Shown here: in pieces, positions 1 through 64,000 of the stretch | How the letters are laid out: the number at the start of each line of letters is the position of its first letter | How positions within the stretch are numbered: position 1 is the first letter of the stretch | Assembly: GCA_012646185.1 (NCBI GenBank) | Contig: GCA_012646185.1_4706.1 | Length of the DNA: 64,000 bases | Direction: 5' to 3' (one strand) | Origin: a phage | Notes under the pieces: model-generated | Seen by the model: only the letters and a program-made list of their open reading frames with translations | What the model was told of the DNA's origin: nothing | The model's database searches: none | Made by a program: the position numbers and the translations under genes

Positions 1-3000
1 CCAGAACCAATTATAACAGAATAACTAGCAGCTGTTACCGTTATAACCGAAATTACTGTTCCGCCAGCTCCTCCCCCAGCGCCAAAAAACGTTTCGCTGT
101 TGGAATAAGCCTGACAGCCACCGCCGCCACCGCCGCCACCGGTTATCGTTACTCTAATCCGTTTTGTTCCTTGTGTTGGGGTGTACGTCCCTGACGATGT
201 GAAAACACGCATATTCAGTAAACGCCCGACATATCCGCTAGAATCGGCTAAACCAAGATCTTTAGCTGCTAACGTGATATTAGCTGTACCATCAAACGGT
301 TTACCGTTAATCGTGCGCGCGGTCTGCAACTTCGTCGCCGTTGCTGCGTTTCCTGATGTGTTCTGGTTTCCCGCGGCGTTAACACCTGGCAGATTGATGT
401 TCGCACTACCATCAAAAGAAACCCCACCAATGGTGCGGGCTGTTTGCAGTTTTGTCGCTGTGGCGGCATTCCCCGTGGTATTTTGGTTTCCTGCGGTGTT
501 AACACCCGGCAGACTGATATTAGCCGTACCATCGAACGCAACACCGCCGATCGTCCTTGCTGTTTGCAGTTTTGTCGCCGTGGCGGCATTACCGGTTGTG
601 CCTTGGTTACCGGTGGTGTTTACCCCAGGTAGGTTGATATTTGCCGTACCGTCAAATGAAACGCCGCCTATCGTTCTTGCCGTTTGCAACTTCGTTGCGG
701 ATGCCGCATTCCCTGTGGTGTTTTGGTTACCTGTTGTATTCACACCTGGGATACTATCCTTAGATGTGTAGATCTGTGCCCATTCCGACCATTTCGCATC
801 GGTTGTATCGCGACGTGAACGTAAATAAGCCGGAGCGTGTGCGCCAGAGGTACCTGACCAACCAACGAGGATTTCACCTTCACCTACCGATGAAGCACCT
901 TTGAGGTGAATAACGTTACCATAGGCGGTTGGGTAGCCGTTACTGTACGCTTCATACATCTGGATACCGGTATTACTACCTTGGGTCGCATTAGCTAACG
1001 CGGTAACACGACCTTTGGAGGCGAGAGCGGTAATACTGAAGCTAATGTCCTTAGTACCGTCAAAGGCGACCCCATTAATCTTCCGTGCTGTTTGGAGTTT
1101 CGTGGCGGTAGCCGCATTACCAGAGGTACTCTGATTACCTGCTTTGTTCACGCCAGGCAAATCAATGTTGGCTGTTCCATCAAAGGACACGCCTCCTATG
1201 GTTCTCGCTGTCTGAAGTTTTGTTGCTGAGCCAGCGTTTCCGGAAGTACCTTGATTACCTGCCGCGTTGACACCTGGTAGGTTAATGCTAGCAGAGCCAT
1301 CAAAAGAAACTCCGCCGATCGTGATCGGTGTTTTCAATTTCGTGGCTGTCGCGGCGTTACCCGTCGTGTTCTGGTTGCCTGTCGCATTAACGCCAGGTAA
1401 TGCGACATCCGCTGTTCCGTCAAAGGCAACGCCACCGATTCTACGTGCAGTTTGTAGTTTGGTTGCACTAGCAGCGTTACCGCTGGTATTCTGGGTGCCA
1501 GCTTTGTTAACACCGGGGAGATCGATGTTAGCAGAACCATCGAAGCTGACGCCACCTATCGTTCTTGCGGTAGCGAGTTTAGCTGCTGTGGCTGCATTAT
1601 TACCCACTTTCAGCCAATCATCCCATGGACCATCCTGGCCGTTCCATGATGCCGTTAAACTACGTACGTAAATATTGCCGGTACGTACAGTGTAACGTTG
1701 CGTTCCACCGAATTGTCCAGCAGGGAGCACTTCAAGGTAACCTGCGGCATTTGCTTCAGGGAAATTGTGGGCGACGTCCGCGTTCGTTGATACTGGTTTA
1801 GACCAAATACCCACAGACGCTTCAACCGGACCGTAGGTATTCAGATTTGCGTCGGTGGGGAGCTGTCCTCGAAAACGCTGGAATAGTGTTGCCGATAACC
1901 GCAACAATGCTTGCATGCTTTCAATGCTAGATTGCTGCAGTAACGTCCGTGCTGTCGGTGTGATCGTCGCTAAATCAACCTTATTCGTATCGGTAAAATA
2001 CGGGAATTTGTTTGCTGATGTTGCTAAACCTGAAAAGGCGGTCAGTAATGCGTTAAGGGGCTGCTTCCCAGCTAACGCATTTGTTACCGTCGTTGCGAAA
2101 TTAGGATCACTTCCTATAGCTCGAGCCAGTTTATTAAGTGTATTTAGCGTCGCTGGAGACGAGTCGATCAACGCCGTGATCGCACGCATCACGAATTCCG
2201 TGTTGGCAATCTGTCGACTGCTGTCGTTCACTACAGCCGTAGGCGCTGCTGGGATACCGGTGAACACAGGGCTATTAAGATCTGCCTTGAGCGCGATGAG
2301 ACGTTTAAGTGCGTCGACATCGACTTTCAGGTTTTCCCATCCGATGAGAGAACCACCGCTGCTGGCATGGTAACGGTTGTACCAGAAGTCACCGTTAACG
2401 CCTAAAAAGAATATTCCCTTCTCTTCGTTTTGCGGGCCGGAACTATTTCGTGACGAGCTGATGTAATTGATTTCAATAAGACCAGTAAACGTCACTCCTG
2501 GGATTATTTTGTTGTCTCCAGCTGACTGTGATACCTGGTAAATCCCCGGGGTTGCGGCTTTAACCCATGTTAAGAATTCTGTTACTCCAGCGGTACCGCT
2601 AAAATTCTTAACGTCGGTAAGTATTGCCCCATAACCGAACATACCGGGTAGAGCCACTCGTCCGCCGGTACGGTCACGAATATCTGTCGCAACAACAGGC
2701 AATTGTTTACGAACGGCATTAACCGCCTTAGGTGTGGCCGATTTTGTCTCGTCGTCGCTATCGGTTTCATTACTTAGAATAGTTAAACCGCGTGTAGCAG
2801 TAGTTGCATCAGGAAGAAATGCGTTATCCAACACCTTAAGCTGTACTGCACTCGTATTACTAACAACGACATGCACCTGACAGTTAAGAACGCTGGTTGC
2901 ACCTTCGGCAGGCGTAGGCTTATATCTTTCTGGCGCACTGCAGACGGCAATCAGAACATCTTGGTCATCGTACAGACCGATCTCACGTACCCAGAACCCA

Positions 3001-3254
3001 CCTTGACCAGCAGGAATAATACCCTCAACGATAATCCTGGTTGTGCTGTCACCATCCGCATGGATATTAGAAACTTCCCCACGATAAACTTCGTGAACAA
3101 GCGCTGTTTGGCTGGCGTTCGGGGTTGGGATCGAGCCGTTACCATCACCAACGGCAAAGTGTGTGATTTTTAGTTTCTCACCGTCGGGAAGTAACGCAGC
3201 GGTGATACGTTCTGCTCCTTTATCGGTAACTACCGTTATATATGCTGTACTCAT
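1..3254 (-). CDS. long tail fiber protein, partial (C-terminus runs off the window start): N-terminal domain, lambda Stf-like conserved region, two blocks of fiber repeats
   Basis: Manual minus-strand translation from ATG at 3254: MSTAYITVVTDKGAERITAALLPDGEKLKITHFAVGDGNGSIPTP. Region 2100-2340 reads DLNSPVFTGIPAAPTAVVNDSSRQIANTEFVMRAITALIDSSPATLNTLNKLARAIGSDPNFAT, closely resembling lambda Stf (DSPALTGTPTAPTA...QIANTAFV...DALNTLNELAAALGNDPDFAT). Repeats read GNAATATKLQTARTINGKPFDGTAN. Frame checked at several points but not end to end. Confidence 0.8.
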   Translation of the reverse strand, partial: MSTAYITVVTDKGAERITAALLPDGEKLKITHFAVGDGNGSIPTPNASQTALVHEVYRGEVSNIHADGDSTTRIIVEGIIPAGQGGFWVREIGLYDDQDVLIAVCSAPERYKPTPAEGATSVLNCQVHVVVSNTSAVQLKVLDNAFLPDATTATRGLTILSNETDSDDETKSATPKAVNAVRKQLPVVATDIRDRTGGRVALPGMFGYGAILTDVKNFSGTAGVTEFLTWVKAATPGIYQVSQSAGDNKIIPGVTFTGLIEINYISSSRNSSGPQNEEKGIFFLGVNGDFWYNRYHASSGGSLIGWENLKVDVDALKRLIALKADLNSPVFTGIPAAPTAVVNDSSRQIANTEFVMRAITALIDSSPATLNTLNKLARAIGSDPNFATTVTNALAGKQPLNALLTAFSGLATSANKFPYFTDTNKVDLATITPTARTLLQQSSIESMQALLRLSATLFQRFRGQLPTDANLNTYGPVEASVGIWSKPVSTNADVAHNFPEANAAGYLEVLPAGQFGGTQRYTVRTGNIYVRSLTASWNGQDGPWDDWLKVGNNAATAAKLATARTIGGVSFDGSANIDLPGVNKAGTQNTSGNAASATKLQTARRIGGVAFDGTADVALPGVNATGNQNTTGNAATATKLKTPITIGGVSFDGSASINLPGVNAAGNQGTSGNAGSATKLQTARTIGGVSFDGTANIDLPGVNKAGNQSTSGNAATATKLQTARKINGVAFDGTKDISFSITALASKGRVTALANATQGSNTGIQMYEAYSNGYPTAYGNVIHLKGASSVGEGEILVGWSGTSGAHAPAYLRSRRDTTDAKWSEWAQIYTSKDSIPGVNTTGNQNTTGNAASATKLQTARTIGGVSFDGTANINLPGVNTTGNQGTTGNAATATKLQTARTIGGVAFDGTANISLPGVNTAGNQNTTGNAATATKLQTARTIGGVSFDGSANINLPGVNAAGNQNTSGNAATATKLQTARTINGKPFDGTANITLAAKDLGLADSSGYVGRLLNMRVFTSSGTYTPTQGTKRIRVTITGGGGGGGGCQAYSNSETFFGAGGGAGGTVISVITVTAASYSVIIGS
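270..770 (-). repeat. tandem ~123-nt (41-aa) tail fiber repeats, distal block (Phage_fiber_2-like: ATKLQTARTIxGVxFDGxANIxLPGVN)
   Basis: Period visible on both strands; the antisense frame stays open, giving the artefactual plus ORF 181..771. Confidence 0.8.
1020..1615 (-). repeat. tandem ~123-nt tail fiber repeats, proximal block
   Basis: Same repeat unit as 270-770, separated from it by a ~250-nt non-repeat insert (780-1000). Confidence 0.8.
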
Positions 3255-3260
3255 GGTGTT

Positions 3261-3788
3261 TTATCCTGGATAAATAGTGATGATATCACCAATGACGGTT
3301 GTGGCACCGGCGTAAAGATGAGCCGGAGATACGTCGTGTTGGTTTGTCACAGTAAGATCCAATCGACCACGCCAAACCATGGAGGTATTCGCGATGGGGA
3401 TAGAAATCTTTTTGGATATATCGTCACGAAAATCAATAACAGTGGCGAGGGTAACCGCATCAAAATCAACGTCGGGGTCAAAGACGAACCCGTATTGATC
3501 TGAAATAGCCCGAATAATCGCATGTATAGTTGTTGTCTCAACGGACTCTAAAACGATTTTTACCGGTATTCCTAAAAATGCCTTCGCGATATCGCGTCGA
3601 GCGTAAACGATAAAACTTTCACCACACCACTTTGTTCCTTCATTTGCTGTGACGATCACTTTTGCCCTGTTAGCACCAGAACTCCCATCCAAGGTTAATG
3701 TAAGATCGGAGTTGCTGAACACGCTACCGTTACGTTGGTTTATCAACGTAATCAGTTCGTCTTTCCATGGCGGGTAAAGTGAACGCAT
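3261..3788 (-). CDS. hypothetical protein (175 aa); N-terminal module shared with products of 7605-8435 and 44535-45986
   Basis: ORF with GGAGGAGGG Shine-Dalgarno before ATG at 3788; shares WKDEL...YxRRDIAKxFxGIP...YGxVFD pattern with two other proteins; sits immediately upstream of the tail fiber. Confidence 0.65.
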   Translation of the reverse strand: MRSLYPPWKDELITLINQRNGSVFSNSDLTLTLDGSSGANRAKVIVTANEGTKWCGESFIVYARRDIAKAFLGIPVKIVLESVETTTIHAIIRAISDQYGFVFDPDVDFDAVTLATVIDFRDDISKKISIPIANTSMVWRGRLDLTVTNQHDVSPAHLYAGATTVIGDIITIYPG

Positions 3789-3994
3789 AAGCGCAACCCT
3801 CCTCCAATAATCAAATTAAAATGTAAAACGCCTCGAAACCGGAGTGCGATTCGAGGTAAGCGTAAACAGTCCAGACGACCACATAAAATTCCGCGCATAT
3901 TGCCCCTCTACCCCGACAAAGCGAGATAGAGGGAGGATAACACTTTGTGCTCTGTGGCACTTCAAAGTTCGTGGGGCGGTAACCGCCCCATCGG

Positions 3995-6900
3995 TTAAAT
4001 TGTTGGTTTTACATCGCGTAATAGGGCAATATAATAGCCTAATCCTCGGAGGATCTCTCCACTCCAGAAACCAAAATACATTCCGTCTCTGCCGAGATTA
4101 GCGCTATCTGGTGCAGGACTCCACCCACCATTCATTACGTCATCAACGGTGTAATGGTTGATGTAGTTCTCAACGATTTCGTTATACGCATTAACAGCAA
4201 CAGAATAACCTTTATCGTTGGGATGTCCGTACAACATTGCTAACGACGCACCCGCCAACCATAATCCTGCCATATGACCAGTAAAATCATTAGGGATAAA
4301 AGCGGGAGGTTTATCCATCGGAAAATCCGTAGGAGATTGATAAGCGTTTTCCTGTTGATACGTAAACAAGAAATCAATCCAATGGCTGATGTAAGTGGTT
4401 AACTTCTCAGGGACGGCTAAACCACGATCGAGCAGTCCAGCATAAAGCCGCACCGCTGAAAAGAAAGCCCTCGGCTGATAACCAGACCATGCCGTCTGAT
4501 CGCCGAAGTGGTACATTGTAAAATCATTAACTTTTGATCCGCTTGGCGCATCCCAACGATCCCACACGTACGCACTTGCCCCCGGCCCTAAAACCCCGAA
4601 TTTCTGATAATACCACTGCTGCGAGTCATACCAGAAATTCACAACATTCTGAATCATGAGGTCACGTCGTTCAGTCGATACGTCCATATCCAGGAAGACC
4701 CATGGATGTTGGTAGCCGGGATAAGGCTGACCACGCCAACTGTCGAACGTCGGTGCGTTAGGGATATAGTTGTTAGAGAACGGAATAATACCCGGAGTAT
4801 AAGGCAACGGATCGAGACGTTGGTTGACAATCGTACAATCGCCAACACGTAATGTTCCCTCCGCCTCAAAGGTTGCTTTTAACGTAAACAGCATGGTATA
4901 TCCGTCATCCGTGGTGTAAGTTGACGGTGGATTGTTGATGGCGTAAAGCTTAAATACCCCTTCAGCGATATCGCTGTCGTCAGGCAAGAACAGAATTTCA
5001 GTTGATCCATCCCCCCACACAGGTGCAGAAGGTTTAGGGTCAGTATCAGCGTGGCCCGGTTGATACCCTGAGAGCCTCCATCCGTTCGCCGAAAGCGTCA
5101 ATGTATTTCTTGCTGTGGTGGCCGGTAGCATATACCACCATCGCCAACCATTTGCATCTTCTACACGAACGTTGTAGTCAATCGACGCGAAATAACTGAC
5201 CTGTCTTACGATCTGTTTTGCGGTTGGATTGAATTCAAATTGCCCGCCTGCCGCAGTAAGCTGCGCTTTTAAGAACAACCCATCCCAGGAATCTTCCGCT
5301 GCTTCGCTGAATTCGGTTGTGATGGCGACATCATCTTTCCAGCCGACTTTATCAGCCGATATCAACACAGAACCTGTAACAGCATCACCGGTTGGTGTTG
5401 AAGCTTCATCAACCGCATCAGCAGGAATCAACGAGCCTATTTTGAAATCCCATCCTTTCGGTTCAGCGCTGGAAGGTAATACCAGCTTGTACGTTTTGGC
5501 GTTCGCTTCGGTTTTGTCCAAAGAAAGCGATAATGAGATCTCAACCGGAATTGCAACACCCGCTGCATCTTTACCGCCGCAGGTTACACGAAGAATTGAA
5601 TCACGATTGACGCGGAACGGAATAGCCTGCTGTTCAAGGTAAATTTGTGCTGAAGATGCTTGAATCACAATCCAACCATCGGTATCACGCGTGATTGTGA
5701 ACGGTGCTTTCGATGGGTATGTATACGTGTAAGCGATACCGTCGGTGTCGTAACGATCGGTTCCTTTTACTTGACGGAAGAACTTATCGTTGGCGTCGAT
5801 ACGGGTATATTCTTCAATCGTAAACAAAGATGCCTTGTACGCTTTCTGATAACGCTCCTGCTGCGTTAAACGATATAAGGTGTAGGCTGCTTCACAAAAC
5901 CACTGTTCAGCGTCTGACGCGTTTCCCATGTAGTCTCTGGTGACCGGTACCTGGATCGGTCGGTTATGCTGACACTCGTTCGTTTTGATAAGGTATCCGC
6001 CATATTCAACAGGAACGCGGGGTGCCCACGCAACCAAATAAGAACCGTTGACGGATTTATCTTTGAGTACGATGGTACCTACTTCATCGTCAGTACACGC
6101 TTCAAGATCGTCCCCGTCAGCACTTACGTAACGTTTTGTGCGTAACGCAACTTTCTCGATAGGGAACACCGTACCCTTTGTATCCCAGTCAATCGTCCCA
6201 TCATCATTGGTTTTGAACACATCGGCGTTCAAATTCTGCCAGCCGAGTTTACCTTCATAGACCTGAACAACAAGATCCATGTATTCCCCGAACGTTGGTG
6301 TACCGTGTGTTATTTTCCCGATACCGTTGGTGAATGTAACCGCTGTGTCATGGAAACCCCCGTGTGTTGGGTAATCGTCTTTTGCAAGAGGATAATGGGC
6401 CAACACCGGTTGCTTACCATTAACGATCCAGTTAGCGATCCAGCGTGTCGGTGTATCCGGTGGTTCAAGGCCTGCGTAGAACGCTTTTATATACGCATCG
6501 AACGATGCCTCTGCTAATGTGAGATAATGCGCTTTAAGCTTGGTATCATCCGTTGTATGGCTGAATATACCCGCACCCAGAATTAACAACGACTGTCCTT
6601 CTGTTGTTGCGTCACCATCCGGTTGTGCTTCCTGTCGTGTTGCTGCAATGAAATGACGGTTGTTTACCATGACCCCGCTTTCATTTAACACGTAATGATC
6701 GGTTTCTGGGTCGGTAAACGTTCCTGTGTTTCGGGTTAAGAATCTTGCATGACCATAACCAACGAAATTAACCGGCGACGCTGTAATCATCCATTTACCG
6801 ATAAGTTGAGCAACATCATTATAACGCTCGGATGCGGTGATTTGTTTCACGTACCAGTCTTTATGGTTAAATGTCCAAAGCAGGAAGTAATAAGTTGTAT

Positions 6901-7591
6901 CGATTTCCATCACTGGGAACGTCGGCGTTAACGGCTCCAGCGTTAAGTAGTTGCTCCAGTCAATCTGTCCGCCAACCACCGATGGGGTAATCTCTAATAA
7001 CTGACACCACTCATAACGGTCCGGTACACTACTGGACGTTGTTGGTAAAGGTAACTTGTATACGCCAGTACGATTCAGATCGAACGCTTTTCTAGCCGAT
7101 CCTAAATCAACATAAATACTCGATGATGCGTTTGCACTATATGCCTCCAAAGCACCTAGCGTTGACCGATACATTGAGATGAACAACGTATCTTTCCAGT
7201 AAGGGTTATCCTTGGTTGGTTCTAAAGCGATTTGTGCAAAAATGCTGTTCTGCGCCCCTAACTGGTATGTTGCATTTAAAGATTCTTCTGTGAAATAACT
7301 TTCTGCAATCGTCAGATGGAACTGCTCGTTCAATAATGCGAGTGCGGCGCGTCCAGTAACATCCTCATTACCGGTTTCTTTTTTCATGATCGCGCCGAAC
7401 GGAAACAATGTCGCGAATGACCGTTTTGGTTTATTAACCGTAACCGTCCCCGTGTATTTTCCAACACCATCAAGTTTTTGACTATCGCCAACAGCAGTGA
7501 CTGCGATACCATCAGCCGGGATATTTGTTTTATTTAGTACATTGAGTTGGTCAACCAGATCCTGCTTATCGTCAGGTAAGAATGTCGCCAT
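3995..7591 (-). CDS. large hypothetical protein (1198 aa), probably virion or tail associated
   Basis: Very long uninterrupted ORF co-oriented with tail fiber genes; no motif recognised by eye. Confidence 0.7.
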   Translation of the reverse strand: MATFLPDDKQDLVDQLNVLNKTNIPADGIAVTAVGDSQKLDGVGKYTGTVTVNKPKRSFATLFPFGAIMKKETGNEDVTGRAALALLNEQFHLTIAESYFTEESLNATYQLGAQNSIFAQIALEPTKDNPYWKDTLFISMYRSTLGALEAYSANASSSIYVDLGSARKAFDLNRTGVYKLPLPTTSSSVPDRYEWCQLLEITPSVVGGQIDWSNYLTLEPLTPTFPVMEIDTTYYFLLWTFNHKDWYVKQITASERYNDVAQLIGKWMITASPVNFVGYGHARFLTRNTGTFTDPETDHYVLNESGVMVNNRHFIAATRQEAQPDGDATTEGQSLLILGAGIFSHTTDDTKLKAHYLTLAEASFDAYIKAFYAGLEPPDTPTRWIANWIVNGKQPVLAHYPLAKDDYPTHGGFHDTAVTFTNGIGKITHGTPTFGEYMDLVVQVYEGKLGWQNLNADVFKTNDDGTIDWDTKGTVFPIEKVALRTKRYVSADGDDLEACTDDEVGTIVLKDKSVNGSYLVAWAPRVPVEYGGYLIKTNECQHNRPIQVPVTRDYMGNASDAEQWFCEAAYTLYRLTQQERYQKAYKASLFTIEEYTRIDANDKFFRQVKGTDRYDTDGIAYTYTYPSKAPFTITRDTDGWIVIQASSAQIYLEQQAIPFRVNRDSILRVTCGGKDAAGVAIPVEISLSLSLDKTEANAKTYKLVLPSSAEPKGWDFKIGSLIPADAVDEASTPTGDAVTGSVLISADKVGWKDDVAITTEFSEAAEDSWDGLFLKAQLTAAGGQFEFNPTAKQIVRQVSYFASIDYNVRVEDANGWRWWYMLPATTARNTLTLSANGWRLSGYQPGHADTDPKPSAPVWGDGSTEILFLPDDSDIAEGVFKLYAINNPPSTYTTDDGYTMLFTLKATFEAEGTLRVGDCTIVNQRLDPLPYTPGIIPFSNNYIPNAPTFDSWRGQPYPGYQHPWVFLDMDVSTERRDLMIQNVVNFWYDSQQWYYQKFGVLGPGASAYVWDRWDAPSGSKVNDFTMYHFGDQTAWSGYQPRAFFSAVRLYAGLLDRGLAVPEKLTTYISHWIDFLFTYQQENAYQSPTDFPMDKPPAFIPNDFTGHMAGLWLAGASLAMLYGHPNDKGYSVAVNAYNEIVENYINHYTVDDVMNGGWSPAPDSANLGRDGMYFGFWSGEILRGLGYYIALLRDVKPTI

Positions 7592-7604
7592 TATTTACTC
7601 CACC

Positions 7605-8435
7605 TTAATCGTAACTAAAATAAAGTTTGCTGCTGACGCCGCTATCGGAATGAGGTTTTAATACCAGAACAGAGCTTCCGAACGACGGAAGTATTGGAAC
7701 ATCTAAATCGTTCGCATCGGCAACTTTTCCATTATAAACGACATTGGCTGTTGTGATGAGTTCCCAAGCTAAGGTATAACTCATTGAAATCAGCGACGAG
7801 GCTAAACGGAATGCATTGTATCCTTCTGGAGTATCTCCAACCGACATCGAACGTATCGCATCTTGCGGCGGTAAATTTAGCTTGATGCCGTAGGTGCTGA
7901 ATGTGTGGAAATCCCCTTGTTTACTATCTTCTGGATAATACGAGGTTAGCGGTTCTCGTACCGTAAACAGTTCGCTAATATCGGTACTTACATCTTTTCG
8001 TGCGAGGAATTGAAACGTACCGTGCCATGATGCCGATGCGTCAGAACGAACGGGAACAGATATGGTTTTCTCGCCGCTTTCAAATTTAACCTGTGACGCT
8101 AACGCTGAAGAATCAAAGATCGTTAAATCGATCTTCAACCCATACTTCTTAAACAGCTGCGTTAAGCAGTCTGCTATCGTCGTCTTATCAGCAACGACAA
8201 TAAAAGGTTGGTGTTTGATAAAGAGCTTATTAATGTCTCGACGTTGAAGATAAACCTGTACGGGGTCTTCGACGTAGTAAACCGATTGTGGTGCGGGGGC
8301 TATAGAAAGGCGTAACCGACCCGATGCACCATACCAGGCTGGCGTTAACGTAACGTCTGACAGGGACAACGGATGCTGGAGATAGGCGTTTATTTTAGAT
8401 AACACTTCCTCCTGCCATGATGCTTCAGGATACAT
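7605..8435 (-). CDS. hypothetical protein (276 aa); third member of the shared N-terminal module family
   Basis: N-terminus ASWQEEVLSKIN...YLQRRDINKLF...YGLKIDLTIFD parallels 3261-3788 and 44535-45986; GAGGT before ATG at 8435. Confidence 0.6.
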   Translation of the reverse strand: MYPEASWQEEVLSKINAYLQHPLSLSDVTLTPAWYGASGRLRLSIAPAPQSVYYVEDPVQVYLQRRDINKLFIKHQPFIVVADKTTIADCLTQLFKKYGLKIDLTIFDSSALASQVKFESGEKTISVPVRSDASASWHGTFQFLARKDVSTDISELFTVREPLTSYYPEDSKQGDFHTFSTYGIKLNLPPQDAIRSMSVGDTPEGYNAFRLASSLISMSYTLAWELITTANVVYNGKVADANDLDVPILPSFGSSVLVLKPHSDSGVSSKLYFSYD

Positions 8436-8493
8436 GCTGACCTCATAGATGATCGTTGATAGGAAAGAAACCTAATTCATACCATGGGAACCT

Positions 8494-8555
8494 CAAAAAA
8501 AAAAAAATAGGAAAATAGGAAAAACGGTGTTCACCCCTAAAAAGGATGAACACCG
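8494..8555 (-). terminator. intrinsic terminator for minus-strand transcript: 9-bp stem hairpin (8525-8555) followed by a T14 run (A14 on plus, 8494-8507)
   Basis: Inverted repeat cggtgttca/tgaacaccg with 13-nt loop, directly after stop of 8576-9154 gene. Confidence 0.6.
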
Positions 8556-8575
8556 CGTACCGTTATATCGAACGA

Positions 8576-9154
8576 TTAGTAAGGAATCAGATCGTTAAGC
8601 TTTTCTTCTTCAATGACAAAGAAGTTGTTCTGGTCGTCTAAATCTGTTAACATGACTTGTCCGACAGTAAAGCACGTACCGCCCTTCTTAGGCATCCATA
8701 CCGGCTCATTCGTTACCTTATCGGGATACCATTTGAAACGATTGGTATCCAAGAAGAACGCTGCTTTGTTCGCTTTATCGGTTGAACGATAGCTAACCAA
8801 TGCAGGCCACTCAATCCAGGTGTTTGTGCATGGTACATGTAAAGGATACCAGGCACGCCAGCGTTTGCCTGGGTTGCTAGGATCAACCCAATACTCGGCA
8901 GTCAATACAGCATCTTTATAGTGTTTCTGCATTAACATTTCGAGCACAAGCTCATTACCTTTTGATGCATCTAAAGTCACTTCAGCCATATAAAGAGATT
9001 TAGGTAATTCAGACTGTTTTGCGGTTGGTGTTACAACGCCGGTAACCAACGGTCTGCTCGGTTTACGTTTCTGTTCTTTCCGACGTGTGTAAAAGAATAG
9101 TCCGACAGATACGGCAACAAGTATAATAAACAACACTACCTTAATCCAATTCAT
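8576..9154 (-). CDS. membrane-anchored hypothetical protein (192 aa, single N-terminal TM helix)
   Basis: N-terminus MNWIKVVLFIILVAVSVGLFFY followed by a basic stretch; 4-nt overlap with upstream gene. Confidence 0.6.
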   Translation of the reverse strand: MNWIKVVLFIILVAVSVGLFFYTRRKEQKRKPSRPLVTGVVTPTAKQSELPKSLYMAEVTLDASKGNELVLEMLMQKHYKDAVLTAEYWVDPSNPGKRWRAWYPLHVPCTNTWIEWPALVSYRSTDKANKAAFFLDTNRFKWYPDKVTNEPVWMPKKGGTCFTVGQVMLTDLDDQNNFFVIEEEKLNDLIPY

Positions 9155-9891
9155 TCGTCAATATCTCCTTCTACAAACAGAGTCAATTTGATTTCAGGGT
9201 CATAGAACATAGTAATCACACCATCTTGCTCTACTGAACGTTGTGCTGTCCATATTAACTGTTCATCCCGAATATCAAATTTATGCCGCTCATCACTCAC
9301 CACGGCTTCCGCATCGACATAGTGATAAATGCCACCTTCAGGATTCTCAATCCAACCACGTACCATCAGACGGTCTTTCTGCTTACGTGTGAAGAATCGA
9401 TACGGATCTTCGCAGGTTCGCCAAACGTCACCGCTCTCGCTTACCAGTTCGTCATACACCTTCGAAAGCTCGTCAGGTACTGGAATCAAAATGTTATCCT
9501 GATAGCCTGACCAGAAACGACGTACGTCTTGTAATAAATCGTCGCTTTGTAGTTTAACCACATGCGTGTGATTCGCAAAATCAGTTTTTGATTCGCTGAA
9601 CCAAAACGCTTTTTCGTTCCCTACAACGACATCGATTCGATCATGTTGAACACAAACCCACCCATAAATCCATCCGTAACCATCAACGTTATATAACGTT
9701 GTTTGGTAACTGACAATATCGATGTCGTCAAACGATGCTAATAAAGCTTTAGCCGCTAGAAGCGGGGAGAAGTTTTTCGATTGCGATGCTTTACGGATGT
9801 CTTCTTTGATGAGTAATTTACCGTGAATTGGATGTTCAATAACAAAACCACAGGAGAGCATGATGCTTCCTTGATAACGTGCTTCTTGCAT
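9151..9891 (-). CDS. hypothetical protein (246 aa)
   Basis: Long ORF, co-oriented, overlaps downstream gene start by 4 nt. Confidence 0.55.
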   Translation of the reverse strand: MQEARYQGSIMLSCGFVIEHPIHGKLLIKEDIRKASQSKNFSPLLAAKALLASFDDIDIVSYQTTLYNVDGYGWIYGWVCVQHDRIDVVVGNEKAFWFSESKTDFANHTHVVKLQSDDLLQDVRRFWSGYQDNILIPVPDELSKVYDELVSESGDVWRTCEDPYRFFTRKQKDRLMVRGWIENPEGGIYHYVDAEAVVSDERHKFDIRDEQLIWTAQRSVEQDGVITMFYDPEIKLTLFVEGDIDE

Positions 9892-9974
9892 TTCTATTCC
9901 TCAAATAAAGATTGTCTTTTACGTGACACGATTACAGTTTTATCAGTTCACAGGTTACCGATTTTCGGTAAGAA

Positions 9975-10505
9975 TTAATTCTGACTTCTCACCTTTTCTA
10001 CCGCTTCAAGAATAGCGTCGTTTAGCCGTTCTCCACGTTCCTCCATTGTCTCATCGCCACTATCTATGTAATTAACGGAATGGATACCCCACGCCCAATA
10101 ACGTGTGTCCATCGACTCTTCTTCCTGGGTAGGATCGTATAATCGACTCGCATTGATGGTCCAGACGTAATCAGCCGACTGTTGTAATAAACATTCACCA
10201 ATAGCGTTTATGTAAGACAGCCCTTCGGTTGTTACCGCAACGATCACGTGCGGGTGCTTACGAACAACTTTTGTGGTTGTTTTCCCATCAACAACCACTT
10301 TACGAGTTACGTTATCGTGTCCTTCGCATGACCACATCGGTGCGATACCAGGCGCGTCCAGTAACGCCCGGCAGGCTGGTAAGATACGTGGTTCGATTTC
10401 ACCTTCTTCGATAGCAGCCCGTGCGCGCTCTTTAAAACGCACCAGTTGTTCTTCAGTGACAACAAAAGAAAACATAATTACTCCTTTCTGGTTCTTCCCC
10501 TCCAC
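9975..10505 (-). CDS. hypothetical protein (176 aa)
   Basis: Long ORF, co-oriented. Confidence 0.55.
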   Translation of the reverse strand: MEGKNQKGVIMFSFVVTEEQLVRFKERARAAIEEGEIEPRILPACRALLDAPGIAPMWSCEGHDNVTRKVVVDGKTTTKVVRKHPHVIVAVTTEGLSYINAIGECLLQQSADYVWTINASRLYDPTQEEESMDTRYWAWGIHSVNYIDSGDETMEERGERLNDAILEAVEKVRSQN

Positions 10506-10546
10506 AGCCTCAGGAAGAGAAGAACCGTTTGCTAAGTTGTTATGTA

Positions 10547-10804
10547 TTAAAATGCATTGATTGGACTGTTCAACGCTTTATCACGGATTTGAATCGCCGC
10601 CAGCATTGCTTTCTGGTACGAATCGTAGGCATCGACAGAAACCGTCATATCAACCAATTCCTTTAATGCGGATTCAGCCGCTTTTACACGGACGCGGAAC
10701 TTGGTGATGGCGTTATCTTTGTTACGATAAACCGTGATGTGGTGCAGCGGTTGAACGTTAGTTTTATTAGTTTTAACGGATTTAGTCGCTTTGATCGTTT
10801 TCAT
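10547..10804 (-). CDS. hypothetical protein (85 aa)
   Basis: ORF with AAGGAAA before ATG at 10804. Confidence 0.45.
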   Translation of the reverse strand: MKTIKATKSVKTNKTNVQPLHHITVYRNKDNAITKFRVRVKAAESALKELVDMTVSVDAYDSYQKAMLAAIQIRDKALNSPINAF

Positions 10805-10848
10805 GATGATTTCCTTCTTTATTAGGATGATTACATTTAGTCAGTTTG

Positions 10849-10883
10849 ACAGCATAAACCCTTCCTGCTTTACGCAGGAAGGG
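10849..10883 (-). terminator. GC hairpin (ccttcctgc/gcaggaagg) followed on minus strand by GTTTATGCTG box
   Basis: Inverted repeat 10859-10868/10874-10883 with 5-nt loop, between stop of 10898-11395 and start of 10547-10804. Confidence 0.45.
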
Positions 10884-10897
10884 CATACGGATTTGTT

Positions 10898-11395
10898 TTA
10901 CGTGTGTCGTCGTTTACCAAAGAAAATGTGGCTATCTACCACGGTGATATTGGTAGCATGTTTTCTGAAATGTTTAGGGCGAAGATGTTTCGCGTTAAAG
11001 AATACGGCTCCTCGTGTTGGGTCGGCTTTATGGTAAGCCGTAATGTCGGTATAACGTAATGTTGCGACCTCTCGTGCTATTGCTCTTGCTCGCTCAAAAG
11101 CAGCACGATCGCGTATGACAATACGCCTTTGTTTTGTCCAGGGGAATTGACCTCTTTGCAGTACGACGTCTTTGACGTTCGTAGGGAATCGGTAGTCCAT
11201 AGATCGATTATGTATTAAAAACGCCACGGAGTATTGCCCTTTTACAGATTCGCCTCTGGCTTCCATATACACAGCACATGCGACGATCTCTTTCCGGCAA
11301 TCGATTCTAGGCCCTGCGTTCACTGATGCTTGACTGAACGGTGTAATAAGCAACATAACAAGCCCTAAAATCAACGTGTGTAAAATACCTTGCAT
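10898..11395 (-). CDS. secreted cell wall hydrolase, SleB/CwlJ-like (Hydrolase_2 family), candidate endolysin
   Basis: Signal-peptide-like N-terminus MQGILHTLILGLVMLLITPFSQASV; motif MEARGESVKGQYSVAFLIHNRS...RFPTNVKDVVLQRGQFPW matches the SleB-type hydrolase signature. Confidence 0.65.
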   Translation of the reverse strand: MQGILHTLILGLVMLLITPFSQASVNAGPRIDCRKEIVACAVYMEARGESVKGQYSVAFLIHNRSMDYRFPTNVKDVVLQRGQFPWTKQRRIVIRDRAAFERARAIAREVATLRYTDITAYHKADPTRGAVFFNAKHLRPKHFRKHATNITVVDSHIFFGKRRHT

Positions 11396-11647
11396 CTTAA
11401 TAACCTCACGATAAGGTGCTGTCCACTGGCGTCTTGATAACGCATCCCGTCATCGGGTTGTTCTATTCAGCGGGCAGCAGGTTAGCGTCAGATGTTTGCC
11501 CGACATCCACGACAGAAATAAACGGTACTGAAATTACGGTCTCCTCTGGTTTGGCAATAAACATAACGTTGGATAACAGAACCCATTTCCCGCATCCAAC
11601 GCGGTAAAGGTGTACATCGTTTGAATTCATATAGTTTCTCAAAGATG

Positions 11648-12016
11648 TTAACCTCTACCGTCAAGCCATAGGTTGTATTTATCCCGAACATACGGATCGC
11701 GATAAATACGTCGATAGACTTGATGTGGTATAAACTTGCAATGTACGAGTTCGTCGCTTAATTTATGCCGTCGCTCCATACCGTTGTGAATACGACGTAT
11801 CTCCCGGATATTAAAGGTTGTTTTATTCAAGAGAATAGACATAATGGCAGATCGATGATCCAGATTAAAGATCGCCATCACGCTTCGTATCTCGCGTAAA
11901 ACAACTTCTCTATCGACAAGGATGCGATTAGTTAACTTAAGATTCTCCGTGATACCCATAACCTTCATCCTCGACACGTCGACACATCGGTAAAAATAAA
12001 CACCAGCTTGTTGCAC
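11648..12016 (-). CDS. hypothetical protein (122 aa)
   Basis: ORF co-oriented; overlaps next ORF. Confidence 0.45.
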   Translation of the reverse strand: MQQAGVYFYRCVDVSRMKVMGITENLKLTNRILVDREVVLREIRSVMAIFNLDHRSAIMSILLNKTTFNIREIRRIHNGMERRHKLSDELVHCKFIPHQVYRRIYRDPYVRDKYNLWLDGRG

Positions 12017-12308
12017 TGAGGATCGCCGTTGCGATGATATTTGCTATATCACTCAGTCGAGCATCGACCTGCCACATAACAAGCATGAAAAGAACGTACG
12101 CGAACCCATACACGACAAACCGTCTGATGTTACGCGTCGACCACGTACAAATATACAAAAGGGGAAGCTGCCCTATAACACAAACGATGGTTCGGATAAC
12201 GTAATAAACGCGTTCCGTCGTTGTTTCAAAATCGATATTCGTTGCAGAAATCCCAATCATTATAAAAGTGAAAATGAAATAGATTTTTGCGTATGTCTTT
12301 AAACTCAT
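11937..12308 (-). CDS. multi-pass membrane protein (123 aa), holin-like candidate
   Basis: Several hydrophobic segments (IYFIFTFIMIGISA, LPLLYICTW, VVYGFAYVLFMLVMW); lies in the lysis-like cluster. Confidence 0.5.
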   Translation of the reverse strand: MSLKTYAKIYFIFTFIMIGISATNIDFETTTERVYYVIRTIVCVIGQLPLLYICTWSTRNIRRFVVYGFAYVLFMLVMWQVDARLSDIANIIATAILSATSWCLFLPMCRRVEDEGYGYHGES

Positions 12309-12324
12309 GGCTTTTCCCGATCGT

Positions 12325-12519
12325 TTATTTGTGTTTTCCTACATTCCTCAACAAGGTAACGATAACGAATACCGCTATCATCAAGAAGACGAACCATAAC
12401 CCTACGTTAATTCGGGCAGCAGGTTCATCGACCATGAAGAACATCATCCCACAAAACCCAATGACCATCCATGCTAGAACCATCCCCGTTAATCCCCGTA
12501 GTAGCATATGTCCCATCAT
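12325..12519 (-). CDS. small two-TM membrane protein (~64 aa from revised start)
   Basis: Start moved to ATG at 12519 (MMGHMLL), preceded by GAAGGAG; hydrophobic segments LTGMVLAWMVIGFCGMMFF and LWFVFLMIAVFVIVTLL. Confidence 0.5.
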   Translation of the reverse strand: MMGHMLLRGLTGMVLAWMVIGFCGMMFFMVDEPAARINVGLWFVFLMIAVFVIVTLLRNVGKHK

Positions 12520-12692
12520 GAACTCCTTCCTACTTTTTCTGATAAAGCGATGATTCAAATTTTAGAAACACCGCTAACGCGAGTGCGATTAATAACGCAC
12601 GTACCCACATACCTCCTTGACAACTGTTGTACAACATAAAGACCAGAGCAATGCCGCCCATATGCAGGCGGCACTTATCGAACAATGTTGGT

Positions 12693-12920
12693 TTATACAT
12701 AAGAGATTAAACGTTGAATGATTTTTACTTTGCCTTTACCTGGACCTTTCTTGCGGCGATTCAACAGACGGATACTGTTTCCAGTTACGGTGTCGCCATC
12801 ATAATCAGCCTGGAACTGTGATAAAAAAGCAGGTTGTATCTGATCGACACCAGGATTGCTGTGGAAAGGATTGAGGCTTAAAAGAGGGTTAGCTGGAATC
12901 ATCGTATTGTCCTTACTCAA
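12693..12920 (-). CDS. hypothetical protein (75 aa)
   Basis: Short ORF, co-oriented; weak support. Confidence 0.35.
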   Translation of the reverse strand: MSKDNTMIPANPLLSLNPFHSNPGVDQIQPAFLSQFQADYDGDTVTGNSIRLLNRRKKGPGKGKVKIIQRLISYV

Positions 12921-13271
12921 TTATTTACCCAGATAGAGATATTCACCGCCCTGAACAACACCGGTTGCTGGATCAACAAGTATACGAACCCGCGCGTAGG
13001 TCTTGAAAGAGGGGTTGAAAACTTCGAAGTCTGCCACTTTCAATTTCACGCTGGGGTTGGTAGGGTTCTTAACTCCAGGGAGTTCTTTCGGGGTACCGAA
13101 ATCAACACCGCATTCTTCAAGGTCTGCTGGCGTCATGCTCTCCATGGCCATGTAGATTGCTTTTGCTTTATCGTAAACTTCTGGGCTATCCAGCAATCCA
13201 GCCTGCGCTGAACCGACAACACTACCGAACAGAATAGCAACAGCAACAAACAATTTAGTTAACGTTTTCAT
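12921..13271 (-). CDS. small secreted protein (116 aa)
   Basis: Signal-peptide-like N-terminus MKTLTKLFVAVAILFGSVVGSAQA; no lipobox cysteine. Confidence 0.55.
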   Translation of the reverse strand: MKTLTKLFVAVAILFGSVVGSAQAGLLDSPEVYDKAKAIYMAMESMTPADLEECGVDFGTPKELPGVKNPTNPSVKLKVADFEVFNPSFKTYARVRILVDPATGVVQGGEYLYLGK

Positions 13272-13307
13272 GATATTTTCCTCGAAAGTAAAATGTTACA
13301 ATACCTA

Positions 13308-13730
13308 TTAACGTACGGCCGCTACGCTGTTAGCGCATGCCTGAATATCATCGGTATTTACGATGATGGTTTCGTTAAACGCACGAATACGCGCACGACG
13401 TGCTTCTTTAAGGCTGGCGATTGCGCTAGCAGCTTGATCTGTATTCGCAAGGCTAATAACCGGGATCAAACGCATGTCAGGACTGCAGATATTCAATGCT
13501 TGGTATACACGTCCATTGATTCCTACGGTATCAGACATCGGATAGTGCGCACGGCATTGAAATTGACCCATGACAACAAGCGAACGATCGGAGATACCAA
13601 TTTGATAACGCCCGTCTTCGCTGTAGGCGTAGCAGTTATTCCCACGAGCCATCCAGTTAGCCTGTGCTTGCGTGCTAACAAAAGCCAGAGTGGTAACGAT
13701 AGCGAATACGATATTTTTGAACAGTTTCAT
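13308..13730 (-). CDS. small secreted protein (140 aa)
   Basis: Signal-peptide-like N-terminus MKLFKNIVFAIVTTLAFVSTQAQA; AAGGA before ATG. Confidence 0.55.
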   Translation of the reverse strand: MKLFKNIVFAIVTTLAFVSTQAQANWMARGNNCYAYSEDGRYQIGISDRSLVVMGQFQCRAHYPMSDTVGINGRVYQALNICSPDMRLIPVISLANTDQAASAIASLKEARRARIRAFNETIIVNTDDIQACANSVAAVR

Positions 13731-13788
13731 GATAAAGATCCTTATTGAAATAAAATCGGTATAAAGGCCCCCATTTAGGGGGACCTGA

Positions 13789-14106
13789 TTAGTTTGCGCG
13801 TAAGAAATGACCCAGAACCGTTACGATTGGAAACAGCCCTGTAACAGTATCATCGCCCGAAAACATCATCATTGTTCCGTTAACGGTGATGAAACGGATG
13901 TCGGTTGCGGACCCATCGATAGCGACAAAACGCATCGAGTTCGGTGGAAGGTCCTCAACCACTTCCACGAGATACTCGCGATTATCAAAGGCTTCTTTAA
14001 CACGACGCATGAAACGAATCAATGTTCCTTCCGCGTCGGCTTCCAAATGACCTAAGATATCGCGATTATTACGACTAGCAAATACAGCCATTTTAAACAT
14101 ACACAT
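13789..14106 (-). CDS. hypothetical protein (105 aa)
   Basis: ORF with AAAAGGA before ATG at 14106; conserved 20-mer about 70 nt upstream. Confidence 0.5.
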   Translation of the reverse strand: MCMFKMAVFASRNNRDILGHLEADAEGTLIRFMRRVKEAFDNREYLVEVVEDLPPNSMRFVAIDGSATDIRFITVNGTMMMFSGDDTVTGLFPIVTVLGHFLRAN

Positions 14107-14176
14107 CTTGACATCCTTTTATATTGGATTGATTGCTAATAGTTCAAGGTGAAGCTGATTACTGCATTGCTTCACC

Positions 14177-14196
14177 TAAGTAATATAGCCGTGAAA
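14177..14196 (-). promoter_or_regulatory. conserved 20-mer taagtaatatagccgtgaaa (minus-sense TTTCACGGCTATATTACTTA), candidate early promoter element
   Basis: Identical 20-mer recurs at 42189-42208; both are intergenic and upstream of minus-strand genes; contains TATATTAC. Confidence 0.4.
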
Positions 14197-14214
14197 ATTA
14201 ATGTATTAACCTAT

Positions 14215-15171
14215 TCACGCTTTTGCTAAGTAGGGTTGGATCTCATTAATCCGTTTAACCACAACCTCAGGGAAAAGTTTGAGTATTTCATCAGGTGGTA
14301 TCGCACCTTCTGTCCAACGATAACGTTCAACCATCTCAATGCGTGGACTCCCTCCGACGTCAGCGATACGAAAGATACAGGCGATGCCTAAATCGAAACA
14401 TACGCTGTAAATATCTTCCGTACCTCCTTTATCTGCAAGTATTTTCGCAAAATGCTCGTTATCCGGAAGAATGGCTAAATTACGGATACACCAAACATTA
14501 TCCCCCATTTCTTCAAGTTTTGGGTAGGTTAAAGTGTGCCCGTATTGTGTTAACCATCGATGATTTTCTAGGTAGAAGTCCTTATCTCCGGGTCGATAAC
14601 CCCGTAACACCGCCGTGTAGAAGAGATTGGGCATATCGAGCAGTTCTTGAATCGTTGGACCCGTATGCTCCCAAAGACAGATTTGTTTACGGTCTATATC
14701 GTAATCTGTGACGTTACTCACCTCCCAACTTATCGTAAGTTCGTCAACAACATGCCAACCTAAAGCCTGTTCACCACCAAGCAGATTAACAATGGCTGTT
14801 ATTTCATACTTGTCAAATACACCTAAATTACGCGGCGGCTGCATCGTACGTAATGGCTCCCACAGCACACTGTAATCATAGAGCAAATGACGACATAAAC
14901 TTTTTGTTAGGGGTGTCTGTTCAGTGAACAGTGGAAGAATCACTGTATCTAATAACGGGCGTAACGGATGATCATTCGGTGGTAACGGGGCAGCCAGCCG
15001 ACCTCCTTCTTTGGGGTAATCGAGACCAAACCCGTAACGCTCCGAAATGAGTGCAATCAGCACTTTTGCTACGCGGTTACGTAGCATGCGATGGATATCA
15101 TCACTGTAACTGAATTTCGGTTTATTACCGCAAACGAAGGTGAAGTATCTGGGCGTTAGCACAGCCATCAT
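14215..15171 (-). CDS. hypothetical protein (318 aa)
   Basis: Long ORF, co-oriented. Confidence 0.6.
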   Translation of the reverse strand: MMAVLTPRYFTFVCGNKPKFSYSDDIHRMLRNRVAKVLIALISERYGFGLDYPKEGGRLAAPLPPNDHPLRPLLDTVILPLFTEQTPLTKSLCRHLLYDYSVLWEPLRTMQPPRNLGVFDKYEITAIVNLLGGEQALGWHVVDELTISWEVSNVTDYDIDRKQICLWEHTGPTIQELLDMPNLFYTAVLRGYRPGDKDFYLENHRWLTQYGHTLTYPKLEEMGDNVWCIRNLAILPDNEHFAKILADKGGTEDIYSVCFDLGIACIFRIADVGGSPRIEMVERYRWTEGAIPPDEILKLFPEVVVKRINEIQPYLAKA

Positions 15172-15178
15172 CTTTCCC

Positions 15179-15625
15179 TCAATCTAAATAGTACGTGATG
15201 GATAGGTCTTTTCCATCGAATACAATATCCGTGCAGTCATGGATGGTCGGTAATACCATTTTTGCTGCTATTGGGACGTATGCCTGCAGTTCCATGAAGT
15301 TATTCATACGGAACGCGCGACGTACCATCAGCGGTGTTAGTGTAAACGTTACGCTGACGTTACCGCTTGGGAGCAGGTGCATTATCGCATGCCCATGATC
15401 GCACCAACAATGGTTTTCGATCCATCCGGTGTAAATCAGAATGTCTTTATCTTCGTCGTAATAAGCAATGCCGGTCTGCTTTAAGTGGCTGGTAAATCGA
15501 GAGGCTTGCTCGTAGCCCGCACGCAACATTCGAGCAACCAGTCGAGTATTGTTAGCGATTCGATTCTGTTCGTTGGTTTTTGTGGTTTTGAAAATTTCGA
15601 TACGTTCTGCTTTTGTAATTTGCAT
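15179..15625 (-). CDS. hypothetical protein (148 aa)
   Basis: ORF, co-oriented, 7-nt gap to next gene. Confidence 0.55.
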   Translation of the reverse strand: MQITKAERIEIFKTTKTNEQNRIANNTRLVARMLRAGYEQASRFTSHLKQTGIAYYDEDKDILIYTGWIENHCWCDHGHAIMHLLPSGNVSVTFTLTPLMVRRAFRMNNFMELQAYVPIAAKMVLPTIHDCTDIVFDGKDLSITYYLD

Positions 15626-15703
15626 GATTACTGTCCTTTTGAAATATGTTTAGATAAGGAGGATTTACCGGGTATTAAAAAGTTATTTGGTGTGTAATGT
15701 TTT

Positions 15704-16303
15704 TTACTTAGGTTCCAGTGTTGGTCCGAACAACCAGAATGTCAGACGCTGGTAAACCTGTTCGATGACTGCGGCTTCTGTTTGCTCTTCTAGTGCTTTC
15801 CCTTTCTTATGTTGTATTTCTGGCGGGATGTCGCCGTTGTAAACATACCCTGCTGAGAAGTCCCACGCCAGCCGTTTACCGAAAGTAGGTAAGAACACCT
15901 CTTCGAATCGGAACGCTTTCGAATTCCAATGCAACAGCTGATCGGATTCAACATGTAAAGCTTTATTACGTTTGCTTGGCATGTTTCCGAAGTACTGAAC
16001 GATAGCTGATTTCATAACCTGATCTGCGAAGTCTTTGGCTTCGGCCTCATCGAGGGGAGGCAGACGATGTGATAGATTCAGCTTGCGTTGTTCAACATCG
16101 ATCTTACGCATCGCTTTAATCAAATCACTAGGAACGATTTTACCCTTATGGCCTTCCTGTCGGTGTATGAAACACCCCTGGAATAACACGCAAAGTTCTT
16201 GAGGCGCGCTACTTTCCATTCGTCCGTAAGCAACGATCACCGAACGACGACGATCAATAACTTCGCGGATAAACCGCGGCTCAGTAATACTCACCACTGT
16301 CAT
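15704..16303 (-). CDS. hypothetical protein (199 aa)
   Basis: ORF, co-oriented. Confidence 0.55.
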   Translation of the reverse strand: MTVVSITEPRFIREVIDRRRSVIVAYGRMESSAPQELCVLFQGCFIHRQEGHKGKIVPSDLIKAMRKIDVEQRKLNLSHRLPPLDEAEAKDFADQVMKSAIVQYFGNMPSKRNKALHVESDQLLHWNSKAFRFEEVFLPTFGKRLAWDFSAGYVYNGDIPPEIQHKKGKALEEQTEAAVIEQVYQRLTFWLFGPTLEPK

Positions 16304-16347
16304 TTAAAGCCCTCTTTATCTTTTTCCATTTCTCTTTACATAACCAC

Positions 16348-17073
16348 TTAAGACGTTGCCATCTTATCTTCCAGAGACTTCTTCGGTAAACCATGGATAA
16401 CTCCTTCCGGGGTTAAGAACACACAGTCTGGATTCTGCGTTCGTGAACGGTCATCTGGGCTGTTCAACGAAAACAACAACGCAGAAATACCTTTTGTCCG
16501 ATTTAACGTTGCGACGATCACATCAAGCTGCCGTAGCGCATCCGATACGGTTCGATGAGGAACGATTCGCGACTGTTTGAAGCTGGCTAACCGCCAAGTC
16601 TCGAACAAACAACGCAGTTTAAACACGTCGGACGGAATAGCTGTAGATCCCTGTTCGATGACCTCAACCCGATCAGCTTCAGGATAACCTACAGCAACCG
16701 CACTAAAGTGTCTTACCCCATTATGAAAATCATCGATAGACGCTTCAGCGTATTTACATACCGTACCAGAAACGACCATCACTTTTGCTAAACCGCGATA
16801 ATTGATCGTTAACGGAATACGAAATACGCGTAAAGCATGTTCCGGATTTAATGAGACGTCATTCACTTTCGCAGATACCAGCGCACCTCGTTCATATCGA
16901 GCTTTGAACGGCAGCCCATTATAAACGGGGTTGATTACAACGCCCCCTGGGGAGGCGTTAGCATTAAGATGAGTGTTAAGCCAATCGGATACTTCCTGTC
17001 TGCTGGTTACGATTAACATAAAACGGTCCTCCATTTCTTTTCCTTCATTCATGGCGCATATCTTCCAAATCAT
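16348..17073 (-). CDS. hypothetical protein (241 aa)
   Basis: ORF, co-oriented; overlaps upstream gene end. Confidence 0.55.
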   Translation of the reverse strand: MIWKICAMNEGKEMEDRFMLIVTSRQEVSDWLNTHLNANASPGGVVINPVYNGLPFKARYERGALVSAKVNDVSLNPEHALRVFRIPLTINYRGLAKVMVVSGTVCKYAEASIDDFHNGVRHFSAVAVGYPEADRVEVIEQGSTAIPSDVFKLRCLFETWRLASFKQSRIVPHRTVSDALRQLDVIVATLNRTKGISALLFSLNSPDDRSRTQNPDCVFLTPEGVIHGLPKKSLEDKMATS

Positions 17074-17695
17074 CCTTTTGTTTTGTAAATTCTGATTGCT
17101 TGCGATAAACCTCCCATGAGTCGTATATACCGTAAAAGTTCAAATGGCGTGCATTTAAGTTCACGGTGAATTCTTCCACAGAGGCAAAATCCGAACGAAG
17201 CATCGAATGGAAGGTGTCATCTCCAGTGCAGCCTCCGTATCCTTCACCCTGATAGACCAAAAGCTGGTGGGGTTGGATACGTGCGGCAACCAACGCAGCT
17301 TGTGGTTCGTCGTAAGGTGGCCATGACAGTAGAATAACGTCGTACTGTGAAAGATCGATGTTTGTGTAGTCGGCTTGCTGAATGTCCTCGATAAACGGGT
17401 GGGGATGTAATTCCGTATCGTAAGCGGTAATGTCCTCAACACCAAGTTTACGCAACACATAGGTCAGGTAACCTGTCCCACAACCCAGGTCAGCAACACG
17501 TCGCCCGTAACAGATGTTTGCTAACTGGAGCGCGGTATCCATGGTTAACAACGACCATCCGATGTGTTGGGTATATTCTTCACGGACAATCCATTGTTGA
17601 TGGTGCGTCATCGGTTCTAAGATAGCAGCAAGCTGCTGGTACGGCAACGGCATTTTGGTTTCGCCTTGCGTGAGTAATGCGATAACATCGTTCAT
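17045..17695 (-). CDS. SAM-dependent methyltransferase (class I fold), substrate unknown
   Basis: Motif I VADLGCGTGYLTY and a downstream LLSWPPYDE segment resembling the (D/N/S)PPY box; start set at ATG 17695 (MNDV) with AAAGGA SD; the track start at 17728 lies in a hairpin loop. Confidence 0.55.
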   Translation of the reverse strand: MNDVIALLTQGETKMPLPYQQLAAILEPMTHHQQWIVREEYTQHIGWSLLTMDTALQLANICYGRRVADLGCGTGYLTYVLRKLGVEDITAYDTELHPHPFIEDIQQADYTNIDLSQYDVILLSWPPYDEPQAALVAARIQPHQLLVYQGEGYGGCTGDDTFHSMLRSDFASVEEFTVNLNARHLNFYGIYDSWEVYRKQSEFTKQKDDLEDMRHE

Positions 17696-17710
17696 TTTGT
17701 TTCCTTTTAT

Positions 17711-17738
17711 CGGCATAAGCCCTCCCATGTCGGGAGGG
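17711..17738 (-). promoter_or_regulatory. GC hairpin CCCTCCC/GGGAGGG followed on minus strand by CTTATGCCG box
   Basis: Arms 17720-17726 and 17732-17738; same box as at 32318-32326. Confidence 0.4.
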
Positions 17739-17743
17739 TACGA

Positions 17744-18172
17744 TTATTCATTTTCAATAACTTTAAGATTCGGTGTACCGAGCGTTTTCTTCACCAACGC
17801 CTCAGCGACGCGTTTCTCGATGAAATCGGTCGCATTGCTTCCGTCTATCGTACGCATATCACCACGGAAATTGTTGAAGACCATAAACAAGTCACAACCG
17901 TCGATAGGTATCGCAAGATCATAACTGACTTGTGATGCGGTGAAATGGACACCCACGACAACGGCGGGAACGAATTTAACTGCTGTGTTATCTCCTTCTT
18001 CCCCGGTTCCGAACGGAAGCTCAACACGATCACCGATAGAGAACTGTGTGACATCATTAATCGCGTGAGTTAATGCAATTCGTTGCATGTTAGCGATATT
18101 TTCATTATTCGCATCACAAGGTAGATCCAGGACTTCTTCCAACGTGAAGAATTTACGATCGAACCAGCTCAT
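17744..18172 (-). CDS. hypothetical protein (142 aa)
   Basis: ORF, co-oriented, 1-nt gap to GNAT gene. Confidence 0.5.
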   Translation of the reverse strand: MSWFDRKFFTLEEVLDLPCDANNENIANMQRIALTHAINDVTQFSIGDRVELPFGTGEEGDNTAVKFVPAVVVGVHFTASQVSYDLAIPIDGCDLFMVFNNFRGDMRTIDGSNATDFIEKRVAEALVKKTLGTPNLKVIENE

Positions 18173-18173
18173 G

Positions 18174-18707
18174 TTAAGCTCCTTTGTGTTTTACGGACGA
18201 TGTTAACCAGGACGATCTTACCGTGAAACCCTCAGACTCATAGAACGCCTGGGCTTCATCATTGTCGGCGCGAACATCCAGACCGATAGAATGACCACCG
18301 CATTGGTAAGCGATGTTACGTGCTTCGTTCATCAAGGCATGGCCGATCCCGCGTCCGCGATATTCGGGTTTTACAATAATCGATGTAACGTCATAAATGC
18401 CCATATGGCTCTCTGTATTCACTTCCAAGAGACCTACCGGCATCGAAGCGATAGCATCGATCATAACGACCAACATTGCAGTGTCTGGTAAACGCTTTTC
18501 TAATTCTAAAGCATCGTACTCGCGTTTTAAATCGGGGATATTCTCAAACATAAACGTGGTAGCCCATGCCTCTGATTCTACATCGTCGAGAATACGGTAC
18601 AGCTCACGAATCTGTCGTTTATGCGGGTAAAGGTGTGGATCGGCAGCCGTTGAGGCGATAACGCAATAGAACGGCCTTTCATTAATAACTACTGTTTTGA
18701 TGCTCAT
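18174..18707 (-). CDS. GNAT family N-acetyltransferase
   Basis: Acetyl-CoA binding motif IVKPEYRGRGIGHALMNEA followed by FYESEGF. Confidence 0.7.
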   Translation of the reverse strand: MSIKTVVINERPFYCVIASTAADPHLYPHKRQIRELYRILDDVESEAWATTFMFENIPDLKREYDALELEKRLPDTAMLVVMIDAIASMPVGLLEVNTESHMGIYDVTSIIVKPEYRGRGIGHALMNEARNIAYQCGGHSIGLDVRADNDEAQAFYESEGFTVRSSWLTSSVKHKGA

Positions 18708-19210
18708 GCTAAAATTCCTTCATTACCTAACAGTCGGTTACGATGACGTCGGTACATTTGACAAAGTGTTGTGATTTGATAATGTTTGTTGTAACGCACC
18801 TCGATACGTTTTTGCACCTCTTTCCATGGAAGTTTATCGTATTGCCGATAACGATGGATTTCATTTAACATACGAAGACGAGTAGGATCGGTGTTCTTTA
18901 TCGTCGTGAGCTTCACGCGTTGGTATCCACGCTGTAGTCCCGATTCGGAATACGTGACGTCAAACTCATCCTGAATGATGGTAATGATCTCCCGCCACCG
19001 ACGGTTCTCGCCATCACGTAAATGGACAACCCGCGATAAGATATCGTTCCGATTACGATGACTCAGTTTAATGTTAAGCATTGAAGCAATCGCGCTAATT
19101 GCTCTCTGACTCCGTCCTAACGCTTCACCTATTTCTTTCGATGTCATGACGCCCGCGTTTCGGCGTATGAATGCGATTTCGGTTGTTGTGTATTCTTTAC
19201 CTGCTGCCAT
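18704..19210 (-). CDS. HTH DNA-binding protein, tandem paralog 6 of 6
   Basis: Two HTH-like segments (TTTEIAFIRRNAG...SKEIGEALGRSQRAISAIASML) and the family C-terminal W...Y pattern. Confidence 0.6.
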   Translation of the reverse strand: MAAGKEYTTTEIAFIRRNAGVMTSKEIGEALGRSQRAISAIASMLNIKLSHRNRNDILSRVVHLRDGENRRWREIITIIQDEFDVTYSESGLQRGYQRVKLTTIKNTDPTRLRMLNEIHRYRQYDKLPWKEVQKRIEVRYNKHYQITTLCQMYRRHRNRLLGNEGILA

Positions 19211-19674
19211 TTCTTACCACGTGTGTTATAATAGTAACGCTGACAAAGATGTGTGTGACGATACTCCCGTTTGAACTCGACGCTGATAATGCGAGCAACT
19301 TCTCTCCAGTTAACTCCTTCATGCCGAAGTGCTGTAATACGGTCTGAAATTTTGCACCATTCATCTGGATCGTATCGTCGTAGCTTGAGTCGTCGTATTA
19401 CAGAGGCGACACTCGCTCTCGATCGGCCAAGATGATTTGACAGTTGTTTAACCGAGTATCTGTGGATATTGTCACGAATATAGGAAATCTCGTTGTCCGT
19501 ATATGCCTCATTGGTTCTCGACGAAGGGAACAGCATATACAACTTATTCTTAATCGCGCTTTCTGTGCGTTGAAATACAGAAGCCAGCTCACTAACCGGT
19601 GGTCTGGGTATCTGGTCCGCGTAATTCTCGAGGCGTGAGAGTTCCTCATCTGTCCAGCGACGGTATTTGCGCAT
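19144..19674 (-). CDS. HTH DNA-binding protein, tandem paralog 5 of 6
   Basis: Start moved to MRKYRRWTDEELSRL; second HTH SVKQLSNHLGRSRASVASVIRRLKL; C-terminal VNWREVARIISVEF. Confidence 0.6.
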   Translation of the reverse strand: MRKYRRWTDEELSRLENYADQIPRPPVSELASVFQRTESAIKNKLYMLFPSSRTNEAYTDNEISYIRDNIHRYSVKQLSNHLGRSRASVASVIRRLKLRRYDPDEWCKISDRITALRHEGVNWREVARIISVEFKREYRHTHLCQRYYYNTRGKKWQQVKNTQQPKSHSYAETRAS

Positions 19675-20149
19675 AGGCAGCTCCTTTGTTTTTCGTGTAG
19701 TAGCACCAACGTTGATACAACGCGTGTTTATTCGTTGTAATCCCAAATTTAACAACAACGTCGTAGGTAATAACATCCCAATTTTGGGTGACGTTAAGTC
19801 GTTCCGCGATAAACGCGATAATCGCTTCCCGTTCTTGCTTTGTTAACGCACGACGAATTCCATTAAGCCGTATAAACTGACGAACCGAGTCATACGAACG
19901 GTTTAAATCAAACGCAATCTCCCGCAGCGATCTTTGTTTGATTACCGACTTGATGTACGCACGTTCTTCTTCCGTATACGGCCGATGCTTTTGACGTTGA
20001 CGTATTCCCAAGCGACCCAGACACGCGTCGATGCTGGCGCGTGTTCGTCCTGTCCGTTGTGCGATTTCATCAATCGTCATCGATGTGTTTAAGTACAGAT
20101 GCGTGACGTCTTTCAGCTCGTCGTCACGCCACGGTTGAGATCGTCTCAT
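19646..20149 (-). CDS. HTH DNA-binding protein, tandem paralog 4 of 6
   Basis: WRDDELKD...MTIDEIAQRTGRTRASIDACLGRLGI and a second HTH SLREIAFDLNRSYDSVRQFIRLNGI. Confidence 0.6.
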   Translation of the reverse strand: MRRSQPWRDDELKDVTHLYLNTSMTIDEIAQRTGRTRASIDACLGRLGIRQRQKHRPYTEEERAYIKSVIKQRSLREIAFDLNRSYDSVRQFIRLNGIRRALTKQEREAIIAFIAERLNVTQNWDVITYDVVVKFGITTNKHALYQRWCYYTKNKGAAYAQIPSLDR

Positions 20150-20627
20150 CTTGGACCCCTCTTTTCTTTCTATGATGCCACCAACGCTGATAGACAGCTT
20201 GCTTCGTACGTGTTATACCGAAATGCGCATTAACTCGTTCAGCAATGTGGTGCCAATCCTGTGTTTCTTCTAACAATGTATCAACGAAGGCTATGAAGAT
20301 CTTAGTATCATCCTCGCTTAACCGCTTGAAACCATGACGGTGTGCTATCGTTCTAATACTGTTTGGATCCCTGTTTAAATCGCGTGCGAGCTGTTTATAA
20401 CTTTTGTGTTTGCAGTGTGCTCTGATATATTCCAACTCATCGACGCTGAAACGTTTATGCGGTTTACGACGTTCAACATTTAAGTATATCAACCTCGATT
20501 TAATTGCACCGTACGTTGTTTCCATGATTTCTGCGATTTCACGGATTTTTAATTTCGGGTGACGATAGTACAATTCCAGCAACTGTTCATCATCCTTACG
20601 ATTCCATCGTCGTATTGGAGGTTTCAC
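20124..20627 (-). CDS. HTH DNA-binding protein, tandem paralog 3 of 6
   Basis: WNRKDDEQLLELYY...IREIAEIMETTYGAIKSRLIYL and SYKQLARDLNRDPNSIRTIAHRHGF. Confidence 0.6.
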   Translation of the reverse strand: MKPPIRRWNRKDDEQLLELYYRHPKLKIREIAEIMETTYGAIKSRLIYLNVERRKPHKRFSVDELEYIRAHCKHKSYKQLARDLNRDPNSIRTIAHRHGFKRLSEDDTKIFIAFVDTLLEETQDWHHIAERVNAHFGITRTKQAVYQRWWHHRKKRGVQDETISTVA

Positions 20628-20640
20628 AACGAGATTTCTC

Positions 20641-21108
20641 CTATTCTGCGCGTTTTAATGCTTGAGTGTAGTAGAGGCTATGAACACCGCTTAACGTGTA
20701 ATGGGTGTTAAATTCGTTATTGATGATATTCCGTATTCTCTCCCAGGTGTTATTCTCTTTTCTAAGGGTGTGTATTCGATAATAAATCATCTCTCGACGT
20801 TGTGCTTTGCACGCGACAATGCCATAACGGTAGCAGAGTTTAGCGATTGCGTCCACGCTACGATTGAACATCGCTGCAGCTTCTTTTACGCTGTGCGTCT
20901 TGAGATAATCGGCTAACATCACGCGTTCTTCGAAACAACAATAGCGGTGACGTGACATGAGTTTCCAGCGCTTGCGATTACGGTTAATTCGACCTTGAAC
21001 AGAGCCTTCTGTTCGGTCAAGCCGTGCCGCAATCTCTTGCATTGGGATACCGTTTCGGTACAGGGTAATCAATACCGCATCTTCTTCGGGTGTCCAGTCC
21101 TTGACCAT
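20641..21108 (-). CDS. HTH DNA-binding protein, tandem paralog 2 of 6
   Basis: WTPEEDAVLITLY...MQEIAARLDRTEGSVQGRINRNRKRW and SVKEAAAMFNRSVDAIAKLCYRYGI. Confidence 0.6.
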   Translation of the reverse strand: MVKDWTPEEDAVLITLYRNGIPMQEIAARLDRTEGSVQGRINRNRKRWKLMSRHRYCCFEERVMLADYLKTHSVKEAAAMFNRSVDAIAKLCYRYGIVACKAQRREMIYYRIHTLRKENNTWERIRNIINNEFNTHYTLSGVHSLYYTQALKRAE

Positions 21109-21120
21109 AGTGCCACCCCA

Positions 21121-23784
<2,664 letters not shown>

Positions 23785-23891
23785 GTTGTCGTTTCCTCCA
23801 TACGAAACCAAAAAATTGTCAAAATGTACATCAGCATAACGCCCGTGCCCACCCGCGATGGGAGGGACACAGGCAATACGCTTTTATTTCG

Positions 23892-24500
23892 TCAAGACTT
23901 CACAACACATTCGACTTCGTCGTTCATATAAGCTTCGTATAACGACAGCACTTCCTTCATTTTAATTTCAGGTAACGCGACGGAACGAATCGCTTTCAGG
24001 ATATTCCGTGTTTGATGGTGTTTAACCTTCGCTTCACGTAGTTTACAGAATTGACGAATACAGGTATTAACCTTACCGCCTTCAGCACGTTCGAGGGCGA
24101 CATGCAGTTTCAGGTCAAGTAATACTTCCGTGAGTTCCTGGGTGGCAGGATCGTTACGAATAAGCCGCACCGTCCGTTCATCCGGATTCAGCATCTCGAG
24201 GAACTGAAGCTTGATCTGTTCAGGTACGGGTTTCGTGTTCATCATGATGGCATCAAGCTGTTCCTTAACACCCGGCTCATTAAACACGTAACGTTCGATG
24301 TTTACGACGTGTGCTTTTCCTGACTCGCCGTAAACCGCCATCGCACGATAGTCATCAAACAACACAGCATACAACAAATCCTGTTCCGGTCCGATGGTAC
24401 CATCGATGAGCTTCGGCGCGTGCTTCTTCAGGAAGCCATAGCGAATCGCCTCATCCGGCATGATCGTCCACGCATTAACGGGCTGCTTTACGAGTTCCAT
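23892..24500 (-). CDS. hypothetical protein (~202 aa)
   Basis: Start moved to ATG 24500 (MELVKQ) with GAGGTG SD. Confidence 0.55.
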   Translation of the reverse strand: MELVKQPVNAWTIMPDEAIRYGFLKKHAPKLIDGTIGPEQDLLYAVLFDDYRAMAVYGESGKAHVVNIERYVFNEPGVKEQLDAIMMNTKPVPEQIKLQFLEMLNPDERTVRLIRNDPATQELTEVLLDLKLHVALERAEGGKVNTCIRQFCKLREAKVKHHQTRNILKAIRSVALPEIKMKEVLSLYEAYMNDEVECVVKS

Positions 24501-24768
24501 GTAACACCTCATCAAGATTATCACTTACACCTGGCGGTACCACGATACCGGTACGAATCACAGCAGCAACTTCCTGCATGCCTTTACCCTTCAACGCATA
24601 GGTTTCATGTACCGTATTACGTCGCGTCGTTAACCCAACAAATTTACATACGACCATGTTGTTTTCTGAAAGGTAGGCGGTGTCGAGTTCACCGTGCAAC
24701 AATTCTTTCTCTTTGGTATCAATACCCAATAACGCAATTTGATAAGCAGAAAGTTTCCAATAGCGCAT
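24475..24768 (-). CDS. hypothetical protein (~97 aa), overlaps both neighbours
   Basis: ORF bridging two genes in a different frame; weak support. Confidence 0.35.
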   Translation of the reverse strand: MRYWKLSAYQIALLGIDTKEKELLHGELDTAYLSENNMVVCKFVGLTTRRNTVHETYALKGKGMQEVAAVIRTGIVVPPGVSDNLDEVLHGTRKAAR

Positions 24769-24784
24769 GTTATCACCCAAACTG

Positions 24785-25201
24785 TTAAGAAGCATCCTGT
24801 TTAATGTTGATGAGTATTTCCGTTCGAACCGGATTAGTCAGCACAGCACGCATGCGTTCAAGCATCATTGGGTTATCCGTAACCACCACATCGGCGTAAC
24901 ACAATGGATGACTTTCGAATGCTTCGGTGTCACTTACTAACAGAACACCCATCACATTTACGTATTGCGGTATGCGTCCACGGATGCGCTGCCACAGGTC
25001 ATGAGTAAGGTCTTCGTTTTCTAATGCGACCACGACGACAGGACTGATATTTACCGGGAAACGCGGATGCACCGTGCGGCGAAAGGTTACCCAGCTTTCG
25101 ACGTGGGATAATGCAAGTTCGAGAGAACAGCACTTTGGAGAAATCTGTATGTTTATTTGCTGAATCAATGAAAGGGGGTTTTGTACAGTCGCTTCAGCCA
25201 T
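24785..25201 (-). CDS. hypothetical protein (138 aa)
   Basis: ORF, co-oriented, abuts next gene. Confidence 0.5.
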   Translation of the reverse strand: MAEATVQNPLSLIQQINIQISPKCCSLELALSHVESWVTFRRTVHPRFPVNISPVVVVALENEDLTHDLWQRIRGRIPQYVNVMGVLLVSDTEAFESHPLCYADVVVTDNPMMLERMRAVLTNPVRTEILINIKQDAS

Positions 25202-26179
25202 TTACTTTTTCCTGAAAATTAATGTTGGTAAGCCGTTTCTTACAGCATAATACAACACTAAGAGGTTAATCTTGCCTGCGGATACCGTAAGCATTTTACG
25301 ACGACGTGGTAAACTAACCGGTACGGTAGATGCCATCGTTGCGCTGTTCTTGAACGTTTGGGAATAACGTCGCAGCGACGCTTCACCTAACAATGGAAGG
25401 AACAGATCCTCGGTAAGAATATCATCGCAGATATACGTAATCGCAAGTAACGGCGGATTCCACTCGTTCAGGAACTCGAAAATCTCGTTTGCAATACCCA
25501 GCGCGTTATTGGGAAGCGGAACCTCACGAACGTATTTCTGATTGCCTTTATCCAGCAGGATTCTTGACATACAGTAATCGTGGATTATACCCGCAACATC
25601 ATCCGCTGTTTCTGCGCTCTGCATCAACGCCTGTGCTTCTTCCCAGGTCAGTTGACGTTTTGTTTCGTAGTAGGTTGGTTTCAAAACCGCGTAAAAATCG
25701 TGGATTAAGCGACCAACGTCCCCACGGGTTTTCTCTGCCAACGCGATTGCGTACGCTTTCTTCTCCGCATCCGTTAAGATCTGATTACGCCACAGCTCGT
25801 ATTCGTCTAACAGCTCGGTGTATTTGGCTGTCCATTCAGAGGAAAGATAATAACCAATACTGTCAATCAACGCATGCGTTAAAACACCCAGACGCTCGCG
25901 TCTTGGATCGACCGACGGCTCATAGACGAAAGGCAGCTTCGGTTTTTCAAAGCCGCTGGCTACAACGGTATCTGAAAAAGCGTTAGCGAAAACACCCATC
26001 GGTTTCCACGACGTAAGGAGATCCTGATATAGCATTGGATGAACGTTATTAATCGCTGTGAGTTTATCATCGAAAAGACTCACGCTTGGATGTTCGGCAT
26101 TCGCGAGCTCAAAATAAATTCTTTCGAGCAACGCCTTTACCGCATCGCGTGTCTTATCGATTGGGCCAACAGAAGCCAT
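25202..26179 (-). CDS. hypothetical protein (325 aa)
   Basis: Long ORF, co-oriented. Confidence 0.6.
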   Translation of the reverse strand: MASVGPIDKTRDAVKALLERIYFELANAEHPSVSLFDDKLTAINNVHPMLYQDLLTSWKPMGVFANAFSDTVVASGFEKPKLPFVYEPSVDPRRERLGVLTHALIDSIGYYLSSEWTAKYTELLDEYELWRNQILTDAEKKAYAIALAEKTRGDVGRLIHDFYAVLKPTYYETKRQLTWEEAQALMQSAETADDVAGIIHDYCMSRILLDKGNQKYVREVPLPNNALGIANEIFEFLNEWNPPLLAITYICDDILTEDLFLPLLGEASLRRYSQTFKNSATMASTVPVSLPRRRKMLTVSAGKINLLVLYYAVRNGLPTLIFRKK

Positions 26180-26193
26180 GTAAATTATCCTCG

Positions 26194-26460
26194 TTAAAAA
26201 GTACCCATGATCGATAGGGCAATATGGTCTTTGTTCGCACGCGCTTGTAACGACATATCAAGACCGCTTTTCTTAATATGCCAACGTGCCACCAGTTCCG
26301 GTTGGTCAACGGAATACAGCCCTTCTCGATGTTGATTCAACCATTTAGCAATTGGATGCAATTTATCAGGATCGACCACACCCAATTCCAACCCACCGGG
26401 TGTTAATGGTTTAGAATAAAAGTCAAGTGCGTTCCGTAAAAAGTCATCCTCGATGCTCAT
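26194..26460 (-). CDS. hypothetical protein (88 aa)
   Basis: ORF; its ATG overlaps the stop of the small upstream ORF (ATGA). Confidence 0.5.
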   Translation of the reverse strand: MSIEDDFLRNALDFYSKPLTPGGLELGVVDPDKLHPIAKWLNQHREGLYSVDQPELVARWHIKKSGLDMSLQARANKDHIALSIMGTF

Positions 26461-26573
26461 CGTAGCATACCTGCCATGCCAATTACGGCAAACAGTACGC
26501 CGACGGCGCTATACGCAAGCAGCGCTTTAGCAACCCAAGATTTTATTTCCGTAAGCTCGTCATTATTCACCAT
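26457..26573 (-). CDS. small single-TM membrane protein (38 aa), not in the ORF track
   Basis: Manually translated MVNNDELTEIKSWVAKALLAYSAVGVLFAVIGMAGMLR; GAGGTG SD 4 nt before ATG at 26573; stop TGA overlaps ATG of 26194-26460. Confidence 0.4.
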   Translation of the reverse strand: MVNNDELTEIKSWVAKALLAYSAVGVLFAVIGMAGMLR

Positions 26574-26652
26574 GTTTCACCTCGTTCGGTTGTTGTCTGA
26601 TCTCATACCTTTACTTAAGCGTGTATCCCCGCCATTAAGACGGGGTGCTTAT

Positions 26653-27027
26653 TCACCAGAGACGATTACCTTCCTCGTCCCACCAAGCAATCGCTCGTGT
26701 CGACTCGAATGTGTTAGGGCGTAATGTCATACCCTTGCGGTCAACGATTAACCGCAACTCAGTACCGAACCACTCAATCGAGATAAACAAACCCTTCCGA
26801 ATGATTGCTTGATAACCTGATAACCGCTCAAAGAGTCGTTGAAAAATCTCATCATGTTCGCACGACACTAATGCTTCTGAATAGCGTCGCATCGCTTTTG
26901 CATCGCTAGGTAAGCGTGTTTTACAGTCCCACCATAACACAGCGTACATCAATGCGGCATTACGCAATCGTAACGATTGAACTGGCGTTAGTTGTCGTCC
27001 TTCAACATCATCGATAATAACGTACAT
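26653..27027 (-). CDS. hypothetical protein (124 aa)
   Basis: ORF, co-oriented. Confidence 0.5.
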   Translation of the reverse strand: MYVIIDDVEGRQLTPVQSLRLRNAALMYAVLWWDCKTRLPSDAKAMRRYSEALVSCEHDEIFQRLFERLSGYQAIIRKGLFISIEWFGTELRLIVDRKGMTLRPNTFESTRAIAWWDEEGNRLW

Positions 27028-27033
27028 TGCGTT

Positions 27034-27288
27034 TTATTCCGCGTTTGTTTCCTTAACATGGACACATTCCGCATCGATAGTCACACCGGTAGAACGATGG
27101 GTCTCGCTGGTAGAATCAAATCCGCTGTTGAACAACATGGCGAACGTGTTATTATCCATACGAGCAAAGGTCTCCGCAATACGATCGGGATGAAAATCGG
27201 TGCGGTTGATGGTCGATTTCACAAAAACTCCTATAAACAATTTAATTATTGGTATTAAGATTAAAGCAGGATCTGCGGACAGCAGCAT
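27034..27288 (-). CDS. hypothetical protein (84 aa)
   Basis: Fills gap between neighbours; overlaps next gene by 28 nt. Confidence 0.35.
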   Translation of the reverse strand: MLLSADPALILIPIIKLFIGVFVKSTINRTDFHPDRIAETFARMDNNTFAMLFNSGFDSTSETHRSTGVTIDAECVHVKETNAE

Positions 27289-27746
27289 GATTCGTAACCA
27301 CCTTCATGGGGTAACGTATTGCTGGTGTCAGGCCAAACAAGCTGAATACCTGCAACTTTTTTACCATAACGAGCGAAAGCCGATATCGCATACACTTCGT
27401 TGAAGGAGTCGATATCCTCAATTTCGCGCACGTCAAGACGCAAGGTTTCACCCGTACCCTTCAAAGTCAGATTGCCATCGAACGCGCCTAACGGGATGGT
27501 CTTTGCCTTCACCATGAAGTTACCCAGTTTGTTGATTGCTGAACCAAGGGCAGGGCAGTAACCGGATACGAAGATTTCCGGCATTCCGTGTTCGGTTAGA
27601 CCAACAGTATACATAAAGCCAGGCTCGTCGCTTCCCTCATCAGGAGCGACACTGATAATAGCCCATTGCTTTTTCTCGATATATTCTTCGATAAAATCGT
27701 CCAGTTTTGAAAAATTGTTTTCATTAAGCTTAACTGTGTTACTCAT
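27261..27746 (-). CDS. hypothetical protein (161 aa)
   Basis: ORF, co-oriented. Confidence 0.5.
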   Translation of the reverse strand: MSNTVKLNENNFSKLDDFIEEYIEKKQWAIISVAPDEGSDEPGFMYTVGLTEHGMPEIFVSGYCPALGSAINKLGNFMVKAKTIPLGAFDGNLTLKGTGETLRLDVREIEDIDSFNEVYAISAFARYGKKVAGIQLVWPDTSNTLPHEGGYESCCCPQILL

Positions 27747-28032
27747 GTTCTTTATCCTTTAATGCGTTTTCTAACCAGCGGACATAACTTTCACGATAAA
27801 GGTGAATGTGCCTTTTACCGTCGCGAAAGTTAGGGTCAATAAGATGAATCGCAGCATGGGTTGAAGTCATCGCATGCTGTAAATGTTTTCGTGTTAATCG
27901 CCCAAGTTTTACCCAACGTTGAATATACCGTGCGTCTGCCGCTAAACAGGTACGTTCATCGATGAAAGGTACCAATACCTGAACGATACTACCGTAATAC
28001 ACCATCGAACTGTTGAACATCTGCGTCTCCAT
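27739..28032 (-). CDS. hypothetical protein (97 aa)
   Basis: ORF, co-oriented, 8-nt overlap. Confidence 0.45.
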   Translation of the reverse strand: METQMFNSSMVYYGSIVQVLVPFIDERTCLAADARYIQRWVKLGRLTRKHLQHAMTSTHAAIHLIDPNFRDGKRHIHLYRESYVRWLENALKDKEHE

Positions 28033-28050
28033 GCAAATGGATGGGGCGGA

Positions 28051-28359
28051 TTAGTGAAGAATTACCGTTTGCGATCCGTTCTCGTATTCGGTAAGTAGCT
28101 CGTCGTACCGACGATCGACAGCCTTGATCGCATTATCGATCTCTGTCATGTCTGATGCAACAGATCGTTTCGCTTCCAGTCGATATACTAACGCATCACG
28201 CATACCCTCGGCTGCAGCGAGTTCGCAAGTTGCTTGATGTTTATTATCCGAAAAGACGAAGAATGGTTTGTTCTCTTCATCAGCCAAGAAGTAGTTACGA
28301 ATCTCAACCAACCTTTCATCTGGAACCAGTTCACAATTGTTTTCGTTCATTTTCATCAT
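28051..28359 (-). CDS. hypothetical protein (102 aa)
   Basis: ORF, co-oriented. Confidence 0.45.
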   Translation of the reverse strand: MMKMNENNCELVPDERLVEIRNYFLADEENKPFFVFSDNKHQATCELAAAEGMRDALVYRLEAKRSVASDMTEIDNAIKAVDRRYDELLTEYENGSQTVILH

Positions 28360-28364
28360 CTCTC

Positions 28365-28697
28365 TTAAAGTTTTAACGTATTGACGCCGCTTATAAAGGC
28401 GTTGATTTCATTGTCGATGTTACCGGTTTGCTCGATAATCTTCTCCACCATCAATCTTGGTTTGTTATAAGCGATACTTACAGCATCGGGACCATTCCCA
28501 TACATGCTCGCCACGTAAATTCGAAGTTCTTTTAAACGATCAAGTAACAACTGCGTGATTTCCAGAACTTCTTCTGTAGCGGTCTGTACGTTGCATTCGC
28601 GTAACTTGTGCTCTAACAGCGAAGTCGCAGCATCGAGCATGGATGTGTATTTACGATAGTTATAAATATCAATTATAGCTGTCTGATTCATATACAC
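28365..28697 (-). CDS. hypothetical protein (110 aa)
   Basis: ORF, co-oriented. Confidence 0.45.
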   Translation of the reverse strand: MYMNQTAIIDIYNYRKYTSMLDAATSLLEHKLRECNVQTATEEVLEITQLLLDRLKELRIYVASMYGNGPDAVSIAYNKPRLMVEKIIEQTGNIDNEINAFISGVNTLKL

Positions 28698-28702
28698 GTT
28701 GT

Positions 28703-29071
28703 TTATTTATCGGGGTCTGGAAAATAGTAAAATCGCCAATGCAACATAGAGATCGCATTTCTTATTCGATTCGCACGAACACGGCGTCCGAGAAAGGACT
28801 TATAGCAAGAATCGCAATCCATAAACAACTCATGGCTCGATTTCATCAGAACCACGATATCTCTTATATACGAATTGCAGTACTCGATAAACGGGTCTGT
28901 ATCGTACGTATATTTCCTCGCACTACCTATCCCCAACTCTCTATTTAACTCACGACAATTTATCATGAGCTTCACATAACGGATAAGCCGAACGAAGTCA
29001 CGTAAATTACGATTAAACCAATATCGATACCAAAATGACTGTATACTCCGAACAGTTCTATTTAACTTCAT
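28703..29071 (-). CDS. hypothetical protein (122 aa)
   Basis: ORF, co-oriented. Confidence 0.45.
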   Translation of the reverse strand: MKLNRTVRSIQSFWYRYWFNRNLRDFVRLIRYVKLMINCRELNRELGIGSARKYTYDTDPFIEYCNSYIRDIVVLMKSSHELFMDCDSCYKSFLGRRVRANRIRNAISMLHWRFYYFPDPDK

Positions 29072-29702
29072 TGATACCTTCTATTAGTTGTACAGCAACT
29101 TCTTTTTCGGTGCTATAAAAGAACTTGCGGTGGAACTGAACAAGAAGCTTTTCGAATTTACATTGAACGATCTTTTTGCGTTCGATGTGACCCAGGGAGA
29201 GCAAAGCACCCATGCAACGTACCGCTTGTTCGAGAACCTGTTTCGCGGTATCGTGATCGTCCGGTAACGGTAAATCTTCCTCGTCATCTTTAGCGATAAG
29301 ACGTCTAATGATGTTATCGATACGTATCTCATCACCGTTAATGAAAGCGCCTTTCTCCCATTCATCAAATCGTTGATGGATTCGACGTTGTAAGTTGGCT
29401 CTGTCTTCCATTAACTCTTTCAACTGGCTTTCTAAGCGGGATACGGTACGGCGGTCGGTATCAGTGAAGTTTTCCGATTCTTTGTACCACCAATCATTAC
29501 GTGCTTGTAAATCATTAATGCGAGAAATCGTCCGACGACACTCGTTAACAAACGCATCACCGTTCGATAGCTCCGTACCGAAATAGCATTTGTATTTATA
29601 ACGCATAACACGGATTAAACGTTTCGTTAGAAAACCTTGTTTCTCCAGTTTCTTCTTCAGTTGGGTGTATTTCTCTTCTTTTGTTTCCGCGATATCTTTC
29701 AT
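29058..29702 (-). CDS. hypothetical protein (214 aa), charged and helical in character
   Basis: ORF, co-oriented; K/E/R-rich. Confidence 0.5.
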   Translation of the reverse strand: MKDIAETKEEKYTQLKKKLEKQGFLTKRLIRVMRYKYKCYFGTELSNGDAFVNECRRTISRINDLQARNDWWYKESENFTDTDRRTVSRLESQLKELMEDRANLQRRIHQRFDEWEKGAFINGDEIRIDNIIRRLIAKDDEEDLPLPDDHDTAKQVLEQAVRCMGALLSLGHIERKKIVQCKFEKLLVQFHRKFFYSTEKEVAVQLIEGINEVK

Positions 29703-30049
29703 GCCATATTCTCCGTTATATGCTTTAAACTGTTGCGTATGCTTTTCAATCGATGGTTAAATCCGGAACGGTAACATTTCCGTACAACCCATGGCGCTCG
29801 CGCTTTATTCGCCTGATGAAGCTGTTCATTCACCTGCGACGCTATACGTAAACGCTCTAATAAAGACCTCAACCGAACGACAACCAACGGCTGTTCTTTC
29901 ACCTTCTCTAGTTTGAGTAAAGAGTCAATATGAAACTTTATATCGATAATCTGATTCCTGTTTTTGCGGTACTGATGAATATACCAGCATCGACGAAAAT
30001 AGGTGATGCTAAGCATAGGGTGGATCCTCTTCAACGCTATCTCCAACAA
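29699..30049 (-). CDS. hypothetical protein (116 aa)
   Basis: ORF, 4-nt overlap with neighbour. Confidence 0.45.
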   Translation of the reverse strand: MLEIALKRIHPMLSITYFRRCWYIHQYRKNRNQIIDIKFHIDSLLKLEKVKEQPLVVVRLRSLLERLRIASQVNEQLHQANKARAPWVVRKCYRSGFNHRLKSIRNSLKHITENMA

Positions 30050-30234
30050 TACATCGGATTAGGTGCTTTATGGCATTTATAAATACCTACTTTCTTCTGT
30101 CTACCTTTACCTGGGCCTCGTTTAACGCGTTTGTTATAAACACGACCCAAATATCGAGTGGCGATACATCGGGATGAATACACCGGGTCGATATATTCTA
30201 GCGTACCTGCTTCTGTCACTTCGAGACATTGCAT
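30037..30234 (-). CDS. hypothetical small basic protein (65 aa)
   Basis: Short ORF; weak support. Confidence 0.35.
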   Translation of the reverse strand: MQCLEVTEAGTLEYIDPVYSSRCIATRYLGRVYNKRVKRGPGKGRQKKVGIYKCHKAPNPMYCWR

Positions 30235-30260
30235 GCGTAACCTCTCTTTCCTCTAAAAAG

Positions 30261-30467
30261 TCAGTCTAACATAAGCCACGGCATCGCTTTCGCGATAGAA
30301 TCCACCGCAGCATTTGCGATCTTCCGTTCAGTCGTTGGTACCACATGCGCCACGAACCGTTTTCCTTTATTGCAACCTTTCTTGTGTTTTCCTTTGACTA
30401 AACGAACACCAATCATGTCGTTGATAACATGATTTAGTATATGGCGCTGTAGAGAATTAATCATCAC
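30261..30467 (-). CDS. hypothetical small basic protein (68 aa)
   Basis: Short ORF; weak support. Confidence 0.35.
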   Translation of the reverse strand: MMINSLQRHILNHVINDMIGVRLVKGKHKKGCNKGKRFVAHVVPTTERKIANAAVDSIAKAMPWLMLD

Positions 30468-30633
30468 TTTTACTCCAGGCAGAGAAGATTCTCGGTTTTA
30501 GTTCTATCTGTCCGCATATCCAGGTGTATCTCCATTTACCTTTACGAGGACCTTTCTTATTTTTAACACCTATCAGAATACGATAGGGATATGACCAAGC
30601 CATTCTAAACTCCTAAAATAAATCTCGATATTC

Positions 30634-30927
30634 TTAATGCAGTTGCTTCTTAAAACCTAATTTAAGAAGCGTCATTCTCTTGTCGATGGTATCTAATGCT
30701 TCCAGCAAGGATTTACGCTGCTCCTTTGTAAGCGTATCGACGCGTAGACGTTCGTTAATTTCCGCTTTAAGCTGTATAGGAAGGGTTTGTGTAAGTATGC
30801 TATCAGCCTCCATCTCGTAACTATTTTTCGGTGTGGGTAATGCTTCAGTAACACCAGTGAGATAAAAACCGATAGTGGTTACTCGTTCATCCATTGCTTC
30901 TAGCAGTTCAGAACTTACTTCATCCAC
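30634..30927 (-). CDS. hypothetical protein (~98 aa)
   Basis: Start set at GTG 30927 preceded by GGAGG; the track start at 30960 lies inside hairpin 30945-30962. Confidence 0.45.
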   Translation of the reverse strand: MDEVSSELLEAMDERVTTIGFYLTGVTEALPTPKNSYEMEADSILTQTLPIQLKAEINERLRVDTLTKEQRKSLLEALDTIDKRMTLLKLGFKKQLH

Positions 30928-30974
30928 GATAGTCCTCCGTATTAGGGTGGGCGTACCCACCCTCAGTTGTTAAT

Positions 30975-31994
30975 TTACACCGCCACCTTAGCCTTGATAG
31001 CGGGATGTGATTGATATCCAACAAACACAAAGTCTTCGTAACAGTAATCCGTAATACTTTCCGGTTTACGTACGATTGTTAGCTTCGGTAATGGGTACGG
31101 CTCACGGCTGAGCTGCTCTTTAACCTGTTCGAAGTGGTTGTGATAGATGTGGCAATCTCCACCCGTCCACACGAACTCACCAACGTCCATATTCAGCTGT
31201 TGGGCAAGCATATGCGTCAGCAGTGAATATGATGCGATGTTAAAGGGAGTCCCTAAAACTGTGTCCTGTGATCTTGCGAGTAGCATGCATGATAAGGCGC
31301 GTGTCGGTACGCTGTGTGTATTCAACCAAAGTTCCGTTTCACTGTGTCGTACATCATCCGTAACCCACTGGGTTCTTAACACATCGTTGCGTTGAACATA
31401 ATCAACGCGTTCATCGATAGTGAGTTCGTGAGTGTAGAACTGATAGAAACTGTGGCATGCTGACAGCGCCATATCGTCTAAATCACCAACGTTCCATGCG
31501 CTAACGATGATCCGTCGAGAATCAGGATCTTCTTTGAGTTGACGCATCACGTTTGCGATTTGGTCGTGGTGTTTAACATACAAGAGATGTTTGACCATAC
31601 CGGCGTCAACAACACCGCAATACTCATAACCACGTTGCATCAAAGTACGGGTACGTTCTGTATCATGCGGAACAACCACTTTGTAGTCAATCCATTCTCG
31701 CCATTGTCTGCCGTAAATCGGTCCTAGATTCCCTTCCTTATCAGCCCATTCATTCCAGATACGAACACCGTTATCTTGAAGATAAGCAACGTTCGTATCA
31801 CCATTAAGAAACCAGAGCAGTTCGTGGATAACGCTCTTAAGGTGAATCTTCTTGGTGGTTACCAGCGGGAATCCTTTCTTCAAGTCAAAACGCATTTGAC
31901 GTCCGAATACGGAACGGGTTCCGGTACCTGTGCGGTCGGCCTTATCGCGACCATTATCCATGATGTCTTGCAAAAGGTCCAAATACTGTTTCAT
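30975..31994 (-). CDS. thyA: thymidylate synthase (ThyA family) carrying two in-frame insertions
   Basis: Near-identical blocks to E. coli ThyA: [63 protein letters not shown] (catalytic Cys present), [41 protein letters not shown]; 339 aa versus ~264. Confidence 0.85.
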
Positions 31995-32194
31995 TTTAAT
32001 CCTCTAAGTGTTTCAAGTAGTTCCTGAAATTTATAACGATATTTAGGATTGCTTAACGTGTAGCAGCAGCCATGTACCACGTTATACGCGTAATCAACTT
32101 GTAAACCACGAACCTTCGGATCCAATGATAGATTCAACGGCGCATCATCAAAAATCCACGCTTCAATGTTCTTCTTGGATTCCTTCGTTAACAT
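31991..32194 (-). CDS. hypothetical protein (67 aa)
   Basis: Short ORF, 4-nt overlap with thyA. Confidence 0.4.
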
Positions 32195-32317
32195 CGTTTT
32201 TCACCTCGTCGTAAAAGTAAATAGAGTTTTGTCGAGACGCCCTAATTACTTACAACGTCGGTTCTCCCGGCTTCAGAGAATTCTTAAAATCCGTTAGTTT
32301 TGATAGATAGGGTAAGA

Positions 32318-32347
32318 CGGCATAAGAGCCTCCCATTACGGGAGGCT
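32318..32347 (-). promoter_or_regulatory. GC hairpin (agcctccc/gggaggct) followed on minus strand by CTTATGCCG box
   Basis: Arms 32327-32334 and 32340-32347; box identical to that at 17711-17719. Confidence 0.4.
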
Positions 32348-32359
32348 TCATTAATCGGC

Positions 32360-32908
32360 TTATTTCACAAGAACAGCGAATTCGAGAACATAAATAGCTT
32401 CATCGTCCATCGGATTTGTTGTGGTATAACCAGCGAAGCAATAGCCCATATCCACGATAAACTCGCTAAGTTTATCGATGACTGATGCCCCGATACGATC
32501 GTCAACAGACAGGCGACATTTACGGGTTATGTTTTGCCCGCGAGGAACGCCAGCTAACACGGATAGGAAATGTACGATCCGGTTATTGGTTGCGAACTGC
32601 ATGTAATCATCGTAGTACTTAAGGTCTTTCATCGCAGACTCTACCGTCATACGACGACCAGGTGACACATACTCAGAATAAGAATAAGCTGCGATCGTAC
32701 GACGATCTTCAGTAAGGTAAGTATTCCCTTCGGGATGATAACTCTCGACTGTTCCGTCTTCATGGGTGACGGTCACAACAGGTGCGCCGTACTCATCGCG
32801 ACCGAAATCAATTTTACATTTATCCGAAAGCGGTAGAACCGTACAAGGCTTTGCACTGTTCTCATCAGGGAGATCGTAACCACTCATCATTTTCAAGAAC
32901 ATAGACAT
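32360..32908 (-). CDS. hypothetical protein (182 aa), tandem paralog A
   Basis: Shares MSxFxKxM...D.N.AKP.T...F.RD..G.P...THED...TIAAYSYS pattern with 32993-33526. Confidence 0.55.
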   Translation of the reverse strand: MSMFLKMMSGYDLPDENSAKPCTVLPLSDKCKIDFGRDEYGAPVVTVTHEDGTVESYHPEGNTYLTEDRRTIAAYSYSEYVSPGRRMTVESAMKDLKYYDDYMQFATNNRIVHFLSVLAGVPRGQNITRKCRLSVDDRIGASVIDKLSEFIVDMGYCFAGYTTTNPMDDEAIYVLEFAVLVK

Positions 32909-32992
32909 AATAGAACCTCATGATAATAGATAATAGAAATGATAGATAGTACAACAAATTGAGGGGTATTATCCCACCCCTCGTAGGGATTA

Positions 32993-33526
32993 CTACTTAA
33001 CGATCGCGATGATTTTGCCACCCGCACCGGCGTAATATGCCGTTAACTTACCAGTAAACAACTCTTGTAAAAGACGATTTACGTTACTAACAAAATTAGG
33101 ATTGTCCGATTTTACAAAATCGATGTTTCGCGTTTGTTTTATATCACGATCGATTAAACGGATTTCCAACAACGCACAAATAAGGCGATCGTCGAGTTTA
33201 CCACTCGCATCCAGCACTTCCCCATACTTCGTAGCACGGACGTCCGCATACATACGGTCAACATCATCCTTCCCAAAACCACAGGAATAGGCATACGTTG
33301 CGATGGTGTTACCATTGTCCATCACATAAACGTTACCACCTGGGTAATCGATAAATCGTTGATCCTTATCACCATGAGTGACGAACTCCAGTGTCGGTCT
33401 ACCTAGTGAATCACGATTGAATTCGATAGTTGTCAAACGGTCAGGCACCACATGTAACGTAAACGGTTTTGCATTGTTACGATCGCTAGTATCGCAGTTA
33501 CCCATTACTTTTACGATAACACTCAT
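32993..33526 (-). CDS. hypothetical protein (177 aa), tandem paralog B
   Basis: Paralog of 32360-32908; AAGGAA before ATG. Confidence 0.55.
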   Translation of the reverse strand: MSVIVKVMGNCDTSDRNNAKPFTLHVVPDRLTTIEFNRDSLGRPTLEFVTHGDKDQRFIDYPGGNVYVMDNGNTIATYAYSCGFGKDDVDRMYADVRATKYGEVLDASGKLDDRLICALLEIRLIDRDIKQTRNIDFVKSDNPNFVSNVNRLLQELFTGKLTAYYAGAGGKIIAIVK

Positions 33527-33600
33527 GTTTTATTCCTTAGTAGTCCTAGTAGTAGTATTGAGGAATTTCACCTCATTAGATAGTCTATTTTGGTAATGTT

Positions 33601-33900
33601 TTACTGAAACAAGACATTAAATTCGACAAGATACCCATCGGATCTATCGCCCCGATAACGGTTGCAGAAAACACCGAATTTCATCAAGAACTCACATAGC
33701 TCTTCGGCTTTGTATAACGGAATACGATTTTCGTCGAGCAGAGGGCAACTATGGCTAACCCGCTCCGACGAATCAACGCAACACAAATAAAGAAGGAACC
33801 GAACAATAGCTCGGTTCTTAGTAAAGCTCTCGAATTCACCCACAGTTCTGAACTCATCGAGGAGCTTTGTCGTTTTCTTCAATCGTTCACGATCGAGCAT
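33601..33900 (-). CDS. hypothetical protein (99 aa)
   Basis: ORF with TGAGGT before ATG at 33900. Confidence 0.45.
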   Translation of the reverse strand: MLDRERLKKTTKLLDEFRTVGEFESFTKNRAIVRFLLYLCCVDSSERVSHSCPLLDENRIPLYKAEELCEFLMKFGVFCNRYRGDRSDGYLVEFNVLFQ

Positions 33901-33913
33901 GTTAACCTCAATA

Positions 33914-33954
33914 CGAACATAACCCTCCTCCTTCCCTTACGGGTTGGAGGAGGG
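33914..33954 (-). promoter_or_regulatory. extended GC hairpin (ccctcctcc/ggaggaggg with inner ccc/ggg stem) followed on minus strand by TTATGTTCG
   Basis: Inverted repeat 33923-33931/33946-33954; the following ATG is out of frame with the downstream gene. Confidence 0.4.
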
Positions 33955-33963
33955 GATATACTG

Positions 33964-34278
33964 TTATTCTGTTTTCGGTGTTGAACCGTTCTTCTTGAAG
34001 TCGGATTCGTATTTCACGTTAGAATCGAGAACCTCACGAACGGTTTTATCTGTACAACCACGGGCGACGTATGCATTAAGATCGTCGCGTAATTTACGCA
34101 TCGTTGTTTTATCCGCATCAGAAACATCTGACTTGGTAAGACGGAATGCAATTGCATCACGAACTTTATTCAGCGTTGCTGGATTATTACGCTGCTCTGC
34201 AAATACCGCTTTGATGAATGTACCGCTATCTTTCGAAGCGATGGCTGCATCAAGAATTTCAATATGCTTTTCAGACAT
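33964..34278 (-). CDS. hypothetical protein (104 aa)
   Basis: ORF, co-oriented. Confidence 0.45.
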   Translation of the reverse strand: MSEKHIEILDAAIASKDSGTFIKAVFAEQRNNPATLNKVRDAIAFRLTKSDVSDADKTTMRKLRDDLNAYVARGCTDKTVREVLDSNVKYESDFKKNGSTPKTE

Positions 34279-34329
34279 CTTCTTTCCTTTAATAAACGAT
34301 CATCGTCATATTCATTGCGCAGGATGCTA

Positions 34330-35655
34330 TCACTTCAAAAGCTTAGACACCGCCATGCTTCGCGCCATCGCAACGTCATACGCATCCATGATCGCGTCAC
34401 CGATAGCGGTATGACGGATCAACGGAATACCCATATCTGGATACTCTTTGGTGCCTAAGATGGATACCGGTTTGTCTTGATACGCGGCAACCATCGAACG
34501 AATATCCTGAACCTGGTTATAACGGCAGATTGGTTTGAAGCCCGCTTTACGGAACCAATGCTCTAATTGCGGCCAATCTGTTTCACCACGAGCAAGATAA
34601 TAGAAGGTATCTTTACCGTAGTATTCGGTCATTTTGTCACGAATACTGTTGACGAACGCATTTACTTCGGCGATGGCTTCTTTATAACCCATTGCCTTAC
34701 AATGTTGAAAACAATAGTCGCGCGCTTCCTTTGGTGCTTTGGTTTGCCACCATTCTACTGTTGATTCACTGATACGACCACCGTCAGCGATTTGACCATG
34801 AACGTCAGGGAAGATATCTATACGCGGACCGTTAACAATGGATTCTGGATTAGCCAGATCGAAGAACACGATACCGATTTCCAGCAATACTCCATTCTTT
34901 TCCAGACTAAGGTTTTCAACATCTAAACAAAATGCGGGCTTCTCTACCGCTAACGGCTCGAACGAATGGTTGCTGGTATCCGATTCGGTTTTAAGTTCGA
35001 CGACAGCCGGATCGGTATCCGTAGGTTTCAGTTCTACTACAGCATCATCGAGTCCCGATAACGAAAAATAGTCTTCGAAGAAATCGGATATCGTCATACC
35101 ATGCAAATTGATATCGCAATCTTCCAACCATTGCTTCAACTGGTGCTCACCGGCATGAATCGCTAAACGGCACGGTCCGGAACGATCATCTAGCGCTGCA
35201 TCGATCCAGAAGAAAGCGCGTATAAGTAAGTAAGGATTATACTCCGCGATGATTTCTTGGCTAGCCGAGAAATCGTACACCATTAGTTGTATTATTCCCT
35301 TACGCGTGTTATACGGATCAACTTTCAATCGACGCACTATTTCTTCTACGAATTCCAACGCGCGCGTGTACGAGGTGGACCCACCTTGTTCATACGAACA
35401 TATACCCGTCAAAAGTTCCTTATAGGACGCATATGGAACCATAGGCGATAATTTGTACGACAGTTCAGTATTGTAATTATCGCATAATTTCTTCGGGGCG
35501 ATAGCATCCTGTATCGCTGTAATAAACGCCGGTCCATCAATATCAAACAACCATCCTTGACGCCGGTATGCAGTGTACCGTAATAACGCACCGATAACTG
35601 CCTGGGGCGGTGTATATTCTTTCCCGTTAATTTCAAACAGTAGTTTGCTCATCAT
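34330..35655 (-). CDS. protein with C-terminal DEDDh 3'-5' exonuclease domain (DnaQ/RNase T-like) and unknown N-terminal domain
   Basis: Exo I-like FCLDVENLSL, central YYLARGETDW, Exo III-like HTAIGDAIMDAYDV in the C-terminal ~190 aa. Confidence 0.6.
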   Translation of the reverse strand: MMSKLLFEINGKEYTPPQAVIGALLRYTAYRRQGWLFDIDGPAFITAIQDAIAPKKLCDNYNTELSYKLSPMVPYASYKELLTGICSYEQGGSTSYTRALEFVEEIVRRLKVDPYNTRKGIIQLMVYDFSASQEIIAEYNPYLLIRAFFWIDAALDDRSGPCRLAIHAGEHQLKQWLEDCDINLHGMTISDFFEDYFSLSGLDDAVVELKPTDTDPAVVELKTESDTSNHSFEPLAVEKPAFCLDVENLSLEKNGVLLEIGIVFFDLANPESIVNGPRIDIFPDVHGQIADGGRISESTVEWWQTKAPKEARDYCFQHCKAMGYKEAIAEVNAFVNSIRDKMTEYYGKDTFYYLARGETDWPQLEHWFRKAGFKPICRYNQVQDIRSMVAAYQDKPVSILGTKEYPDMGIPLIRHTAIGDAIMDAYDVAMARSMAVSKLLK

Positions 35656-35667
35656 AACACCTTTTCA

Positions 35668-36003
35668 TTATTCTGGTTTATCTGTTGTCAGGCCGAGTCC
35701 GGTCAATATCACGTAATCATACCACGCTTTTACTTCTGCTTTCGCTTCATCTAAACTGAATGCGTTGATGTGCGGAAACTCATCGTTGACTGGGAAAGGT
35801 AAATCGCAGTCGTAGCTTGTATCGTCTTTCCAACCTTTCCATTCGATCGTTAGGGAACCAAAAACGGTCTCAGCGACAACATGATTATAGCGACAGTTTT
35901 CACACGGTGCGTGCTCTTCCGACCACACAAGCTCATGCTGCGCTAAAAGTTGTTGTACAACCGATAATGGTTGCTCTTCATTAAGTTCGATACTGTCTAT
36001 CAT
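35668..36003 (-). CDS. hypothetical protein (111 aa)
   Basis: ORF, co-oriented. Confidence 0.45.
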   Translation of the reverse strand: MIDSIELNEEQPLSVVQQLLAQHELVWSEEHAPCENCRYNHVVAETVFGSLTIEWKGWKDDTSYDCDLPFPVNDEFPHINAFSLDEAKAEVKAWYDYVILTGLGLTTDKPE

Positions 36004-36596
36004 CGCATACCCTCCTTTTCCTTATCGTAATCGCTGCAAATATTGACAAACGCAGTATTATCAGACAGCGTGGCGACCATCTGACGGATTGCGACCAATG
36101 GTTCAAGTTTAGGATTGATTGATTCACCGGTCAACGCGCTTATTGCTCGTGTGATCTCAACCAAATCAACGTTCGGGTCTTTGTCATCAATAATGAGTAA
36201 ACTCTTCGCCGGTTTCTGACGACGTTTGATGATCAACAAATACGTGATGAGGTTCTCACGCCAAGCATCAGAATCCAGATTGCGTATCAGGGTTAACGCG
36301 CGACGCTCTTCCGCCCATGATGGTTTCTCACGGATAACAGGCATGTAAGATAATTGCTCAGCAAGCCCTTTCAAACTGACACGGTTGGTGCCACCGGGAT
36401 GCTCACTAATCCGCAACATCTCGGTTAACAGACGGACATAGGCGGCTGTTGTCGAAACACCCCTCAGCGGCAGGAACACATTATGTCCTGGAACCCCATC
36501 GTGACTCAGCGGTGCGATATACGCCATGAATCGCCGAATATCATCATCGGTCTGTTCTCCAGCAACGAACTTAAACGCTTCACGTAAAACGCTCAC
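36000..36596 (-). CDS. hypothetical protein (198 aa)
   Basis: ORF, 4-nt overlap. Confidence 0.5.
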   Translation of the reverse strand: MSVLREAFKFVAGEQTDDDIRRFMAYIAPLSHDGVPGHNVFLPLRGVSTTAAYVRLLTEMLRISEHPGGTNRVSLKGLAEQLSYMPVIREKPSWAEERRALTLIRNLDSDAWRENLITYLLIIKRRQKPAKSLLIIDDKDPNVDLVEITRAISALTGESINPKLEPLVAIRQMVATLSDNTAFVNICSDYDKEKEGMR

Positions 36597-36882
36597 TATG
36601 AAGTCTCCTTAATGTTTCTTGCATGCGTAGTCTCTTCGGCAGAAATAGACGTTTGTATAGATCGATTAACAGATAACGCATAACGGAAGCAACCACCAGG
36701 TATTCGCCTTCGGCTTCCGAGTAGCGTATCATGTTAATCGGATAGTTCAAATAAGAATAAGAAAAGAGATCATCGTTGGTGAGGTGATGATCTTCAAGAT
36801 ACTGACGAAACAATTCTGCTAAGGCATCGTACTCCATTCCGTAGTAACACAACGATACCTGTCTTACCGACAGTCGTTTCAT
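36580..36882 (-). CDS. hypothetical protein (100 aa)
   Basis: ORF, overlaps neighbours. Confidence 0.4.
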   Translation of the reverse strand: MKRLSVRQVSLCYYGMEYDALAELFRQYLEDHHLTNDDLFSYSYLNYPINMIRYSEAEGEYLVVASVMRYLLIDLYKRLFLPKRLRMQETLRRLHSERFT

Positions 36883-37721
36883 GCTGGGTTACCTTTTAGT
36901 TTTCCGCGTATCATGTCAACAACGCGTGAGGGATCAGAAATAACATTGGCGATAAGATGATCGATAGGTAGGTCGAGAATGATATTCTTCAGCTGGAAAG
37001 CCGTATCTTTACGACGCACGCCATAGAACACACCATCTTTAAACACAACCTCGTACGAAATGGGGAGCTGGCTAATAACCGTGTTAGCGTAATCACCCAA
37101 CCACATCGACCCCGCCATCAGATGCGCACAAACCGCATGACTAATACGCACATCTTTGTTCTTCCGGCTAACGTCTTTGGTTTTCGACATGGTGACCAGA
37201 AGCTCGCTGATCTTACTCAACATATCGTCGTATACCCCAAAGAACTTAATCAGTTGTCGGGCACCTAACGATATATATGTTTCCCGTGGTAAGACACAAC
37301 ACACCTGCGGTAACGTTCCAACCCCATAAACACAACTGTGTGGCGATAATGGGAGCAAATCAGCAACCGCGTTTTTGATGTTGTTATACTCAACGATATC
37401 ATTGAACGGTGAAAGGCCTTTCGTAATCGGTTTATCAATCGCCACATCGAACTCCGCGAACGTCCATGCTGCTTTACGTGGTTCCGCTTTCTGGTACGGT
37501 GGAGCCAGTACCGCGACAACGCGAAGCCGATGTTCATGGGTATCACGCAGCTTAAGTTGGATACCCTCATCGTCACCCTCACGCACAAGTGAGTAGCGGC
37601 TTGCGCAGTCATCACATACCACCGTTGGTTCGTGTTGACCGTATGCTGCAAGCATCGGTTTACTAAGATCTTTATCACAGTGTTTACAGCGATGATCCTG
37701 TTCCTGATAACTAATTTTCAC
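36879..37721 (-). CDS. hypothetical protein with N-terminal Cys4 zinc-ribbon (280 aa)
   Basis: CKHCDKD...VVCDDCASRY near N-terminus. Confidence 0.55.
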   Translation of the reverse strand: MKISYQEQDHRCKHCDKDLSKPMLAAYGQHEPTVVCDDCASRYSLVREGDDEGIQLKLRDTHEHRLRVVAVLAPPYQKAEPRKAAWTFAEFDVAIDKPITKGLSPFNDIVEYNNIKNAVADLLPLSPHSCVYGVGTLPQVCCVLPRETYISLGARQLIKFFGVYDDMLSKISELLVTMSKTKDVSRKNKDVRISHAVCAHLMAGSMWLGDYANTVISQLPISYEVVFKDGVFYGVRRKDTAFQLKNIILDLPIDHLIANVISDPSRVVDMIRGKLKGNPA

Positions 37722-37736
37722 ACCGAGACCCCTTTG

Positions 37737-38693
37737 TTAATGCAAGACACGATCTGCTGGAATTATCGAAGCATTGCTGTCGGACAGATTCGTCGCTTTA
37801 CGATCAGGACTGAATCGACGAGCGTTCTCTTCATGGTAGTTGACAGGGTTATCCTGTTTTAACAGTTCCATTGCCTCATCAAACGTTAGTTCCCGAAATC
37901 CTCTTGGATAGAGGAACAGGGGTTCATCAACATCCAGCCCTTTAACAAACCCGTGCGACAACCAGACACTACCATCAGCACTGTAAAGAACCGGCTCAAC
38001 GTCATAATCCAAGACGTATTGATACCAATAATTAAACAGTTGAGCAATCCACCGATTACGTAATAAGTAATCGATCGTAACCGCACTACGCACGCTGTGG
38101 CACCAGCCGATCTTACCATCAACTTTCTGCAGCAACGTACCCTCATTTGCTTGATGAATAACCGCATTAAATAACCACGCGAGATCGGTTGCGAAAAGTG
38201 CGGCTTCTTGAATATCGCTAATGTAACGCATGGGTATCGTCAGATGCGTGCGGTAATGTGACATTGCCTCTTCGTAGTTGTCTCCTTCGATGCAGAGAGT
38301 CCCGTTTGGCGACAGATGTCCCTGATTCAACGACTGACCAATATAAAGATCAGCGATCGCGTTAATATATTCGACGGTGCCCAAGGTTAACTCAGACATA
38401 AAACAATCGACATCAACAGCCATCGATGTGCTGGAAACAAACGGATTGGTTGGGCGAGTTGTATTAGAGAAAATAATCGACCAAATCGCTTCGTGTTTTT
38501 CATCCGATGGCAAAAACGAAATATGGCGTTCTGCGCTATTATCGACAACAAATACCTTAACGGTTTTCAAACAGCTAGTACAAACATAGCACGTGTTCGG
38601 CAACGGCATATCCGAAAACATATCGTAACGAATCGATGCCAACGAAATGTCATGTCCGCAATGAGGGCATGTCGTATCAATAAGCGTTTTCAT
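37737..38693 (-). CDS. hypothetical protein with N-terminal Cys4 zinc-ribbon (318 aa)
   Basis: TCPHCGHD...CYVCTSCLKT near N-terminus. Confidence 0.55.
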   Translation of the reverse strand: MKTLIDTTCPHCGHDISLASIRYDMFSDMPLPNTCYVCTSCLKTVKVFVVDNSAERHISFLPSDEKHEAIWSIIFSNTTRPTNPFVSSTSMAVDVDCFMSELTLGTVEYINAIADLYIGQSLNQGHLSPNGTLCIEGDNYEEAMSHYRTHLTIPMRYISDIQEAALFATDLAWLFNAVIHQANEGTLLQKVDGKIGWCHSVRSAVTIDYLLRNRWIAQLFNYWYQYVLDYDVEPVLYSADGSVWLSHGFVKGLDVDEPLFLYPRGFRELTFDEAMELLKQDNPVNYHEENARRFSPDRKATNLSDSNASIIPADRVLH

Positions 38694-38923
38694 TATTGAA
38701 TTCCTTTTGATAAGAATAACTGAATATCGGTAAACTGTTCTTCAGGAACATCGTCAGCAGCCGTTAGAACCTTAGAGCCATGTTCATTGAGGTAAGCTTC
38801 CCGTAGACAACGATGACGTCGATTGGCTTCCTGGAACTCAGTGTCCGTCATGTAAACCAGCGTAAACTTCGAACGTTTATTCGGATTGTATCTCTTATTA
38901 CGTTTCTTTGGTTTCTTCGCCAT
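38693..38923 (-). CDS. small basic protein (~76 aa)
   Basis: Start moved to ATG 38923 (MAKKPKKRNKRYNPNKRSK) with GAGG SD; the track start lies in hairpin 38938-38961. Confidence 0.4.
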   Translation of the reverse strand: MAKKPKKRNKRYNPNKRSKFTLVYMTDTEFQEANRRHRCLREAYLNEHGSKVLTAADDVPEEQFTDIQLFLSKGIQ

Positions 38924-38937
38924 AATAGCCTCGTGAA

Positions 38938-38961
38938 GGTGGATGGGCACACCCATCCACC
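38938..38961 (-). terminator. 10-bp GC hairpin ggtggatggg/cccatccacc with 4-nt loop
   Basis: Perfect inverted repeat between stop of 38987-39493 and start of 38693-38923. Confidence 0.45.
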
Positions 38962-38986
38962 TTCCTCCATGTTAAAGTGCGTTCAT

Positions 38987-39493
38987 TTATTCAGGTGTAC
39001 GTACGGTACGCGTGTTGGGATCAACCATTGCTGGCACACCCGCTGGACATTTACGGACATCGATCCGCATCTCCGGCTCGATCGGACGAACGCGATACGT
39101 TTTGCCGTCATCGGTTAACACCGAAATGGTCAACGCTTGGTTCAATTCACTAACGAAGCTCACCAAACGCTGTTGTCCGCCCTTCGACCAGAAGTTAAGA
39201 TCGGTTTCTCCATTGAAATAACTGATTCCATCAGCGGTTCCAATCGTGATTTTAACGATACCTGGATAGTCACGAAGAAGAGGTGCCTGATAACCTTCAT
39301 CTTCCGTATCCAGTTTTACCCACGCGCCTCCCGTAGACAAGCAGTTAACTTCCAAGGCGGTTGGTGCACTGACTTCTGCTGATGACCAGGTATACATCGT
39401 GCCTAGTTTAGCGTGTCCAGTTTCCAGTTCGCTATAATCCCAAGCATGTGCTGAAGCCGCAATAAACAAAGTCGCAAGAAACAACTTTTTCAT
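38987..39493 (-). CDS. secreted protein (168 aa)
   Basis: Signal-peptide-like N-terminus MKKLFLATLFIAASAHA. Confidence 0.5.
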   Translation of the reverse strand: MKKLFLATLFIAASAHAWDYSELETGHAKLGTMYTWSSAEVSAPTALEVNCLSTGGAWVKLDTEDEGYQAPLLRDYPGIVKITIGTADGISYFNGETDLNFWSKGGQQRLVSFVSELNQALTISVLTDDGKTYRVRPIEPEMRIDVRKCPAGVPAMVDPNTRTVRTPE

Positions 39494-39547
39494 TCTTTCG
39501 ATTCCTATTAAAAGTGACCGATTTCTGTGGTCGAGATTGCTAATAAA

Positions 39548-40009
39548 TTAATTCCGGTTTTGTTTCCGTATTGCACGGTTACGTTTACGTTCTTGGTCTT
39601 TGACTGTACCAAGAAACTTCTTTAATTCTGACGGTTCGAGCGTACCCTCACGTACCACACCGTTTTGTTCGATATGGTACGACCAATAACCAACTTCAGC
39701 CGTTAAGGATAACGTTGTCGGTTGTTCGTCAGGTAACGATCGGGGTGAGAAAATAAAGAGTAATTCAAAAGGCGTTTCTCGGCTGATGGTGGGGCGGATA
39801 CTCACATCAAGTCCCTCCCATCGCTGAGGTTTAAATATTCCTCCGGCGGCGATGATTGTCTCCGAGCGCTGGTCTACAAGCTCAGCTAATTCACGATCAT
39901 CGTTGAAATAAATATCGTGAAGGATATCCGTATCGATAAAAAACCCGCGATCCGAATCGTGACGAACAATGGAATTCTTCATTCTAACGCCTTTATTGTT
40001 TGTTTTCAT
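39548..40009 (-). CDS. hypothetical protein (153 aa)
   Basis: ORF, co-oriented. Confidence 0.5.
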   Translation of the reverse strand: MKTNNKGVRMKNSIVRHDSDRGFFIDTDILHDIYFNDDRELAELVDQRSETIIAAGGIFKPQRWEGLDVSIRPTISRETPFELLFIFSPRSLPDEQPTTLSLTAEVGYWSYHIEQNGVVREGTLEPSELKKFLGTVKDQERKRNRAIRKQNRN

Positions 40010-40056
40010 GTCCTATACGAACATGAAAAACCGTTAATTTTTACCGTAGTCGTGTG

Positions 40057-40332
40057 TTAAAAATCCACGCCGCGACCCGTCATCGACGAAGGAACCGCGC
40101 GATAATAGAAGTAGATGTAATGGTCACGATGGCTAAAACAGTTTTTGCAAGCATAGAACTCTCCAGATCCAATGAATGATTTAATACGTGTAACTTGAGG
40201 GTGTCGTGTGAGTAACGCCTGTAGAACGATTTCCATTTGGTGTGCGCTCAAACCAGGTCGAGCTGCAACATGATAATGAAGCTCCTTAAGAAATCGCTTC
40301 CAGGGGTCAGGTTGTGTCGATGATCGAGACAT
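40057..40332 (-). CDS. hypothetical protein (91 aa)
   Basis: ORF with AAGGAGATAAAG before ATG at 40332. Confidence 0.4.
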   Translation of the reverse strand: MSRSSTQPDPWKRFLKELHYHVAARPGLSAHQMEIVLQALLTRHPQVTRIKSFIGSGEFYACKNCFSHRDHYIYFYYRAVPSSMTGRGVDF

Positions 40333-40357
40333 CTTTATCTCCTTAACGGGTGCTGGT

Positions 40358-40388
40358 AACGCAGCATAAACCCTCCCCGAAGGGAGGG
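40358..40388 (-). promoter_or_regulatory. GC hairpin CCCTCCC-TTCG-GGGAGGG followed on minus strand by TTTATGCTGCG box
   Basis: Arms 40371-40377 and 40382-40388 with a TTCG loop in minus sense; directly after stop of phosphatase gene; the ATG begins only a 10-codon ORF. Confidence 0.45.
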
Positions 40389-40398
40389 CGGTTAACGT

Positions 40399-40956
40399 TT
40401 ACTCCATCCATACTTCTTCGTCGTAATGATTTTCTATCGCATTACGCCAAAAACGTACGGTGTCCAAACTAATCGGTGCGTAAAAGTGTTGGTCAACGCC
40501 GACGTTAAGTCCGTTGGCCTTCGCTAACATACAGCGATGAATATGACCGAATAAATTAAAGTAGCCTGGGTTTCTTTCGCTGGGCTTATGGCATAGCCAG
40601 TAGGATTCGTCATTGCTAATCGGCAATACCAGCGGGTGCTCATAAACAGCAGCAAACCCCATACCGAGCAGTTTATCACGCCACGCTTCGAAGCTTAATC
40701 CTGTCGCTTTGTATGCGTCTTCGTCCCAATTCCCCATTACCAATTGAACCTGGATATCAGAACGAATGGCTTCCACGAACTCGAACTTACCCCAATCACC
40801 TAAATGCCATAACACACTGTTCTTTGGAAGGTTGTTGATGGCTTTCAGCATATGCTGGTTCATATCGGCGACGCTTGCGAACGGACGGCGTGAATACGTC
40901 CATGTACGCTCGCTATCAAAATGGGTATCCGACATAAAGAAGATGGGTGGGGTCAT
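40399..40956 (-). CDS. calcineurin-like metallophosphatase (Ser/Thr phosphatase or ApaH-like)
   Basis: Motifs in order: FMSDTHFD (DxH), HLGDWGKF (GD), VMGNWDED (GNHD/E-like), FGHIHR (GH). Confidence 0.7.
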   Translation of the reverse strand: MTPPIFFMSDTHFDSERTWTYSRRPFASVADMNQHMLKAINNLPKNSVLWHLGDWGKFEFVEAIRSDIQVQLVMGNWDEDAYKATGLSFEAWRDKLLGMGFAAVYEHPLVLPISNDESYWLCHKPSERNPGYFNLFGHIHRCMLAKANGLNVGVDQHFYAPISLDTVRFWRNAIENHYDEEVWME

Positions 40957-41435
40957 TGATTTAATTGCTCCAGAAATGCGCGACCCGATTTACTTGCTTT
41001 TAAATGCTGTTCTGCGGAAGTAAGCAGAAGATCGGTTGGCGTATATGCAGCGCTACCTTTCCACGCTGTTTTCAGTTTACCCTTTTCGATACTGAACTGA
41101 ATCAGTTGTTGGGTACCGAAGTTAAGCGTGTTCGTCGCGGCGCTAAATACACCGCCCATCATGCTGTAACCAAAGACTTTCACGTTTTCCGTGTAGAAGT
41201 CGTTATCGATCAATTTGTTCTGGAGCTCGAGTTGGTCGGACGGCAGCAATCCCCCATCAAAGACGCTTAAAATACCAGCCAGGCGATACATGCTCACCTT
41301 TCCTGAAACGCCCACCACGTAGTTGCCGTACAGGGTTTCTTCCAGTTTAGCAACAACGGTGCGATCGTCGGAGGTTTTCATCGAAACCTCAATACCATCA
41401 CCAACTTCTGTTAACGTTAAATCAACGATACTCAT
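40953..41435 (-). CDS. hypothetical protein (160 aa)
   Basis: ORF, 4-nt overlap with phosphatase gene. Confidence 0.5.
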   Translation of the reverse strand: MSIVDLTLTEVGDGIEVSMKTSDDRTVVAKLEETLYGNYVVGVSGKVSMYRLAGILSVFDGGLLPSDQLELQNKLIDNDFYTENVKVFGYSMMGGVFSAATNTLNFGTQQLIQFSIEKGKLKTAWKGSAAYTPTDLLLTSAEQHLKASKSGRAFLEQLNQ

Positions 41436-41456
41436 TCATTATTCTCCGCTTTCATG

Positions 41457-42143
41457 TTAACACATGATTTCACCATGTTTCTTTTCAACATACGTATAAA
41501 CGTCATCCAAATAAGCAATGAGTTTATCACGATCCGCACAGAGCGATTTAATCACCGCAATCTCTTTCATATAAAGCTGCTGACCTAACGCCGGATACGT
41601 AATCCATGCGTAGCCGTCAGGCGCAAATTTAGAAATAAGATAATCAGCGGTTTCCTGTAATGCGAACTCTTTACTCATCTGGCCGTAACGATGTTCGATT
41701 GCACGGATACCAAAACGTTCGTTATCAAGACGACCCATATCCGCCAAACGAAGCACCTGAGAAGCAACCGAGCTACGTGGACCAGAGTACGAGGCACGAT
41801 GTTCAGCAATAAGTACGCGTATCTCCTCGATGTCCTCCGGTGTGAAAATATGCTGCTCGTTACGAAGCAGGATAACCGATGCACGAATACCCCCGATAAG
41901 GTGGTGGTATGTTCTGTTTTCGTGGCAAGCGATATCATGCATAAAAGCAGCGGTTAATAGACGACGACGTTCCGTGGGTCTGATGATCCCAACCACATCA
42001 GCAAGTTCATTTGCCAGTTCAACAACAGCAAGCACATGTTCTTCTTGATGTGCAAGATCGTTCTTCCGAATATTTTCAATTACTTCAGCGCGTGTTTCCT
42101 GAGATAAGAAATTTAAACAATCCAACGAATATAAAGATTTCAT
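41457..42143 (-). CDS. HD-domain phosphohydrolase-like protein
   Basis: HEEHVLAVVELA ... AAFMHDIACHE ... histidine and aspartate pattern typical of HD domain. Confidence 0.55.
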   Translation of the reverse strand: MKSLYSLDCLNFLSQETRAEVIENIRKNDLAHQEEHVLAVVELANELADVVGIIRPTERRRLLTAAFMHDIACHENRTYHHLIGGIRASVILLRNEQHIFTPEDIEEIRVLIAEHRASYSGPRSSVASQVLRLADMGRLDNERFGIRAIEHRYGQMSKEFALQETADYLISKFAPDGYAWITYPALGQQLYMKEIAVIKSLCADRDKLIAYLDDVYTYVEKKHGEIMC

Positions 42144-42188
42144 CGCACGTACCTCTTTGAATCTATTAATAAATTTTCTTTACTCACG

Positions 42189-42208
42189 TAAGTAATATAG
42201 CCGTGAAA
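42189..42208 (-). promoter_or_regulatory. second copy of conserved 20-mer taagtaatatagccgtgaaa, about 46 nt upstream of ATG at 42143
   Basis: Exact 20/20 identity with 14177-14196; lies in the divergent intergenic region. Confidence 0.4.
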
Positions 42209-42303
42209 GGATTTGTGTTGGTCCGTCTCGATGCCCATCGTATTTTATGGATTGTCGAATGACGTCATTTTAAGGGACATCCCCGGCCTCCTCCCCAGGA
42301 AAG

Positions 42304-44433
42304 GTGTGGGGAGGAGTTTTTATCATACATTCTATTAAATCGAGCGCGATTATGTTGGATAGAATCAATCGTTTAATGAACCGAATAACGGTTAAAAATC
42401 AGAGTAACAACACCGTGCATATCGGGGGTATCGATGCCTGGCGTCTTTCAGATGACATTCAGCGAATATGGGGTACCTCCCGATTTATGAAACATATGTT
42501 TCGTAATTTCTCTTCTAGTGGACTCAGTCTCCACAACTTTTACCTTCCCGATTTCGTTTATATTCTCGAAACGATCATCGAAGCAAAGAATACCCGTAGC
42601 AACAAACGCATGCTGAAACACCTTATTGAGGTACTGCTACAGGAAACCTGGCTGCAAAATACCACAATCGAGCAACCTGCAATCCTCGATAAAGCACGCA
42701 TGAACAAAATGCTAACGCTCTCTTTGTTCGATTATCAAGATGAGTTTATCGACATCTATAACCGTAACGTACCTAAATACCGACTGAAAGGATACGTGTG
42801 CGCGATGGGTGCTGGTGCGGGTAAAACAATCACCGCATTGGCTTTAAGCGCCGCAATGAACGTCGACGTATTTGTGGTCTGCTGTCCTAAGAACACCATG
42901 CGTTCAGCATGGCAATCCGATGTAAACAAAGCCATCGTTGACCCCGCAACAGAAACCGCGTTCTGGTCAGACACAATGCCACCATCACAGCTGCAGAAAA
43001 GCGATAAGTATTATTTTCTGCATTACGAATCGATGGGTTTATTAAACGATGTAATGATCAAGCATAAACGCACAGCGAAGCGCGTTCTTATTGTTGTTGA
43101 CGAAAGCCATAACTTCAACGACAAGAACAGCCAACGTTCCCAACGACTGGTTGATCTTGTACAGACAATGCGTCAAACCATGAATGCGGATGTGCACGTC
43201 TTGTTTATGTCGGGTACGCCTGTTAAACAAATGGGTTCTGAGATGATCCCCTGTTTAGGTTGTATCGACCCGATGTTCCAAGGACAGGTGGTCGATAGCT
43301 TCAAATCAATTTACGGTTTAACCAGCAGTCGCGCTAACGATATCCTCAGACATCGTCTTGGGTTCATGATGCATGTCGTACCTAAAGAGGCTTATCGTAA
43401 AACCCGTCCGGAAGTTCAGGACGTTTACGTGAAGCTCCCTAACGGTAGCGATTATACCATCTCAAGTATCCGCGACGACATGGCGGTATTTGTACGCGAT
43501 CGGGCGAAGTATTACAAGGATAACTGGGGGCATTACAGAAAGATTTTTGATGACGCCTTGGACTACTATCGTAAGACTATTCGTACCGATGGTGAACGTA
43601 AAGAGCTATCTCGATACGAATCGATTGTTACTCGTTTCCAGAAAGGTTACGATCCCGTCAGAGACAAAGAAGATGCGATGTTCTGCAATACGTTTGAAAA
43701 ACGAGCGATCATGCCGGTTCTTCCTTCCGATTTAAGGATCGCTTTCAAAGACGCCAAGAGCGTCATCAAGTACGTTGGGTTGAAAATTCAGGGTGAAGCG
43801 TTAGCGCGCGTTCTCGGTGCAGCCCGCATTCGGTGTCATGTCGACATGGTGGAGTACATCGACTTCGAAGGGTACATCAACAACGCTGAAGCCAAAGTGT
43901 TGATCTTCACGTCGTACGTTCAGGTGGTTGAGCGCGTCGACAACCTGCTTCGTGATGCGGGTTTCTTACCGGAACCCATTTACGGGAAGACCAACAAAAA
44001 CATCAACCAAATACTTGCTCGTCTACGCGATGATCCTGACAGCGGTCCCGCTATTGCAACATTTGATAGCTTAGCTGAAGGGGTTCCGATGCTGATGTGT
44101 AATGTCGGCCTTTTCCTGAACAACCCGTGGCGTTCATCCGATGAAATCCAAGCCATCAGCCGTCTCGATCGCGTAGGACAAACGCAGCCTGTTCGGATTT
44201 ATCGTTTCATGTTGGATACAGGAAGCGAGGGTAACGTTTCTACACGTAGCCACGAAATCATGGAGTTAAGTCGACAGCTTGTTGAAGAAATCACGGGTGT
44301 CAAATATGTTGTGAACAAGCAAGATGATGTTAACTTGCAAGAAACGTTGGCAATGGAAGGATACGACCAATACGTTACCGTAAACACCACGGAATACGAT
44401 ATTAAACCACGACCTGCGTTCTTGGAATGGTGA
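42304..44433 (+). CDS. superfamily 2 DNA/RNA helicase (DExH box)
   Basis: Walker A CAMGAGAGKTITAL, motif II VVDESHNF, motif III FMSGTPV, helicase C-terminal region; true start may be ATG at 42352. Confidence 0.7.
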   Translation: MWGGVFIIHSIKSSAIMLDRINRLMNRITVKNQSNNTVHIGGIDAWRLSDDIQRIWGTSRFMKHMFRNFSSSGLSLHNFYLPDFVYILETIIEAKNTRSNKRMLKHLIEVLLQETWLQNTTIEQPAILDKARMNKMLTLSLFDYQDEFIDIYNRNVPKYRLKGYVCAMGAGAGKTITALALSAAMNVDVFVVCCPKNTMRSAWQSDVNKAIVDPATETAFWSDTMPPSQLQKSDKYYFLHYESMGLLNDVMIKHKRTAKRVLIVVDESHNFNDKNSQRSQRLVDLVQTMRQTMNADVHVLFMSGTPVKQMGSEMIPCLGCIDPMFQGQVVDSFKSIYGLTSSRANDILRHRLGFMMHVVPKEAYRKTRPEVQDVYVKLPNGSDYTISSIRDDMAVFVRDRAKYYKDNWGHYRKIFDDALDYYRKTIRTDGERKELSRYESIVTRFQKGYDPVRDKEDAMFCNTFEKRAIMPVLPSDLRIAFKDAKSVIKYVGLKIQGEALARVLGAARIRCHVDMVEYIDFEGYINNAEAKVLIFTSYVQVVERVDNLLRDAGFLPEPIYGKTNKNINQILARLRDDPDSGPAIATFDSLAEGVPMLMCNVGLFLNNPWRSSDEIQAISRLDRVGQTQPVRIYRFMLDTGSEGNVSTRSHEIMELSRQLVEEITGVKYVVNKQDDVNLQETLAMEGYDQYVTVNTTEYDIKPRPAFLEW

Positions 44434-44438
44434 TTAAG

Positions 44439-44475
44439 AAGCTCTGCATGATGTCAGGCAGAGCTTTATACTTGC
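44439..44475 (+). terminator. intrinsic terminator after helicase gene: 9-bp hairpin aagctctgc/gcagagctt followed by TTATACTT
   Basis: Perfect inverted repeat 44439-44447/44458-44466 starting 6 nt after the stop codon. Confidence 0.5.
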
Positions 44476-44534
44476 ATTTGTTGCAACAATCGTATGACGT
44501 ATACGCGTTGTACTTATTTAATAAGGCAGAATAA

Positions 44535-45986
44535 ATGAAACTTAAACAAAGCTGGAAAGACGAACTTCTCGCGTTAGTAAATAGCAAAAACAGCTTACAG
44601 CTGACATTAGCCGACGTAAAATTTGAACTAACTGAACCGGTAAGCGAAGTGCCCGGAACGGTTGTCGTTACGATCAAACCGAACGATGATAGCCGTTACT
44701 TTAACGAGCAGTCTCTGACCTACATCCGTCGAGACATCGCTAAAAACTTCACCGGGATCCCGTTACGGGTTATCGTTAAAAATGATACCGCCGTAAGGGA
44801 TATCATCAATACGATTGCTGAACGTTACGGATTGGTATTTGACACAACCATCGACTTCCTCGAATCCGAGCTGAATAAGCAGATTACGTTCGAAGACACC
44901 GGTATTAAAGACATTACGGTTCCGGTTGCAAACACGTCTTATGTTTGGGCTGGTAATCTTCAGTTCAATATCGCTAACGATACGTTGAGCTTGATTACGA
45001 TCATCAAGCAAACCAATCTTACGAATCTGGTTTATCTGGATGGTGTTGAATCTAACACATCGGGTTCGTTACTATTAGCAACGACCTCGGTTATCGGCGA
45101 AAACGGAAATGCCGAAACAACTGAAGGTGTCCTTGACGCCGCGTACTTCCAGAATATCCTGAACGTCATGGTTCGTTATGGTGATATTACCAGCGAACAA
45201 ATGCAACAAGCAATGCAGACAATTAACGGAAGCGAAGACGCTCGTAGAGTAGAGGTGCGGTCATACGGTGACGCCGAATTACTGGTAACCACCAAGAAAG
45301 ATTGGGTTATCGGTAGCCTTAAGGGTGCTATGGTTGTTGGTCACGCTTCACCTAAACCAATCCAATACGTTCTTAAAACAAAAGGCGGCACCATTATATT
45401 GTCATTAGATGGTTGGACAAATGTCAATATCGATTGGGGTGATGGGAATAAGACGACGCAGGACTCAGGCGATAATGAATATCAGCACAATTATGCGGAC
45501 ACTACAGAACGTACGATCGTCGCTACGGGTACCCCTACCAACGTTGGAGATACAGACGTACAGCAAAGCTTCACCGGTGGTAACATCACTGAAATCGTTG
45601 ACTGGAACAACGGATTACCTAAGGCCCCATCATTACTTGCAGCGAACAGTTTAACTAAGGTTCCCGATTATATCCCGGCATACTGGACATCGTTAGAAGG
45701 TATGTTTACGCGATGCAGCGCTATTAACGACGTGAACATCACCAAATGGAACACCCGCAACGTTACTTCAATGAAGGACCTCTTCTACGGTTGCGCTACG
45801 TTCAACCAACCGATCGGTTCGTGGGATGTTTCGTCTGTTAAGAATGCAGACAATATGTTGTCTGGGTGCTTCGCGTTCAATCAGGATCTGAGTGGTTGGA
45901 CATTCCCGGCAGGCACTTCACACATCAACTACGACGCCATGACCGCCGCATGGCAGGCTGGTTATAAACCACACTTCACCGAGTAA
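44535..45986 (+). CDS. two-domain protein: shared N-terminal module plus C-terminal DUF285/BspA-like repeats; candidate fiber or adhesin
   Basis: N-terminus parallels 3261-3788 and 7605-8435; C-terminus has repeats MFTRCSAINDVNITKWNTRNVTSMKDLFYGCATFNQPIGSWDVSSVKNADNMLSGCFAFNQDLSGW. Confidence 0.65.
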   Translation: MKLKQSWKDELLALVNSKNSLQLTLADVKFELTEPVSEVPGTVVVTIKPNDDSRYFNEQSLTYIRRDIAKNFTGIPLRVIVKNDTAVRDIINTIAERYGLVFDTTIDFLESELNKQITFEDTGIKDITVPVANTSYVWAGNLQFNIANDTLSLITIIKQTNLTNLVYLDGVESNTSGSLLLATTSVIGENGNAETTEGVLDAAYFQNILNVMVRYGDITSEQMQQAMQTINGSEDARRVEVRSYGDAELLVTTKKDWVIGSLKGAMVVGHASPKPIQYVLKTKGGTIILSLDGWTNVNIDWGDGNKTTQDSGDNEYQHNYADTTERTIVATGTPTNVGDTDVQQSFTGGNITEIVDWNNGLPKAPSLLAANSLTKVPDYIPAYWTSLEGMFTRCSAINDVNITKWNTRNVTSMKDLFYGCATFNQPIGSWDVSSVKNADNMLSGCFAFNQDLSGWTFPAGTSHINYDAMTAAWQAGYKPHFTE

Positions 45987-46044
45987 AAAAAAAAAAAAAT
46001 AGATAGCATATCTTCCTCCCTACCCATAACGGGCGGGGAGGAAG
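45985..46044. terminator. bidirectional terminator at convergent junction: A15 run (45985-45999) plus extended GC hairpin (46012-46044)
   Basis: cttcctccc/gggaggaag arms with inner ccc/ggg stem; T15 in minus sense follows the hairpin after stop of 46062-46400. Confidence 0.55.
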
Positions 46045-46061
46045 GTTTATGTCAATTTAAC

Positions 46062-46400
46062 TTAGAACCAGAGTTCTTTCATGAAGTAGGCTTCCATATC
46101 GTAGATAAGCCACTCGTCAGGGATTTCTAAAGGATCGTCTTCGGTTAAGGTCAGCATGTGCAGGGCGAACGCACGCTTAATATCGTTCAGCAGTTTCTCG
46201 TCGTCGTAACCTTCGGGTAGTTTACGGTCTACCAGCTGGGTTTGTTTATAGACGTCGCGGAATGCTTCAGGGCTGTGTTTGTCCATCGGAAATTGTTCAG
46301 CAGCCTGAACCATAGAAAGCGTCCAGCTTACAACATTGTAACGCTCACCATTAATTTCACTGAACTGATCATCGATTAAACAGATTTGTTGTACGTTCAT
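46062..46400 (-). CDS. hypothetical protein (112 aa)
   Basis: ORF, last gene of the long minus-strand block. Confidence 0.5.
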   Translation of the reverse strand: MNVQQICLIDDQFSEINGERYNVVSWTLSMVQAAEQFPMDKHSPEAFRDVYKQTQLVDRKLPEGYDDEKLLNDIKRAFALHMLTLTEDDPLEIPDEWLIYDMEAYFMKELWF

Positions 46401-47290
46401 TCATTTTCTCCATTCTTATCTTGGTCGCAATCACACTCTTCGACGTCTTTCTTACTTAAACGTAAGACACCGAGTGCGGCATGCTTGAGTTCTTGCAACG
46501 CGCTTTTCAGCTGACCTTCTTCATCGAAATCAAAATACTTCTCGTTGTAGCTTAATGCTGGAATCATATTTACGAGAGGTTCGATGGCGGGCATCAGCAT
46601 TTCAATGACGACCTTAGGATCAACAAAGCGTTCAAACCCTTCAGGAAGTTTGCTCGCTACAACCTTATCGTTTTTGATGTAGAATTTGTTCTTGAACAGA
46701 TCGTCAAGAATAGCGTTCTCTTCATCCGTACGTTTTGCGTGAGGACGATCGATCATCTGTACAAACACACCATTCAACGCTTCAGGCAACGTCGGATTTT
46801 CACGAAGATAAGTTCCAGCCGGAATTTCAATATCGATCTTCGTCCACTCAACAACCTGGTGGTCTCGTGTGTAGATGACGTCAACTTCCCACGCCAGGCC
46901 ATCAGCGCTTTCTACGGTGTAACGTGTTTTCGCCTGGCCTTCAGGAGCCATGCGTTCGATCGCGTCAAACATCTCGACTGGAATTTCGACTTCGCTTTCC
47001 GTTGCATCACCTGGACCACGATACACCTTCGTGGTCATGATGTATTTCGGCTCTTCGTTATCGATCTGGATCGCACGTGCGCGCACCTGACCTTTCACAC
47101 CACCAACGGCTGTGTTATCAAACAACCATTGATGTTGCACCATATGTTCGATTTTTGATGCGACTTGACGAAGACGTTCAACACCGTCTTCAGCCAGTTT
47201 ACCAAAGAAGACCAGCTCACGTTCCTGCTGTGTCTCACCACTTAACATCATTAAATTGGCGATTTGTTTCACGCCTCTTACTTGTGACAT
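46397..47290 (-). CDS. hypothetical protein (297 aa)
   Basis: ORF, 4-nt overlap. Confidence 0.55.
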   Translation of the reverse strand: MSQVRGVKQIANLMMLSGETQQERELVFFGKLAEDGVERLRQVASKIEHMVQHQWLFDNTAVGGVKGQVRARAIQIDNEEPKYIMTTKVYRGPGDATESEVEIPVEMFDAIERMAPEGQAKTRYTVESADGLAWEVDVIYTRDHQVVEWTKIDIEIPAGTYLRENPTLPEALNGVFVQMIDRPHAKRTDEENAILDDLFKNKFYIKNDKVVASKLPEGFERFVDPKVVIEMLMPAIEPLVNMIPALSYNEKYFDFDEEGQLKSALQELKHAALGVLRLSKKDVEECDCDQDKNGENE

Positions 47291-47358
47291 ACATGCTCCG
47301 GTTATAAGGGCCTACATCGAGGCCCCTCATTGATTTTTGATTCCACCAAACGCTATCG

Positions 47359-48933
47359 TTACAATTCAAAATCTTCATCGATAACACGCTGGGTAAGCAC
47401 TTTGTCGCTGAAGAACTCCACCTTGCGCTGATGGTATTTACGGTGCGCTTCGATAGAAGTACATACCAGATACCAGAACGTTGGCGTCATTCCTTCAAAC
47501 TTCCCTTTCAGCTGACGCAGTCGCCCCAACACCTGAATGTTGCCGGTTCGTGACCCCATCGCTAACGTCATGAACGTCATCACCAAGTCAGGGAGGTCGA
47601 TACCTGTACCTGCCGATTTCACCGTCGTAACGCTAATATCGTTATCCAGCAAGACCATGAAATCTTCTTCAGCAGTATAAGGACCGATCTCTAGCTCAGG
47701 AATACGCTCACTGAGATAGTGCGACAACGACTTACACATATCAACGGTTGCACAATACACCAGCATCTTCATGCCTTCCTGATACTGGTTCATGAAACCT
47801 TTGATGATAACGGTATAGATGAAGTTAAAATACGCGAGTTTGAGTTGCTTGTTCTTCATGATAGACTGTTCGAATATCGTGTGTGAATAAGCTCCGCCAA
47901 ACCCTTTGTATCTGACTTTATCTGTACTGCGTAGTCGATATGTTACCGCATTTACCGCAATATATTTCTTGTATTCGCCTTTTGCATAACGGGCTTCTTT
48001 CGGATACATCAAATACAACATCTGTTCGATAAACGGATCATCGGACACCGCCGTTGCCGACAGATAAATGATTTCCGGAATACTGGCGTAACACTTGACC
48101 TTAAACAAGAAATGCAATGCTTCGTGACACTCGTCATGAATCAGCAAACCTATGCCGGTCTTTTCCCAAAACTCAGCGGGATGAAAGGCATATGGCGCAA
48201 CGCAGTTATTCTTCTCGTAGTCCGCAATATAACGTTGGAACATGTTCAAGGAGAACAATGCGATTTTGAAGTCGAGCTCACCTTGTTCAACCAAGGTTTG
48301 AAACTCCAGCATGCTGTAACGAGGAATGTCGGGATGTGGTGGATCCTCCTTAGCGTTCCCGCGTATCTCAATAACGTCCCCTGGTTCCATCCCGAAGAAG
48401 TTCAGCAGTGAGCTTCGCCAACCTGGCATGTATCTCGGCGACAGAATGATACCCGTCCGTACACCACGTCGGAAGGTAATCTCCTGCGACATGGCCGTTT
48501 TTCCTGACCCCGTTTGAGCGGTGTTTAGGCTCATTCTGAAGGGGGTATCCTTACCCCCGTCCATGTACTCCAACCATTCTTGCTGATCTTGACGCCATGG
48601 AAACTTCCATTTCTTTACGAACTCCACTTCTTTACCTGGTACCGGATCGTGATAGACGATTTCCAACCACTCTTTTCGTATCCCTCGGGAAAAGATAAAA
48701 TCCAAAAACGATTTCAACTGTTCACGGAGTAAGTATACCTCGCTATAATCGCTTCTCGCCGCGGCATACGTGTTTATGGTATCGGTAACCATTCTCCGTG
48801 TACGAGGGTCACGCCGTTTCCTCAGATGCAAACAACGGTCTCGAAGGTAATGGCCTATCAAATGGGCAAATCGAAGTCCGTATCCGCTCAGCCTCATGCC
48901 ATGCGAGAAGACGTCGATACGAGCTAACTTCAT
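47359..48933 (-). CDS. superfamily 2 helicase (DExH box)
   Basis: Walker A TAQTGSGKTAMS, motif II LLIHDECHE, SAT motif YLSATAV, motif VI QVLGRLRQ. Confidence 0.65.
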   Translation of the reverse strand: MKLARIDVFSHGMRLSGYGLRFAHLIGHYLRDRCLHLRKRRDPRTRRMVTDTINTYAAARSDYSEVYLLREQLKSFLDFIFSRGIRKEWLEIVYHDPVPGKEVEFVKKWKFPWRQDQQEWLEYMDGGKDTPFRMSLNTAQTGSGKTAMSQEITFRRGVRTGIILSPRYMPGWRSSLLNFFGMEPGDVIEIRGNAKEDPPHPDIPRYSMLEFQTLVEQGELDFKIALFSLNMFQRYIADYEKNNCVAPYAFHPAEFWEKTGIGLLIHDECHEALHFLFKVKCYASIPEIIYLSATAVSDDPFIEQMLYLMYPKEARYAKGEYKKYIAVNAVTYRLRSTDKVRYKGFGGAYSHTIFEQSIMKNKQLKLAYFNFIYTVIIKGFMNQYQEGMKMLVYCATVDMCKSLSHYLSERIPELEIGPYTAEEDFMVLLDNDISVTTVKSAGTGIDLPDLVMTFMTLAMGSRTGNIQVLGRLRQLKGKFEGMTPTFWYLVCTSIEAHRKYHQRKVEFFSDKVLTQRVIDEDFEL

Positions 48934-50936
48934 AACGTGATTACATCCTCCGGTTTAGGTTCTTTACGCGGTAACAGCATGTAGTCGATCGGATGATCTG
49001 GCTTCATGGTTGGGATATAACTGTTCGGGTTTTGGAACGCATCCAGTTGCTCTTGGTGAGCGAACTTCATACTCAAGGAGCGCATGTTCATGTTCTTCTT
49101 GAAGGTACTGAAGTATCGTGTTGTTCCCTGTTTCGGCATGCGATAATCTTTCGTGTGCGGCGAACGAATCATGCTGGCGTAGAGAATAACATCGAGATGC
49201 GAAAGGTTCATTCGCAGACGCTGAGCGCACAGACGATGCCAATAGTACAGCACGTTTGCAACTTCTTCCGGCGTTGCTTCGTCTTCCGAGAGGAATCCGG
49301 CACTGAAAGAACCTTTCCCGAATTTGAACTCACGTTCGATTTCTTTTGCGTATTCCATCATGTTTTTGTGGATTAACGGCATCTGGAATAACGTACGTGA
49401 ATTGTCCCAATGTTTCAAGTCGAAAATCACAATCCCGTCAGGCGTCACTTCCCAGCTATGGCGTTTAAGATAACGGATAAACGCTTTACTCGGTACAACA
49501 GGACGACCGCAGAAATCGAAATTGACTTTGAGCTTACGATAGCTTTCATCTTTCCTGTCGTAAATCTCCATATCGCAAAGCGTCATGTTGAACAGACGCT
49601 GTGGTATCAGCGAACTGATTTCTTCCGCTTCGGCTACGTCGTACAACATGTTAGCAAGACCTAACTTCATCTTAATCAACACGTGTTTACCTTTCAGCTC
49701 ACGTGCGAGTTTGATGTCGTTCATGTTCTGGCTGTAGCGAAGGATATGCTGATATTCCGGTGGGATTGGTGCTGTAGAGACCGTTGACGAACCATCGTGG
49801 TGTTTGGTAGAAAGAATGTTCTGCGTTACCTGTTGCGAGCAGGTACGCGCTGCACCATCGCCGACATTATCAGTCAATGCGAAGTTATGACTTAATTCAC
49901 CGTAACACGTTGTACATACCCCAGCAGGATCGGGATGATGACAATAGTTAACGGAGCGCATGCGTACCGTCGTGCCGATCAATTCTTTCATGTGTGGTTG
50001 TATCGCTACCAACGAACCGTCGTCACGAATAATGAATCGACCGTGGAAACCACGCAGGTCGGTCTCATCGCGGATTGGCATCGGGATGGTCTCTTTACTA
50101 CCACAATCACCAGGATGAAGTCGTTGTACAACCGCTGTCGCTATCTGAAGTTCACGACCGAAATATTCAGACTTTTTAATCTGCTCTTTGTTGAACAGCA
50201 ACGATTTCGCCGCAGAACGACTTTCTTTCAAGCTGTCAGGAAGAGAGATCAAACCGGCTGCGTACGACCGCATTACCGGATCGCGGAATATCTCGGAGTT
50301 AATATCAGTCAAGAATCCACGCATCCCAATACACTGTAGCACCTGCCCAATCGAAACGTGTTCGGTTCTTACCGCACGTGCGATAGGGTTTGCATGTAAC
50401 GTTTTATCGGTGCTCAGTACCTTCGTCAGTTTCTTGTATGCGCTTTCAATGCCTTCGCGGGTGGGTTCCGCTTCGGCGATGATTTTCTTAACTTCGGGGT
50501 GTACAGTAATCTGATAAAAATCATCCGCGCAAATCGTTGTTACGTATTCCTCCAACGCATACGTAAAGAAGTTATATACATTGTTAAACATATCGAACAG
50601 TGCTTTCCAGAGAACCTCACGATTCTCTTGTGGATAAGCATACATGCATTGACGATACGCTGCGCTTTGCAACGCAACCGATGAACCCGCTGTGAACTTG
50701 CGTTTATCGACCAGGTTCTCTTTTGTCAATGGTGTCTCAGGATACATGCGATGTACAGACCAGTGCATGTAACTAAAGAAAATGCGTCGCGCACGTAATT
50801 CATGAACGCCATCGTCCATCTCGATATATACACGGTCATTAGGCTGTGCCCATTCGAACACCTCATCAACCGGCCAATGCATAAGCTCGCGTGCCCTCAC
50901 ACGACGTTTCGTGGTGGTTGTCTGTGTTGTAATCAT
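48930..50936 (-). CDS. RNA polymerase beta-prime-like subunit (C-terminal-type fragment of a split phage multisubunit RNAP)
   Basis: RSVNYCHHPDPAGVCTTCYG (nt ~49900-49945) parallels E. coli beta-prime SVVSCDTDFGVCAHCYG; following GDGAARTCSQQVTQNILSTKHHDG parallels the trigger-loop start [28 protein letters not shown]. Confidence 0.7.
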   Translation of the reverse strand: MITTQTTTTKRRVRARELMHWPVDEVFEWAQPNDRVYIEMDDGVHELRARRIFFSYMHWSVHRMYPETPLTKENLVDKRKFTAGSSVALQSAAYRQCMYAYPQENREVLWKALFDMFNNVYNFFTYALEEYVTTICADDFYQITVHPEVKKIIAEAEPTREGIESAYKKLTKVLSTDKTLHANPIARAVRTEHVSIGQVLQCIGMRGFLTDINSEIFRDPVMRSYAAGLISLPDSLKESRSAAKSLLFNKEQIKKSEYFGRELQIATAVVQRLHPGDCGSKETIPMPIRDETDLRGFHGRFIIRDDGSLVAIQPHMKELIGTTVRMRSVNYCHHPDPAGVCTTCYGELSHNFALTDNVGDGAARTCSQQVTQNILSTKHHDGSSTVSTAPIPPEYQHILRYSQNMNDIKLARELKGKHVLIKMKLGLANMLYDVAEAEEISSLIPQRLFNMTLCDMEIYDRKDESYRKLKVNFDFCGRPVVPSKAFIRYLKRHSWEVTPDGIVIFDLKHWDNSRTLFQMPLIHKNMMEYAKEIEREFKFGKGSFSAGFLSEDEATPEEVANVLYYWHRLCAQRLRMNLSHLDVILYASMIRSPHTKDYRMPKQGTTRYFSTFKKNMNMRSLSMKFAHQEQLDAFQNPNSYIPTMKPDHPIDYMLLPRKEPKPEDVITL

Positions 50937-51081
50937 TATTACTTTCCGATTTAAATGGTTTTATCATACGGTTTACCAATTCCGTTGGAATTTACTATCA
51001 TCATGATAGCATCGGGAATCCCTTCTCTTAGGTTATGTAGGTGTTAATATATCTCCACTGCCGGAGTAAAAGTCGGCAACA

Positions 51082-51567
51082 TTACCCGGCTTTCTGTCGT
51101 AGAGCGTACGGATCCATAGCGTCTGATATATCCGAAACAACCGTGAGAATGAAGCCCTTTATCTGTCTCACTTCGGTCACACGCAATCCTTTATCGTTAC
51201 GGTATACGTTTTCTTCACCAACCAACTTTGGTCGGATAACATAAACGCCATCAACATACGGGAATGTCGAATACGGATAAACACCAATAGAAATGATGTT
51301 TGGATAATCGCCTCGAAGGTCGCGTCCGAACTTATCAACTCGACCATAAATCGTTCCATCCGCACCTTCCACCTCAATGAGATCATTTCGAATATCCTGA
51401 AATAGCTGTTCTAAGGTGTCGGCGGGGTACGCGTATGCGACGCCTAACGCACGATCCTCGATCGTTTTGACATTGAATCCGTTAAGCCAAACAATCCGTT
51501 CATTCGCCCATGTTTCTTCATATACCGTTAACCCATCGCCGTATATGTTGGCGTGTGCTATCTCCAT
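51082..51567 (-). CDS. hypothetical protein (161 aa)
   Basis: ORF with GAGGAAATGAGATT before ATG. Confidence 0.5.
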   Translation of the reverse strand: MEIAHANIYGDGLTVYEETWANERIVWLNGFNVKTIEDRALGVAYAYPADTLEQLFQDIRNDLIEVEGADGTIYGRVDKFGRDLRGDYPNIISIGVYPYSTFPYVDGVYVIRPKLVGEENVYRNDKGLRVTEVRQIKGFILTVVSDISDAMDPYALRQKAG

Positions 51568-51668
51568 AATCTCATTTCCTCTTCTACGTAGAAATAGATG
51601 ACATGTTGGATATACGTTGCCTTTGCATATATTGCTTTATTTCCGTCAGAAATAACGGAAAATAAAAA

Positions 51669-51711
51669 CAACGACATAATTCCCTCCCACCTCCACATGG
51701 GAGAGGGAGGG
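51669..51711 (-). promoter_or_regulatory. extended GC hairpin CCCTCCC/GGGAGGG (inner ctcc/ggag stem) followed on minus strand by AATTATGTCGTTG
   Basis: Arms 51682-51688 and 51705-51711; directly after stop of 51725-52087. Confidence 0.4.
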
Positions 51712-51724
51712 TTATTCGTGTTTA

Positions 51725-52087
51725 TTATTCTACGCTGTCTTCTTCCGTATCTTCCTCTTCAGAACCATCGAATGTTTTCATTGTGACGGTGGTATCCCAG
51801 TTAGCCGCGTAATCGGCCATCGCTTCACGCAGCGCTTCTTCACCAGCATCACCAGCCAGGTCAAGTACAACCAAACCTTGTGCGACGTTTTGAGCAACGG
51901 TATCAATAACGGTTGCATCTTCTTCAAAACTACGTACGGGTTCAATGGTACCTACATCAACAGCATAGTTCGTGGTTGCTGTAAACACGGCGACTTGTAG
52001 CGCATTGCTATCTTCATCATGCAGTGCTGCTTCAATACCGATTGGACGAGCCAGTTCTTGCAGTGTTAATTTGCGAATTAAGTTCAT
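51725..52087 (-). CDS. small acidic protein (120 aa); paralog of 52586-52996 product
   Basis: Shares AQGLVVLDLAGDAGEEAL versus ARGLMLLELFGEQGRTEL segment; acidic C-terminus EEEDTEEDSVE. Confidence 0.5.
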   Translation of the reverse strand: MNLIRKLTLQELARPIGIEAALHDEDSNALQVAVFTATTNYAVDVGTIEPVRSFEEDATVIDTVAQNVAQGLVVLDLAGDAGEEALREAMADYAANWDTTVTMKTFDGSEEEDTEEDSVE

Positions 52088-52119
52088 TATGTTTTCCTCA
52101 GGTGAATGTTAGCAATCGT

Positions 52120-52467
52120 TTAAAACTTTAAAACTTTTTCGATACGATGGTTGACGAGTTCATTGAACGACTCTTCAGCTTGTTCGATGATTTCATCAAC
52201 GTCGATATCTAATTGTTGGGGTTGGATAACATGCTCTTTCATGGTTTCCAGCCAGTATTCGGCTTTAATCATGACGTTAGCGACGTGTTCGACCTGGCTG
52301 CGTATGTCGACGATCTGGCAGTCAGGATTGTTAATATCGATGATGTGTCCGTGGTGGTTGATAAAACCTAGCTTATTTGATGCCCTTACCGCATCGCGGG
52401 TAAGTTCTTGCAAGATTAAATTATTAACGTAGTTCACTGCTACGGAACGATTTTCGTTATCACTCAT
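52120..52467 (-). CDS. hypothetical protein (~115 aa)
   Basis: Start moved to ATG 52467 (MSDNENR) with AAAGAGG SD. Confidence 0.5.
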   Translation of the reverse strand: MSDNENRSVAVNYVNNLILQELTRDAVRASNKLGFINHHGHIIDINNPDCQIVDIRSQVEHVANVMIKAEYWLETMKEHVIQPQQLDIDVDEIIEQAEESFNELVNHRIEKVLKF

Positions 52468-52530
52468 ACCAGGGATCCTCTTTAAGTCATCACATTCTAG
52501 TGTTAAGCAGTTAAAATAAACCGTTCCTTT

Positions 52531-52574
52531 TATCAGCATAAACATCCTCCTCCCACCACATGGGCAGGAGGAGG
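52531..52574 (-). promoter_or_regulatory. GC hairpin (cctcctcc/ggaggagg) followed on minus strand by TTTATGCTGAT box
   Basis: Inverted repeat 52546-52553/52567-52574; box about 80 nt upstream of the SD-supported start at 52467. Confidence 0.4.
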
Positions 52575-52585
52575 CGTAATATGCA

Positions 52586-52996
52586 TCAGAAAGGAGGACG
52601 ATCTTTAAATTCTAGCAACGTGTCTTCGAAGCAAGCGATAAGTTCAGACTGCAATTCGGTACGGCCTTGTTCACCGAAGAGTTCCAGCAACATTAACCCC
52701 CGAGCGGTCTTCGTAGCAACCTCTTCGCAGATGCGGAGATCGTGAACTTCATCATCGCCGACATCTTTACGTAACTGCGCTGCAATGGGCTTAAGATTGC
52801 CGTTTTCATCGTGTTCGTCACGAAATGCATCATAAGCCGCATCGATGTTCGCGATCCGTGTCAACCCTTCAGAATCCCGCCAGTCTCGATATAATCCAAG
52901 AAGACGGTTATGATTCTTCGTTTTGACGTTCGGTGCCGGAAGGTTGCGCAACAGATGTGGTGTAATCATTGCTATCACGCTATCCGAATGATCCAT
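52586..52996 (-). CDS. small protein (136 aa); paralog of 51725-52087 product
   Basis: See 51725-52087. Confidence 0.5.
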   Translation of the reverse strand: MDHSDSVIAMITPHLLRNLPAPNVKTKNHNRLLGLYRDWRDSEGLTRIANIDAAYDAFRDEHDENGNLKPIAAQLRKDVGDDEVHDLRICEEVATKTARGLMLLELFGEQGRTELQSELIACFEDTLLEFKDRPPF

Positions 52997-53007
52997 CGTA
53001 TACCTCG

Positions 53008-55176
53008 TTAGCTTTCGCAGTCATCTGCGTCGATGATTTGTCCGCCAGCAACGTTCAGTTGATGATACAGAATCCTCAACGCACGGTTGCCGCCAATGGG
53101 ATACTTCTCGAAGTTGGTTGCAATAGGAATCGCTGACGGTTTATCGGTCGCATAGATGCTTTCAGTGATGCTATCCACCTGTTTTGGATTGTTCGCATAA
53201 TCCATAAAGACGCTCGCGAACCATCCGCCAGCAAAGGCGGTAACTTCGCGATGTTCAGATTCACCACAGTAACGAGTTGGTTGCTCTTTACCCGGAGAAC
53301 TGTATTTATCGCTATTACTGAGTTTCGACGGTAGTCCATGCGCTTGCAGTTTAGGGATGCCCACCGCTGACCAGTCGTTCGCCGTCTTCTCCAACATCAT
53401 GATGTACGTGTCACCGATCGCAATATCGTTCTTGGTTGTCCGCCACTGCCCAGAACGCCCACGATACCGTACAGGACCTTTCTTCAACGGGAACTCACGA
53501 ATCAGATTCTCCATACGTTCTGAACCTGCTGCGATACTGTCTGTCGGGATATAAACTTCCGTACCGTGGCGTTGTACGTACCGTAAATGATCCCATTTAT
53601 CCTCATCCGTGATACAGTATTTTTCAACAACCTGTTCCACGAATTCAGGACTGACGATATAGTAGTAGCGCATCAGTGTGTTCCAAGCGGTCTCCAGATC
53701 GCCTGCATCCATCACCGGTTTCAGTTCACGCATGATCTGATCACCAACGCCGTTGATGTAAGGTGCGTTAACACGACTTAAACTCATCCTTTTGATTACC
53801 GTACTATCGTCGAACATGAAGTCCGCAACGTTACCCCATTGGTCAACCGGCATTTCATCGTCTTCCATGATGTCGGTTACGACGAATTTATCACCCGCCA
53901 TACCGGTGAATTTAAACCCGATACCTGGAACAACGTCGTACGTGTACGTGATGGTCACACGCCAATCATCGAGATTCTCTTTACGATAATCGCGGGTCGG
54001 TAACACATGACGTAGCTGTCCGTTGGGATTGCGGATATCAATACCGTGTTCAGCATCAGCCAGGTTCAACCACCACATCACCGTTTGATGATGACGTATC
54101 GGCGTACCAACGCGTTCACGTTCGTACTTACGAACAGCATCCTGAATTCGGGTGTAAAGCAAACCAATCGCGTTCTCGTATTTCAGGAATTGACGATACG
54201 GAGGACGCATCTTCTCTTCCATCATAATCGCACGCTCGCGGGCTTGACGTCCAGAACGACGATGCCGGTCGCTGACAACATCGATATCCGTTACACGCGC
54301 ATTCGGTTCCGCGTAAGTGAGGTCGTCGTAAACATAATCCACGCGCTGAAGATTACACGTCATCATGTCAACAACGCTGAGGATAGGATCGATTTCGCGT
54401 GTTGCTGCAAGTAACCCATCCTTACGAATACGCTCACCGTTCTCGGGTATTGCTTGATATACCTCATCGTCACCGTAGAGATTGATTGGGTATCGTGATT
54501 TACCTGATGTGATCGTCCGCTTCTCAATGCCGGTACTGGTGAAATGCTTCAATACACCACGACGGGCAACACCACCATCCTCGATACACTGATAGAAGCT
54601 ACCGAAACACACTTTGCAATCGCGACCGTAACCCCACTCGCGCGTTTCTTGATTGATCGCTGGGCTTTCCATCAAACGAGAATATCGCGGTACGATCTGG
54701 CCTCGACGAAGGGAATGGAACAAGTTGGTTGGTCGAAAACGGAAACCGTACTGCTGATGCATGATGTGATGCTCAGGCACTTCAAGCAAGCGTAGCTCGT
54801 GACGGTTACCATCCTCTTGGTTTTCATACAGCACGTAATGCATCGTGTTTGTTTTGATGCTGTTTGCTGTATGCCCCGGTTGGAAACGTGGGATGATATC
54901 TATGATGCGAGATTCGACTGGAAACTCTACTGACCACGTGTTCTGTCCGTACTGGTATTCGATCCCCGTCGTCAGTCGGGACGGTTTCGCATCTTTGATA
55001 ACCAACGCTTGGCTAAGATGTCCACCAAACATCGCAGCGCGCTGTGCTGAGTTATAATGCAGTAGCCCGTTAAGTCCAGTCCCTACGCCAGTATACTCCT
55101 GTTTAATGGGAATGATTTTACCTTCAGCGATTGCCTGCTTCACAGATTCATAAAGAGGTTTTTCTTTATAATGCAT
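53008..55176 (-). CDS. RNA polymerase beta-like subunit (C-terminal-type fragment of a split phage multisubunit RNAP)
   Basis: [40 protein letters not shown] parallels E. coli beta [56 protein letters not shown] parallels [45 protein letters not shown] parallels [28 protein letters not shown], with matching spacing. Start moved to ATG 55176 with AGGAAG SD. Confidence 0.75.
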   Translation of the reverse strand: [722 protein letters not shown]

Positions 55177-55206
55177 AGGACTTCCTATTATCGAATTGAG
55201 GTACGT

Positions 55207-55561
55207 CATGTCTAACACGCCCCTGAACGACTTTCTTAAGACAAACCCCGATGACCTCATCCACGATCTTGATTTCAGGAACGTTGTTGAGATGCATCTG
55301 GAATATTTCAAAAATGCCGGACTGGTCTCTACGATAGACATACCACCCGAACGCGCCTACGAATTCGATGGTAACTTTTATGGATTGTGTCGTGTTCTGC
55401 TCGGCGAGGGTAGCGAACCAATGCACTGGATAACCATGAGACTCAATGGTTATCGCGACCCTACGGAATACACCGCCGATGTTCTAACCATGAAGATTGT
55501 CGATACAAGCGCAATCAACACATTAAAACAACAGTACCGCACAATCCACTACAGCGCTTAA
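55207..55561 (+). CDS. hypothetical protein (~118 aa), lone plus-strand gene inside the minus block
   Basis: ATG at 55207 preceded by GAGGT; followed by hairpin 55567-55595; could be spurious. Confidence 0.35.
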
Positions 55562-55566
55562 GATAA

Positions 55567-55606
55567 CCCTCCCACAGCGTAAAGCGTAGGGAGGGCATTT
55601 ATGCCG
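55567..55606. terminator. GC hairpin CCCTCCC/GGGAGGG (15-nt loop) followed on plus strand by CATTTATGCCG
   Basis: Arms 55567-55573 and 55589-55595 between convergent ORFs 55207-55561 (+) and 55627-56907 (-). Confidence 0.45.
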
Positions 55607-55626
55607 TCGTTCGATGACTTAATACA

Positions 55627-56907
55627 TCAGAAACGATTCACAGTACGTCCTGTCCACGCGCTCAGGATGTTGTTACGTTCCATCTCAGCCCGACGACGTA
55701 AACCGTTTGGCGACTGCGGTGCTTGCGGCATCCCCCATCCAGCCGGTTGCATACCCATGCCCGGCCAAGCAGCGTTATTGAACATCGTACCGTTACGTTC
55801 CGCAACACGGTTCATCAGCGCATCAAACGTGCTATTACCTGCCGGTTGGTTACCGCCGCTTTCCCACTGATTAGGTTGGACAGGTGCGGTTTTACCCAAC
55901 AGGTTATCGATCACACTGCCTGTTGAAGCAGGACGCGGTTGCATACCTTCATGTGCAGCTGCTGATGGATTTGGCTTAACCGTCGGCTGTGGACGACTGT
56001 TCAGCGTTACACCCATGTTGTATTTCGCTGGCGGAATCTGACCACGATGTTGATTGATCGGTTCAAAATCCTCAACCCAGGTAACATCACAGTAGCCGTT
56101 CTCTTTACCGTCGTACTTATCACCAAACAGTTTGATGAGATTGTTCAGCGGTTCCATCAGCTTAGCGAAGCTGTGGATAAGACAATCGAAATACGGAGCA
56201 TGAGGATCGCTTGACCCAGCGTTGTACGTTTCACTTACCTCACCCGCGTGCGGGATAACGTACTCAACCAGGTTTCTCAGCATGTTAAGATCTTTCTTGG
56301 AAATCTCAACACCACACCAGTACGTTTTCTTATCTTTCGTGCTGATGTGTTCTTCTTCCATGAACGGGAAAGTAACGACCGCAACGCGGGTCATCTTCTT
56401 ACCCATGTAGGTTGCGCCGGTACGACGAAGATAAATTTTGGACAGCGTATACGGTGTGTCGCGTTTCAGCCAAACGGTGACCAGTTTGCCCAGGGTCGTT
56501 AGTGTTTTATCGCTGGCGTCCGCAAGGATGTTGAAGAACTCTTTTTGCTTCGGTCCGAAACGTTTTGCTTCTTTAGGATTGATTGCGGTTTCAACCATCC
56601 AAATCAGCATGGAGCATAGCGTGGCGTTAAAACGAACAACCATCGCACGACGCAGGAACTGAAGTACTTCCGATTCGCCGTTCATCACGTCTTCACTTAG
56701 CGGATGGAACAGCACACGTTCAGCCAGCTGATTTCCGGTACGAACTTCAGAAACCGGCATCAGCAACGGCATGCTTTCCACGGTAGCGGCAACTGCAACA
56801 ACTTTACCATCCCCATCCGTAAAACGATATTCTAATTCGTGGGCGTCATTCTCAAAATAGTTAACGCTCTGTAGTGCTTTGCGATAAGCTTCGATAAGCT
56901 TCGACAT
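55627..56907 (-). CDS. hypothetical protein (426 aa) with low-complexity P/Q/G/N/M-rich C-terminal region
   Basis: C-terminal ~120 aa rich in Pro, Gln, Gly, Asn, Met (GMQPAGWGMPQAPQSPNG). Confidence 0.55.
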   Translation of the reverse strand: MSKLIEAYRKALQSVNYFENDAHELEYRFTDGDGKVVAVAATVESMPLLMPVSEVRTGNQLAERVLFHPLSEDVMNGESEVLQFLRRAMVVRFNATLCSMLIWMVETAINPKEAKRFGPKQKEFFNILADASDKTLTTLGKLVTVWLKRDTPYTLSKIYLRRTGATYMGKKMTRVAVVTFPFMEEEHISTKDKKTYWCGVEISKKDLNMLRNLVEYVIPHAGEVSETYNAGSSDPHAPYFDCLIHSFAKLMEPLNNLIKLFGDKYDGKENGYCDVTWVEDFEPINQHRGQIPPAKYNMGVTLNSRPQPTVKPNPSAAAHEGMQPRPASTGSVIDNLLGKTAPVQPNQWESGGNQPAGNSTFDALMNRVAERNGTMFNNAAWPGMGMQPAGWGMPQAPQSPNGLRRRAEMERNNILSAWTGRTVNRF

Positions 56908-56962
56908 ATTGTATTTCCTTTTCTTTACGTCAACGGTCCCCCTACAACAGGGGACCTATGGA

Positions 56963-58549
56963 TTAGAAGTTGCCTTTGGTAGTTACCGCATCCACCAGGT
57001 TAAACAAATCAACGCTCAGCTTATACACCTCCTGCTGGCTACGGTTGAGCAGCGGGCTGTATGCAGATGGGTTGATGTTCGGCATGGTGTACGGAATCGG
57101 TGCAGAACCGTCAACGCTGATCTTGAACTGGCTGTCCAGGAACAGGTTAATCGCGCCGCTCACCATAACCGCATTCGGGTTGTTGCCCAACATGGAGGGT
57201 AGGATATTGGTAATCATGTCAGAACGCATTTGTTCAGCAGCACGGTTACAATCGTATCCTTTAATGAACGGTACTGCGTCGGTAACCGCAACCGCCCACT
57301 GACCAGGCATGATACCGAGTTCTGGGTGACCATGGTTGTCAGCAATGAAACGGAACGATTCCAACATGCGGTATGTCATCGCAGCAGGCATCATTGCAGC
57401 AAGCGATGAGCAATACAGCGTTGGATAATCGATCACGTCCCAGCTCTGACTATCGGTCGGCATCCAACCAAACTCGGTGGTTGCTGATGTACCACGACGA
57501 GCTTCCACATACGGGAATAACGTTAAGACATCACGGATATGTTCACCGAACATCCGTTTCATGTCCGCCCAACTCAGGCTGCCGCTGAACGCGAATCCTT
57601 CATCACGCATAATCGCACCGAATACCGGATGCGCAACCAACGGTTCTTCGCGAACAGCTTGAGCGGCTTCTACGTAAATATCCTCGTTCTCTGCGCTACC
57701 TGGATGAGACCCGCTTTCGTACGTCTGACGAATAGCCCCAACATTATCGAAGGCTTTTCTTAGATAAATGGTTGGGATGTTCGTATCGGCACTAGCGGGT
57801 TTGATTTTCTCTGTTGCGAAACACATTGCTGCTTCCACACCACGGAAAACCGGTTCCGGTTGCGGTGGATAGGATGTACGATGAACCACATCAGCGTAGG
57901 CGGGATCGAACTGTTGCATTACGTTCTGCATGGCTGGGTCCATGAACTGGTTATCAAAACCACCATTGCCCACCCAACGCGCTGTTGATGCATAGGTCAG
58001 CGTATCCTGAACACGAGTACTGAACTGAACATCACGATTAACCGGGTCGTATGCGCCGGTCAACAGGTTCGTTGCGTCCATCGGGGTTGCACGAACGATT
58101 TGCTTACCGAACATATCCGTTGTGGTTGTTTCGGTTACCTGGATTACGTTCGTGAAGAAGAACACCAGTTCGTTCGGCAGATCGATAGCGCGCGTTGTAA
58201 ACGCATCGAGGCTTACAGAATGGTCGGTGTATCCAGAAATGTAATGGACACGCTTGGTTCCTGGTGCGAGGGTCAAGGATTCTTCTACCGCCATCATGAA
58301 ATGGAAACGACGTGTGCCCCAACCATTCGCAATCTCCGAAACCCCCTCAGGTTCTGCAGACTGCTGCAACAAACCGGTTGCAAGCTTATTGATTGCTGAT
58401 GGTGTTGTTGCCGTACCGAACTTCGTCGTGTTAATGAAGTCTTCGATGCTACGCATGCTATCTGCGTGGAATCGTAGTGGGCGACGTTGTACGTTGTTGT
58501 ACGGTGCGGTTTCAACCATCAGTATTTCACGAACATTCATCGGGATCAT
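56963..58549 (-). CDS. hypothetical protein (528 aa)
   Basis: Long ORF, co-oriented, 1-nt gap to upstream gene. Confidence 0.6.
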   Translation of the reverse strand: MIPMNVREILMVETAPYNNVQRRPLRFHADSMRSIEDFINTTKFGTATTPSAINKLATGLLQQSAEPEGVSEIANGWGTRRFHFMMAVEESLTLAPGTKRVHYISGYTDHSVSLDAFTTRAIDLPNELVFFFTNVIQVTETTTTDMFGKQIVRATPMDATNLLTGAYDPVNRDVQFSTRVQDTLTYASTARWVGNGGFDNQFMDPAMQNVMQQFDPAYADVVHRTSYPPQPEPVFRGVEAAMCFATEKIKPASADTNIPTIYLRKAFDNVGAIRQTYESGSHPGSAENEDIYVEAAQAVREEPLVAHPVFGAIMRDEGFAFSGSLSWADMKRMFGEHIRDVLTLFPYVEARRGTSATTEFGWMPTDSQSWDVIDYPTLYCSSLAAMMPAAMTYRMLESFRFIADNHGHPELGIMPGQWAVAVTDAVPFIKGYDCNRAAEQMRSDMITNILPSMLGNNPNAVMVSGAINLFLDSQFKISVDGSAPIPYTMPNINPSAYSPLLNRSQQEVYKLSVDLFNLVDAVTTKGNF

Positions 58550-58550
58550 T

Positions 58551-60137
58551 TTATTTTTTTCCTCTTAAATTTACTACGTGTTCATTTAATCGAACAACTA
58601 ATTGCACAAGCTGCTGACGGATATCTGCTGGACAAAGCATCAATCCTTTACGGTCAGCTGGGACTTTCTCAAGGATTTCCGGGCCTGCTGCTGAAACATC
58701 CCAGTCCCATTCACAAAACGCATCGGCCACCATGTTAATACCGACAACCGGTAAAGTTGTACGTTCATCTTCATACATGGCGTGTGGATACAATTTATTG
58801 ACAGTAATGATCTCCTGTGGTTTTAATTGGTGGATAATCTGATAAACATCGTCGCGTTTGACCTGGATACCTACGGTCAGCGCTGCCAGTTGAGGAAAAC
58901 CCCAATGGTCTAATAAGCAAGCTGCAATCGCTAACGCTTTTGCTTGATGCACGGCTTCAATCGGTGCCAGACTTCTCGCCGGAAGATGGCTATCAAGCAA
59001 CCATTGTGCCAGTGCTCGGCATCCACGGTTGATTGGTTTTAACTCAACGGTGTCATCATGTTTAGCGTACGTGTATCCGTCGTAACGTTTTGCGATACGC
59101 GCATACATGTCTTCAACTTTACCGTAAGGTGCCGTTTCGTCGACGTCGTGCAACACACGTTCCATCTGGGTAAGATACGCGATATCAAGAATGAGTACAC
59201 GCGGTGAACGTTTATCTTTCACCATCAACGCATCAATCACGCCTTGACTGTCTTCATCTTGCGCGTTCCCTCGTGGGGTTTTCTCACGAATCGGTCCGCT
59301 GAAACGTCGTTCCGTACAAAGGTTATTCACATAGCTAAAGATCAGTGTTACCAGATGCGTACAACTCACCAACACCCCATCTTTAACGACAGGCTGTACG
59401 GCTTGGTCCAAGTCGCGTACGGCGAGACGGCGGACGATGGCTTGTGAACGCAACCAGCCGGGCACTTTCTCCGTCGACATGTAATCCACGGTCATCGACA
59501 GCGTGATCTTTTTATCACCCGTCTGTGCGCGGATATAGTCTTCCAGTCGGTCGTAAGCGGCGATATCGTGAATGCGTGTTTTATACATCAACGACATAGC
59601 CACTTCTTCTTTACGAACCGTTCCGTACGTTTTCCCTGCGTCAATCAGAAACTCTGCCCAAATCGGCACCATCAGACGGACGTAGATCGCTAACGCCGTT
59701 AACTCAACGTAATCATTTCGTAAATAGGTTTTCTCAGGAATATCATCCTCACCTAATGTTGTTTTCATGTCCGGCGGTAATTTTACCCAACCCGGGGTAT
59801 TACACAACGCCAGAATCTCTTCGTACACAACCGGTTTGTAAATTTCACCAACAGCGCGACTCAACTCCTCCATTTGTTGTTGTGGAGCAATGTAGTTATC
59901 CATCGCTTCACGTGCTTTAACGAACCCTTCGAAGATGTCGTCAATTCGACGTGGGTTCTTTTGTTCTATCCAGGCGAGATACTTGTTAATCTCCCGCATC
60001 TGATTGCTAGCCATATCCCCATCAATCTTGATGTAACCCTGACCTGAAAATTCCACAGTACGTCCATCACGGTGTTTGATGAGATAGTGATCCAGCTTTT
60101 CTTTTCCTTGCGTCGTAATGACGGGCACTATGTGCAT
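58551..60137 (-). CDS. hypothetical protein (~528 aa)
   Basis: Start moved to ATG 60137 (MHIVPV) with AAGAGG SD. Confidence 0.6.
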   Translation of the reverse strand: MHIVPVITTQGKEKLDHYLIKHRDGRTVEFSGQGYIKIDGDMASNQMREINKYLAWIEQKNPRRIDDIFEGFVKAREAMDNYIAPQQQMEELSRAVGEIYKPVVYEEILALCNTPGWVKLPPDMKTTLGEDDIPEKTYLRNDYVELTALAIYVRLMVPIWAEFLIDAGKTYGTVRKEEVAMSLMYKTRIHDIAAYDRLEDYIRAQTGDKKITLSMTVDYMSTEKVPGWLRSQAIVRRLAVRDLDQAVQPVVKDGVLVSCTHLVTLIFSYVNNLCTERRFSGPIREKTPRGNAQDEDSQGVIDALMVKDKRSPRVLILDIAYLTQMERVLHDVDETAPYGKVEDMYARIAKRYDGYTYAKHDDTVELKPINRGCRALAQWLLDSHLPARSLAPIEAVHQAKALAIAACLLDHWGFPQLAALTVGIQVKRDDVYQIIHQLKPQEIITVNKLYPHAMYEDERTTLPVVGINMVADAFCEWDWDVSAAGPEILEKVPADRKGLMLCPADIRQQLVQLVVRLNEHVVNLRGKK

Positions 60138-60194
60138 AACAACCTCTTTTCGCGGTTCCCTGTTAAAACGTCTTCTGTGACGTCTACCACAAAG

Positions 60195-60210
60195 GTAATA
60201 TAAGCGTGAA
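60195..60210 (-). promoter_or_regulatory. variant of the conserved promoter-like element (gtaatataagcgtgaa), about 58 nt upstream of ATG at 60137
   Basis: Matches the 20-mer at 14177 and 42189 at 14 of 16 positions; minus-sense reads TTCACGCTTATATTAC. Confidence 0.3.
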
Positions 60211-60341
60211 TAATTTTGGATTCCGGCTGAGTTATCGCTCAGCATGCAAGGCATCCCGCCGAAGCGAGACACCTTGCACTAACGGAAAATATTCGCGTTA
60301 CCTTCTGAATCGAAGACTCAGAATGCGATGCTAAAGCGTTA

Positions 60342-61130
60342 TTAGAACGCTAAGCCATCAAAGGCTATGGACGGATCGTCGTCGTCATTTGCGCTTGGCG
60401 CATCCCAACGGGTATCAGGGGCCGCTGAAGCCGAACTTGATGCGTTAGAGTTACCGTTGTACTGGCCATTACCAGCATTACGGTTACCGCCGCCGTTGTT
60501 ATTGTTACGGTTATAGCTATTGTTGCCATTACTTACGCTACGGCTTTCACCGTCGAAATTGGTTGCGAGGATGCTCGGCAACACTGCGCGATGAATACGT
60601 ACAAATTCCAACGCACAAAGCGGAGAAACAACCCCGATCTGTAAAGGTTGCCCAGACTCATCAACCAGAGCGTGGAAACGCGGCGGCTTGAATACGAATT
60701 GGATGTTCGGTTTTTGGTACGCTGTTACAGCGATATATACCGAACCATCATCGTTCTTACCAACCCATGTTGTACTTTCGGTAATCTGTTTCTTCTTACC
60801 TGGGTTATTGCGATCGTCGATAACCTTTTCGTTCTTCATCGCAAAACGTTGGCCTGGTTTACCCTTAGCAACCTGCTCGAGGATCGCAAGCAGGTTATAG
60901 AACGCGTATGAACTCATGCGCGCCCAAATGCTTTCAGCGCGACCCTGCTGGTCTTTACGACCGGTGTAAACCGTGATACGCGGTTGATTCTTAGCAACGC
61001 TAATTTTCAATGAGGGGATTGAATTACCGCCCTCAACCTTTTCGTCCGCCCACAGTTTCCAGTTGTTGTCGTCATACGCTGTAGGAATAATGTTTCCTTG
61101 TGGTTTACTGCCCGAATTCCAATTGCTCAT
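60342..61130 (-). CDS. putative single-stranded DNA-binding protein (SSB-like architecture)
   Basis: Globular N-terminal part, then Asn/Gly-rich linker (NRNNNNGGGNRNAGNGQYNGNSN) and acidic C-terminal tip DDDDPSIAFDGLAF, reminiscent of SSB tails ending DDDIPF. Confidence 0.45.
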   Translation of the reverse strand: MSNWNSGSKPQGNIIPTAYDDNNWKLWADEKVEGGNSIPSLKISVAKNQPRITVYTGRKDQQGRAESIWARMSSYAFYNLLAILEQVAKGKPGQRFAMKNEKVIDDRNNPGKKKQITESTTWVGKNDDGSVYIAVTAYQKPNIQFVFKPPRFHALVDESGQPLQIGVVSPLCALEFVRIHRAVLPSILATNFDGESRSVSNGNNSYNRNNNNGGGNRNAGNGQYNGNSNASSSASAAPDTRWDAPSANDDDDPSIAFDGLAF

Positions 61131-61203
61131 TTTCAGCCTCGTTACGTAGTGTGAATCAATTTCTGGTTCAGATGATAGTCAATATTAGTTAAAAATTACA
61201 GCC

Positions 61204-62037
61204 TCAGCGGAACATGTCCAACAGAAAACGTTTTGCGAAGGGGTCACGTAACTGGTTGACACCAAAGCGTGTACGGTCTTCTGTTGTTAATGGATTCCAT
61301 TGACTCTGTTTCGCAAGATCTAACAGCATCCTTTTTATTTTCACCGGCCCACTGTTGAACTGTACGGCTTGGTCACCGAACGTTCCCAACGTCATCTTTG
61401 TAAATGGAAGATTCGCAACCTCTGGACGATCCCCACCAGTAAGTTTGGTCGACCACTGATGTTTTCGTTTCAAGGTTCCAGTATGGCTTTCTACCAAAAT
61501 AAGTTCACCAAAACCGGTTCTTGCCAACAAGTCAGAAACATAGTGCGTGGTGATATACGATGTCTTGGTTATCGTGGGTAATTTACAATCCATCGATTCG
61601 ATATTAGGGAGTCGATCTACAGACGCCATCAACCCACGATAAAGTGTAGCGAGTCCTTTTTGTTTTTCGGTGTGTGGCTCCTTATGTATAGCGTGCGGAT
61701 AAACACGCTTTATTGACGCATAGGTTGGCGCATATATCCGCAAACGAATATGGGGAACGAGTTCATTCACCAACTGCCTTAGCTGCAGTAACTCGTTTTG
61801 AAAATCCCCTGTTATCATCGATAACGGTAATTTATGTTGTTCAACGTCTTCAAAGCTTTCAACGAAATTGCGTGCTAAAGTACGCAGGTTGAACAACCAA
61901 TCCATCGGTGTTTCTGGCTGTTGCTGTACTGCTGATAGTGTTGCTGACGTCCCTACCGATAAAGGATAATCACCTAACGTGCGGGCGTACATATTGCTCA
62001 TACCCCACAACTCCTTCTTATCATGGCAACGTATCAA
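61204..62037 (-). CDS. hypothetical protein (277 aa)
   Basis: ORF, overlaps downstream nuclease gene by 17 nt. Confidence 0.5.
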   Translation of the reverse strand: MIRCHDKKELWGMSNMYARTLGDYPLSVGTSATLSAVQQQPETPMDWLFNLRTLARNFVESFEDVEQHKLPLSMITGDFQNELLQLRQLVNELVPHIRLRIYAPTYASIKRVYPHAIHKEPHTEKQKGLATLYRGLMASVDRLPNIESMDCKLPTITKTSYITTHYVSDLLARTGFGELILVESHTGTLKRKHQWSTKLTGGDRPEVANLPFTKMTLGTFGDQAVQFNSGPVKIKRMLLDLAKQSQWNPLTTEDRTRFGVNQLRDPFAKRFLLDMFR

Positions 62038-63163
62038 GCCAAGCAGAAACCTTTAAGGCATCAACGTTCGGGTATTTATTACGAATGCGTTCGACCAACA
62101 AACGCTTAACGTTGTCCTTTGTCAAGTCCCCACCTTTCTCGATAACGTTATTGACAAAACTGTTCTTTAATAGCGACTGGTTGTTCTTGGCATCCGTTTT
62201 AATTGACCAGACAAAACCTGGATACAAAGAAGGGATAGAACGAAACGTTTTCGCCGCATCGTCTTCCTTATCGCAGCGTATTCGGATATGATCACCCTTC
62301 TTCAATGGAGCCAATTCCCGTTCCAACACACGGACAATTTCATCTCCAACAAGACCATGCAGTTTTATCGTCTTGTAGACATCTGCTTTCTTGTTTTCAA
62401 CAAATTCCCACTGGTCGTTAAACGTTTCCGTTAACATATAACGGAGATACCCTTTTGGACCTTCTTCACCGTGCGCCAAGCGACCGAACGAACCGCCAAC
62501 CATGATACGTCCTTTCTGGGATTGTAAGTGGATGTGCCCGCTCACGACCCACCCTTGGGTCTTCTCCACCATTGCGTTATACGCATCGCTGCTATGAACA
62601 CATGTTGCTTTTAACGCTTCTGGTGGAAGCTGATATTCAAACGCGCCATGCATCAGAATGAAGTCCGGCGATCCCTTCTCATCAATAAGTCGGTTCACAG
62701 CCGACAACGTCACATCCGGATCGTGGCTGTAGTTATCTGGAAGATAGAGCACTTTTAAACCAAAGTCTTCATCAACCATGCAGAGATCATCGTAATAACG
62801 AACTTTCGCTCCTATCTCCATGACCTCGTTCTGTTCAACGAACCACTGGCTTTGCTTCTGGTCGTGTAAATTGGTACCCTCAAGAAAGATCAACGTAATA
62901 TCGTGTTTTCTTGCATACCGTAACAACCAGGTGCCCCAGGCACGAACAGCAACCACGTCACTCGTCACAAACGTCGTGATACGATCGAAGACATCACCGC
63001 TGAACGTAATCACATCAAGCAGCGCAGGATCTTCTTTTGTAATGTAATAACGCAGTTGGCTAATCAGGTTTACTGTCGGTGTTTGACGATGGATAAAGTG
63101 AATATCCGACAAATTGATTCCACGTAATACCCCAGGCGTTTTATTTCGACTGAAGTCTCGCAT
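62021..63163 (-). CDS. calcineurin-like metallophosphoesterase, Mre11/SbcD-like nuclease candidate
   Basis: Motifs in order: LSDIHFIH (DxH), FSGDVFDR (GDxxD), LEGTNLHD (GNHD-like), ILMHGAFE (H), VSGHIHLQ (GHxH). Confidence 0.55.
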   Translation of the reverse strand: MRDFSRNKTPGVLRGINLSDIHFIHRQTPTVNLISQLRYYITKEDPALLDVITFSGDVFDRITTFVTSDVVAVRAWGTWLLRYARKHDITLIFLEGTNLHDQKQSQWFVEQNEVMEIGAKVRYYDDLCMVDEDFGLKVLYLPDNYSHDPDVTLSAVNRLIDEKGSPDFILMHGAFEYQLPPEALKATCVHSSDAYNAMVEKTQGWVVSGHIHLQSQKGRIMVGGSFGRLAHGEEGPKGYLRYMLTETFNDQWEFVENKKADVYKTIKLHGLVGDEIVRVLERELAPLKKGDHIRIRCDKEDDAAKTFRSIPSLYPGFVWSIKTDAKNNQSLLKNSFVNNVIEKGGDLTKDNVKRLLVERIRNKYPNVDALKVSAWLDTLP

Positions 63164-63945
63164 CAGAATTCCTCTAGGTTGCTGCTGCTAATAGTCCCCG
63201 TCGTAGACGGCATGTTTCTACTACCCACCGACGCAGTTGTTGAAGAGGTTCTGGCTAGATTCAATCCATTTAATAACCCACGCTCTTTTACCGTACGACG
63301 TGAACCATCACGAACATCGTAAAGGGGTACGTTATAATGGTCAAAAATCCGAAGCCATTGCACGTAATCAGCAACAACATGGTCTTTGCTTTCATTCGGG
63401 GCAAAGCGATCAAGCTGATGGTCGACGTAAGCTTTAGCGCTTTCAGGATTGAAGTTATACTGTCGACGTGCTTTGTCCACCATCGCGAGGAAACATGTGT
63501 TGGGGTCACGATTGATGTATGAACGTGTCCGGATAAAGATAGCCGGTACCGTAAACAGAACCTTGTTGTTATTCCCATCAGCAACGATGTTAACCGCACG
63601 ATGCGGTTGGCCTGCTATCTTACACCAATCGTGAACAATGGTGCTATTACTCAGCATCTCCGCGTATTCAGGATCCTGCGAAAACATTCCTGCGAACGGA
63701 TACAAGAAATGTTTAACGAACAGCGATTCAGGCAGGATGTTGGGACGCGTCATCTCCTGTAAACCTTTTCGTAGAAGCTCGCTATTGTCTACCAGCTCCT
63801 GCCACATGTCCGGTCGTGTTTTCGGGATGGACGGATCCTGAGCGCGGCGAATGCGCTCTTCCTCATTTACAACCACTACCCCAGCCGGATACCCCAATAA
63901 ATCCGTTCCTTCGCTAACGTTGCTGTTAGTTTGGCGCGCCTTCAT
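63163..63945 (-). CDS. hypothetical protein (260 aa)
   Basis: ORF, 1-nt overlap with nuclease gene. Confidence 0.5.
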   Translation of the reverse strand: MKARQTNSNVSEGTDLLGYPAGVVVVNEEERIRRAQDPSIPKTRPDMWQELVDNSELLRKGLQEMTRPNILPESLFVKHFLYPFAGMFSQDPEYAEMLSNSTIVHDWCKIAGQPHRAVNIVADGNNNKVLFTVPAIFIRTRSYINRDPNTCFLAMVDKARRQYNFNPESAKAYVDHQLDRFAPNESKDHVVADYVQWLRIFDHYNVPLYDVRDGSRRTVKERGLLNGLNLARTSSTTASVGSRNMPSTTGTISSSNLEEF

Positions 63946-64000
63946 TTACTTCCTCCTGCCACTTGATAAAATTACCACGCTCGGATCGCAGAACACCGCC

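Follow-up and report, generated by a model that had tools for sequence, protein, structure and literature searches.

Introduction

What is the function of 252 nucleotides of phage DNA that lie directly in front of an endolysin gene and carry no annotated gene of their own? The question is raised by a 64,000-nucleotide stretch of phage DNA, the whole of which is called the window below, where a gap of this size separates the start of the endolysin gene from the stop of the gene upstream of it. An examination of the letters alone, referred to here as the sequence-only reading, had described the gap as a stretch without a convincing gene, holding only short open reading frames (ORFs) and no clear ribosome binding site, and had suggested that it might contain a promoter for the lysis genes or a small RNA. 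Comparative alignment was named as one way of checking this. To our knowledge, lysis timing in nucleus-forming jumbo phages, to which the phage in question is related, is essentially unstudied. If the endolysin reaches the cell wall without a holin, the time of its translation would set the time of lysis.

The locus and its neighbouring genes

DNA comparison places the window close to Escherichia phage vB_EcoM_Goslar, a nucleus-forming jumbo phage (Goslarvirus): positions 10800-12400 are 96.8% identical. The gap itself is 99.2% identical to its Goslar counterpart, the interval between gp098 and gp099, which is bare of annotation in both Goslar records (NC_048170 / MK327938). Pfam and the Goslar annotation confirm the ends of the gap exactly as the sequence-only reading had drawn them, between the start of a SleB-like gene and the stop of the next gene (Table 1). 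The genes around the gap are oriented on the minus strand, and neither tRNA nor tmRNA genes were found in the window.

The gene that follows the gap encodes an endolysin of the Hydrolase_2/SleB type, homologous to Goslar gp098, with pS = 0.215 and pN/pS = 0.17 among nine endolysin-anchored genomes. As read from its sequence, the N-terminal segment of this endolysin, MQGILHTLILGLVMLLITPFSQA, is hydrophobic and resembles a signal peptide or signal anchor, which may imply export without a holin. Synonymous diversity in the endolysin gene is 0.13 in the first 72 codons and 0.26 in the remainder. Further downstream, a gp096-like ORF (9975-10505, 176 aa) is only 62-78% identical to Goslar and is missing in several relatives (L004-L007, L012), which makes it look like an exchangeable cassette on the downstream side of the lysis gene.

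On the other side of the gap, the gp099 homolog is hypervariable among relatives (56-74% nucleotide identity, pS 0.46, pN 0.145) and adjoins the frozen sequence described in the following section; the pattern looks like allelic replacement with junctions at the 3' end of the gene. The homologs of gp100 and gp101 (11937-12308 and 12325-12516, minus strand) are small proteins with several hydrophobic segments each. They are candidates for a holin and an antiholin, which would make the region a lysis cluster.

Table 1. Features of the gap and its surroundings, with variable alignment columns and nucleotide diversity (pi) of the segments in the fine-scale comparison; all structures are predicted
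Feature	Positions	Strand	Variable columns	pi	Description
Upstream gene, gp099 homolog	11648..11959	-			Goslar annotation; TAA stop at 11648-11650
gp099 3' end	11700-11660		18/41	0.207	
Ultra-conserved block	11396..11660	-			Last 3 gp099 codons and stop, ORF55 initiation region, ORF55, spacer, endolysin initiation region
Gap	11396-11647				252 nt, between endolysin start (11395) and stop of gp099 homolog (11648-11650)
Hairpin A	11602..11660	-			-23.1 kcal/mol, z = -5.99, 0/200 shuffles as stable
ORF55 initiation region	11659-11631		0/29	0.000	
ORF55	11463..11630	-			ATG at 11630, 55 codons, TAG at 11465-11463; product MNSNDVHLYRVGCGKWVLLSNVMFIAKPEETVISVPFISVVDVGQTSDANLLPAE
ORF55 codons 1-45	11630-11496		15/135	0.022	
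Hairpin B	11566..11601 (approx.)	-			ORF55 codons 10-22; -17.9 kcal/mol, z = -3.62, 0/200 shuffles as stable
Helix D, 5' arm	11468..11493	-	1/26	0.003	ORF55 codons 46-55; ends 2 nt before ORF55 stop
Helix D, loop (spacer)	11429..11467	-	26/40	0.27	ORF55 stop, small hairpin CCCG-AUGA-CGGG (11446-11457), TGCGTTA motif
Helix D, 3' arm	11403..11428	-	0/26	0.000	26 nt ending at the endolysin Shine-Dalgarno sequence; includes GAGG (11404-11407)
SD-to-AUG spacer of endolysin	11402-11396		3/8	0.134	
Endolysin, Hydrolase_2/SleB type, homolog of Goslar gp098	10898..11395	-			Pfam PF07486, E = 6e-16; PHROG endolysin families; Goslar annotation

Nucleotide-level conservation of the gap

For the comparative analysis, 38 related loci were gathered, some of them anchored on the endolysin, and hence unbiased with regard to the gap, and others anchored on variants of ORF55, the 55-codon frame listed in Table 1. 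The gap was compared with its neighbours in nine endolysin-anchored genomes, covering 11 neighbouring genes and four other spacers over 5.8 kb, and 24 distinct sequences served for the fine-scale comparison. These sequences represent one clade, with endolysins of at least 87% identity; the search via the endolysin found no more distant relatives.

Diversity falls sharply in a block of 265 nt that comprises the gap and the last codons of gp099. Its pi is 0.014, set against pS values of 0.13-0.46 in the 11 neighbouring genes (pN/pS 0.13-0.51) and pi values of 0.09-0.25 in the four other spacers, and it is more constrained than even the amino-acid-changing sites of every neighbouring gene. All of the 22 lowest-diversity 120-nt windows, out of 450 in the 5.8 kb, overlap this block, and the lowest of them extend as far as 45 nt into the endolysin gene. 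Only three invariant runs of at least 30 nt exist in the 5.8 kb (11372-11443, 11451-11515 and 11627-11662), and each lies in or at the block. The gap is the most conserved segment of its neighbourhood, so that a spacer left unannotated in the Goslar reference holds the most constrained sequence of the region, and the pattern is one of nucleotide-level constraint without a codon signature. The GC content of the gap is ordinary (0.456 vs 0.459).

Conservation within the block is uneven. The spacer between ORF55 and the 3' arm of helix D carries indels and occurs as two deeply different alleles, the first of which shows the small hairpin of Table 1 followed by the TGCGTTA motif. In a second clade (L023 and L029-L038), which has a 164-residue endolysin, the spacer is shorter and unrelated-looking (GCACGCGTTGACAACAAGAAAA) and is itself polymorphic, and ORF55 and the region of the endolysin Shine-Dalgarno (SD) sequence are unchanged. 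A polymorphic loop of 40 nt enclosed between two frozen blocks argues against both low mutation input and a recent recombinational sweep as the source of the conservation. Pairwise distances in the gap and in its flanks are not detectably correlated (Mantel r = 0.09, p = 0.23), a comparison that has little power either way with 1-7 differences per pair.

A conserved 55-codon reading frame

Three frames of the gap are open for 55-67 codons. The best of them, ORF55, takes up two thirds of the gap, and 67 nt separate its end from the start of the endolysin gene. It is kept whole, with its ATG, 55 codons, stop and zero indels, in 24/24 distinct relatives, and the spacer next to it carries several indels in the same 24 sequences. 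Even the stop is held at the same codon in the second clade, where TAA replaces TAG and the preceding residue is D rather than E (GAT TAA vs GAA TAG). Many metagenome assemblies list ORF55 as a predicted gene, as do NCBI assemblies of Salmonella. In assemblies of Salmonella enterica isolates, PGAP labels it "hypothetical protein" on Goslar-like contigs of about 240-250 kb (P0005-P0008), which suggests that Salmonella isolates carry, or get infected by, Goslar-like phages.

The codon usage of ORF55 is gene-like. Its score of 0.134 bits per codon is reached by only 1.5% of 68 spurious ORFs, falls within the range of true genes, and is comparable to or better than the scores of gp099, gp100 and the endolysin. 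Its ribosome binding site is of another quality: the SD (GAG) has a predicted energy of -2.7 kcal/mol, where the median of 74 window genes is -5.85; 43% of random positions match it and only 16% of window genes are equally weak or weaker. Furthermore, the unbiased set gives a pN/pS of 0.65-0.95 and all sequences together give 1.13, compared with 0.13-0.51 in the neighbouring genes, and in the nine endolysin-anchored genomes synonymous and nonsynonymous diversity are equally low (pS = 0.017, pN = 0.016). The 16 C-terminal residues are nearly invariant, and the substitutions that do occur are mostly mild. The gap is not evolving like a protein-coding sequence.

Protein-level searches gave little beyond the clade. 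Among 5.8 billion proteins, relatives of ORF55 form four clusters, with representatives 93-96% identical to the query and 68 distinct variants; a profile search of 1.84 billion representatives found no other credible homolog outside the Goslar-like clade, and neither Pfam nor PHROG gave a match. An AlphaFold2 model, computed from a very shallow, almost single-sequence alignment, is a three-strand beta structure with pLDDT 67, for which a Foldseek search found no structural neighbour (E > 0.28). Digestion of the ORF55 product with trypsin would yield the peptides MNSNDVHLYR and WVLLSNVMFIAKPEETVISVPFISVVDVGQTSDANLLPAE.

Other candidates for a coding function were rejected. The 67-codon minus-strand frame (11691-11488) begins inside gp099, has an SD of +0.3 kcal/mol and a start codon that varies in relatives; a plus-strand GTG ORF of 63 codons (11416-11607) has non-coding codon usage (-0.19 per codon); and an extension of gp099 by frameshifting finds no slippery site, gp099 being hypervariable whereas the block is frozen.

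The sequence-only reading thus proves correct on the ribosome binding site, since the SD of the best ORF is no better than those of random positions. In speaking of short ORFs it undersold a frame that fills most of the gap, has gene-like codon usage and is called as a gene elsewhere. Its verdict of no convincing gene stands as far as protein-level selection goes. The comparative alignment formally overturns that verdict by revealing a conserved 55-codon frame, albeit one whose substitution pattern is unlike that of a protein under purifying selection. The unannotated ORF is in any case a candidate gene to add to the Goslar annotation.

Predicted RNA structure and the endolysin Shine-Dalgarno sequence

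Predicted folding of the gap is strand-specific: the sense RNA is more stable than its shuffles (z = -2.06), with z = -0.31 for the antisense RNA. Taken as a whole, the 265-nt block has a minimum free energy (MFE) of -87.9 kcal/mol, within the top 3.2% of 265-nt sense-strand windows and hence not extreme. Within it, three helices are predicted to be stable in their own right (Table 1).

Hairpin A surrounds the start of ORF55. In its 5' arm lie the final codons of gp099 with the TAA stop, 17 nt upstream of the ORF55 AUG, and the SD region of ORF55; its 3' arm is formed by ORF55 codons 2-9; and its 12-nt loop, AAACUAUAUGAA, presents the ORF55 AUG. The hairpin falls in the top 1.6% of 67-nt sense-strand windows. 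The positions around the ORF55 start (11631-11659) are invariant in all 24 sequences, and the sole variable paired site of the hairpin is an A/G opposite U. Hairpin B follows directly and holds a perfect 8-nt inverted repeat, CGTTGGAT/ATCCAACG (I4); both of its variable paired sites are G/A opposite U. Apart from such hairpin arms, a search of the gap for repeats or iterons returned only short chance matches.

[quoted passage not shown] It is a predicted helix of 21 bp that constitutes the MFE structure of a 111-nt piece (-35 kcal/mol, z = -3.40, 0/200 shuffles as stable), and it is still predicted in two loci, L023 and L022, whose loops differ. According to this fold, the AGG of the endolysin SD and 22 nt upstream of it are paired, and the endolysin AUG lies outside the helix. 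Pairing between the 30 nt upstream of the endolysin start and the preceding 100 nt is predicted at -26.6 kcal/mol, rank 2 among 73 gene starts of the window. The only variable column of the 5' arm is a C->U change at 11473, in a lineage seen in 9 contigs, which keeps a G-U pair. The predicted fold of read-through RNA places the SD of a lysis gene in a stable helix, as in T4 gene e, and the two arms have the layout of long-range translational coupling, the 5' arm lying within the upstream ORF and the 3' arm containing the downstream ribosome binding site.

Variation at paired sites is too sparse to support covariation statistics, and it agrees with the predicted helices. Over all paired positions, nine single transitions preserve the pair (G/A opposite U, C/U opposite G), one change is compensatory (C11539-G11523 to U-A, in 3 sequences), and three transversions are disruptive. 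Covariation is almost absent because the helix arms are invariant, and the shuffle controls of this analysis were mostly non-significant.

Searches for promoters, RNA families and DNA homologs

Goslar-type phages transcribe with their own RNA polymerases, and we know of no Goslar late-promoter motif for which the region might be scanned. A scan for sigma-70-type promoters, which is not relevant to phage polymerases, found none on the coding strand of 10500-12500, and the coding strand of the gap holds no intrinsic terminator. Motif discovery in 23 spacers returned TGCGTTA as the only recurrent 7-mer (5/23), too weak a signal to interpret. The motif lies at 11438-11444 and at 40357-40363 (minus strand), in each case after a GC-rich hairpin and shortly before a gene start, and it may serve the phage as a signal for transcription or processing.

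An Rfam search of 5 kb gave no match at E <= 1 in the gap; the only hit, sR5, has E = 0.37 and lies at 9254-9299. When 321 nt were searched alone, Rfam returned a single, meaningless miRNA match (E = 3.8). Apart from Goslar, no phage yielded a DNA homolog of the gap, and neither did E. coli genomes, plasmids or GTDB genomes; Goslar itself contains no second copy of the element. The suggestion of a small RNA hence finds no backing, with neither an Rfam match nor anything that indicates an independent transcript. The suggestion of a promoter is not supported either, no sigma-70-type promoter having been found in the gap. A regulatory role of the stretch towards the lysis gene, as the sequence-only reading supposed, is nevertheless probable.

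A proposed translational-control leader in front of the endolysin gene

Of the explanations considered, the best supported makes the gap a structured leader of the mRNA that acts in cis, whether or not its mini-ORF is translated. The predicted helices are in register with the gp099 stop, the ORF55 AUG, the ORF55 stop and the endolysin SD, a coincidence of landmarks that points to translational control of the endolysin. The leader probably controls endolysin translation by being unmasked, either through translation of ORF55 or through an internal start of transcription.

Among the specific mechanisms, we tentatively prefer a relay in which translation of ORF55 opens helix D and frees the endolysin SD, although our confidence in it stays a little below an even balance. 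The structured segment of about 265 nt would be part of a polycistronic mRNA running from gp099 through ORF55 to the endolysin. Once this RNA has folded, the endolysin SD and the 22 nt before it would be masked by the last ten codons of ORF55. Ribosomes terminating at gp099 would open hairpin A and initiate at ORF55 despite its weak SD; on reaching the ORF55 stop, 2 nt past the 5' arm, they would unwind helix D, and the endolysin SD would become accessible. What would count in this model is that ORF55 is translated, more than which peptide it yields. Such a relay would explain at once why the ORF is always intact and free of indels, why the peptide is without purifying selection, why its synonymous sites are frozen and why the loop varies. 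The conservation pattern, the ORF and the predicted stability of the helices are results of the analysis, from which we go on to infer that the RNA adopts this fold in the cell, that ribosomes translate ORF55 and that the output of endolysin depends on this.

The cell biology of nucleus-forming phages would favour such a device. In the chimallivirus literature, ribosomes are described as excluded from the compartment in which transcription takes place. If transcripts are made in a ribosome-free phage nucleus, mRNAs would fold fully before they meet a ribosome, and gating by RNA structure, including the masking of an SD, should be especially effective.

Several points weigh against the relay. 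Hairpin A would itself hinder initiation at ORF55, whose SD is at random level. The folds are thermodynamic predictions, and helix D covers the AGG of the SD but not the AUG. Each arm of helix D has another possible reason for its conservation, coding sequence in the one case and a ribosome-binding site in the other. Finally, distances in the gap do not scale with those of the flanks, and recombination history may contribute to the pattern.

Alternative explanations

The first alternative retains the masking and changes the way in which it is lifted. In phage T4, the SD or AUG of genes e, soc, 49 and I-TevI is sequestered in a helix, and late transcripts of gene e start within the structure and hence are without its 5' strand (PMC3014915). 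By analogy, the Goslar-like read-through RNA with helix D would be silent, a late promoter at 11429-11493 would give a translated RNA without the 5' arm, and ORF55 would be incidental. Helix D and its pattern of conservation agree with this, as do the weak SD of ORF55 and its pN/pS of about 1, and TGCGTTA, the motif of 5/23 spacers, sits in the helix D loop and recurs at 40363 after a GC hairpin just before a gene start. There is also a possible need for it: an RNA-seq time course is reported to show 175/249 Goslar genes transcribed already at 5 min (Armbruster et al., bioRxiv 10.1101/2023.09.20.558163), so that a lysis enzyme may require a post-transcriptional delay. On the other hand, the loop, where the start site would have to be located, is the least conserved part of the structure and comes in two alleles, and the frozen codons 1-45 of ORF55, hairpins A and B and the indel-free ORF are left unexplained. 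That the sigma-70 scan showed no promoter counts for little, given its irrelevance to phage polymerases. We regard this explanation as unlikely, if still worth serious attention.

ORF55 might instead be a missed small protein gene with a function of its own, its low synonymous diversity being secondary to mRNA structure or due to chance. No relative has a broken frame, gene finders and PGAP report it, its codon usage equals or surpasses that of annotated neighbours, the AlphaFold2 model contains a three-strand sheet of moderate confidence (pLDDT 67), and the near-invariant C-terminus and the mild substitutions would suit a protein. What makes this doubtful is that every neighbouring gene has a pN/pS (0.13-0.51) below the 0.65-1.1 of ORF55, that the SD is weak, and that no homolog outside the clade turned up among 1.84 billion representatives, nor any Pfam, PHROG or fold match. 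Synonymous diversity lies about tenfold below that of the neighbours, a difference for which the function of a protein offers no explanation.

A structured RNA whose role is not control of the endolysin, for instance a processed stable small RNA, a platform for an RNA-binding protein or a signal for mRNA export or localisation, would account for conservation over 265 nt, more than the masking of one SD needs, and for three independently stable predicted helices confined to the sense strand. Chimalliviruses must export their mRNA and encode an RNA-binding protein, ChmC, that binds near start codons. However, no Rfam family matches, no similar element was found in Goslar, in other phages or in E. 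coli genomes and plasmids, no promoter and terminator bracket the segment, and the registration of the helices with translation landmarks points back to translation. Such a role seems improbable to us. Much the same holds for a more specific version, a long shot in our estimation, by which the block would be an RNA element particular to nucleus-forming phages that gates lysis, acting in export, localisation or as a ChmC-type platform, or as a timer that senses arrival in the cytoplasm, and would be more than a plain hairpin over an SD.

It is very improbable that the block has no special function and owes its uniformity to recent recombinational spread among Goslar-like phages, at a mosaic boundary beside the hypervariable gp099. 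The region is indeed mosaic, with gp099 alleles 56-74% identical and flank distances only partly intercorrelated; the distances of the gap do not track those of the flanks, and polymorphism of very recent origin should show a pN/pS near 1. A sweep spanning the block would, however, have homogenised the 40-nt loop, in which pi = 0.27 and two old alleles persist between frozen blocks; several gp099 haplotypes adjoin the block within about 10 nt, and it is predicted helix arms and initiation regions that are frozen.

The remaining proposal, a DNA-level element such as a promoter for a phage polymerase, a replication or packaging site or a protein-binding site, would fit conservation at the nucleotide level and the poor definition of chimallivirus promoters, but we consider it the most remote of all, as 265 nt is long for a promoter, iterons and repeats are missing, GC content is ordinary, and strand-specific stability and G/A and C/U changes that preserve pairing point to RNA and not to duplex DNA.

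Comparison with known systems

The translational-control leader that we prefer resembles several known arrangements without coinciding with any of them. Translational coupling through long-range mRNA pairing, where ribosomes on an upstream ORF open a downstream ribosome binding site, operates in the coat-replicase region of phage MS2 and in E. coli rpmI-rplT. Similarly, the endolysin ribosome binding site is predicted to be paired inside the upstream ORF55, whose stop follows just after the 5' arm. Unlike the upstream genes of those systems, ORF55 is an orphan 55-codon frame without protein-level selection, and it stands nearer to a leader ORF than to a structural gene.

The likeness to leader-peptide (uORF) regions of bacterial operons lies in a short ORF with a weakly constrained peptide and stable hairpins upstream of a regulated gene. 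Alternative, mutually exclusive hairpins, regulatory codons and a terminator are not in evidence here, and ORF55 is much longer than a classical leader peptide.

As in the T4 lysozyme gene e, the ribosome binding site of a lysis enzyme lies, by prediction in the present case, in an intramolecular helix on read-through RNA, an arrangement whose presumed purpose is to prevent premature lysis (PMC3014915). The two loci share no sequence relationship. Helix D is long-range, with 26-nt arms and a 40-nt loop, and has its 5' arm inside an upstream ORF, and no late promoter has been identified within the Goslar-like structure, in a phage with its own RNA polymerases and a nucleus-like compartment.

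Compared with the Goslar gp098-gp099 interval itself, the locus differs in annotation, ORF55 being unannotated there and annotated by gene callers in other assemblies. With three predicted helices and one mini-ORF, the locus is compact enough to be dissected by mutation, and its frozen, structured leader most likely places a phage lysis gene under translational control by RNA structure in a new form.

Follow-up and report, generated by a model that had tools for sequence, protein, structure and literature searches.

Two identical 20-nt sequences, each placed a short distance before a minus-strand gene, raise the question of what this element is and which enzyme, if any, reads it. The window examined here (the complete 64,000-nt stretch of phage DNA that was analysed) shares 94.5-96.3% nucleotide identity over most of its length with Escherichia phage vB_EcoM_Goslar and corresponds to roughly positions 99.3-164.6 kb of that genome. 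Goslar is a nucleus-forming jumbo phage of the Chimalliviridae and serves as the E. coli model for phages of this kind. The complete Goslar genome with its annotation (237 kb) was the reference for a genome-wide census, and of two further Goslar relatives in IMG/VR, UViG_3300011560 (~94% identical) was used as a third genome. Proteins of other phiKZ-like phages are far more distant, at less than 25-28% identity to those of the window.

The repeated 20-mer and its motif

The 20-mer TAAGTAATATAGCCGTGAAA occurs exactly twice in the window, at 14177-14196 and 42189-42208 (plus-strand letters), 28 kb apart; an exact search recovered both copies that the initial annotation had reported. Chance would supply ~0.004 exact pairs of this length, and no further match with three or fewer mismatches was found in the window, nor any in 100 shuffled sequences. 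Both copies are intergenic and, as had been described, some 45-70 nt upstream of start codons, the distances from the end of the 20-mer to the start codons at 14106 and 42143 (both ATG) being 71 and 46 nt, respectively. The close variant noted at 60195-60210, upstream of the 58551-60137 gene, reads TTCACGCTTATATTAC and agrees with the 20-mer at 14 of 16 positions. A looser site near 51040 is also present as claimed (TATATTAA at 51044-51051, upstream of the beta-prime gene 48930-50936), although it aligns better to the motif family via TACATAAC at 51032-51039. The sites, referred to as S1 to S4, and the genes behind them are as follows.

14173..14209, minus strand: predicted early promoter S1, TTAATACATTAA-TTTTCACGGC-TATATTAC-TTAGG-TG
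13789..14106, minus strand: gene of 105 aa without known domain, homolog of Goslar gp105, first downstream of S1
42185..42221, minus strand: predicted early promoter S2, ...CAAATCC-TTTCACGGC-TATATTAC-TTACG-TG
41457..42143, minus strand: gene of 228 aa for an HD-domain phosphohydrolase (PF01966, E 5e-8), homolog of Goslar gp159, first downstream of S2
60188..60224, minus strand: predicted early promoter S3, GGAATCCAAAATTA-TTCACGCT-TATATTAC-CTTTG-TG
58551..60137, minus strand: gene for a homolog of PHIKZ068, the sigma-like subunit of the non-virion RNA polymerase, first downstream of S3
51027..51061, minus strand: S4, a weak or degenerate candidate, GCAGTGGAGATATATTAACACC-TACATAAC-CTAAG, ahead of the gene for the PHIKZ074 homolog
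48930..50936, minus strand: PHIKZ074-type gene for the beta-prime C-terminal part of the non-virion polymerase (E 1.6e-86), downstream of S4

S1, S2 and S3 all lie between minus-strand ORFs, on the minus strand themselves and 49-74 nt upstream of start codons. They share the full motif TTTCACG-N2-TATATTAC-N4-(G)TGA, with the exact core TATATTAC at 14180-14187, 42192-42199 and 60195-60202 on the minus strand, and the similarity among them reaches over ~25-37 nt. Taken alone, the 8-mer TATATTAC shows no excess in the window (3 found vs 2.5 expected); its three copies all fall within the 6.5% of the sequence that is both intergenic and on the coding strand (P ~3e-4 to 3e-5). Counts of this 8-mer, and of 13- and 16-mers with three mismatches, are at chance level in the window and uninformative, so that a position matrix and the gene context are needed. 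Local alignment of S1 and S2 reveals that their likeness ends after 25 nt (TTTCACGGCTATATTACTTA-N-GTGA), which marks a short motif and not a part of a longer dispersed repeat.

The three sites share a common layout, in which a T-rich TTTCA lies ~20 nt before the start and is followed by the core and by (G/A)TG 5-7 nt after the core C. The upstream element is TTTCACGGC or TTCACGCT, and the downstream sequence is TTAGGTG, TTACGTG or CTTTGTG. With the spacing transferred from phiKZ, transcription would start on the minus strand at G 14173 (S1), G 42185 (S2) and G 60188 (S3), giving predicted leaders of 67, 42 and 51 nt, respectively; the corresponding Goslar positions are 113783, 142786 and 160777. 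Folding of these whole predicted 5' leaders gave no significant structure at the three sites (z -0.4, +0.55 and -1.7).

The likeness of the core to the early promoters of phiKZ, to which the initial annotation had pointed, is borne out, as TATATTAC is found in Table 2 of PMC7058600 and in mapped phiKZ promoters. The early consensus predicted for N1M2 is TTTCARRYAKATATTATYWAAGTG and that for 201phi2-1 is TTTRARR-BTATATTACDWHDGTG (PMC7058600), and a review holds that AT-rich motifs of ~10 nt near -10 must define the early promoters that the virion polymerase reads (PMC7598289). For phiKZ, start sites mapped by experiment are listed in the supplement of Putzeys et al. (bioRxiv 10.1101/2023.10.13.562163). 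In nine mapped early promoters of phiKZ, transcription begins 7-8 nt beyond the last C of the core, with the G or A of (G/A)TG(A) as the first nucleotide. A matrix built from only these nine promoters ranks S1, S3 and S2 first, second and third among the ~128,000 window positions, and in Goslar places 9 of the 12 strong sites described below among its top 14 matches. The early promoters of Pseudomonas phage phiKZ, P034 among them, are reportedly also the subject of Ceyssens et al. 2014 and Wicke et al. 2021, besides Putzeys et al. 2024.

Goslar census and early-stage transcription

The wider search for the 20-mer and its degenerate forms, which had been suggested as a check, was run in Goslar. 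The exact 20-mer has four copies there. The core TATATTAC has ten, all on the minus strand, eight of which are intergenic and directly upstream of minus-strand genes (P ~1e-8), namely gp004, gp105 (S1), gp159 (S2), gp175 (S3), gp182, gp246 (chimallin), gp214 and gp200. A matrix derived from these eight sites adds four strong sites, whose core is TACATTAC, ahead of gp021, gp040, gp047 and gp075. Beyond the strong sites the score falls from 27 to 12.7; the remaining two, weaker sites precede gp225 and gp165, the gp165 site being the counterpart of S4. Goslar (core TAYATTAC) thus has 14 copies in total, 12 of them strong and 2 weaker, and each is on the coding strand. Strictly intergenic positions account for twelve, and at 49732 the site falls within gp047, ~40 nt past the annotated start of that gene. 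Every one of the 14 points in the direction of the gene behind it, at 32-153 nt from the start codon of that gene. The 12 strong sites yield the consensus tAAt.cAaaa..TTTCAcG.c-TAtATTAC-cTa.g-TGA.

Published RNA-seq of Goslar offers a view of the early stage. Armbruster et al. compared infections under ChmA knock-down with a control; the knock-down arrests infection at the early vesicle stage, and its transcriptome matches that of 5-20 min of normal infection (bioRxiv 10.1101/2023.09.20.558163). The virion RNA polymerase is thought to be active at this vesicle stage. These data serve as a proxy, since they are per-gene counts (Supplementary Table 2) from a 96%-identical relative at 30 min of an arrested infection and not start-site mapping. 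Goslar genes fall into two classes in the knock-down, either maintained (log2 ~-1 to +1.4) or lost (-3 to -8), and the maintained genes form nine blocks, each of which begins at a predicted motif site.

gp004-001: Goslar site 2567
gp021-014: Goslar site 15067
gp040-037: Goslar site 43266
gp047-044: Goslar site 49732
gp075-070: Goslar site 86705
gp159-094: Goslar site 142800 (S2)
gp225 to gp162: Goslar site 187639
gp214-216: Goslar site 201944
gp200-201: Goslar site 226695

At the gp214 site, the log2 ratio steps from -3.3 for gp213 to +1.0 for gp214. The steps at S1 and S3 are only ~2-fold, and differences in mRNA stability could be partly responsible for them; reads per bp in the arrested sample likewise rise ~2-fold at both sites. 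For chmA, the Goslar vesicle paper mentions start-site mapping (Extended Data Fig. 4), with a sequence that begins 91 nt upstream of the start codon. The predicted chmA leader of 66 nt is compatible with this 91-nt sequence, an agreement that is no test of the prediction.

The individual sites and their transcription units

S2 would head an early unit of ~34 kb, running from 42143 down to ~8576. On the minus strand the site reads caacacaaatccTTTCACGGCTATATTACTTACGTGAgt (ATG at 42143). The neighboring plus-strand genes of Goslar, gp160 and gp161, are silent in the arrested infection (log2 ~-5), and gp159 stands at +1.0; because gp160 and gp161 are almost without reads in that sample, the gp159 operon must start in the 209-nt intergenic region that holds S2. 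This region is 100% identical in the three genomes, which are 94-96% identical overall, and in UViG_3300011560 the identity spans 225 nt. The other end of the unit is marked by a predicted terminator.

8520..8555, minus strand: predicted intrinsic terminator, CGGTGTTCA...TGAACACCG + T5, then a T13 run; 3' end of the S2 unit

Its position coincides with an early/late boundary in the Goslar RNA-seq (gp094 +0.6 vs gp093 -5.4).

S1 lies within this long early unit and is read as an internal booster promoter, as part of the overall explanation weighed below. Its minus-strand sequence is ttaatacattaaTTTTCACGGCTATATTACTTAGGTGAag (ATG at 14106), with the upstream TTTTCACGGC element at 14188-14197, and the Goslar log2 ratio rises across it from ~+0.19 for gp106 to ~+1.08 for gp105. 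In UViG_3300011560, the S1 motif is kept except for one T-to-C change, to the alternative consensus base, and 8 substitutions fall within the 22 nt upstream of it. The same genome keeps the stems of a hairpin that embeds the S1 start site, with 4 substitutions in the loop, and this sequence comparison supports the predicted local hairpin.

S3 (minus strand ggaatccaaaattaTTCACGCTTATATTACCTTTGTGGta, ATG at 60137) is placed 58 nt upstream of its gene, counted from the core C to the ATG, and is preceded by a structured region and a ChmC-like gene.

60342-61130: ChmC-like gene, upstream of the hairpins and S3
60226..60326, minus strand: three stable predicted hairpins between the ChmC-like gene and S3 (MFE -53 kcal/mol, z -4.65)
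53008..55341, minus strand: PHIKZ071-type gene for the beta N-terminal part of the non-virion polymerase (E 1e-85), in the early unit downstream of S3

The Goslar ratio steps here from ~-0.43 (gp176) to ~+0.93 (gp175). The product of 58551-60137 matches PDB 7ogp_B and 9rjs_B over its full length (E ~5e-28) and, judged by this homology, is the PHIKZ068-type subunit of the non-virion polymerase, the sigma-like fifth subunit that confers promoter specificity. The 53008..55341 gene probably has its true start codon downstream of 55341, as its alignment begins at residue 88.

The position of S3 recurs in distant relatives. The mapped phiKZ early start P034 (57998) lies directly upstream of PHIKZ068 (bioRxiv 10.1101/2023.10.13.562163) and has the sequence AAAAAAATTTGAGATCTATATTACTAACATG(+1); in 201phi2-1, a mapped start upstream of gp124, the PHIKZ068 ortholog, is classed as early. 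S3 occupies the same syntenic position as both. The region upstream of the gp68 homolog was further compared in ten other phages of different genera, and nine of them (phiKZ, 201phi2-1, RAY, SPLA10, PhiEaH1, RSL2, Xoo-sp14, Moabite and KpLz-2_45) carry a TA(T/C)AT(T/C)A(C/T) core with TG at +6/+7; the tenth, a Vibrio phage, has a variant motif at this position. All ten have a hairpin ahead of the promoter for the gp68 homolog, and the order found in the window (ChmC-like gene, three hairpins, S3, gp68 homolog) is that of the other phages. The 60226..60326 hairpins have no U-tract and match no Rfam family, and an Rfam scan of the whole window likewise returned no family; they are likely a terminator or an insulator for the upstream unit.

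UViG_3300011560 carries a 38-nt insertion at S3 directly after TATATTACC. The insertion restores CTCTATGA, and TG is therefore again found at +6/+7. The intergenic regions of S2 and S3 are conserved throughout, so that conservation there does not single out the motif. The region upstream of gp176 (61131-61203) holds no motif. The RNA-seq gives a hint of a small step at gp176.

S4 is the most divergent of the four sites. Its matrix score is 10 vs at least 27 for the strong sites, and it shares GGAGAT-N8-ACCTACATWACCT with Goslar site 187639, from which the largest early block begins. A start from S4 would fall near 51025. Over its 35 nt, S4 is unchanged among the 3 genomes, whereas the 145-nt intergenic region differs between the window and Goslar at 16 positions. 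The RNA-seq step is small (gp166 ~0 to gp165 ~+0.5). S4 is a conserved element but a degenerate, probably weaker member of the family, belonging to the GGAGAT-N8-ACCTACATWACC sub-type.

Early-promoter reading, alternatives and known systems

The 20-mer is best understood as the central part of a ~37-bp early promoter of the phiKZ type, read by the injected virion polymerase. We give this explanation, including the booster role of S1, a probability of about 0.88. It draws on the architecture, position, orientation and conservation of the sites, on their match to mapped phiKZ promoters and on their coincidence with steps in the Goslar RNA-seq. The exact start nucleotides in the window phage are predicted, and recognition of the motif by the virion polymerase is proposed by analogy with phiKZ.

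Nucleus-forming phages of this kind inject a five-subunit virion RNA polymerase along with the DNA. The Goslar virion polymerase consists of gp78, gp196, gp205, gp207 and gp210, which were found in virions by mass spectrometry, and all five genes lie outside the window. The enzyme would recognize the TATATTAC box near -10, TTTCACG near -20 and a looser A/T-rich region near -30, and would initiate, in the first minutes of infection, 7 nt past the box at the G of the conserved (G)TG(A). S1 would boost transcription inside the S2 unit, and S3 would restart it ahead of the non-virion polymerase genes. Since the gene for the sigma-like subunit is the first behind S3, early transcription would supply the polymerase to which middle and late transcription then pass, and S4 may contribute slightly to transcription of the beta-prime-C gene. 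The initial annotation had tied the motif to the RNA polymerase genes of the window. This link stands insofar as those genes are among the ones transcribed from these promoters, but the enzyme reading the motif is not among their products: the polymerase genes inside the window encode only homologs of the non-virion subunits PHIKZ068, PHIKZ071 and PHIKZ074. They were rejected as candidates for the reading enzyme on these grounds and on the location of the virion polymerase genes.

Ordinary sigma-70 promoters of the E. coli RNA polymerase would offer a simple explanation of the AT-rich core, as TATATT, taken as the -10 hexamer, agrees with TATAAT at 5 of 6 positions, and S1 adds TTAATA at a 16-nt spacing (9/12 sigma-70 matches). 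However, a match as good as that of S1 is expected in shuffled sequence (0.9 expected), scans around S2 and S3 found no sigma-70-type match, and only one of the 14 Goslar sites reaches 9/12. Scans for terminators around the sites added no match. The most conserved columns of the motif, namely the upstream TTTCACG, the final core C and the TGA at +6 to +8, have no sigma-70 counterpart. The same motif is mapped in phiKZ as host-independent early promoters, and early transcription of Goslar goes on in the vesicle-arrested state, leaving the host enzyme a very improbable reader. An operator for a phage-encoded DNA-binding regulator, in place of a promoter, would fit short, conserved, intergenic and co-oriented sites, and would also fit the conservation of the S2 and S3 intergenic regions well beyond the motif. 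Yet the motif is asymmetric and not palindromic, in phiKZ it keeps a fixed distance of 7-8 nt from mapped primary 5' ends, and the sites coincide with a rise, not a fall, of early transcript levels; a promoter is, moreover, the published consensus for the family. We regard an operator as highly unlikely.

A different polymerase could also be considered. The RNA-seq proxy was taken 30 min after infection, and the genes for the non-virion polymerase subunits, being transcribed in the arrested state too, might in principle yield an active enzyme, so that the sites might be promoters of its middle or late class. This is unlikely because the phiKZ middle (TACT near -22) and late (TATG at the start) promoters look different. 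Furthermore, genes behind the motif are detected from 5 min and maintained without nucleus formation, whereas late genes drop 8- to 100-fold, and the motif matches the experimentally defined early class; an assignment to the non-virion enzyme is accordingly given very little credence. The initial annotation had itself named a dispersed repeat unrelated to gene starts as the case that would speak against a promoter. The exact 20-mer, present twice at 28 kb distance in the window and four times in Goslar, could suggest such a repeat or a mobile-element remnant without a role in transcription. The short extent of the S1/S2 likeness contradicts this, as do the 14 of 14 Goslar copies that are oriented with the downstream gene and track the boundaries of early expression, and the occurrence of the motif in phages of other genera whose proteins are less than 25% identical. 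Such a repeat has a next to negligible probability.

A broader joint reading goes beyond the virion-polymerase promoter itself and is, as a whole, rather doubtful. It holds that, in Goslar-type phages, ~70% of the genes are transcribed from ~12 virion-polymerase promoters, that the different flavours of the motif are sub-classes and that hairpins at the start sites are selected. If true, early units of 30-40 kb would be made inside the injection vesicle, with internal boosters such as S1. The flavours (TTTTCACGGC-TATATTAC-TTA, A-tract + TTTCAGGG-TATATTAC-CTA, and GGAGAT-N8-ACCTACATWACC) might be sub-classes by strength, timing or auxiliary factor, and hairpins that embed the start site, for example at S1 and at the S3 insertion, may have been selected as part of the promoter or of the mRNA 5' end.

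Elements of this class are well known, with predictions for many phiKZ-like phages, and the established picture of phiKZ-type transcription is unchanged. A description of Goslar early promoters was not found in the literature searched. The ~12-14 predicted sites, three or four of which lie in the window, provide handles for reporter design and for expression engineering from the phage genome, as well as templates for the biochemistry of promoter recognition by the virion polymerase. The promoter set also helps to interpret CRISPRi-ART and antisense knock-downs, because it shows which genes share a transcript. The module of ChmC-like gene, hairpin, early promoter and sigma-like gene, present in at least 10 genera, would represent a hard-wired hand-over from the first to the second polymerase.

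Among known systems, sigma-70 extended -10 promoters share with these sites an AT-rich box near -10 that resembles TATAAT. In contrast to them, 13 of the 14 sites lack a -35 element at 16-18 nt, and conservation is found in bases that are not part of the sigma-70 elements. A sigma-70 homolog is absent from jumbo-phage polymerases. The resemblance to phiKZ is much closer. The two share the core TATATTAC, immediately preceded by a T-rich element (TTTGAGATC in phiKZ, TTTCACGGC in the window), and both have (G/A)TG 5-7 nt past the core; the phiKZ start is mapped to the G of this (G/A)TG. In both phages, the sites are intergenic, co-oriented and few per genome. The differences concern the -20 element, which contains G and C in the window (CACGGC/CACGCT) and reads GAGATC in phiKZ, and the long upstream A-tract, which is confined to the Goslar chmA, gp214, gp200 and gp040 sites and absent from all three window sites. 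Numbers differ as well, with 28-32 sites in phiKZ against ~12-14 predicted per 237 kb in Goslar.

Other phiKZ-like phages extend the comparison. 201phi2-1, OBP and N1M2 (TTTCARRYAKATATTATYWAAGTG) and EL (TTTYAAACCTACATTATY) show the same three-part layout, spacing and downstream GTG, whereas individual consensus bases are lineage-specific. The core TACATTAT of EL and RAY resembles the TACATTAC variant of four Goslar sites, and Serratia phage Moabite (TTTTCACGTA) and Klebsiella phage KpLz-2_45 (TTTTCGTGCA) carry, before TATATTAC, a -20 box that is nearly of the Goslar type.

Structured elements at the predicted early promoters

Three very stable hairpins separate the ChmC-like gene from S3, the predicted early promoter preceding the gp68 homolog (a PHIKZ068-type, sigma-like subunit of the non-virion RNA polymerase). 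Further structured elements lie at the predicted early promoters S1 and S2, and an intrinsic terminator lies just past the gp094 homolog:

8494-8555, minus strand: intrinsic terminator (stem 8525-8555, T5) followed by a T13 run, just past the gp094 homolog
14148-14176, minus strand: inverted repeat GGTGAAGC-N13-GCTTCACC, enclosing the predicted S1 start site
42288-42321, plus strand: hairpin CTCCTCCCCA...TGGGGAGGAG, then T5, in the interval separating S2 from the divergently oriented late helicase gene
60226-60326, minus strand: three very stable hairpins between the ChmC-like gene and S3

The 60226-60326 region folds with a minimum free energy of -53 kcal/mol (z -4.65), and one of its hairpins carries a UUCG loop on a 16-bp stem. 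These hairpins are devoid of a U-tract and matched no Rfam family. The hairpin region before S3 is identical to Goslar at 203 of 204 positions. Because ten other jumbo phages possess a hairpin at the equivalent position, ahead of the promoter of their gp68 homolog, this arrangement suggests a conserved terminator or insulator.

S3 itself is modified in the sister genome UViG_3300011560_000001, where a 38-nt insertion flanked by a TTACCT direct repeat directly follows TATATTACC, corresponding to window position about 60194. The insertion contains its own hairpin, CCTCTATGA...TCATAGAGG, and re-creates the TG at +6/+7; it therefore preserves the promoter but gives the mRNA a different 5' end.

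At S1, comparison with a 94%-identical genome reveals four substitutions in the loop of the inverted repeat. Since both stems are unaltered while the loop varies, this sequence comparison suggests that the structure is under selection, and the repeat may represent either a hairpin at the 5' terminus of the mRNA or a promoter feature at the DNA level. The 208-nt intergenic region of S2 is identical throughout in three genomes whose overall identity is 94-96%. Its hairpin is annotated in Goslar as a plus-strand terminator, yet it has no plus-strand gene upstream.

Possible transcript boundaries

In the published Goslar RNA-seq counts, early genes give way sharply to late genes between gp094 and gp093, and the terminator at 8494-8555 falls at this boundary. 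Elsewhere, the converging genes 44535-45986 (plus strand) and 46062-46400 (minus strand) meet at an A15 run (45985-45999), which overlaps the stop codon of the former.

In the same RNA-seq data, reads per bp rise ∼2-fold from gp177 to gp176 (ChmC). The early-promoter motif is absent from the intergenic region upstream of the gp176 homolog (61131-61203, minus strand), which may harbor a promoter of another class.

Start codons and divergence from Goslar

For the PHIKZ071-type polymerase subunit (53008-55341, minus strand), the longest ORF spans 777 residues, compared with 722 in the Goslar annotation, and would overlap the gp172 homolog (55196-55561, plus strand). Its PDB alignment starts at residue 88, and the true start codon probably lies further downstream. 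Outside the window, a strong early-promoter site (Goslar 49725-49732) falls ∼40 nt within the annotated 5' end of gp047, which suggests that this start codon was placed too far upstream.

Relative to Goslar, ∼390 bp carrying gp108 are missing at 15657-15704, a ∼700-bp stretch of the exonuclease gene (gp147 homolog, 34949-35663) does not align, and identity reaches only 83-89% over the first 1.85 kb (1-1853, tail-fibre gene region).

What the first reader, a model, noticed from the sequence alone, without database searches (positions are those of the whole stretch)
26457..26573. Unannotated 38-aa single-TM protein translationally coupled to the next gene
Manual translation gives MVNNDELTEIKSWVAKALLAYSAVGVLFAVIGMAGMLR with a GAGGTG Shine-Dalgarno 4 nt before the ATG. 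Its TGA overlaps the ATG of the downstream gene in an ATGA arrangement. It is below the 60-aa cutoff of the ORF track. Small membrane peptides in phages are often holin-like, antiholin or host-takeover factors.
Basis: seen in the sequence. Interest (0 to 1): 0.45.

Follow-up and report, generated by a model that had tools for sequence, protein, structure and literature searches.

The report
Conserved 38-aa membrane peptide gene
The 38-codon reading frame is a genuine, strongly conserved gene for a tiny single-helix membrane-type protein of Goslar-like jumbo phages (already listed as hypothetical protein gp128 in phage Goslar), sitting first in a conserved three-gene unit that ends with the virion collar-filament protein; its function is still unknown and it is probably not a holin.

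Summary
On the minus strand, 26573..26457 encodes MVNNDELTEIKSWVAKALLAYSAVGVLFAVIGMAGMLR. It has GAGGTG 4 nt upstream, and its TGA overlaps the ATG of an 88-aa gene (ATGA).

The window is about 96% identical to the nucleus-forming jumbo phage Goslar, where the orthologue is annotated as gp128 (hypothetical).

The gene is real:
- All 26 fetched loci keep the SD, the 38-codon length and the ATGA overlap.
- Indels occur only in the upstream spacer.
- Variable sites fall 5/5/22 by codon position.
- pN/pS is 0.17–0.19, similar to the neighbouring genes.

AlphaFold predicts a single helix (residues 4–37, pLDDT 90.8), with a hydrophobic stretch at 17–37.

The family is confined to Goslarvirus: one cluster among 1.84 billion representatives, and no Pfam, PHROG or NCBIfam match.

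The gene is the first cistron of a conserved unit, gp128–gp127–gp126. gp126 is the virion collar-filament protein. The unit is preceded by a conserved hairpin and an invariant 22-nt block carrying a phiKZ-type TATG late-promoter motif.

A holin role is unlikely. The endolysin, with its own adjacent membrane proteins, lies about 15 kb away. Function remains unknown and interest is modest.

The parts
26457..26573 (-). 38-aa ORF, orthologue of Goslar gp128. Polar N-terminal third (residues 1-16, with E6, E9, I10, K11 and K16 invariant and W13 nearly invariant), hydrophobic helix at 17-37, C-terminal R38.
   Evidence: sequence; Goslar gp128; purifying selection; intact in all loci; hydrophobic single helix; per-position variation.
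26578..26583 (-). Shine-Dalgarno GAGGTG (GGGGTG in some lineages), 4 nt from the ATG here and 4-9 nt in relatives because an A-run varies in length.
   Evidence: 'GAGGT' is also the usual SD of other Goslar genes.
26457..26460 (-). ATGA stop/start overlap between the 38-aa gene and the 88-aa gene (a translational-coupling arrangement).
   Evidence: invariant in all loci. Actual coupling was not tested.
26194..26460 (-). 88-aa gene (Goslar gp127 orthologue). No TM segment stood out in the hydrophobicity scan and there is no family match. Restricted to the same phage lineage.
   Evidence: The AF2 model is low confidence.
25202..26179 (-). 325-aa gene, orthologue of Goslar gp126, the virion collar / collar-filament protein. 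It starts 14 nt after the 88-aa gene.
   Evidence: identity of gp126 = YP_009820811.1 as the collar protein from bioRxiv 10.64898/2026.04.21.720040.
26593..26614 (-). Invariant 22-nt block GTAAAGGTATGAGATCAGACAA in the spacer. It contains TATG (26607..26604), with the G 31 nt upstream of the ATG. Candidate phiKZ-type late (nvRNAP) promoter / 5' UTR start.
   Evidence: invariant although synonymous sites nearby are 20-57% diverged; phiKZ TATG consensus; TATG enriched at -46..-30 upstream of Goslar operon leaders, p=0.009, post hoc. The TSS was not measured.
26627..26645 (-). Conserved GC-rich hairpin CCCCGTC-TTAAT-GGCGGGG just after the stop of the upstream 124-aa gene, with no U-run after it. 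Candidate terminator or RNA-end structure separating transcription units.
   Evidence: The stem is kept through an A/G change opposite T (T-A versus T-G). It is not called by the canonical terminator scan.
26653..27027 (-). 124-aa upstream gene (Goslar gp129 orthologue), which always precedes the unit.

Best explanation
This is a genuine protein-coding gene, the orthologue of Goslar gp128. It makes a 38-residue, single-alpha-helix protein whose C-terminal 21 residues form a membrane-spanning segment. Because the hydrophobic segment ends one residue before the C-terminus, it must leave the ribosome before it can insert. I therefore infer post-translational, tail-anchor-style insertion into the E. 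coli inner membrane. The most likely topology has the polar, conserved N-terminal segment (E9-I-K-x-W13-x-x-K16) in the cytoplasm. The gene is the first cistron of a lineage-specific, order-conserved unit gp128-gp127-gp126. In that unit its stop overlaps the start of the 88-aa gp127, and the collar-filament protein gp126 follows 14 nt later. I infer that the unit is transcribed late from a phiKZ-type TATG promoter inside the invariant spacer block. I also infer that the peptide acts as a membrane-embedded partner or tether for the co-produced gp127, packing through its invariant small-residue face S22/G25/A29/G32, rather than acting as a holin. Shown: coding status, conservation, helix and hydrophobicity, gene order, the overlap, and the conserved spacer elements. 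Inferred: membrane insertion and topology, late timing, and partnership with gp127.
For: Coding status: the ORF is intact with SD and ATGA in every locus. There are no indels inside it, while the spacer has several. Codon-position bias is 5/5/22, p=4.5e-5, and pN/pS is 0.19. Against the most divergent lineage pN/pS is 0.17 with pS=0.57, which is tighter than the collar protein at 0.30. The other sense frames contain stops and have pN/pS near 1. The antisense shadow ORF is broken by spacer indels. Structure: hydrophobic window 17-37 with KD 2.1; AF2 single helix 4-37, pLDDT 90.8. All 35 variants examined are exactly 38 aa (about 50 distinct sequences sit in the three clusters), and TM changes are conservative only (I/V/M/L/A). 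Module: the order 124-38-88-325 aa and the 4-nt overlap are identical in all long loci, while flanking genes vary. gp126 is the collar-filament protein. gp128, gp127 and gp126 have the same narrow distribution, Goslarvirus only. Regulation: the invariant 22-nt block carries TATG 31 nt before the ATG. The phiKZ late consensus is TATG with G as +1 (PMC4666361). The same placement occurs upstream of the sheath gene and other structural operon leaders.
Against: There is no direct evidence of translation, membrane location, topology or timing. The peptide and gp127 were not found in the virion mass-spectrometry table, but that file is truncated and the peptide is a poor tryptic target. The summed Hessa-type insertion energy is about 0 kcal/mol, which is borderline rather than strongly favourable. 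Clustering of invariant TM positions on one helical face is not significant (p=0.08). The TATG enrichment test used a window chosen after looking at the data. The extended 15-mer of the block occurs nowhere else in the window. The partner's structure could not be modelled (pLDDT 48.6), so nothing supports a physical gp128-gp127 contact beyond gene arrangement. Gene neighbourhood in a 70-gene co-oriented block is weak evidence of shared function.
Confidence: 0.45

Rival explanations
1. Host-directed small membrane effector. The peptide inserts into the inner membrane and binds or perturbs a host membrane protein or the membrane itself, for example by depolarisation, superinfection exclusion or inhibition of an envelope enzyme. 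It would work like bacterial small membrane regulators, type I toxins or the 37-aa LysM of ssRNA phages, independently of gp127 and gp126.
For: The size, the single TM and the invariant small-residue positions fit peptides that pack against other TM helices. This rests on my own knowledge of AcrZ, MgrB, TisB and LysM. The gene sits in a long block of mostly uncharacterised non-structural genes.
Against: There is no sequence relation to any such family. The strict, invariant coupling to gp127 and the fixed position in front of a structural gene are unexplained by this reading. No toxicity or antisense-RNA control is known.
Confidence: 0.2
2. Lysis-timing component (holin, antiholin or holin modulator).
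For: It is a small single-TM phage protein. Likely late expression, if the TATG promoter is real, would fit lysis timing.
Against: The endolysin lies about 15 kb away (10898..11395; PHROG endolysin E=4e-16). It carries its own N-terminal hydrophobic segment and is flanked by a 63-aa two-TM protein with a basic C-terminus, a 123-aa multi-TM protein and a 56-aa TM protein. These are far better lysis candidates. The 38-aa peptide has no charged cytoplasmic tail after the TM and is shorter than characterised holins (own knowledge). There are no lysis-family matches.
Confidence: 0.1
3. Not a membrane protein. The hydrophobic helix is buried in a soluble complex, for example as a clamp or core helix of gp127 or an assembly chaperone complex for the collar filament, or it is a minor virion component.
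For: The insertion energy is borderline. The stoichiometric coupling to gp127 and the proximity to the collar gene fit this. Neighbouring gp124 and gp125 are detected at trace level in virions.
Against: Twenty-one consecutive uncharged residues flanked by K16 and R38 are typical of a TM span. The peptide was not modelled among the 28 structural proteins or mentioned in the virion study, and it was not found in the MS table (the table is truncated).
Confidence: 0.12
4. A translated leader only. The ORF exists to bring ribosomes to the gp127 start, and the peptide itself is irrelevant. Alternatively, it is a chance ORF.
For: The ATGA overlap, and a G-rich SD-like stretch for gp127 lying inside the 3' end of the ORF.
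Against: The amino-acid sequence is under purifying selection as strong as in neighbouring genes. pN/pS is 0.17-0.19, with pS up to 0.57. Length is fixed at 38 codons in every variant examined, and replacements are conservative only. A pure leader would drift at non-synonymous sites.
Confidence: 0.04

Closest known systems
Escherichia phage vB_EcoM_Goslar gp128 (YP_009820813.1 / QBO63921.1), hypothetical protein
   Same: Orthologue. It has 38 aa, 34/38 identical residues, the same position between gp129 and gp127, and the same SD and ATGA overlap.
   Different: Four substitutions (D5E, L7Y, V26I, A34V). A34 in the window is unique among the 35 variants examined. Nothing is known about the function of gp128 itself.
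Bacterial small inner-membrane proteins and type I toxins (e.g. AcrZ, MgrB, CydX, TisB, Hok); own knowledge
   Same: Fewer than 50 aa and a single TM helix. They act by packing against other membrane proteins or by oligomerising. They are often missed by annotation.
   Different: There is no sequence relation. Here the TM is at the extreme C-terminus (tail-anchor layout), whereas many of those have an N-terminal TM and a cytoplasmic tail. There is no antisense-RNA control, and the gene is phage-encoded and coupled to a downstream gene.
Holins / pinholins (e.g. lambda S105, phage 21 S68, T7 gp17.5); own knowledge
   Same: A small phage-encoded membrane helix with Gly/Ala/Ser-rich packing positions.
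   Different: There is no charged C-terminal cytoplasmic domain, it is not next to the endolysin, and it is shorter than characterised holins. Better candidates sit beside the endolysin.
Single-gene lysis peptide LysM of ssRNA phage M (37 aa, MurJ inhibitor); own knowledge
   Same: Nearly identical size, and a single TM helix that works by binding a host membrane protein.
   Different: It comes from an unrelated virus type, there is no sequence similarity, and this jumbo phage has a conventional endolysin.
phiKZ late (nvRNAP) promoters, TATG with G as +1 (PMC4666361)
   Same: TATG lies in an invariant block 31 nt upstream of the start codon. Conserved sequence downstream of TATG is also required in phiKZ. 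The placement is the same upstream of Goslar structural genes.
   Different: No TSS data are available for this locus. TATG is short and frequent, and Goslar promoter rules have not been defined.

Membership tests
Goslarvirus gp128 orthologous group | 38-aa length and high sequence identity to Goslar gp128 | tested here: met
   89.5% identity over 38/38 residues. All 35 variants examined are 38 aa.
Goslarvirus gp128 orthologous group | Conserved position between the 124-aa (gp129) and 88-aa (gp127) genes, with a 4-nt overlap to the latter | tested here: met
Single-pass (tail-anchor-type) inner-membrane protein | One hydrophobic helix of about 20 residues, near the C-terminus | tested here: met
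   KD 2.1 over residues 17-37; AF2 helix 4-37, pLDDT 90.8.
Single-pass (tail-anchor-type) inner-membrane protein | Actual membrane insertion, with the N-terminus in the cytoplasm | not testable with these tools
   Needs fractionation or topology reporters. The charge balance is weak: K11 and K16 against R38, with three acidic residues in the N-tail.
Holin | Gene adjacent to, or in a cassette with, the endolysin | tested here: not met
   The endolysin is at 10898..11395, about 15 kb away, with other TM proteins next to it.
Holin | TM domain(s) followed by a charged cytoplasmic C-terminal tail | tested here: not met
   Only R38 follows the TM.
Holin | Timed lethal hole formation that releases or activates the endolysin | not testable with these tools
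   Requires expression and lysis assays.
Type I toxin-like small membrane toxin | Match to a known toxin family, or an antisense RNA antitoxin | tested here: not met
   No Pfam, NCBIfam or Rfam hit. The antisense ORF is a non-conserved shadow.
Translationally coupled gene pair | Stop codon of the upstream gene overlapping the start codon of the downstream gene | tested here: met
   ATGA at 26457..26460, invariant in all loci.
Translationally coupled gene pair | Downstream translation depends on upstream translation | not testable with these tools
   Needs reporter fusions with an upstream stop or start mutation. gp127 also has its own weak G-rich SD-like stretch.
phiKZ-type late promoter | TATG motif at the transcription start (G = +1) | tested here: inconclusive
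   The motif is present and invariant, and positional enrichment gives p=0.009 post hoc. The TSS is unknown.

The most novel reading that the evidence does not exclude
The peptide could be the membrane anchor of a previously unrecognised late assembly or staging step in a nucleus-forming phage. Together with gp127 it would hold or chaperone the Goslar-specific collar-filament protein gp126, or nascent tails and necks, at the inner membrane. Alternatively, it could be a new 38-aa envelope effector unique to Goslarvirus.
Probability: 0.15. Interest if true: 0.55.

Novelty: new member of a known kind. Interest (0 to 1): 0.3.

Why it matters
Small membrane peptides are systematically under-annotated. 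This one is missed in some Goslarvirus annotations even though it evolves under tighter constraint than the structural gene beside it. Goslar is the E. coli model for nucleus-forming jumbo phages, and its membrane-associated steps (capsid assembly at the membrane, lysis) have no assigned membrane proteins. A conserved, lineage-specific peptide that is coupled to an 88-aa partner and co-located with the newly described collar-filament gene is a concrete, cheap target for knock-down and tagging. On present evidence, however, it is an ordinary orphan small protein of unknown function.

Tried and rejected
1. Family searches of the peptide and its neighbours against PHROGs, Pfam, NCBIfam and PDB sequences found nothing.
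2. An exhaustive HMMER search of 1.84 billion representatives returned only the peptide's own cluster.
3. tblastn of the peptide and of the collar protein against 50,697 phage records hit only Goslar.
4. AF2 of the 88-aa partner gave pLDDT 48.6, so no fold search was attempted. A fold search with a lone helix would be meaningless and was not run.
5. Rfam found no match on the spacer. The sigma-70 promoter and canonical terminator scans found nothing on the coding strand at the spacer.
6. The spacer 15-mer and AGGTATGA are unique in the window, so this is not a repeated extended promoter motif.
7. The antisense 82-aa ORF (26476..26724, + strand) is wobble-aligned and so shares the codon-position signal. 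I rejected it because spacer indels frameshift or truncate it in several lineages.
8. Helical-face clustering of invariant residues is only a trend (p=0.08).
9. The per-gene Goslar RNA-seq table (Supplementary Table 2 of 10.1101/2023.09.20.558163) is not held, so expression timing could not be read.
10. The virion MS table has no gp128 or gp127 entry, but the file is truncated.
11. The genome-contig scan with the spacer probe returned nothing.
12. The literature hit for 'gp128' refers to phiKZ gp128, an unrelated protein.

Full report
**1. The observation**

Reading the window and listing ORFs shows the feature on the minus strand.
- The ATG is at 26573..26571 and the TGA at 26459..26457.
- The frame has 38 codons and gives exactly MVNNDELTEIKSWVAKALLAYSAVGVLFAVIGMAGMLR.
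- GAGGTG lies at 26583..26578, followed by AAAC and then the ATG.
- The + strand reads tcat at 26457..26460. On the minus strand this is ATGA, so the stop overlaps the ATG of the 88-aa ORF 26460..26194.

**2. What genome this is, and whether the ORF is annotated**

The region is 96.2% identical to Escherichia phage vB_EcoM_Goslar, a nucleus-forming jumbo phage (Chimalliviridae, genus Goslarvirus). Both the GenBank and RefSeq records annotate the orthologous 117-nt ORF as gp128, a hypothetical protein (QBO63921.1 / YP_009820813.1).

Automated gene calls do omit it in several relatives, even though the frame is intact there. Examples are L005 and L006, and the Salmonella-assembly contig L017 together with L018.

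**3. Is it a real gene?**

I collected relatives in four ways:
- through the neighbouring proteins;
- through the peptide's own clusters;
- with the invariant spacer block as a DNA probe;
- from the annotated Goslar record itself.

All 26 loci, about 17 independent contigs that are mostly ~240-kb phage genomes, keep four features: an SD (GAGGTG or GGGGTG), a 4-9 nt spacing, exactly 38 codons, and the ATGA overlap.

In an 11-lineage alignment of the whole module, indels near the ORF occur only in the upstream spacer and never inside the ORF. The remaining gap columns lie about 140 codons into the collar gene, close to the end of the short contig L005, and I did not examine them further.

Variable sites fall 5/5/22 by codon position (p=4.5e-5). 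Summed pairwise pN/pS is 0.19. The comparison values are 0.13 for gp129, 0.16 for gp127 and 0.07 for gp126. The two other sense frames have stops and ratios near 1.

Against the most divergent lineage (L017), the collar protein is only 68% identical. There the peptide is 84% identical, with pS=0.57 and pN/pS=0.17.

One caveat needed a separate test. The + strand ORF 26476..26724 (82 aa) is wobble-aligned with the peptide frame, so it shares the codon-position signal. It is nonetheless frameshifted or truncated by spacer indels in several lineages, with lengths from 41 to over 100 aa. I treat it as a shadow ORF. The gene is real.

**4. The protein**

A 21-residue window at 17-37 has mean Kyte-Doolittle hydropathy 2.1 and a summed Hessa-type energy near 0 kcal/mol, which is borderline to acceptable. 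It is flanked by K16 and R38.

AlphaFold2, given a 23-sequence family alignment, predicts one continuous helix at residues 4-37 with mean pLDDT 90.8.

Across 35 distinct variants:
- residues 3-5, 7 and 8 vary freely;
- E6, E9, I10, K11, A15, K16, L18-S22, G25, A29, G32, L37 and R38 are invariant;
- S12, W13, V14, A17, F28, I31 and G35 each change in only one or two variants;
- the other TM positions change only among I, V, L, M, A and T.

S22, G25, A29 and G32 lie within an 80-degree arc of the helix. That would suit helix-helix packing, but the clustering test is not significant (p=0.08).

The hydrophobic segment ends one residue from the C-terminus, so it cannot engage a co-translational pathway. 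From general knowledge of tail-anchored and small membrane proteins, I infer post-translational insertion. The N-terminus is probably cytoplasmic, but the charge bias is weak.

**5. Distribution**

An exhaustive HMMER search of 1.84 billion representative proteins finds only the peptide's own cluster. Exact look-ups show about 50 distinct sequences on hundreds of contigs. The 35 sequences I examined are all 38 aa.

The 88-aa partner and the 325-aa protein are equally restricted. No Pfam, PHROG, NCBIfam or PDB-sequence match exists for the peptide or its neighbours.

The many contigs fit a recent report that Goslarvirus expanded from 1 to 237 genomes found in E. coli, Salmonella and Shigella assemblies (10.1101/2025.05.06.652010).

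**6. Context**

The gene lies in a run of about 70 co-oriented genes between the thymidylate synthase and DNA ligase genes. Its immediate module is 124 aa, then a spacer, then 38 aa, 88 aa and 325 aa. Order, sizes and the 4-nt overlap are constant, while flanking genes come and go.

The 325-aa protein is Goslar gp126 (YP_009820811.1). A 2026 cryo-EM study identifies it as the collar and collar-filament protein around the neck, a structure absent from phiKZ (10.64898/2026.04.21.720040). gp128 and gp127 are not in that study's virion MS table. gp124 and gp125 appear at single-peptide level. The stored table is truncated, and the peptide is a poor tryptic target.

**7. The spacer**

The 79-nt spacer is more conserved at the nucleotide level than the peptide's own coding sequence, 87% against 79% versus L017. 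It contains, in order:
- a 7-bp GC-rich hairpin (26627..26645) right after the gp129 stop, with no U-run, whose pairing is kept through an A/G change opposite T;
- a short variable linker;
- an invariant 22-nt block GTAAAGGTATGAGATCAGACAA (26593..26614);
- the SD, and an A-run whose length varies.

The block contains TATG, with its G 31 nt upstream of the ATG. In phiKZ, late promoters of the non-virion RNA polymerase are defined by TATG with the G as +1, and they also require downstream sequence (PMC4666361).

In Goslar, TATG occurs 30-46 nt upstream of the start codon in 11 of 41 operon-leading genes. These include the sheath gene gp218, gp213, gp215, gp208, gp202 and the structural gene gp188. 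That is a 2.6-fold enrichment over other upstream positions, Fisher p=0.009. The window was chosen after inspection, so I treat this as suggestive only. The extended block is not repeated elsewhere in the window, and Rfam has no match.

The gaps between gp128, gp127 and gp126 are -4 and 14 nt. This spacer is therefore the only nearby non-coding DNA that could hold a dedicated promoter for the collar gene. That is the basis for inferring a late gp128-gp127-gp126 transcription unit.

**8. The holin idea**

The window's endolysin is at 10898..11395 (SleB/Hydrolase_2 type; PHROG endolysin E=4e-16). It has an N-terminal hydrophobic segment. Immediately upstream lie three ORFs:
- a 123-aa multi-TM ORF (11937..12308);
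- a 63-aa two-TM protein with a basic C-terminus (within 12325..12558);
- a 56-aa TM ORF (12530..12700).

These are much better lysis candidates. The 38-aa peptide is about 15 kb away, has no charged tail after its TM, and is shorter than characterised holins (own knowledge). I put a lysis role at about 0.1.

**9. Most likely mechanism, with rivals**

| Claim | My estimate |
|---|---|
| Real, translated small protein gene | about 0.9 |
| Inserts in the inner membrane | about 0.7 |
| Expressed late from the TATG block together with gp127 and gp126 | about 0.5 |
| Works as a membrane-embedded partner or tether of gp127 | about 0.35-0.4 |
| Is involved in collar or neck assembly | about 0.15 |

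The rivals are a host-directed small membrane effector (0.2), a buried helix of a soluble complex or minor virion component (0.12), a lysis-timing component (0.1), and a mere translated leader or chance ORF (0.04; contradicted by amino-acid-level selection).

**10. Comparison with known things, and novelty**

It is a member of the Goslar gp128 orthologous group (tested and met). It resembles bacterial small membrane proteins, type I toxins and the 37-aa LysM only in size and layout, without sequence relation. It fails two defining holin features. It shows the genetic arrangement of translational coupling, but dependence was not tested.

It is a new, uncharacterised member of a known kind (small phage membrane peptides) and is already present in the database as a hypothetical protein. 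Interest is modest at 0.3. The value lies in a clean, conserved, testable candidate in the E. coli model for nucleus-forming phages, and in the linked observation of a conserved hairpin plus TATG block in front of the collar-filament unit.

Noticed in passing
window 10898..12700 (minus strand): Probable lysis cassette. It holds a 165-aa SleB-type endolysin with an N-terminal hydrophobic (signal/SAR-like) segment (10898..11395). Directly upstream are a 123-aa multi-TM ORF (11937..12308), a 63-aa two-TM protein with a basic C-terminus (MGHMLLRG...RNVGKHK, inside 12325..12558) and a 56-aa TM ORF (12530..12700). None of the three membrane ORFs has a PHROG match.
   Followed up: partly
window 26574..26577 and the same place in L010-L015, L021: The run of A between the SD and the ATG of the 38-aa gene varies from 4 to 9 nt among lineages (AAAC up to nine A). 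This homopolymer could tune translation initiation, or it could reflect slippage or assembly noise.
   Followed up: partly
window 26476..26724 (+ strand): An 82-aa antisense ORF overlaps the peptide gene, the spacer and the end of the 124-aa gene. It is wobble-aligned with the peptide frame, so it mimics coding conservation. Spacer indels frameshift or truncate it in several relatives, so it is a shadow ORF.
   Followed up: yes
L009 and L016 (Goslar intergenic regions upstream of gp097, gp122, gp156, gp202, among others): A recurrent composite: a GC-rich hairpin followed immediately by (T)TTATGC(T/C)G. This suggests a terminator hairpin abutting a TATG-type start. More generally, TATG is enriched 30-46 nt upstream of operon-leading start codons.
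   Followed up: partly
window 28703..29071 (minus strand): A 122-aa ORF fills the 366-nt gap that the Goslar RefSeq record leaves unannotated between gp134 and gp135. Gene callers do call it in several relatives, for example L007 2414..2779 and L010 1503..1871.
   Followed up: no
window 27034..27288 (minus strand): The gp130-like ORF (84 aa) has a hydrophobic N-terminal stretch that overlaps the 3' end of the DUF4262 gene. In several relatives a 62-aa version with a later start is called instead, so the true start and the apparent TM segment are uncertain.
   Followed up: no
L010-L014, downstream of the collar gene (locus coordinates about 5788..6615): Some lineages carry a D12-class DNA methyltransferase gene (PF02086) after the gp125 homologue, where Goslar, L015 and this window have a 106-aa gene. 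This shows gene turnover right next to the invariant 38-88-325 module.
   Followed up: no
window 26472..26474 (codon 34 of the peptide): The window's peptide has Ala at position 34. The other 34 distinct variants examined all have Val.
   Followed up: yes

Follow-up and report, generated by a model that had tools for sequence, protein, structure and literature searches.

The stretch of DNA analysed here (64,000 nucleotides, contig GCA_012646185.1_4706.1 of assembly GCA_012646185.1; hereafter the window) carries at positions 30975–31994, on the minus strand, a thyA-type thymidylate synthase (TS) gene of 339 codons plus stop, with an ATG start and a GAGGA ribosome-binding site 7 nt upstream. All other window features given below are also on the minus strand. 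The gene is the orthologue of gp141 of Escherichia phage vB_EcoM_Goslar (NC_048170), a nucleus-forming jumbo phage with a genome of 237 kb. The 8 kb around thyA (window positions 28000–36000) are 95% identical to Goslar over 91%, and the two TS proteins share 98.2% of their amino acids; the window thus derives from a Goslar-like nucleus-forming jumbo phage. The Goslar annotation of gp141 is thymidylate synthase only, and the genome paper names it solely as a putative thymidylate synthase. A literature search found no study of gp141 or of the insertions described here.

The start codon of thyA overlaps (ATGA) with the stop codon of a 67-aa ORF (31991–32194; Goslar gp142, hypothetical), an arrangement that suggests translational coupling. 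At other loci that carry the second of the two insertions (INS2, see below), no homologue of this ORF was found beside thyA. Just upstream of thyA stand two adjacent paralogues of 182 aa (32360–32908) and 177 aa (32993–33526), which are 40% identical over their first ∼ 80 residues (E = 8e-14) and whose Goslar orthologues are labelled 'hypothetical'; the ORF at 33601–33900 may have the same C-terminal motif.

Pfam family PF00303 covers the thyA product end to end (E = 2.5e-112, 374.8 bits versus a threshold of 24.3) and is the sole Pfam match in the 339 residues, no second domain being found. The NCBIfam thyA equivalogs are passed (NF002499, 410.4 versus a cut-off of 405; NF002497, 410.1 versus 327), TIGR03284 scores 351.4 (cut-off 108.35), and PHROG 160 (thymidylate synthase) is matched. 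The protein is 66% identical to Escherichia coli ThyA (264 aa; PDB 2TSC, 1TYS) over aligned columns, and Foldseek gives its model a TM-score of 0.95 to that enzyme, normalised to the target.

Alignment with the E. coli ThyA structures (phmmer) pairs residues 1–101 with E. coli (Ec) 1–101, 141–188 with Ec 107–154 and 233–339 with Ec 158–264. The first of the two insertions, INS1 (residues 102–140; 31575–31691), follows the helix YGRQWREW at Ec 101–107 and has 39 residues in place of five (net +34). The second, INS2 (residues 189–232; 31299–31430), has 44 residues in place of the three-residue turn A155-D-G157 (net +41) of the β-hairpin that joins the strand of the catalytic Cys to the LSCxLYQRS strand. 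The first-pass annotation had estimated an excess of about 75 aa, which proves exact, and had located it after GRQWREW (residues 95–101) and between FYQFY (183–187) and RSQDTVLG (241–248), where both insertions are indeed found. An AlphaFold2 monomer prediction based on a 40-sequence alignment (mean pLDDT 94.6, pTM 0.92) folds both inserts, mostly with pLDDT > 90. INS1 is predicted as a β-α-β-β unit (strand 101–107, helix 112–120, strands 124–130 and 135–143). INS2 is predicted as three helices (193–202, 204–212 and 217–226, pLDDT above 90), and the strands on either side of it are lengthened (181–190 and 232–244). The idea that INS1 and INS2 are duplicates of one another was rejected, as they show no similarity.

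Codon differences from Goslar are predominantly synonymous throughout the gene (synonymous:nonsynonymous 5:1 in INS1, 5:1 in INS2 and 34:4 in the core), a pattern that indicates purifying selection on both inserts in the same manner as on the core. The protein sequence of both is also conserved in distant homologues. Together with the ordered fold, the missing Rfam intron and the missing repeats, these data uphold the earlier view that the inserts are in-frame protein insertions and not an intron. An origin as remnants of an intron, an intein or in-frame mobile repeats, or as an assembly artefact, would find some support in T4 td, the classic case of an intron in a TS gene, and in related phages whose TS is split shortly after INS2 by a GIY-YIG endonuclease element. 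We regard such an origin as the most improbable of the explanations weighed in this work. Group I and II introns are longer than the 117 and 132 nt of the inserts, the Rfam search for an intron returned merely a sub-threshold 5S noise match, and the protein contains no intein or endonuclease Pfam domain. The DNA of INS1 and INS2 has no second copy in the window and no flanking direct or inverted repeats or duplications of note, its GC content resembles that of the rest of thyA, its codons are under purifying selection, and the identical architecture recurs in independently sequenced genomes.

The split genes differ in this respect from the uninterrupted Goslar-type and window genes. In Pseudomonas phage SL2 (locus L002, 301–2427) a GIY-YIG homing-endonuclease ORF splits TS just downstream of the INS2 region, and in Erwinia phage RisingSun (L004, 547–2577) TS is split by a GIY-YIG ORF that is followed by a second 'thymidylate synthase' CDS; both splits look like an intron of the T4 td/I-TevI type. 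At seven IMG/VR loci (L021, L030, L034, L039, L044, L053 and L074) the INS2-type ORFs span only ∼ 80–156 of the 264 core positions although they lie inside long contigs, which suggests that TS genes interrupted by introns or endonucleases are common in the INS2 phage lineage.

The close match to ThyA in the catalytic blocks, active-site Cys included, was borne out in full. Residues R21, E58, W80, W83, Y94, R160, R161, C180, R241, S242, D244, N252, D280, H282 and Y284 are invariant in the alignments. The nucleophile Cys180 (Ec C146; invariant in two alignments) lies in the active-site motif A-C-H (31452–31460). The general-base network, examined in E. coli numbering as E58, Y94, H147 and D169, is present together with the catalytic Cys, since C180, H181 (of ACH), E58, Y94 and D244 are invariant or nearly so. 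The dUMP phosphate site is intact (R21, R241, R160, R161 and S242, corresponding to Ec R21, R166, R126′/R127′ and S167); of these, the Arg pair R160/R161 (Ec R126/R127; both invariant) belongs to the DSRR loop (31512–31523), which enters the active site of the partner subunit. The set that shields folate and the active site from solvent is kept as well, namely W80 and W83 in IWNEW and the C-terminal tail KAKVAV (30978–30995), which is in register with E. coli KAPVAI in an alignment that reaches the last residue. In ThyA this tail closes the active site for hydride transfer. The motif PFNIASY (31227–31247) contains the invariant Asn252 (Ec N177), the residue that sets specificity for dUMP versus dCMP, and its retention indicates that the enzyme is not dCMP-specific. 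The assignment best supported by the sequence is a catalytically canonical ThyA-type thymidylate synthase that would convert dUMP and 5,10-methylene-THF to dTMP and DHF, and, by analogy, the protein is predicted to be a homodimer with shared active sites.

The first-pass annotation had proposed that the inserts could alter substrate or product, as in the hydroxymethylase relatives of ThyA; this proposal finds no support, the catalytic residues and the tail being kept. In its full form it would make the protein a pyrimidine hydroxymethylase or modified-nucleotide synthase and predict phage DNA with 5-hydroxymethyl-dU or a derivative. TS-fold hydroxymethylases do exist in phages within PF00303; T4 dCMP hydroxymethylase (gp42) and the CMP hydroxymethylase MilA have both the fold and the Pfam family in common with the query. 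The dUMP hydroxymethylases of the SPO1 gp29 type keep the specificity Asn and hydrate the exocyclic methylene intermediate, and they are usually accompanied by an hmdUMP kinase or a hypermodification pathway as well as by modified DNA; the 66% identity of the query to E. coli ThyA speaks indirectly against this type. INS2 lies near an active site, though that of the partner, and the YQRS sequence beside the specificity Asn is changed in the query (LLARS). However, W80, W83, Y94 and the full C-terminal tail, which serve solvent exclusion and hydride transfer, are retained, the thyA equivalog cut-offs are passed, and an enzyme that bears INS1 is the essential TS of Burkholderia. Goslar encodes a thymidylate kinase (annotation of the first 50 kb), and its genomic DNA is cut by several restriction enzymes according to the genome paper. 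We therefore consider an altered product highly improbable; for annotation purposes the gene should be read as an ordinary dTMP synthase and not as evidence for modified DNA. Membership in the dCMP/CMP hydroxymethylase class was rejected: the query shows neither an Asp at the specificity site nor a truncated or absent C-terminal lid, and its structure is not closer to the hydroxymethylases than to TS.

The altered stretch itself varies among relatives. Residues 237–240 of the query are MLLA (31254–31265), directly before R241-S242, such that E. coli YQRS reads LARS, with L for Ec Y164 and A for Q165; SPN3US-like enzymes have MMRS at this place. At the position of Ec Q165, which adjoins the specificity Asn, 144 INS2 carriers have Q in 112 cases, M in 23 and A in 4.

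A TS–GFP fusion of a related phage was excluded from the phage nucleus, and TS therefore probably works in the cytoplasm of the infected cell, where it would supply dTMP. A tblastn search with E. coli FolA found no dihydrofolate reductase within the 64-kb window, and folate may be recycled by the host or through a phage gene outside the window.

INS1 has a structural precedent. The same module belongs to the ThyA of Burkholderia thailandensis (BTH_I1680, PDB 3V8H), an essential chromosomal enzyme, and is therefore compatible with ordinary TS function. Only this module is common to the two enzymes beyond the TS core: they are 37% identical overall, 3V8H lacks INS2 and has ∼ 2 residues at the hairpin, and W83, kept in the query, is replaced in 3V8H. 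The query does not belong to the Burkholderia-type ThyA family (NF010393/PRK13821), which it matches with 215.9 bits versus a cut-off of 576. The depositors of 3V8H noted 'large subdomain differences' among the TSs of several species but did not describe them. The TS of Lactobacillus casei (316 aa) and the eukaryotic TSs, the classic examples of TS insertions, show that ordered insertions around the small domain, at whose edge INS1 would also lie, leave catalysis unchanged; in contrast to the query, they have no insertion in the 155–157 hairpin. Eukaryotic TSs reportedly have an 8-residue insert at the INS1 site. The L. casei-type insertion of ∼ 50 residues at Ec ∼ 83–90 (site A below), which separates the W80/W83 helix from the Y94 helix, is absent from the query (hmmalign).

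To place the two inserts within the family, 1.84 billion cluster representatives were searched with HMMER, which gave 16,048 ThyA-family matches, and the best 150 of the 16,048 were aligned to the E. coli ThyA model. Insertions concentrate at Ec ∼ 83–87 (site A), ∼ 101–109 (site B, that of INS1), 138/139 and ∼ 152–158 (site C, that of INS2). Aligned to E. coli ThyA with hmmalign, the query has inserts only after Ec 101–106 and 153–158, and site A is empty. The 113 complete sequences from these best 150 show all possible combinations of A, B and C (a dash denotes an insertion of < 20 aa at that site): the query's architecture, -BC, in 24, --C in 25, A-C in 15, ABC in 17, -B- in 9, A-- in 4, AB- in a single case and no insertion (---) in 18, proportions that describe a sample biased to query-like sequences and are no population estimate. 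Median lengths in the aligned ThyAs are 41–42 for INS2 and 32 for INS1, and the Goslar-type lengths are thus typical. The alignments indicate that the two-insert architecture is a trait of the family and not a peculiarity of this gene. At the IMG/VR loci L012–L085 inserts at sites A and B are almost mutually exclusive (A-C 26, -BC 19, ABC 2), which hints that their spaces overlap or that both serve one function from the two sides of the small domain; among the metagenomic representatives the exclusivity is weaker (ABC 17).

This breadth bears on the objection that the first-pass annotation itself foresaw, namely that the extra residues are ordinary loop-length variation. The objection largely holds, since the same two insertions occur in many ThyAs, although they are conserved folded modules and not the product of random drift. 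Inserts of many lengths and in every combination at Ec 83–87, 101–109, 138–139 and 152–158, as well as the poorly conserved middle of INS2, would fit tolerated expansions of permissive surface loops, which are inherited and kept only because their removal would destabilise the fold. The small-domain insert of L. casei at site A is known to be dispensable. Yet the length of INS2 is tightly distributed (median 41–42), its fold is ordered at high confidence in the AlphaFold2 model, a patch of the core (Ec 192–195) has changed along with it, and two of its residues, R196 (94%) and P230 (97%), approach the catalytic level of conservation among sequences that are only 41–65% identical. Neutral expansion is accordingly an unlikely account, albeit one we rate above an altered product and a non-protein element in plausibility and below the recruitment of partner proteins discussed further on.

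The true family of the window enzyme is formed by the TSs of the nucleus-forming (phiKZ-like, Chimalliviridae) and SPN3US-like jumbo phages, which have the same two-insert architecture and are 55–61% identical over the full length. Full-length matches in this range (tblastn; 339–353 aa) come from SPN3US-like Salmonella, Erwinia, Cronobacter and Proteus jumbo phages, and relatives with both inserts include the TSs of 201phi2-1 (B3FJL1), SPN3US, Erwinia phage Caitlin and Cronobacter phage CR5. Some members, such as the TSs of 201phi2-1 (457 aa) and LucasX (390 aa), are longer than the query and contain further insertions. INS2 is shared structurally with 201phi2-1 TS (BFVD, TMq 0.91), whereas structure searches of the PDB found no counterpart of it.

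Conservation within INS2 was assessed over 144 distinct carriers with sequences 41–65% identical. The module is entered through ELTIDER (residues 190–196, 31407–31427; consensus E-[LMI]-[TS]-x-x-E-R) and left through LNTHSVPTR (residues 224–232, 31299–31325; consensus L-D-x-x-[GN]-[IV]-P-x-R). In the entry anchor R196 is found in 135 carriers (94%), E195 in 122 (85%), L, M or I at 191 in 133 (92%) and T or S at 192 in 119 (83%). The exit anchor has P230 in 140 (97%), I or V at 229 in 124 (86%), R232 in 101 (70%) and D225 in 97 (67%), with N in its place in 11. The base of INS2 is thus nearly as conserved as the active site among these carriers. Residues 197–222 differ among carriers in both sequence and length and have a high content of Asp and Glu; Goslar-type INS2 has nine acidic and five basic residues.

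The presence of INS2 is coupled to a change in the core. The Jensen–Shannon divergence between INS2-bearing and INS2-lacking ThyAs is highest at Ec 194 (0.51), followed by Ec 195, 193 and 192, a co-variation which may be partly phylogenetic. Ec 194 is M in 100 of 129 INS2-bearing sequences as opposed to L in 24 of 33 that lack the module, and the four positions read C-D-L-E in E. coli, V/T-N-M-V/A in carriers and LNMD in the query (residues 267–270, 31185–31196). Judging from the topology of the sheet, the 192–195 loop should abut the 155–158 hairpin, which suggests that INS2 packs on the 192–195 loop of its own subunit; the LNMD patch is a probable packing surface.

Human TS allows the insertion point to be placed relative to the partner subunit. 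Crystallography of that enzyme puts Y202 (Ec Y153, query Y187) at the perimeter of the subunit interface, and Y187 is located one residue before INS2. Y202 contacts D173, D174 and R175 of its own chain, which belong to the arm whose Arg pair is given to the partner's active site, and K47′, T55′ and D254′ of the partner, in the region of the phosphate-binding loop; its pocket is filled by F59′ of the partner. By this geometry INS2 would leave its subunit at the edge of the interface, next to the dUMP-phosphate site of the partner, and not on a remote surface. By analogy with the same contacts, the DSRR loop is a likely spatial neighbour of the insertion point. We infer the placement of INS2 from these human contacts and from the sheet topology.

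We propose, with a probability of roughly 55%, that the protein is a canonical ThyA with two folded modules, of which INS2 reinforces the interface between the subunits next to the partner's site for the dUMP phosphate. The 75 extra residues would then be two independent and ancient folded surface modules on an E. coli-like core. INS2 would be a three-helix module of the phage lineage by which both central strands of the dimer-interface sheet are lengthened. It would be stapled at its base by the near-invariant E195/R196 on entry and by D225, P230 and R232 on exit, with a variable and acidic outer part. Its insertion point would adjoin both the R126/R127 arm of its own subunit and the phosphate-binding (R21′) loop of the partner. 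Packed on its own 192–195 loop, INS2 could support the interface together with that half of the active site which is formed across subunits, and its effect would be on stability or on a tuned communication between subunits rather than on new chemistry.

INS2 is essentially restricted to phages, as far as sequence searches can tell. The Goslar module is detectable by sequence in 54 phage records, all of them from jumbo phages (Goslar, SPN3US-like, Erwinia, CR5, phiKZ-like Pseudomonas, BRkr, LucasX and SA002). Species-representative genomes of bacteria and archaea (596 Gb) gave six contigs, all from metagenome-assembled genomes (MAGs), with a degenerate DNA probe of the entry motif FQFY[TS]xE[LMI][ST]xxER, for which ∼ 1–2 chance matches are expected in this genome set; being narrow, the probe would miss a cellular INS2 with another entry motif. 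The same probe hit 74 IMG/VR contigs, many of 200–430 kb, and nearly all of these matches are genuine ThyA genes with an INS2 of 20–58 aa. One long probe-positive 'bacterial' contig looks like a binned phage, since its thyA is flanked by ORFans that have PHROG matches only.

This distribution invites an explanation in line with the protein interactions that the first-pass annotation had envisaged for the inserts. The chemistry would be unchanged, and INS2, with or without INS1, would be a docking surface for other phage proteins through which TS joins a complex for dNTP synthesis or the outer face of the nucleus shell, so that the modules serve localisation or substrate channelling. The phage restriction (74 IMG/VR versus six MAG contigs) and the enrichment of INS2 in nucleus-forming jumbo phages point in this direction, and the acidic outer part, variable in sequence and length, is what a lineage-specific interaction surface would look like. 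Surface insertions of T4 TS have reportedly been proposed as protein-interaction sites. On the other hand, no gene neighbour is common to the window and ∼ 80 other INS2-type loci, which leaves no conserved candidate partner in the vicinity; the near-invariant residues lie at the base of the module rather than on its exposed part, a pattern that favours a structural staple over a conserved binding epitope; and INS2 occurs in very diverse phages, including on small contigs, for which one common partner is unlikely. We regard docking as possible but doubtful, though the foremost of the rivals to our proposal. A bolder and equally tentative variant assigns INS2 an active part: it might define a phage-specific class of ThyA, either as a three-helix arm that extends to the nucleotide-binding loop of the partner and acts there as a cross-subunit lid or an allosteric element, or as a dock that holds dTMP synthesis at a phage dNTP factory by the phage nucleus. 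Were either of these to hold, giant phages could regulate or localise their thymidylate supply in a way that cellular enzymes lack.

The new element is INS2, a conserved, structurally uncharacterised and essentially phage-specific module at a functionally sensitive place of the enzyme; INS1 was already present in the solved Burkholderia structure. TS is among the most studied enzymes and a drug target, and its solved structures have a turn of 2–3 residues where INS2 has 44. The module also directs attention to the subunit interface, the region targeted by destabilisers of the human TS dimer. Its carriers include nucleus-forming jumbo phages, which are used as models in cell biology and as candidates for therapy, and through INS2 phage-type thyA can be cleanly recognised by sequence in metagenomes and MAGs.

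Metagenomes also contain variants of the window TS, namely a cluster of 464 sequences with 94% identity and a variant on a 248-kb contig with 90%. Together with the 91% coverage by Goslar, they establish that several distinct Goslar-like phages exist beyond the single described isolate. Hundreds of near-identical SPN3US-like TSs (proteins P0004–P0120) are labelled Salmonella, E. coli or Shigella at NCBI, on contigs of ∼ 220–240 kb; these entries appear to stem from jumbo-phage genomes that are carried in, or contaminate, assemblies of bacterial isolates.
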